Of a DNA stretch of 20,145 nt, positions 1 to 20,145 are shown piece after piece. The first letter of the stretch is position 1. Every line of letters starts with the position of its first letter. Below the pieces are notes generated by a model that saw only the letters and a list, made by a program, of their open reading frames with translations, had not been told where the DNA came from and made no database searches. Made by a program: the position numbers and the translations under genes. Origin of the DNA: Catajapyx aquilonaris (lineage: Eukaryota); contig JYFJ02001358.1 in assembly GCA_000934665.2 (NCBI GenBank), positions 62,001 to 82,145 of the forward strand. Direction: 5' to 3'.

Positions 1-909
1 GCTTTAGCCCAGGCGTACCCTGTCTTCCTCTTTTCCTAACTCTGCCCCCGATCTATCTCTATCTGTCTTGTGTACGTAGGCGCTGCATGTGGACCGAGTA
101 CTCGTGAGGTCAGTAGGTTTAGAGTGGTCGTTGAGTACACCTTTTTGCATGCTCTTTTTCCGCTGCTCTCTAGACATCCTCCGTCGTACCTTTTTTTTTT
201 TTTGGTTGTGCCGTTTGACCTAGGTTGAACCCGCCCCAACCCTCGACCCCCTATCCTCCGTGGAGAAAGAAGAAGAGCAAGAAACAAATCAACCAAGAAG
301 AGCCTTTTGCCCCCCCCCCTAATCAACCCCCTTTAAAAAAAAAACTTTTAATTAGTAACCAAAAAAAGAGAAACGATCTCTCTACCAGGACTGACTCCCC
401 CCCCCAAAACCTCACCCCCGCCCTCCCCCTCAAAAAAAAATATATTCCAACGTTCATTAACTTTCCACCAATAATAAAAAAAAGATGTGTATTTTCTGGA
501 TAAGCGATGTTGTTACATTATGGGTGGCGGGAGTGGGTCACGGCCATGTGATTTTCCGGCGTCTCTTCGTGTCCGTGTCCTCCGTCCGCACCTGCAAATT
601 AGCACGTTGTCGATTACTTCTCGCGGGATAGAACAGCTTGGGTGGAATTTTAGTCCCACTACTAGTTACTGCTGACGTAGCAGTACCAGAGTAATCATCC
701 CGAACACTGCTGCTGCTAAGCAGTGGGAGAAAAATTCCACCCCTTTGTCATTTTGACCCTGGTGCTAGAGTCTAATTAAATAATGAAGCTGCGTTTGCAT
801 GCGAGTGATTTATCAGTGTGGTGGTAACAATAAATTTTCGCACCTAACAATTGGTTGTGCAACGATGTATGTACATGGCTGATGAATCGCTTGCATGTAA
901 ATTCGGCTG

Positions 910-1495
910 TTAACAGGACACGTTGCGTACGGATTCATTTTGTGTTGGGGAGGCTTTTCTCTTTGTAGCGGACTCTGGCTTGGGCGAGGAGTGTCTCCGG
1001 GGCCTGCCGTTGGACGGCTTGGCGGCCACCTGCGCCGCCTTCCTCCTCCTGGGAGCGCCGCCCCTCTGCAGCCTGGTGAGTACCTTCCCGCTCCTGTTGC
1101 TGCGGTAGTGCCTCTGCGGAAGGGGACGCACGATGCGGGTGAAGAGGGAGACCAGGGCCTCCTTGCTGCAGCTGTCTGCCACCCTCACACCTCTCTGCAG
1201 GAGGGGGAAAGATGAACGGTCGTTTCCCCCAACAAGACCAGAGAGCCCCATGCTTCTTATTAGTCGGACAGACCTGTGCGAGGGCATCTCTGAGTTGCTC
1301 CACTTGGAGAAGCTCCGGTTGCAGCATCTGAGCGGGAGTCAGCCCTGCCTCCTTCCCTTCCTCCCCATCCTGCCCATCCTTCCTCCTCTTCCTAGTGCTT
1401 CCCTCGGGAGCTGCAGGACTCCTCCTTCCCTTCAGACAGAGCCTTTCTTCTTCTTCCCTCGCGCTGATCTTCTCTTCCGCCGTGTGGGCCGCCAT
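910..1495 (-). CDS. C2orf49: Ashwin family protein (tRNA-splicing ligase complex accessory subunit), 2 exons, ~168 aa
   Basis: Exon 1 1495-1274 (74 codons, ends ...DALAQ). Phase-0 intron 1273-1195 (79 bp, GTCTGT...TTTCCCCCTCCTGCAG). Exon 2 1194-910. The spliced product MLQPELLQVEQLRDALAQRGVRVADSCSKEALVSLFTRIVRPLPQRHYRSNRSGKVLTRLQ matches the Ashwin signature as I recall it (LLHPELL...PLPQR...NRxGK). It joins ORFs 935..1495 and 910..1287. The 3' end could be spliced differently. Confidence 0.85.
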
Positions 1496-1584
1496 CTTGG
1501 ATTACAGCACGCGGGGGGGGGCCGGGAATAGCGTCGCAGCTCAATTGGAAGTTTACACGGTCCAGTCGCGGTGGGGGCTACAGA

Positions 1585-1706
1585 CCAATCAGGTGTGGGG
1601 CTGGTCCGATGGGACCAATGGGAGCGCGAGGGAGGCCAGCACGCAGGCGCAGTGAGGAGGACGTGGAAGGATTCAAAAAAAAAAAAAAAAAGGCGCCAGG
1701 TTTGAA
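1585..1706. promoter_or_regulatory. Putative Ashwin promoter: two CCAAT boxes, poly(dA) tract, E2F/CHR-like element
   Basis: GACCAATC (CCAAT 1585-1589) and GACCAATG (CCAAT 1615-1619) are 30 bp apart. A17 tract at 1675-1691, then GGCGCCAGGTTTGAA at 1692-1706. All lie 90-210 bp upstream of the ATG in GC-rich sequence. The start codon itself sits in a YY1/Pho-type CAAGATGGCGGC. Confidence 0.5.
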
Positions 1707-1750
1707 CTAGTGCATTCGAATAACAATGAGGTCAATTAATAACCCACCTT

Positions 1751-3052
1751 ATTAATTTCCATGCGCCGTGGGCGATAACGAATTGCCATACATTTTGGCT
1801 GCTGCTCGGCGTTCGAACCTGATGTGACTTGCACCTCGACTTGCACTCACTGGCTGGCTTTCCAAACTGATGGGATCACCCTCTGTAAGTGATGTAGTGT
1901 TATCTAGTAGACTCGAGCTGGGTGGAGTGTTCATTTCCGATGGGTGTCTGAGGAATGCGTTGAGTGCATATGGCACACGGTAATGATAAGCAGAGTGCAC
2001 AAAAGGTGTTATGCGCAGGAAACTTGATGGCTTTCCAGCAGAGAGGGCACACTTCATTTTCACATTTCGTATCAGTAAAAGCAAATAAAATTATCATTAC
2101 CCACAATATATGCAAATATAGACATAACTGTGCAATCAAAAATCCAATCTCAAGCAAAGGAGAGAGCCGACGAGAGACCTCACTTTGTTCAGTCAATATA
2201 ACAGCTGTACAACTCTCAACGTGAATGTTCTATTAACACACACCTCAATATGAAATGCCAGGCACTGTCGAGCTGGTAGGGCACGGGAAGGGTGCAGAGG
2301 CGGGTAAAGGAGAAATATACAGGGTGTCCACAATGAACCTCCCTATAGTTTCAACTTGCTACTACTACGTCAGTTACTGGACCATGAAATGATACAAATG
2401 AGAAGGTACGCTCCAAAGGTGGACTCATCAAGTTTATGTAAAGAAATCAGCAGCCTTCAAAGTGTGCTCCTTTCGTAGCAAGCACAATTTTAAGCCGAAA
2501 ATCCTCCTCCCTCGAGGTTCTCCAGCATGTCAGGGGCGATGGATCATTATTTGGGCTGTCCACTTTAGTAGCATAGACTATGTCTTGGAATTGTGGAAAG
2601 GTGAAATGTTCTGTGATCAAATTAAGTTCAGCTAACCGTCATACAACTTGCATTTTCCCCTCTCTAGAAGCTATCCGACAGCATCCTCCACAGGAGCACC
2701 ACCGCATCACATAGGCTAGGAAGGTGGCGGCCTGTTCCAAAAATTCAGGATGAAACTTGATGAGTCTCCAGACTGTTTAAACAACCAAAACCTTACAATA
2801 TACTTCCGCATTTCCAATTATTTTTTTGACCACACTTTGAAACTAGGGAGGTTCATTGTGGACACCCTGTATTCATCTTACTAATTTTCCATACAAATCC
2901 TATTTATTTACATAATTCAGTCCAAAGTATATCATTATGCATACTGAAAAACACCTGAAAAAATCACTTTGCAATTCCTTCAATAGCTTTGCATACATGA
3001 CATTAATTTCCATGCGGTTGCACTGTGGGCGATAACGAATTGCCATCCATTT
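1751..3052 (+). repeat. Dispersed ~45-50 bp direct repeat pair (1751-1795 and 3002-3052)
   Basis: ATTAATTTCCATGCG...GTGGGCGATAACGAATTGCCAT.CATTT occurs at both sites, with a short indel in the middle. Confidence 0.75.
2320..2869 (-). mobile_element. Internally deleted Tc1/mariner-superfamily element (550 bp, MITE-like)
   Basis: Perfect 26-bp TIRs CAGGGTGTCCACAATGAACCTCCCTA at 2320-2345 and 2844-2869. TA on both flanks (2318-2319, 2870-2871). A symmetric subterminal inverted 14-mer GACTCATCAAGTTT lies at 2422-2435 and 2753-2766. A frameshifted minus-strand remnant at ~2453-2545 (IAPDMLENL.../EDFRLKIVLATKGAHFEG) resembles a Tc1/mariner transposase C-terminus. Confidence 0.9.
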
Positions 3053-3249
3053 CCCGTCCTTCTCGTTGTTGCACTCTCACTAGCTTACAGTGTTGGCTGT
3101 TGTACTGCTTACTTAGCAATATCTATCAGTGGGACGAATAAGTAGCCCATTTGTTTTTGTTTGGGAATAGGAAGTGGGGACGGCTGCAAATGAGACCAAA
3201 CGGTGGTGTAAACATTAAAATAGTGCCTGTATTTTAACATGCATACACC

Positions 3250-3450
3250 TGACATATCGTGGTTTTGTAGCAGGATAATGGACATGATGTTACATCACAA
3301 TAATATACTGTATGTACGCCATTTAAAGTTGTGACATCACACCCACATTCAGGTTATTTGTAATCCATTTAAAACATAACGATGACATCGCACCCATGTT
3401 ATGTACGCCACTTAAACATAATATTGTGACAACACACCCATATTCCGGTC
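3250..3450. repeat. Degenerate short tandem-like repeats
   Basis: Recurring GACATCACACCCA / GACATCGCACCCA / GACAACACACCCA, and TATGTACGCCA(T/C)TTAAA about 90 bp apart. Confidence 0.5.
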
Positions 3451-4107
3451 AAAGTGGTAATACTGTTTTGTCTAGTTAATATTGTAGAGCTAAACAAACC
3501 CAGCGACTTGCCAATTTTCAGATGACATACTTCCCTTTAATTTACACTTTCTATGACCACAGTTCTTTGCAATATGCTAAATATAGTAACGGGTATTTTT
3601 AAAATGTCACACGCGATATGCCATTATTTTCTCCGTCTATCCGTTTACAAGTTAAGTGATAACGTCTGTAATTCATCCATAACCATGCTCTATCCAACGT
3701 GACACTTTCATTATTAACATGCAACCACATTAATATCATCAACAGATTCAACACACTGTATGTTCACAAGTATGATCAAATATTATCCCTTACTATAACA
3801 TGTGGGGGATATATGAACCCACCCCATTAACTTTATTCCGAGTACAAACGGACATAAATATAATTATTATGTATTATGGCAGAAAAACATGTAGAAGATG
3901 AGAAGCCCAACGGAAGATGACAGATTTGGCGTCTGAGACTTGGAGCAAGGCTGTGAACACCACGTCCAATGTCTTCCTCCGACATGCAGACGTACGGAAA
4001 TCAAAAGGGACAGCGGGTATGAGAAGTCGGCGGTCTTGATCCTCCTGCATTAAAGACAAGACGAAGTTAATCTACGTGAATAAAATGGGGGACGTGAAAC
4101 GAACCTT

Positions 4108-5494
4108 TCATCGCACTGGCGGCTTCCAAATGACCCGAAGCCCTGGCCTGACGACCAGGAACCCAGCTTCGTCCACCTCGTCCAGTCCAAGGCCACACAC
4201 AAACAATCTCTTCAGGTGGGGCAATCCCATGACGATCCTCTCCACTGCCTTCACCGTGACCTGGGTCTCGCTCAGGTGGAGGTGGGTCAGGTTGCGGCAG
4301 TGGGCCACAATGGCGTTGGCCACAGAATCATCCACCCCGTTCACGTAGCACAGCACCAGTTTCTGAAGTCGGCCAACCGTGGCGGAAGTAGAGAAGAAGG
4401 TGACTAGTGCCTCGGAGCTCAGCCGACGTGCCCTTCCGCTTATGGCGAGTTGCTTCAGGTGCCTCAGGCTGCCAACGTCATCCAGGAGGCTTCTGTCGCT
4501 TATTCTGTGCGGGGAGAGAAGGATCAGTCCTTGCAGATTCGGGCACCTCTGCACCAGCTGGTAGGACTCCTCCTCCTGAAACGGACCCACGGCCAGTTCC
4601 CGCAGGCGCCAACCGCAATGGTCGACGACAGCCTGAATCTCCGCATCGCAGGAGGGCTTTGGGTAGTAAAAGGTTCTGAGGGAAGCGTAGCCCGTGACTA
4701 CACCCAGAGCCGCTTCAGGGCTCTCAGTCACATTGCGGTCAACCCGGACAGACACAGTGTGCAGCTTTGAACACACCGAGAGAGTGTCGATCAGATGCTT
4801 GCTTCCCTCTGGTTGATTGAAGTTATGGAAAAGGACTCGCTCCAGGTTCTCGCACCTCTTGGCAAAATTGACCATCGTGTCCTTGCGCCTTGTGGTAATG
4901 TGATTCATGACCAGGAACTTGAAATCGGGGCAGCTTTCCGCCACGGCATCCAGCAAGTCATCAGGATTGGCACAGTGCTCAATCCACAGCATCCTGAGCA
5001 TGGACATCTTCCTGGCCAAAGCGGCTGCTTCCTCCCGTCCCACTTCCTCCCCGGTGAGATGCAGGCACTTCCACACCCCGGGGTCGCCCGACAGTCTGTG
5101 CCATTCCGCGCACACAAGCGGCGTCCGCAGCAGCTTGTCTTTAACGGACAGGTAGGTGAAGATCTTCAGCTTCAACTCGGTTGGAAGCCCCGGGAACGTC
5201 AGTCTTGCGTCCTGTGGATGTCAACACGGGTCAGATAATGGGGGTGCGGCTGTGCCAACTTACATCAGGTGCCTCCTGCTGCTGCTCCTGTTCCATGGGC
5301 TCTTCCTGCGGGGCATCCTCCTGGTCCTTGCTGCTCCCCATTCCAGCAGCCTCCGGTCCATTGTCCTCCGCAGCAGCCGCCTTCCTCCTCCTGCTGGGTC
5401 CGTACGTGATGACCCCCTTCCACTTCCCGCTGCCCGCTGGAGTCCGACGCTGGTGGCGGTGGCGGCGACGTCGACGGCGTCGTTCGGGAGCCAT
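4108..5494 (-). CDS. F-box/leucine-rich-repeat (FBXL-type) protein, 2 exons, ~444 aa
   Basis: Exon 1 5494-5264 (77 codons; Arg-rich NLS-like start MAPERRRRRRRH). Phase-0 intron 5263-5212 (52 bp, GTAAGT...CCACAG). Exon 2 5211-4108. F-box FPGLPTELKLKIFTYLSVKDKLLRTPLVCAEWHRLSGDPGVW is followed by cysteine-containing LRRs (CENLERVLF, CSKLHTVSV, CPNLQGLIL, CRNLTHLHLSETQVT, LPHLKRLFV). Candidate AATAAA on the minus strand at 3837-3832. Confidence 0.92.
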
Positions 5495-5703
5495 CTTGGA
5501 ACGGCTGGCGTCGCTCGACAAGGCAAAGGGGGTGGGTGGGTGGAATTAATCGGGCGCGTTCCCACCGCCGCATCCCCCAGATCGCGATTGGACGGTGCTG
5601 CCATCTGCCGAGTCAGCAGTTGGCAGGGGTCGGAACGCACCTGATGCGCAGTTGCCACATCGGCCTCCACCACACACAGTTGCCACATCATTTTCCAGCA
5701 ACA
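5495..5703. promoter_or_regulatory. Putative bidirectional promoter/5'UTR region between the FBXL and Tc1-derived genes
   Basis: Only 209 bp separate the two divergent ATGs. The region is CpG-rich, has an inverted CCAAT (GATTGG ~5586-5591), and carries a 13-bp direct repeat CAGTTGCCACATC at 5649-5661 and 5677-5689. Confidence 0.6.
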
Positions 5704-6991
5704 ATGCCGAAGCCTTACAGCGAGGATCTGAGGAGAAGGATCATCGGTACGTACCCCGAGCCTGCCATTGTCTTGTCATGAGCCATTGGGCATTGTTGCA
5801 GCGCTGTGTCGGAAGGGGCTGAGCTCGAGGGAGGTTGCGGCGCAGCTGCTGGTGAGCAAGTCCACGGTCAACACCATCTACTCCAGGGTCGCTGGGAGTG
5901 GGGATGCGGATGATGAGGAGGTTCTGCAGAAGGCTGTGGCCACACGGTACAAGGGAAGGTGCGGTCGATGGACAGGGAATGTCCGGCAGGCGGTGTCTTG
6001 TCAAAATGTTGTTCCGTCAGGTGCGGACGACCTCGATCGACCACCAGACTGGAGGACGCGCAGATTGCTGAGATGGGCCAGTTGGATGACCTGCCGTCCG
6101 CACCGGCCATCAGGCGAGACCTGGATTTGCAAGGGGTTGTGTCCGCACAGACCATACGCAACAGGCTGCGTGAACTCCGGCAGCGTTCGCGAACGCCCAC
6201 TCAGAAACCCACGTTGACCGAGGACAACAAGCGGGACCGCCTGCACTTTTGCCGTAATTTTAAAGCACCCTGCTTTCTAAAACCAGAGCCAGTTTACAAG
6301 TTCTGCTTCTCTTAGAGCAATACCAGTCATGGACTGCGGCCGATTGGGAGTCGGTTGTGTTCATGGATGAGTCGACAGTGGAGCTGGGCTGCTGGGGAGG
6401 TGAGATGCGCGTCTGGCCGCTTCCAGGAGACGATTCGCAGAGCATCCAGCTTGTGCAGGAAAGCGGCAAGTTTTCCATGGGTGTCCTCTCCTGGATGTCC
6501 ATCAACACACTGGGACCACTCCTGCCCGTGGGCGGACATACGAGGGCTGCGAATTATGTGAAGATGCTGGAAAGGGATATGCTGCCCTGGCTGGAGCAGG
6601 AGTATCCAGACGGGTGTTTTTACTTGGTCCGCGGTTGTTCTTCCATCCGCAGCAATCATGTGGCTCAATGGGTAATTTAATTCCGGACGTTAAGCTGAGC
6701 TAATAAATTGAACGGCTGAACCGATTTCAGTTGGAGCGAAACCCCAGCCTCATCTTCCTAGAGTGGCCTTCAAAAGACATGGACCTGAATCCGATCCAGC
6801 ATATTTGGCATCTGCTTAAGAAGCGGCTGTTGGGCCTGCGGTTTGCCAGCGAGGAAACCTTGTGGACCGCTATTCAAGAGCAGTGGTTCATCTTGCAACA
6901 GGACCCCTTAACAGTGCAATACCTGGTTGAGAGCATGCCCCGGAGGTTGGAAGAGGTGGTACGGAGAAAAGGAGGCTGGAGCCACTATTAA
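5704..6991 (+). CDS. Tc1-family transposase-derived protein, 5 exons, 349 aa, catalytic triad degenerate (candidate domesticated transposase)
   Basis: Exons 5704-5746, 5802-5958, 6021-6253, 6316-6671 and 6731-6991 total 1050 nt and are open throughout. Four GT-AG introns of 55, 62, 62 and 59 bp. HTH (GLSSREVAAQLLVSKSTVNTI), GRPR linker, second HTH (VSAQTIRNRL...QKPTLT), WESVVFMDES, WPSKDMDLNPIQHIW and terminal ESMPRRLEEVVRRKGGWSHY are all Tc1 hallmarks. Confidence 0.9.
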
Positions 6992-7229
6992 AATGGTCAA
7001 GTTATGCCGCAGTGATTCTCATTTCCTGAACCATCCAAAGAGGGGAATGTTTTTCAAAAAAAGGACACCTTCCCTGCTTCCCATTTGGTCCGAAGAGGGA
7101 GCCTCTGTTCCCTCCTCAGTTCAAAGATGGCCGCATCCTTGCCACCCGCTCTATTGCCACCCTTCAGGTGACGTTTCGGGTCCTGTCTCGCTCATTCCCT
7201 CCAGTTGAAGTTGTAACGACCAGATAAGG

Positions 7230-10200
7230 ATGTCCCCTCCGACTGGGCCTGGGGCAGGATCTCATGCCAACTGGAGGCCGCTGCTGGACCAGGAGGGCGT
7301 GAGGAGGTGGTGGACCACCACCATAGAAAAGGAGGACGAGCTGGGATGGGGGTTCACCAAGGAGGCACTGGAAGAACAGAAGAGGCAGAAGCCCCCGGTC
7401 AAACTCAGGCGCAGGTGGAAGGAAAACGCGCAGAGAGTCATGCCCACTGTACGTTGTGTGTAGCGCACTTTTGATAGGCTCAGGTTTGAAGATCAATTAC
7501 GTTATGCCCACACACACTCGTTTTCTTTCAAGCCCCAAGAGGAGCTGAAGACTATACCGGGGAAGCTAGCCCTCTGCCTGTTCTGCGGGTTTCGGAGTAG
7601 CATTGTTAATCGGTGCCAGCGATGTCGTCACAAGCTGCCGGACGATGTGAAACTGTTGGATGGAATAGGGATGTATCCTGGGGTCAGCTACATCATGGCC
7701 CGACAACAGGAGAGGGTGAGATACAACTCCCCGTCTGGATCGCCCACACCCATAGTGGTCACCTCCAACACCACTATTCCAGGAGGGGCAGCCATGCTCC
7801 CATTTACCAAGGACCGACTTGACTCAAAGGACCGTGTTCACCAGCGAGTCTTGCTCACTGTACGTTGTAGCAGATTAAGGCGCACTTTTGATAGGCTCAG
7901 GTGTGAAGATTAATTATGTCATGCACACTAGTTTCCTGTCAGGGCCCAAGAGGAGCTGAAAACTATACCGGGGAAGCTAGCCCTCTGCGTGTTCTGCGGG
8001 TTTCGGAGTAGCATTGTCAATCGGTGCCAGCGATGTCGGCGCAAACTGCCGGACGATGTGCAACTGTTGGATGAGAAGGAGGGCCAGAAGGGGATGCATG
8101 CTGGGGTCAGCTACGTCATGTCACGACAGCAGAACAGGGTTGGGCAGAACTCACTGTCTGGATCGCCCACACCCAGAGTGGTCACCTCCAGCACCACTAT
8201 TCCAGGAGGGGCAGCCACGCTCCCATTTGCCAAGGACCGATTTGACTCAAAGGACCATGTTCACCTCAACATGGCCTTGCGACAGGGAGGAACGGCCCAG
8301 AGGGGGGGAAGGCAGCGGAGAATCTTTGACAAATCAGGTGAGTCCGCATGGTCAGCTTGCTCCCATGGCTTGTAGCTCGCTTTACAAACACTGCAGCACT
8401 CCCCACTAACTAATCTATTGGTATTTCCGTGCCACAGAAAATTTGAACTTATTCTGCACCATGCTTTGGGAAGGTGGCTATTTCATACTACATACTAGAA
8501 AATCCCTCGCTACACTATAGCCTAGGCGTAGAAAACTCGCTTTTTTCTAGGCCTGCGGCATGCAGTGCCCAGCATATTTTAAATTGCTTTGGACTTATAG
8601 CCAGTGGTGATGCCCATCCCCCAATAATATGCATACCCCCCACCCAACCTGTTCCTGCATGCATTCACATATCACATCCGTGATTCCGTACCCTGCGACC
8701 CATCTGCAATCCCACTTTTGCATTGGGAGGGAAGTATGCATTTGCCAAATACTTTTTTAATGTTTAAAAAACCCCAATCGTTGTATTAACAGAAATGAAC
8801 AACCTCTACCACCTCTACTCGCATGCACTTGCGTGGGTATCAAACTGATATGCTGCAGACTTTCCCACCACGTTTTTCGAACTGCTCATAACTCCCCTTT
8901 GTTCTAAACGTCCATGGAACTCTGCAGTGTTTGTAGCAGACGATCAAAAACTGACGTCAGTCTCCCCGACACTTTCTTTTGACATTCTCGACCTATCCCA
9001 GCATGTATGCATGGCAGTGTGCATTTTCTTGAGATTTGCTTCCATGCAGCATGTGTCGAGAAAGAGGAGGGGAAATTGAAAAGCAGGTTTCATCTTCCTG
9101 CGTAATTCTTCCTGAGCTAGTGCAGCAAAAAATGTCAACATTTTGGAGCTAATTTCACCGATAACAACTGGTTCAAAGGAATTCATGACCAGAAGAGTTT
9201 TGTAAACCACCGGGAAAGCAGGAGAGTGTCAAGGATGTTCAGGCGATGCCTGAGGCTTATTTACGTTCAGCCTGATTAATTATCTGTCTCAATTTCAAAC
9301 AGCTAGGCGTAATGACCAAACTTAATTTCAAGTCAGAATGTGGGAGGAGGTTAATAGTTCGCAACATGTTACCATAGTGCAAGCCACTCGTGCCACTCCC
9401 AAAATAGATCAGGAGCATTGGCATTTGCTTGCCAATAGATAAACAGACAGAGTCATGGCATTTTGAAAGACTTCTGATGAATTTAGTGATGCGGAAAGGA
9501 TCAGACACAACTCAAGAGTTGCCGAAGAACACTTCAGTTTATCAGTAGTCATTCAGTCCCAAATGTTGATTGGACCTGAAATTACGTGGGCAAGCAATGT
9601 GATCACTAATTTTGAAATGTGCTTAATGTATGTCTGTTGAATGTTTGCATAGTTGGGCAAAATTCTGCTGCAAATGTGTTGGGTGATTTGGCTGCCTTTT
9701 TGTTCTGTCCTGATATGCATCGTTTCACTTGTTGCATCTCTGTAATACCTGTTGTTATCCTATGAATAGCTGGCCAACAAGTATTGAACCCAGAGTCGAA
9801 CTGGCGGCATGAGAAGGAGCCCATCATCTTCTCTGACTCGGAGGAGGAGAGCAAGAGTTCCATCGAGGGAGGCGGGAGAGGGGACCAGTGCAACAACCAC
9901 ACTGCAGCAGCATCGGCCGTGTCCGTTCAACCACCACCCCTGCCCTTGCAGCAGCCTCCCTCCAACCTGCCAACCATCAACGCCAGCGACATGGACACCA
10001 CTGACGGGAACTTCACCATGATTAAATGCCGCAGCGTCAGGATTGGGTCGTACAAGGTCATGCCCCTCGACAAGGTCCTCTTCAACACCACTGGCATTCA
10101 AATCACTGTCCCCGGGATTAAAAACAGTGAGTTTAAATACGTCTCAAATCTTGGTAACCAGAATTACCCCCATCATGGTAACCACACTGGAACAGTGCTG

Positions 10201-10861
10201 GAACAGTCTCCATGAAACCATGGTTTGTTGGTTGTTCCTTGGGAGGTAGGCATGGAAACGATTGTCATTGATGCTGTGTGGTTACCACGGTGGAGGTTAC
10301 TAGGGTGACTGAGGGAAGTTGTGTGGAATGCATGGAGCATCATCTGTCCCGTGGAAAGGTTGGCAGAGGGGAATAACGGCAGCTTGAACTTCTCTTTCAG
10401 GCGAGGAGGTGGTGCGGGTGGTGCTGTACCGACAGGATTTGCTGAAGGTGCTGGTCCACCTGGGCCGCAGCCTGCCAGTGATATTTGTGTACGTGGGTCC
10501 AGAGTGCGCTCGGCGGGTGTGCCAGCACCTGTGCATGACGCGAGGCAGCGAGCCCTTCTTCGACCCAAGCAGCTCAAACAACACTTTCAGGCGAGTGACC
10601 CTCCTACCTGACATCCTGAGGGAGGACGATAAGCGAATCCTGCGCAGCCTCTTTTCTGAACCTGTGAACCTGATAGACGAACTGGACCAGAGTGAGGCCA
10701 ACGAGATCTTGGTCAGGTCATCTCCTAGAGAGACTGCTGGGGGAAGGGGGTCGGGAGGGGGCAGCACAGGCACAACCGCAGGGACAATTCTCATCCACAC
10801 CCACACTGGACACGGTTCACAGGTGGTCAGGATGTCACTCACAAGTCCTCATCACCAGTGA
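7230..10861 (+). pseudogene. SENP6/7-like SUMO protease partial paralog, copy 1 (N-terminal/middle exons only, no Ulp1 catalytic domain seen)
   Basis: Exon-like blocks: ~7230-7430; CxxC-CxxC exon twice (7533-~7842 and ~7943-8337, donor GTGAGT at 8338); 9770-10126 (EPIIFSDSEEE; CRSVRIGSYKV); 10401-10861 (DLLKVLVHLGRSLPVIF...FFDP...RRVTLLP...EANEILVRSSP, then stop). These motifs match the pre-catalytic region of arthropod SENP6/7 as I recall it. Whether it is expressed or a pseudogene is unresolved. Confidence 0.7.
7432..8264 (+). repeat. Tandem duplication (~410 bp unit) covering intron plus Cys-cluster exon
   Basis: Units ~7432-7842 and ~7843-8264 both read ...CACTGTACGTTGT...GCGCACTTTTGATAGGCTCAGG...CCCAAGAGGAGCTGAA...TGACTCAAAGGACC.TGTTCACC. 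Confidence 0.88.
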
Positions 10862-10871
10862 CCTCTTCTGA

Positions 10872-11064
10872 AACAGGACCCCTGAACAGTACAATACCTG
10901 GTTGAGAGCATGCTGCGAAGGTTATTGGAAGAGGTGGTATGGAGAAAAGGAGGCTGGACCCACTATTAAAAAGGATTAAGTTATGCCGCAATGATTCTCA
11001 TTTCCTGAACCATCCCAGATTCAAAGAGGGGAATATTTTTTTTTAAAGGACAGCTTCCCATTTG
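10872..11064 (+). repeat. Degenerate duplicate of the Tc1-derived gene 3' end and downstream flank (copy of 6897-7087)
   Basis: AACAGGACCCCT...TACCTGGTTGAGAGCATG...GGAAGAGGTGGTA.GGAGAAAAGGAGGCTGGA.CCACTATTAAAA...GATTCTCATTTCCTGAACCATCC...GCTTCCCATTTG is shared, with substitutions and small indels. Confidence 0.9.
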
Positions 11065-12146
11065 CTCTACTAGAATTTTCCTAGGTGACCGTAAAATCTT
11101 AATCGTGAGTTCCAGCTAAACAGTTACAATAGTTATCAAAAGATTGATAAGTACATAATCAATCAAAATCTCATGCTCTTTAACTCTGAGTATTTAAAAA
11201 ATAAAGCAATAATACTTGATTTGGTTTTGCAGCCATTTTTTCAAAGATAGTGACTGTAACAGGTAGGAAATCATGCTAAGTAACAAGTCCATTTTGTAAC
11301 TTTTAGCAGCCTTAAAAACTTCCCACAAACAGATCCAAATTGACATTAACCCTTCGACAGCGGAGTTTTTGCAGCCCTCATCAAATGGTTAAAACGACTA
11401 TTTTGAACAGTAATTCAGAAGAGGGTAGTAACTGTCTTTGTCACATGGATTGTGGCTATCGTTTTCTAAATGAGGAATTTAATGCTCTATAAATTTCATG
11501 AAATGAGCTTGGCACAATAATGGGCATCACACTAATGTGGGAGCCATTTGTATGGTTCCATTCAAAGAGCCAGTGGCTGTTTCTGGCATTTAACAGATAC
11601 TTGCCCTAATGTATTAGCAGCTCTTGGTTAGTCAGAGAGACGGAAATATTCCACCCCGTGTCTGAATAGTGGTGTAACTTTGATACAATTGACTGAAACC
11701 TGTGGAATAGAAATGCAAGCATGTACTGATTATTACATTACGTAGTTGCAACGTACACAATTAATTTCAAGTCATTATTGTCACAAATGCCATCACTGTA
11801 GGAGTGTCAAATGCGGCCAAATGTCTTGGGAGTTGTTTTCTAGAAATGTTAAGGATGCACATCCATTCGATTGATTTCTTTATTTCTTATTCTGGGACCC
11901 AAGGCTTTGAAACTTGGATTTGGTCACCTGGAAGGGATTCTAGCCACGCTTATTTCATACTGTACAATTTGTTGCCGTCAAAGAGACACCCAGGCATTAT
12001 TATTGTTTGGCACTCGATATTTCCCTCTTCACAATGGACTAATGCATTTGTGACGTGAGCGTCTCCTGGCTACCCTATACAGAATTGGACGTGTTTTTGA
12101 TCCGCTCCTGCTATCCTAGTTCAGGAATCTGCATGTGACTCCGCCA

Positions 12147-12420
12147 TTATTTGGTCGAGTTCGAGGACATTAGTTCGTGTAAGGGACGGTCCCATGGTAG
12201 CCATTACACCTTGATCATACCTAAGGACATGGCGATCACATTGGAGACTTTGAAGATCGATCTAAGAGCAATGCTCCAAAAGGACACCCAGGTCTGTGTT
12301 ACCAAGTTGGAGGAGAAGGTGGCAACCACCCGGAGAGAAGTCACCGACCTCGGCTGGGTTCGAACCCACAACCTTGGGACCAGAGGCGAGCGCGCTATAA
12401 CCACCGGCGTCGGCTAACCT
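12147..12420 (-). mobile_element. tRNA-derived SINE-like element
   Basis: The minus strand reads GGTGGTTATAGCGCGCTCGCCTCTGGTCCCAAGGTTGTGGGTTCGAACCCAGCCGAGGTCG: a degenerate A box and a B box (GGTTCGAACCC, ~12356-12367). I could not fold a full cloverleaf. The 3' boundary is approximate. Confidence 0.6.
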
Positions 12421-15399
12421 ATAGAGCTGTGGGTCATCACCCAACTTCTACTGCTGTTCCTATTGTTTCGGGGCCAGAATAAGTCCTGGAGCGGCCAAAG
12501 CTGTAGGGCGTGATTTTTCTCCCGGTACGACGGTGTGTTCATTGAACATGGGTCTGCACAAGAAGAAAAACTACCCATCGCACCGAAAGAAAAGGTCCTC
12601 AAGGACGGGCCCTGCAGGCTTATTTATTTCGAAATAAGAAGCAGCAGCGCAGTCAACCAGCAGCAGTGTGCGACATGGAGAGCCGCAGCCAACCAACTCT
12701 TGACGACATTACACTACCGGCAGCGGAATCAGATTTACAAAATGTACTCGGGTAAGCTTCATCTTATATAGGCAACACATGTGACACATAAATACGATAA
12801 CCAGCATTATTATAACCAGCAGAAGCGGGATTTCAGTTCAAACGTTTAGTGAAAGTACATTTAAGGGATGGGCAATCACTTCCCTCCAGTTCCTTTCCAA
12901 CTCTGCTGCTGTGCATATAGGAATTATGACAAAGTCTCGACCGACACAATAAAGACGAGCTGGACATGATTGCTTTGCATTAAAAATTTGAAAGTAGGAA
13001 TGTGACCAACTACAATTCATTCAATTATTCATCAGGTTGGAATTAATTCCGAATTAATTGACAGAGTCATGAAAGAATAATGAGTCAATAATACCCACAT
13101 GATGAGAACAGTGTTTGTGAGAAAAGGGGGCTTTGAAGGTCAGCATACCTATGGGTCATTCCATGTCAATACACACACAGACAAGTTGGTGGCCCTGGCA
13201 TCTCGGACTTTGATATAAAAATAATCATGTGCCTACACATACACATGAGCTGTTGCTAAAGACGAAATTAGAGCCACCCAGGTGAAAACCCCACGGAGAT
13301 ATAATGTCAACGCAACAATGCAGCCGGACTTGACAATAATTTATTTCAGGTAGAGTTCTTGTTGTAACCCCGCGTGATCACATATCGACATTTTTGCGAT
13401 AGAGCGGACATGAAGCGACGATAATTTTTTCCGTTGAATACCGCATTTGATCGCACCAATCGGATGCTCAACATCTCTACTAAACAATGCCAACCTTGGC
13501 CAGTGTTGCTGTTCTTTGGCACCAGCTGCTCATACGTTCAACATAACTGTGCTCGCCAAAGGCCTTTTGGTGTCTGGGGACACGCGCGGCTTATTTTGGC
13601 GCCTCTGTAAGCATTGCCATTCATTCGATCACTTCTCAAGTGTGTCTGTTGGATGCAGCTTGATGTCCTCTTTCGATTGGTGTGCTTAAATTGTCGGAGG
13701 GTGATCTCTGTGTGCTTCAGTTTCAGTAACTAACCAGAGTCATCCGAAAGCTTTGGTTCGTTACCAAAAATTACCAAAAAATTCCTGTACACACCTTATG
13801 CCAATGATTTGGAGCGTCAAACTTGGAAACCTCTGTGGGAGTCGCGTAATACATCAGTGTCCCAAGATTCAGCACAATTCCATACCTCCATGTATTTATT
13901 TGGACGGTATAACGAACCAAGCCATTTTCCTGATGCCGCCGAGCGTGCTCCCTCAGATCTCGGCTCGGATAATAATAAGCAATAATCCACGCCCAATAAT
14001 GCAGAAATTGTTATGCAATGGTTTTCAATGGCGCTGATTTCAGATCCGATGTCAGAAATTCAAAAATCAAAGTGGTTGATCCAATATGGCAGACAGCATG
14101 TGCAGAGAATTGGACAGATATACACAGTATTAGCGTCAAAATTAGTTTACGGCGGCTTTATAGGGCTCTGATTTCAAATTCAATGAACGTTGAGAAGAAC
14201 CAAAGACTATAATAGCTGCCTCCACCTGCCACCTTGACCGCTACAGAGACAATTATTAGTGTGTAAAGGGAAGTTATATGAGCAGGTAGAAAAGCGTGGT
14301 CCGAAAGGGTGCATATATGACTTAGCTGCTTAGATACATGTGTGCGAGTGCATGCGAGTGCGGTAGAGGTTGTTAATTTATGTTCATACAATAATAAATT
14401 GTTTTTTTGTTTTTTTTTTAATTGCAAAGGTATGGGAATATGTTGAGCTGGGCAAATGCATCGCACTGGCAATATAAGACCGAAGCGATTGAAAATATGG
14501 TGGGCACGCGGTAGGCCGCATCAGGCCTAGAAAAGAGCGAGCGAAGCGAGTGGTTTTGTAGGCCAAGCGCCCTAGGAAATTGCGAGCGGAGCGATGAGGG
14601 TTTTCCTATCCAAGAGAGAGTGATTTAGTGGAGGCGGTACGTTCGAGATTCCATAAAAAAAAGCGGCAAATCGTGATAAAAGCAAGCCGCTTTGCAGGAT
14701 TGTAGTTTAGACCAAAATAAGCGATTTTGCCCGTGGCGCCATCATCTTTTTCGTCCCTTAGGACCCAAGATGGCGGCCGGTTTTCAAAAAACGTAAAAAA
14801 TTCTGTAACAAAGCGGCAAATTACTATAACGGCAAGCCACTTTGTAGGAATATTGTCTACACACCAAGGACCGATTTCCCCCGTAGCGCCATCTTTTTTA
14901 ACCCTTAGATCCAAGATGGCGACCGATTTTCCAAAATGGCTGGGAAAATTTGAAAATAATCTTACTTAGTCGTGTAAGGTGTCGTTTAGGTGAAATTATG
15001 TGCTTCTGAAACTAAATCAACCATCGTGAAATGGATCCAATCTACCATTACGGCTCCATCGACAGCATTTTAAAAACTTAGGCCTACTGCAAATTGGGAG
15101 AGGTCTGTGCTGCCTCGAAATAAAAACCTCTTGGGTATGGCATTTATTTCCGACTACTCTTGGCATTTTGAGGCTAAATGTGACATCAGCAAAAGTTGTT
15201 TGAAGGAATTTAATCTCCTTAAATTTAATTTAATTCGCCTTATAATAAACACAAACACACACCCACACACACACCCACCCAAGCTTTATATTCATGTGTC
15301 CCCTAGAGAAGTCTTGATTTTCCTTTTCATGAGTCCTGGAACAATTATTTAATCCGCAGTTTTTATTGCCATGTGTCAATAGATAAACGTACATTCATA

Positions 15400-15938
15400 C
15401 CTTTTGTTTGAACATTCACCCTTGCAGTTCTTGCAGCCAGGTGTGCAAAGCAGCTGAGCTGCATGGCAGGGGCACCGAAGGGTTTGGCAGGCTGTCCTGC
15501 ATTTGCACAGATCTAGGGCTCTGCCTGACTCCCAAATGCTTGGGAGGGTGGTCCATATGGGCTCCCATCCACTTGATTGTAAGGTCTACCCCGATGACGA
15601 GGGATCCGGAGGAGGATCTCCATGAAAGATGAAGAGACCTGCCCCACACCTGACCAGCCTGGTATGCTGCTCGTAGCAATGCTGATGGAGTGCATCTGAA
15701 GTTGGCGGCATCAGGTAGAGGGGTTTGTTCTCCCCGACGAACATATCCCTCCTGAGCATGTCCACGCTTGTGTGCTTGCACTTTCCACCGTACATAATCG
15801 CATTAAAATGTTCTAGTGCATGAATGGTATTTGCAGACAGTTTGTCAGTAGTCACGATAGCTTGAAATGCTTCAGTGGCTTATTCCCCAGACGCTCTCCA
15901 TGCCCTGAATGCAGAGTTCTTGCCCTTTCCTGAGAAAT
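15400..15938 (-). pseudogene. Academ-type transposase C-terminal remnant (end of XPG-like domain plus Cys-rich finger)
   Basis: FSGKGKNSAFRAWRASGE*ATEAF...LMPPTSDALHQH/LLRAAYQAGQVW/PPDPSSSG*TLQSSGWEPIWTTLP...CKCRTACQTLRCPCHAAQLLCTPGCKNCKGEC. It contains two in-frame stops and compensating frameshifts. Confidence 0.8.
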
Positions 15939-15940
15939 CC

Positions 15941-16234
15941 TTTATTTTATTTTCCAATTTTTCTTTTAACTTCCACTCCGGTACAAGGAATCAAGGAATT
16001 TGGGTAAGGATAGGGATTTTTCGGGGAGGGGACACGGGTGCAGGTGCAATGCCGTTAAATGGGTCATGTGCTCATGTGCAGTCCCCCAGGAGGTTAGGTT
16101 GCCAGACACCTCCTTGGTGCAGGTCAGACACCCTCCTGACGCAGGTGAAAGGAAAGTTCCCCAGGCGGGGATCGAACCTGGGGCTTTTCACTCAGCAAGC
16201 CGAGACGTTACAATCTCGGCCACCACACCTCCCC
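15941..16234 (-). mobile_element. tRNA-derived SINE nested in the Academ element
   Basis: Minus-strand head GGTGTGGTGGCCGAGATTGTAACG (A box) ... GGTTCGATCCC (B box, 16168-16178), a unique body, and an A-rich tail (plus-strand T-rich 15941-15967). Confidence 0.7.
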
Positions 16235-16235
16235 T

Positions 16236-16379
16236 GTAATGGCACATGTACTCGGAGAGAAGAAATCTGCTGCGCTTAGAGGATTCCACGCCAACTCCGG
16301 TTGTGATGACACTGTGTCATATTTCTCAGGAAAGGGCAAGAACTCTGCATTCAGGGCATGGAGAGCGTCTGGGGAATAG
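16236..16379 (+). pseudogene. Inverted fragment of the same Academ transposase (H3TH motif of XPG/FEN1-like domain)
   Basis: VMAHVLGEKKSAALRGFHANSGCDDTVSYFSGKGKNSAFRAWRASGE*. Positions 16321-16384 are the reverse complement of 15875-15938 (63/64 identical). Confidence 0.8.
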
Positions 16380-16779
16380 GCCACGGTCGCCATCTTGGAT
16401 CTAAGGGTTAAAAAAGATGGCGCTACGGGGGAAATCGGTCCTTGGTGTGTAGACAATATTCCTACAAAGTGGCTTGCCGTTATAGTAATTTGCCGCTTTG
16501 TTACAGAATTTTTTACGTTTTTTTGAAAACCGGCCGCCATCTTGGGTCCTAAGGGACGAAAAAGATGATGGCGCCACGGGCAAAATCGCTTATTTTGGTC
16601 TAAACTACAATCCTGCAAAGCGGCTTGCTTTTATCACGATTTGCCGCTTTTTTTTGGCGTACCTCCTGCACTAATTCCCCCGCCAGCAGCCCCAGCAGCC
16701 CCACATGATGATGCCCACATGTTTGGGCCCCGCCACGAGCATCAGTGGGACTCTCGACTCTCGAGTGTCACGCATGCAG

Positions 16780-16920
16780 TCGTCTGTTTGTTACCCCTAT
16801 CTCCAGCATTGCGTTGAAGGCCATCATTCTCTCCAAGGGCCACCTGGACGATGAGCGGCTTCCAGTGAGTTGGTTCTTCGTCAAGCGATGGCCATCATAT
16901 AACCCCTCTACACGTGGGCT
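16780..16920 (-). pseudogene. Possible decayed piggyBac-type transposase fragment
   Basis: TGSRSSSRWPLERMMAFNAMLEIGVTN resembles the piggyBac SRRTRRWP...F..MLDI...N segment after the last catalytic Asp. The GGVD motif is not recognisable. Confidence 0.35.
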
Positions 16921-17030
16921 TGCCCACACCTCTTCCTCTTCTGCAGATCTTGGCCTGGATGGCAAATCATGCGTGTGGCACTTGACATATGATATTACAA
17001 CACCTGTACTTCTTGTGTTATTGCAGGAAC

Positions 17031-20000
17031 ATGTCACAGGCAGTGACCATCAGGATAAAGAAGGAGGTGAAGGAGGAGGAAGAAGAAGGAACAATCACAG
17101 TGGATGAGGAGAGTTGGAGGATGCATGTCAATCAGGATGCCCCTTATTCCCCGTGGTTTATTGCTCATGGTGCAAAACATGTAGAGGACACGCTTTGTCA
17201 GATCAAGGAGGAGGAGCCAGCAGAGGAGGAGGAGGAGGAGATGGTGGTGGTGGGCATGTCCATCGGGGAGGTCCAAGACGACCCTTTGGCTTCTGGAAGG
17301 ATTTCTGAAGTGAGCAATATGCTGGAAACTCATTGCCATGTTATTCACACTCAGGTCGCACCACCACACTATATATTATCGTATAACACGCAGTTTTTTT
17401 GGTCCATGGGAATTCATTGCTATTTCTGTGCTCTACGCTGCTTGTGACCCGGGATTCTGTCTGAACTCTGTTTTTGACCTTGGGCCAGTCAAAAAGCATC
17501 ATTCTTTGAAACATTGGGGCCATGTCAGAGAATATGACAGACATTTTTTCCAAGATATATCACTAACATTCAGGGACCAAAGATCCTGGGCATGTGACTG
17601 ATGGAATGCCATCTGCTGATACCCACTCTAGACGTTTTTGGGCCTAGTTCAAATCTTTCGCTTACCTGAGGTTGTTACGACAACGATATAAGGGAACGGA
17701 GGATATAGGGAGGAGTGTCTGGGACGGGTGGGGATGACCCCTCCCACTGGGCCTGGAGGATCCCAGGCCAACTGGAGGCCGCTGGACCAGGGCGTGAGGA
17801 AGAGGAGGACCAGCACCAGACAAAAGGAGCAGGATATGGGATGGGGGGCCAGCAAAGAGGCACAGGAGGAGGATAAGCCTAAGCCGGATGATATGGGGAA
17901 GGGAAAGTATGTATCCTGCAGGCATAGGCTAGAAGGGTTCGACACCCTAGATGGGGATAGACAGGTTGGACGCAGATTGGAACGCCAGGAGAAGCCCATG
18001 CCCACATTGAGGGTCACGTTTAAGGAACAGGTGCAGAGAGAGTCATACGCACTGGTCCATTGCAGCACTGGTCGATACGCCATGTTTTGAATCAATAGTC
18101 ATGCCGCATATTTCTTTCCAGCCCCAAGAGGATCTGAAGACTATACCGGGGAAGCTAGCCCTATGCCTGTTCTGCGGTATTCAGAGTAGCATTGTCAATC
18201 GGTGCCAGCGATGTCGGCGGAAACTGCCGGATGATGTGAAACTGTTGGATGAGAAGGAGGGCCAGAAGGGGATGCATCCTGGGGTCAGCTACGTCATGTC
18301 CCAGCAACAGAACAGGGTTGGGCAGAACTCACTGTCTGGATCGCCCACACCTATAGTGGTCACCTCTAACACCACTATTCCGGGAGGAGCAGCCACGCTC
18401 CGGTTTGCCAAGGAGCGATTTTACCCAAAGGACCAGAGAGCAGTGCATGTTCACCTCAACGTGGCCTCGCCACAGGGGGGAAGGCCCCAGAGGGGGGGAA
18501 GGCAGCGGAGAGTCTTTGACGAACCAGGTGAGTCCGCATGGTCAACTTGTTCCCATGGCTTGTGGCTTGCTTTTCAAACACTGCAGCCCTCCCCACTTCC
18601 TGATCTATTGGTATTTCCTTGCCACAGAATATTTGGACTTATTCTGCCCCATTCTTTGGGAAGGTGGCTATTTCATACTACATACTAGAAAAACCGTCGC
18701 TACACTTGCATTTTTCTATGGCCCAGGTGTAGAAGATCACTGGCTTTGTTCGCTTTTTTCTAGGCCTGCGGCATGTTACCATAGTGCAAGCCACTCGTGC
18801 CACTCCCAAAATAGATCAGGAGCATTGGCATTTGCTTGCCAAGAGATAAACAGACAGAGTCATGGCATTTTGAAAGACTTCTGATGAATTTAGTGATGCG
18901 GAAAGGATCAGACACAACTCAAGAGTTGCCGAGGAACACGTCAGTTTATCAGTAGTCATTCCGTCCTCGCCTCGTGCCAAATGTTGATTGGACCTGAAAT
19001 TATGTGGCCAAATAATGTGATCACTAATTTTGAAATGTGCATAATGTATTTCTGTTGAATGTTTGCATAGTTTGGCAAAATTCTGCTGCAAATGTGTTGG
19101 GTGATTTGCCTGCCGCTTTGTTCTGTCCCGATCTGCATCGTTTCACTTGTTGCATCTCTGTAATAGCTGTTGTTATCCTTTGAATAGCCGGCCAACAAGT
19201 ATTGAACCCAGAGTCGAACTGGCGGCACGAGAAGGAGCCCATCATCTACTCAGACTCGGAGGAGGAGAGCAAGAGTTCCATCGAGGGAGGCGGGAGAGGG
19301 GACCAGTGCAACAACCACACTGCAGCAGCATCGGCCGTGTCCGTTCAACCACCACCCCTGCCCTTGCAGCAGCCTCCCTCCAACCTGCCAACCATCAACG
19401 CCAGCGACATGGACACCACTGACGGGAACTTCACCAGGATTAAATGCCGCGGCGTCAGGATTGGGTCGTACAAGGCCATGCCTCTCGACAAGGTCCTCTT
19501 CAGCACCACTGCCATTCAAATCACTGTCCCTGGGATTAAAAACAGTGAGTTTAAATACGTCCCAAGTCTTGGTAACCAGAATTACCCCCGTCATGGTAAC
19601 CACACTGGAACAGTCTCCATGAAACCATGGTTTGTTGGTTGTTCCTTGGGAGGTAGGCATGGAAACGATTGTCGTTGTTGTTGTGTGGTTACCACGGTGG
19701 AGGTTACTATGGTGACTGAGGGAACTTGTGTGGAATGCATGGAGCATCATCTGTTCCGTGGAAAGGTTGGCAGAGGGACATAACGGCGTGAACTTCTCTT
19801 TCAGGCGAGGAGGTGGTGCGGGTGGTGCTGTACCGACAGGATTTGCTGAAGGTGCTGGTCCACCTGGGCCGCAGCCTGCCAGTGATATTTGTGTACGTGG
19901 GTCCAGAGTGTGCCCGGCGGGTGTGCCAGCAGCTGTGCATGACGCGAGGCAGCGAGCCCTTCTTCGACCCAAGCAGCTCAAACAACACGTTCAGGCGGGT

Positions 20001-20145
20001 GACCCTCCTCCCTGACATCCTGAGGGAGGAGGATAAGCGAATCCTGCGCAGCCTCTTTTCTGAACCTGTGAACCTGATAGACGAACTGGACCAGAGTGAG
20101 GCCAACGAGATCTTGGTCATGTCTTCTCCTAGAGAGACTGCCGGG
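17031..20145 (+). CDS. SENP6/7-like SUMO protease-related gene, copy 2 (3' end beyond the window)
   Basis: Phase-compatible model: 17031-17309 (donor GTGAGC), 18122-18527 (CLFCG...RCQRC, donor GTGAGT), 19188-19544 (EPIIYSDSEEE, CRGVRIGSYK, donor GTGAGT), 19805->20145 (open to the window end). An optional exon 17671-18030 is in phase but contains TAA at 17689-17691. Blocks of ~17670-20145 are closely similar to ~7205-10742. Confidence 0.7.

Follow-up and report, generated by a model that had tools for sequence, protein, structure and literature searches.

A Tc1-type gene with four introns and a broken catalytic triad, a probable domesticated transposase of Catajapyx aquilonaris

The window, meaning the whole stretch of 20,145 nucleotides of Catajapyx aquilonaris DNA that was analyzed, contains what is probably a host gene in its own right that descends from a Tc1 transposase of DD34E type. 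Domestication of the transposase is the best-supported reading of the locus, with chances that we place slightly above even. The spliced coding sequence at 5704-6991 (+) has 1050 nt in five exons, separated by four GT..AG introns, and encodes 349 amino acids with no internal stop. Joining the exons by their coordinates confirms a preliminary description of the sequence, in which four canonical introns of 55-62 bp were proposed to interrupt a 349-aa frame of Tc1 type. Contigs of the sequencing runs X1 and X4 (DNA) and X5 were aligned to positions 3900-8600, and the gene is organized as follows.

Exon 1, 5704..5746, + strand: ATG at 5704; codons 1-14 plus 1 nt
Intron 1, 5747..5801, + strand: 55 nt, GT..AG; splicing seen in an 8-letter loose end of one X5 contig only
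Exon 2, 5802..5958, + strand: first (PAI-like) helix-turn-helix (HTH); sub-threshold HTH matches only
Intron 2, 5959..6020, + strand: 62 nt, GT..AG; 8-nt direct repeat AGGTGCGG on both sides
Exon 3, 6021..6253, + strand: GRPR motif at 6025-6036 (residues 69-72); second (RED-like) HTH
Intron 3, 6254..6315, + strand: 62 nt, GT..AG; X5 contig skips 6253>6316
Exon 4, 6316..6671, + strand: first half of the DDE core; D162 at 6366-6368, R250 at 6630-6632, G251 at 6633-6635
Intron 4, 6672..6730, + strand: 59 nt, GT..AG; X5 contig skips 6670>6730 (cut +1)
Exon 5, 6731..6991, + strand: C-terminal part of the core; Q286 at 6797-6799; stop TAA at 6989-6991

The methionine at 5704 is aligned with the first methionine of the relatives, and the gene is unfused, its first residue coinciding with the transposase start and its stop lying in the last exon. 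An alternative in-frame ATG is located 60 nt upstream, at about 5644, and would add 20 residues if transcription begins further upstream. The GC content of the three codon positions is 0.58/0.44/0.71, compared with 0.61/0.41/0.72 in the neighboring F-box gene and 0.39-0.57 in introns and intergenic DNA. The codon-position GC of the Tc1-derived gene is a host-like coding signature. Across the whole window, no Rfam family and no ARAGORN tRNA is detected.

The gene is transcribed and its introns are removed. Run X5 belongs to another study of this organism and was made from a different sample. None of the five sequencing runs listed for the sequence is recorded as RNA, and the type of X5 is not given. 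Of the sampled words, 64% occur in X5, a proportion near that of the exons. Its contigs join 5956>6019 (62 nt, cut +2), 6253>6316, and 6670>6730 at GT..AG, while one contig starts with the last 8-9 nt of exon 1 immediately before exon 2 (place 5801), consistent with removal of intron 1. The same run also splices the F-box gene (4043>4104 and 5210>5263) and the downstream gene (7448>7533 and 7859>7932), and the DNA contigs of X1 and X4 run unbroken through every X5 splice site. Judged from the intron-skipping contigs, X5 is most likely cDNA-derived. Mapping of transcripts across the four junctions had been proposed as a check on the gene model, and spliced transcripts are indeed found, matching introns 2-4 exactly and intron 1 weakly (8 letters). 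The RNA evidence comes from a single data set, whose contigs carry no level, strand, or intron-retention information. The locus presents what a domesticated transposase is expected to present, an intact open reading frame that is transcribed and has a host-type gene structure.

Similarity to Tc1 transposases extends along the protein, though its strength differs between exons. Exon 3 matches the Pfam family HTH_Tnp_Tc3_2 (E 7.2e-11, 42.6 bits vs. a cut-off of 31.5). Exon 5 lies below the cut-off for DDE_3 (17.9 bits vs. 28.6), exon 2 alone yields only sub-threshold HTH matches (HTH_23 with 18.5 bits vs. 24.6, GerE with 20.3 bits), and exon 4 has no Pfam match at E ≤ 1. The earlier claim that both HTH modules are kept is borne out in part, the second being above the Pfam cut-off and the first staying sub-threshold on exon 2. 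The similarity of the N-terminal region to the relatives equals that of the relatives among themselves. Among solved structures, exon 5 aligns with residues 154-229 of the catalytic domain of Sleeping Beauty SB100X (5cr4, E 7.8e-10); exon 4 alone returns chance-level matches only from the PDB and does not reach 5cr4 at E ≤ 10. A look-alike search by language model assigns exon 4 to a Tc1-like DDE domain (score 0.95).

Sequence relatives of exon 4 are numerous and distant. A HMMER search of the protein library retrieves 163 proteins at E ≤ 1e-3, five at ≤ 1e-10, and none at ≤ 1e-30, and the best library relative scores 70.6 bits, with identity of at most 41% across long stretches. HTH_Tnp_Tc3_2 and DDE_3 occur together in 15 of the 16 top exon-4 matches that were scanned. 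Long proteins among the exon-4 matches consist of two or three transposase copies in a string. The spliced protein matches 147 of the 150 listed exon-4 relatives at E ≤ 1e-3. Its best single-domain match is P0025, a protein of 343 aa that carries DDE_3 and HTH_Tnp_Tc3_2 and aligns with residues 6-349 (150 bits, E 6e-46), and its best full-length relative has 31% identity. In the nearest relatives, the second Asp and the Glu are spaced by 34 or 35 residues (34 in P0030 and P0105, by hand count on the alignment), which places the lineage of the gene in the DD34E-type Tc1 family. Full-length similarity to Tc1-type transposases with DDE_3 and a second HTH of Tc3 type agree with membership in the Tc1 (DD34E-type) lineage.

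The blank Pfam and PDB searches suggested that exon 4 might have diverged more than usual. This was rejected, as the identity of exon 4 to eight relatives is 0.90 of the identity that these have to one another. A word-indexed search of the protein library provides no close relatives of exon 4 or exon 5, and the F-box gene, used as a control, is equally blank; because the control is blank as well, the ortholog search is uninformative. A metagenome scan with exon 4 reports 45 loci, mostly gut contigs, all with spurious matches of 16-25 residues, and no relatives.

The active site is where the protein departs from its family. The DDE triad is needed for catalysis by Tc1/mariner transposases. A profile was built from eight full-length relatives and the listed matches were aligned to it, so that 56 homolog domains cover the conserved columns. 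D-D-E is present in 52 of these 56 full-coverage domains. The first Asp, described earlier as retained, is confirmed in the profile alignment as D162. The second-Asp column is occupied by a gap between R250 and G251, and residues 244-260 lack any D or E under any alignment. The third position is Q286, where 97% of 102 aligned relatives have E and where the NPIE motif of SB100X has its Glu, so that the reported change of Glu to Gln is correct. The proposed pattern D-G-34-Q holds in its spacing, with G251 and Q286 34 apart, while its replacement of Asp by Gly is only one of two equivalent readings of a gapped column. The comparison with DD34E-type relatives, suggested as a further check, agrees that the second Asp is lost and that the Glu has become Gln. 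The complete D-D-E triad of an active Tc1 transposase is absent from the gene. In addition, a His conserved in 98% of relatives is I255 in the protein of the window.

The remainder of the protein is better preserved. Among columns conserved at 80% or more, 26 of 33 are kept (0.79), compared with a homolog median of 0.91; seven of the 56 homologs are as low or lower. Five of the seven lost columns fall in the two catalytic motifs, namely the second Asp, His to I255, Ser to D279, Pro to M280, and Glu to Q286. Region by region, identity to the eight relatives divided by the identity among them is 0.90-1.08. The conserved columns and the region-wise identity together indicate that the protein is not generally decayed and that the active site is what is missing. 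From the loss of the triad, the protein is predicted to be unable to cut DNA.

The gene also appears to have lost its mobility, standing without terminal inverted repeats (TIRs) and, within a limit of 88% identity, as a single copy. In both X1 and X4, one contig spans 3900-7028 without a difference, and the depth of bins 5627-6882 is that of this single perfect contig, 33.5 (X1) and 19.7 (X4). No second copy of the gene body (5627-6882) at 88% identity or more is present among the contigs of X1 and X4, which were both derived from a single sample, possibly the very one sequenced for the window. The comparison is blind to copies with less than 88% nucleotide identity. Within that limit, the many near-identical copies that would have spoken against a host gene are not seen. 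The preliminary description had found neither a TIR pair nor a TA duplication, and shuffling supports it: the best local alignment between the flanks is equalled by 70 of 500 shuffles for wide flanks and 72 of 500 for tight ones, within chance. The 16 inverted pairs around the gene are weak, and none is found at plausible ends. TACAGT/ACTGTA, the end motif of Tc1-type elements, is absent from 5300-7400. The best of them, a 13-nt inverted pair at 5490-5502 and 7119-7131, was examined as a candidate TIR and discarded, as both arms are AAGATGGC, a motif at the 5' ends of the two neighboring genes. Across the window, nine occurrences of AAGATGGC compare with an expectation of 0.99.

These neighbors enclose the gene closely. 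On the minus strand, the gene at 4108-5220 encodes an F-box/LRR protein (F-box-like, 2.6e-10) and lies head to head with the Tc1-derived gene, as the earlier mention of an FBXL neighbor had it. Look-alikes of the F-box protein in the Atlas, compared by features only, are most frequent in Chordata and Arthropoda. The F-box transcript, represented by an X5 contig, reaches 5571, 133 nt from the ATG. On the other side, the X5 contig of the downstream gene begins at 7132, 141 nt past the stop. The short interval upstream of the gene may serve both directions:

Putative bidirectional promoter, 5572..5703, no strand assigned: separates the ATG from the 5' end of the F-box/LRR transcript; function predicted; contains no TIR

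In the orientation of the Tc1-derived gene, the motif AAGATGGC found at the local 5' ends has no exact copy in the upstream region.

All four introns sit within stretches that align gap-free to intron-less relatives. This gap-free alignment indicates that the introns were gained and are not intronized coding sequence, and it partly shows, on comparison with those relatives, that the four introns were probably acquired after the transposase became a gene or during its life as one. An origin by tandem duplication of the adjoining exon is unsupported, the intron-exon alignments being equalled by 153 to 995 of 1000 shuffles. When eight introns are compared, the only ones alike are introns 1 and 2 (z 4.0) and two introns of the downstream gene, gene A (z 24.8). 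The likeness of introns 1 and 2 is not convincing, and the introns are otherwise unlike their flanking exons and one another.

The age and upkeep of the gene can be gauged from a fragment further downstream:

Decayed duplicate, 10869..11059, + strand: copies the final 95 nt of coding sequence and some 85 nt of the 3' flank; source 6894-7074, 85% identity

The fragment forms the left edge of the second copy in a tandem duplication. The left breakpoint of that duplication is the 3' end of the gene. The duplication is colinear, with 7228-7375 corresponding to 17732-17870, 7522-8562 to 18111-18775, and 9365-10741 to 18772-20145. Its second copy contains an insertion of 6.6 kb, and the units now differ by 5-20%. 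Because the 3' end of the gene is inside the colinear duplication, the gene predates it. The 31 codons of the duplicate have since acquired an in-frame stop, a 3-nt insertion, a change of P to L (Pro in 85% of relatives), and a change of R to W, whereas over these codons T to S is the only departure of the parent from the family consensus. The fragment is transcribed as sequence following the stop of the gene upstream of it (X5 loose end at 6897). A decayed fragment beside an intact parent is the direction predicted by purifying selection on the parent, although the numbers are small (31 codons and about five events).

The main rival of domestication is that the gene is an immobilized, low-copy Tc1-like element with introns, transcribed beside an active promoter, functionless, and decaying; we consider this possible and the lesser of the two accounts. 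Elements of this kind, named TLEWI (Tc1-like elements with introns), come from pteriomorph bivalves and are, in their published description, low-copy, TIR-less, and spliced at GT..AG introns, yet mostly damaged (Puzakov et al., 10.1101/656579). In the present gene, the catalytic residues are already gone. The same reading would accommodate the blank ortholog search, itself uninformative given the blank F-box control, and the missing AAGATGGC upstream in the orientation of the gene, since without a 5'-end motif of its own the transcription could be a by-product of the F-box promoter. Decay, however, is difficult to reconcile with 349 codons and four precise splice junctions that are free of stops and frameshifts, with 26 of 33 highly conserved columns kept, and with a GC3 of 0.71 like that of a host gene. 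While the gene stayed open, the duplicated piece of its 3' end gained a stop and indels. A rough estimate with neutral change set at 3-7% per lineage predicts that a frame of 1050 nt should have picked up several stops or frameshifts.

Less probable still, and in our view unlikely, is that the gene is one copy of a Tc1 family that contains introns and is still mobile, the other copies being diverged (<88%) or poorly assembled and the short TIRs having been missed. Such a family is conceivable insofar as only contigs at least 88% identical were compared, with some records filtered, and Tc1-type ends can be short. The partial second copy at 10869-11059 might seem to belong to it, but is explained by the colinear tandem duplication and not by transposition. 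Against continued mobility, two of the three catalytic residues, kept by 52 of 56 relatives, are gone; the inverted repeats of the flanks are within chance; and the flanks are taken up by the transcribed 5' ends of the neighbors (5571 and 7132). The idea that the frame is open by chance or that the assembly is at fault has nothing in its favor other than the lack of a Pfam match for exon 4 alone. The contigs of X1 and X4 (one sample) and X5 (a second sample and study) are all identical to the sequence, and the spliced X5 contigs together with the full-length match of 150 bits (E 6e-46) to a relative of 343 aa rule this explanation out for practical purposes, leaving it a negligible probability.

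Domestication therefore remains the preferred reading, and the mode of action that it suggests is proposed here conditionally. The earlier picture of a host-retained protein is strengthened by splicing, by the single copy (at 88% identity or more), and by the dead triad, while the function of the protein is still something that we infer. The starting point is an immobile gene without terminal repeats, with the F-box/LRR gene on one side and the next gene on the other, which is transcribed, has its four introns removed, and provides a 349-aa product with a bipartite HTH, a GRPR motif, and a generally well-kept core. Replacement of the second Asp, the neighboring His, and the catalytic Glu would have abolished DNA cutting. 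Transcription would proceed from the upstream region of ~130 bp common to the gene and the F-box gene, and the protein may then use its HTH modules to bind nuclear DNA. Its targets could be sites that descend from the termini of Tc1 relatives, whose movement it would damp, either as a competitor or as an inactive partner. Alternatively, it may work as an ordinary host DNA-binding factor.

A more specific scenario is offered tentatively, as one that is rather doubtful in its entirety. A complete DD34E Tc1 transposase would have become a host gene by gaining four introns and using a bidirectional promoter with the F-box gene; its catalytic carboxylates would have been lost specifically while the remaining fold was under selection, and its sequence-specific binding would silence or tether its own transposon relatives. 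The product would be a full-length "dead transposase" repressor. Dead-transposase repressors are usually truncated or fused forms.

Several known systems share parts of this organization. As described, TLEWI likewise have a Tc1 reading frame split by GT..AG introns (two to five in TLEWI, four here), spliced transcripts, no TIRs or target site duplications (TSDs), and a very low copy number, and their authors also consider them candidates for co-option (10.1101/656579). According to the same description, they differ in an intact DD36E with a characteristic motif beside the second Asp, where the present gene has a spacing of 34 (G251-Q286) and neither the second Asp nor the Glu. A GRPR-like motif is reported to be absent in all TLEWI, in contrast to the GRPR at residues 69-72, and the elements measure 2.2-11.5 kb, compared with 1.29 kb and introns of 55-62 nt in this gene, which is thereby set apart by description (10.1101/656579).

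A different resemblance is found among the five Tc1/mariner-derived Drosophila genes reported by Guseva et al. (BMC Biol 2026, PMC13548663), which are LOC26532114 of the obscura group, CG14478, CG4570, cag, and toy. By that account, LOC26532114 is also stand-alone, has nearly full-length similarity to a transposase, has lost a recognizable DDE, and has gained an intron. Its start is likewise tens of bp from a divergent neighbor, with a shared bidirectional promoter (putative in the present gene). The intron of LOC26532114 is described as a single one in the 5' UTR, whereas the four introns here lie within the coding sequence, and orthologs, microsynteny, and a dN/dS of 0.7 are given for the Drosophila gene (PMC13548663).

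The domain order HTH - GRPR - HTH - DDE core is that of Sleeping Beauty and the Tc1 DD34E transposases, from which the present gene differs in lacking TIRs, the second Asp, and the Glu and in possessing introns. SETMAR and the pogo-derived CENP-B, TIGD, and JRK are host genes of the Tc1/mariner/pogo superfamily that retain the DNA-binding region. The present gene is comparable to them as a transposase-built host gene with its DNA-binding region kept. SETMAR, however, is a fusion with a SET domain that arose from mariner (DDD type), whereas no fusion is present here, and the pogo-derived genes have another family of origin. Tc1-family domestication proper is rarely documented, while the cases from pogo, mariner, and piggyBac are many.

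As far as the published descriptions extend, Tc1-like genes with introns and without TIRs, and host genes derived from Tc1/mariner, are already known (10.1101/656579; PMC13548663), and the present gene unites features of TLEWI and LOC26532114. A description of this particular gene was not found in a literature search, which was run without the name of the organism and is therefore weak in this regard. The value of the locus lies in its compactness, as the loss of ends, the gain of four short introns, the capture of a neighbor's promoter, and the selective loss of catalysis may all be read from one sequence. If orthologs exist, they would allow a direct test of the host role of a full-length inactive transposase and would provide dated examples of intron gain.

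The DNA downstream of the Tc1-like gene, which encodes a probably catalytically dead transposase-type protein, is occupied by a tandem segmental duplication of ~4 kb that bears two genes, A and B. The left breakpoint of the duplication falls in the terminal exon of the Tc1-like gene, and blocks shared between its units are 80–95% identical. The duplicated units, their genes, and the sequences that distinguish them are the following:

6894–10868, copy 1 of the segmental duplication
10869–20145, copy 2, continuing past the window end
~7130–8560, plus strand, gene A
~9365–10861, plus strand, gene B
7513–7662 and 7924–8073, and also 7668–7842 and 8091–8265, internal tandem duplication in gene A
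8562–9365, ~800 bp of extra sequence in copy 1
11060–17730, 6.6-kb insertion in copy 2

Neither gene A, with a narrower plus-strand extent of 7464–8375, nor gene B, with one of 9766–10861, matched any Pfam family. The internal tandem duplication of gene A has a period of 411–423 nt and an identity of 88–92% and is absent from copy 2 of the segmental duplication. The two introns of gene A, 7449–7532 and 7860–7931, are copies of one another. The two insertions that set the duplication copies apart hold related segments in inverted orientation, 8536–8900 and 14265–14541, with 72–79% identity. DNA-contig depth climbs to ~600 at 8453–8600, and the inverted pair is probably a dispersed repeat.

On the other side of the Tc1-like gene, head to head with it, is the F-box gene:

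4108–5220, minus strand, F-box/LRR gene

A word-indexed protein search returned no relatives of this gene. Contigs from X1 and X4, two DNA runs of one sample, and from X5, a presumably cDNA-derived run of a second study, matched the F-box gene only to 5137 or 5180. Beyond these positions the contigs continue into unlike sequence, which suggests that one or more F-box paralogs are present elsewhere in the genome and are also transcribed.

The octamer AAGATGGC, which we take to resemble a YY1-type start-site motif, occurs nine times in the window against 0.99 expected, a count reached in none of 100 shuffles. Its positions are as follows:

1491, 5490, 7124, 14767, 14888, 14913, 16389, 16414, and 16536, octamer AAGATGGC

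Both the minus-strand F-box gene and the plus-strand gene A have the octamer at their 5′ end or close to it, and inverted pairs of it lie inside the 6.6-kb insertion.

The two boundaries of intron 2 in the Tc1-like gene share the 8-nt sequence AGGTGCGG, a direct repeat at 5957–5964 and 6019–6026. Such boundary ambiguity amounts to at most 1 nt at the other three introns of the gene. The repeat may be a footprint of the mode by which intron 2 was gained. From the F-box gene through gene B, all eight introns in X5 contigs are 52–84 nt long and the spacers between genes measure ~130–140 nt, and the genome in this stretch is therefore very compact.
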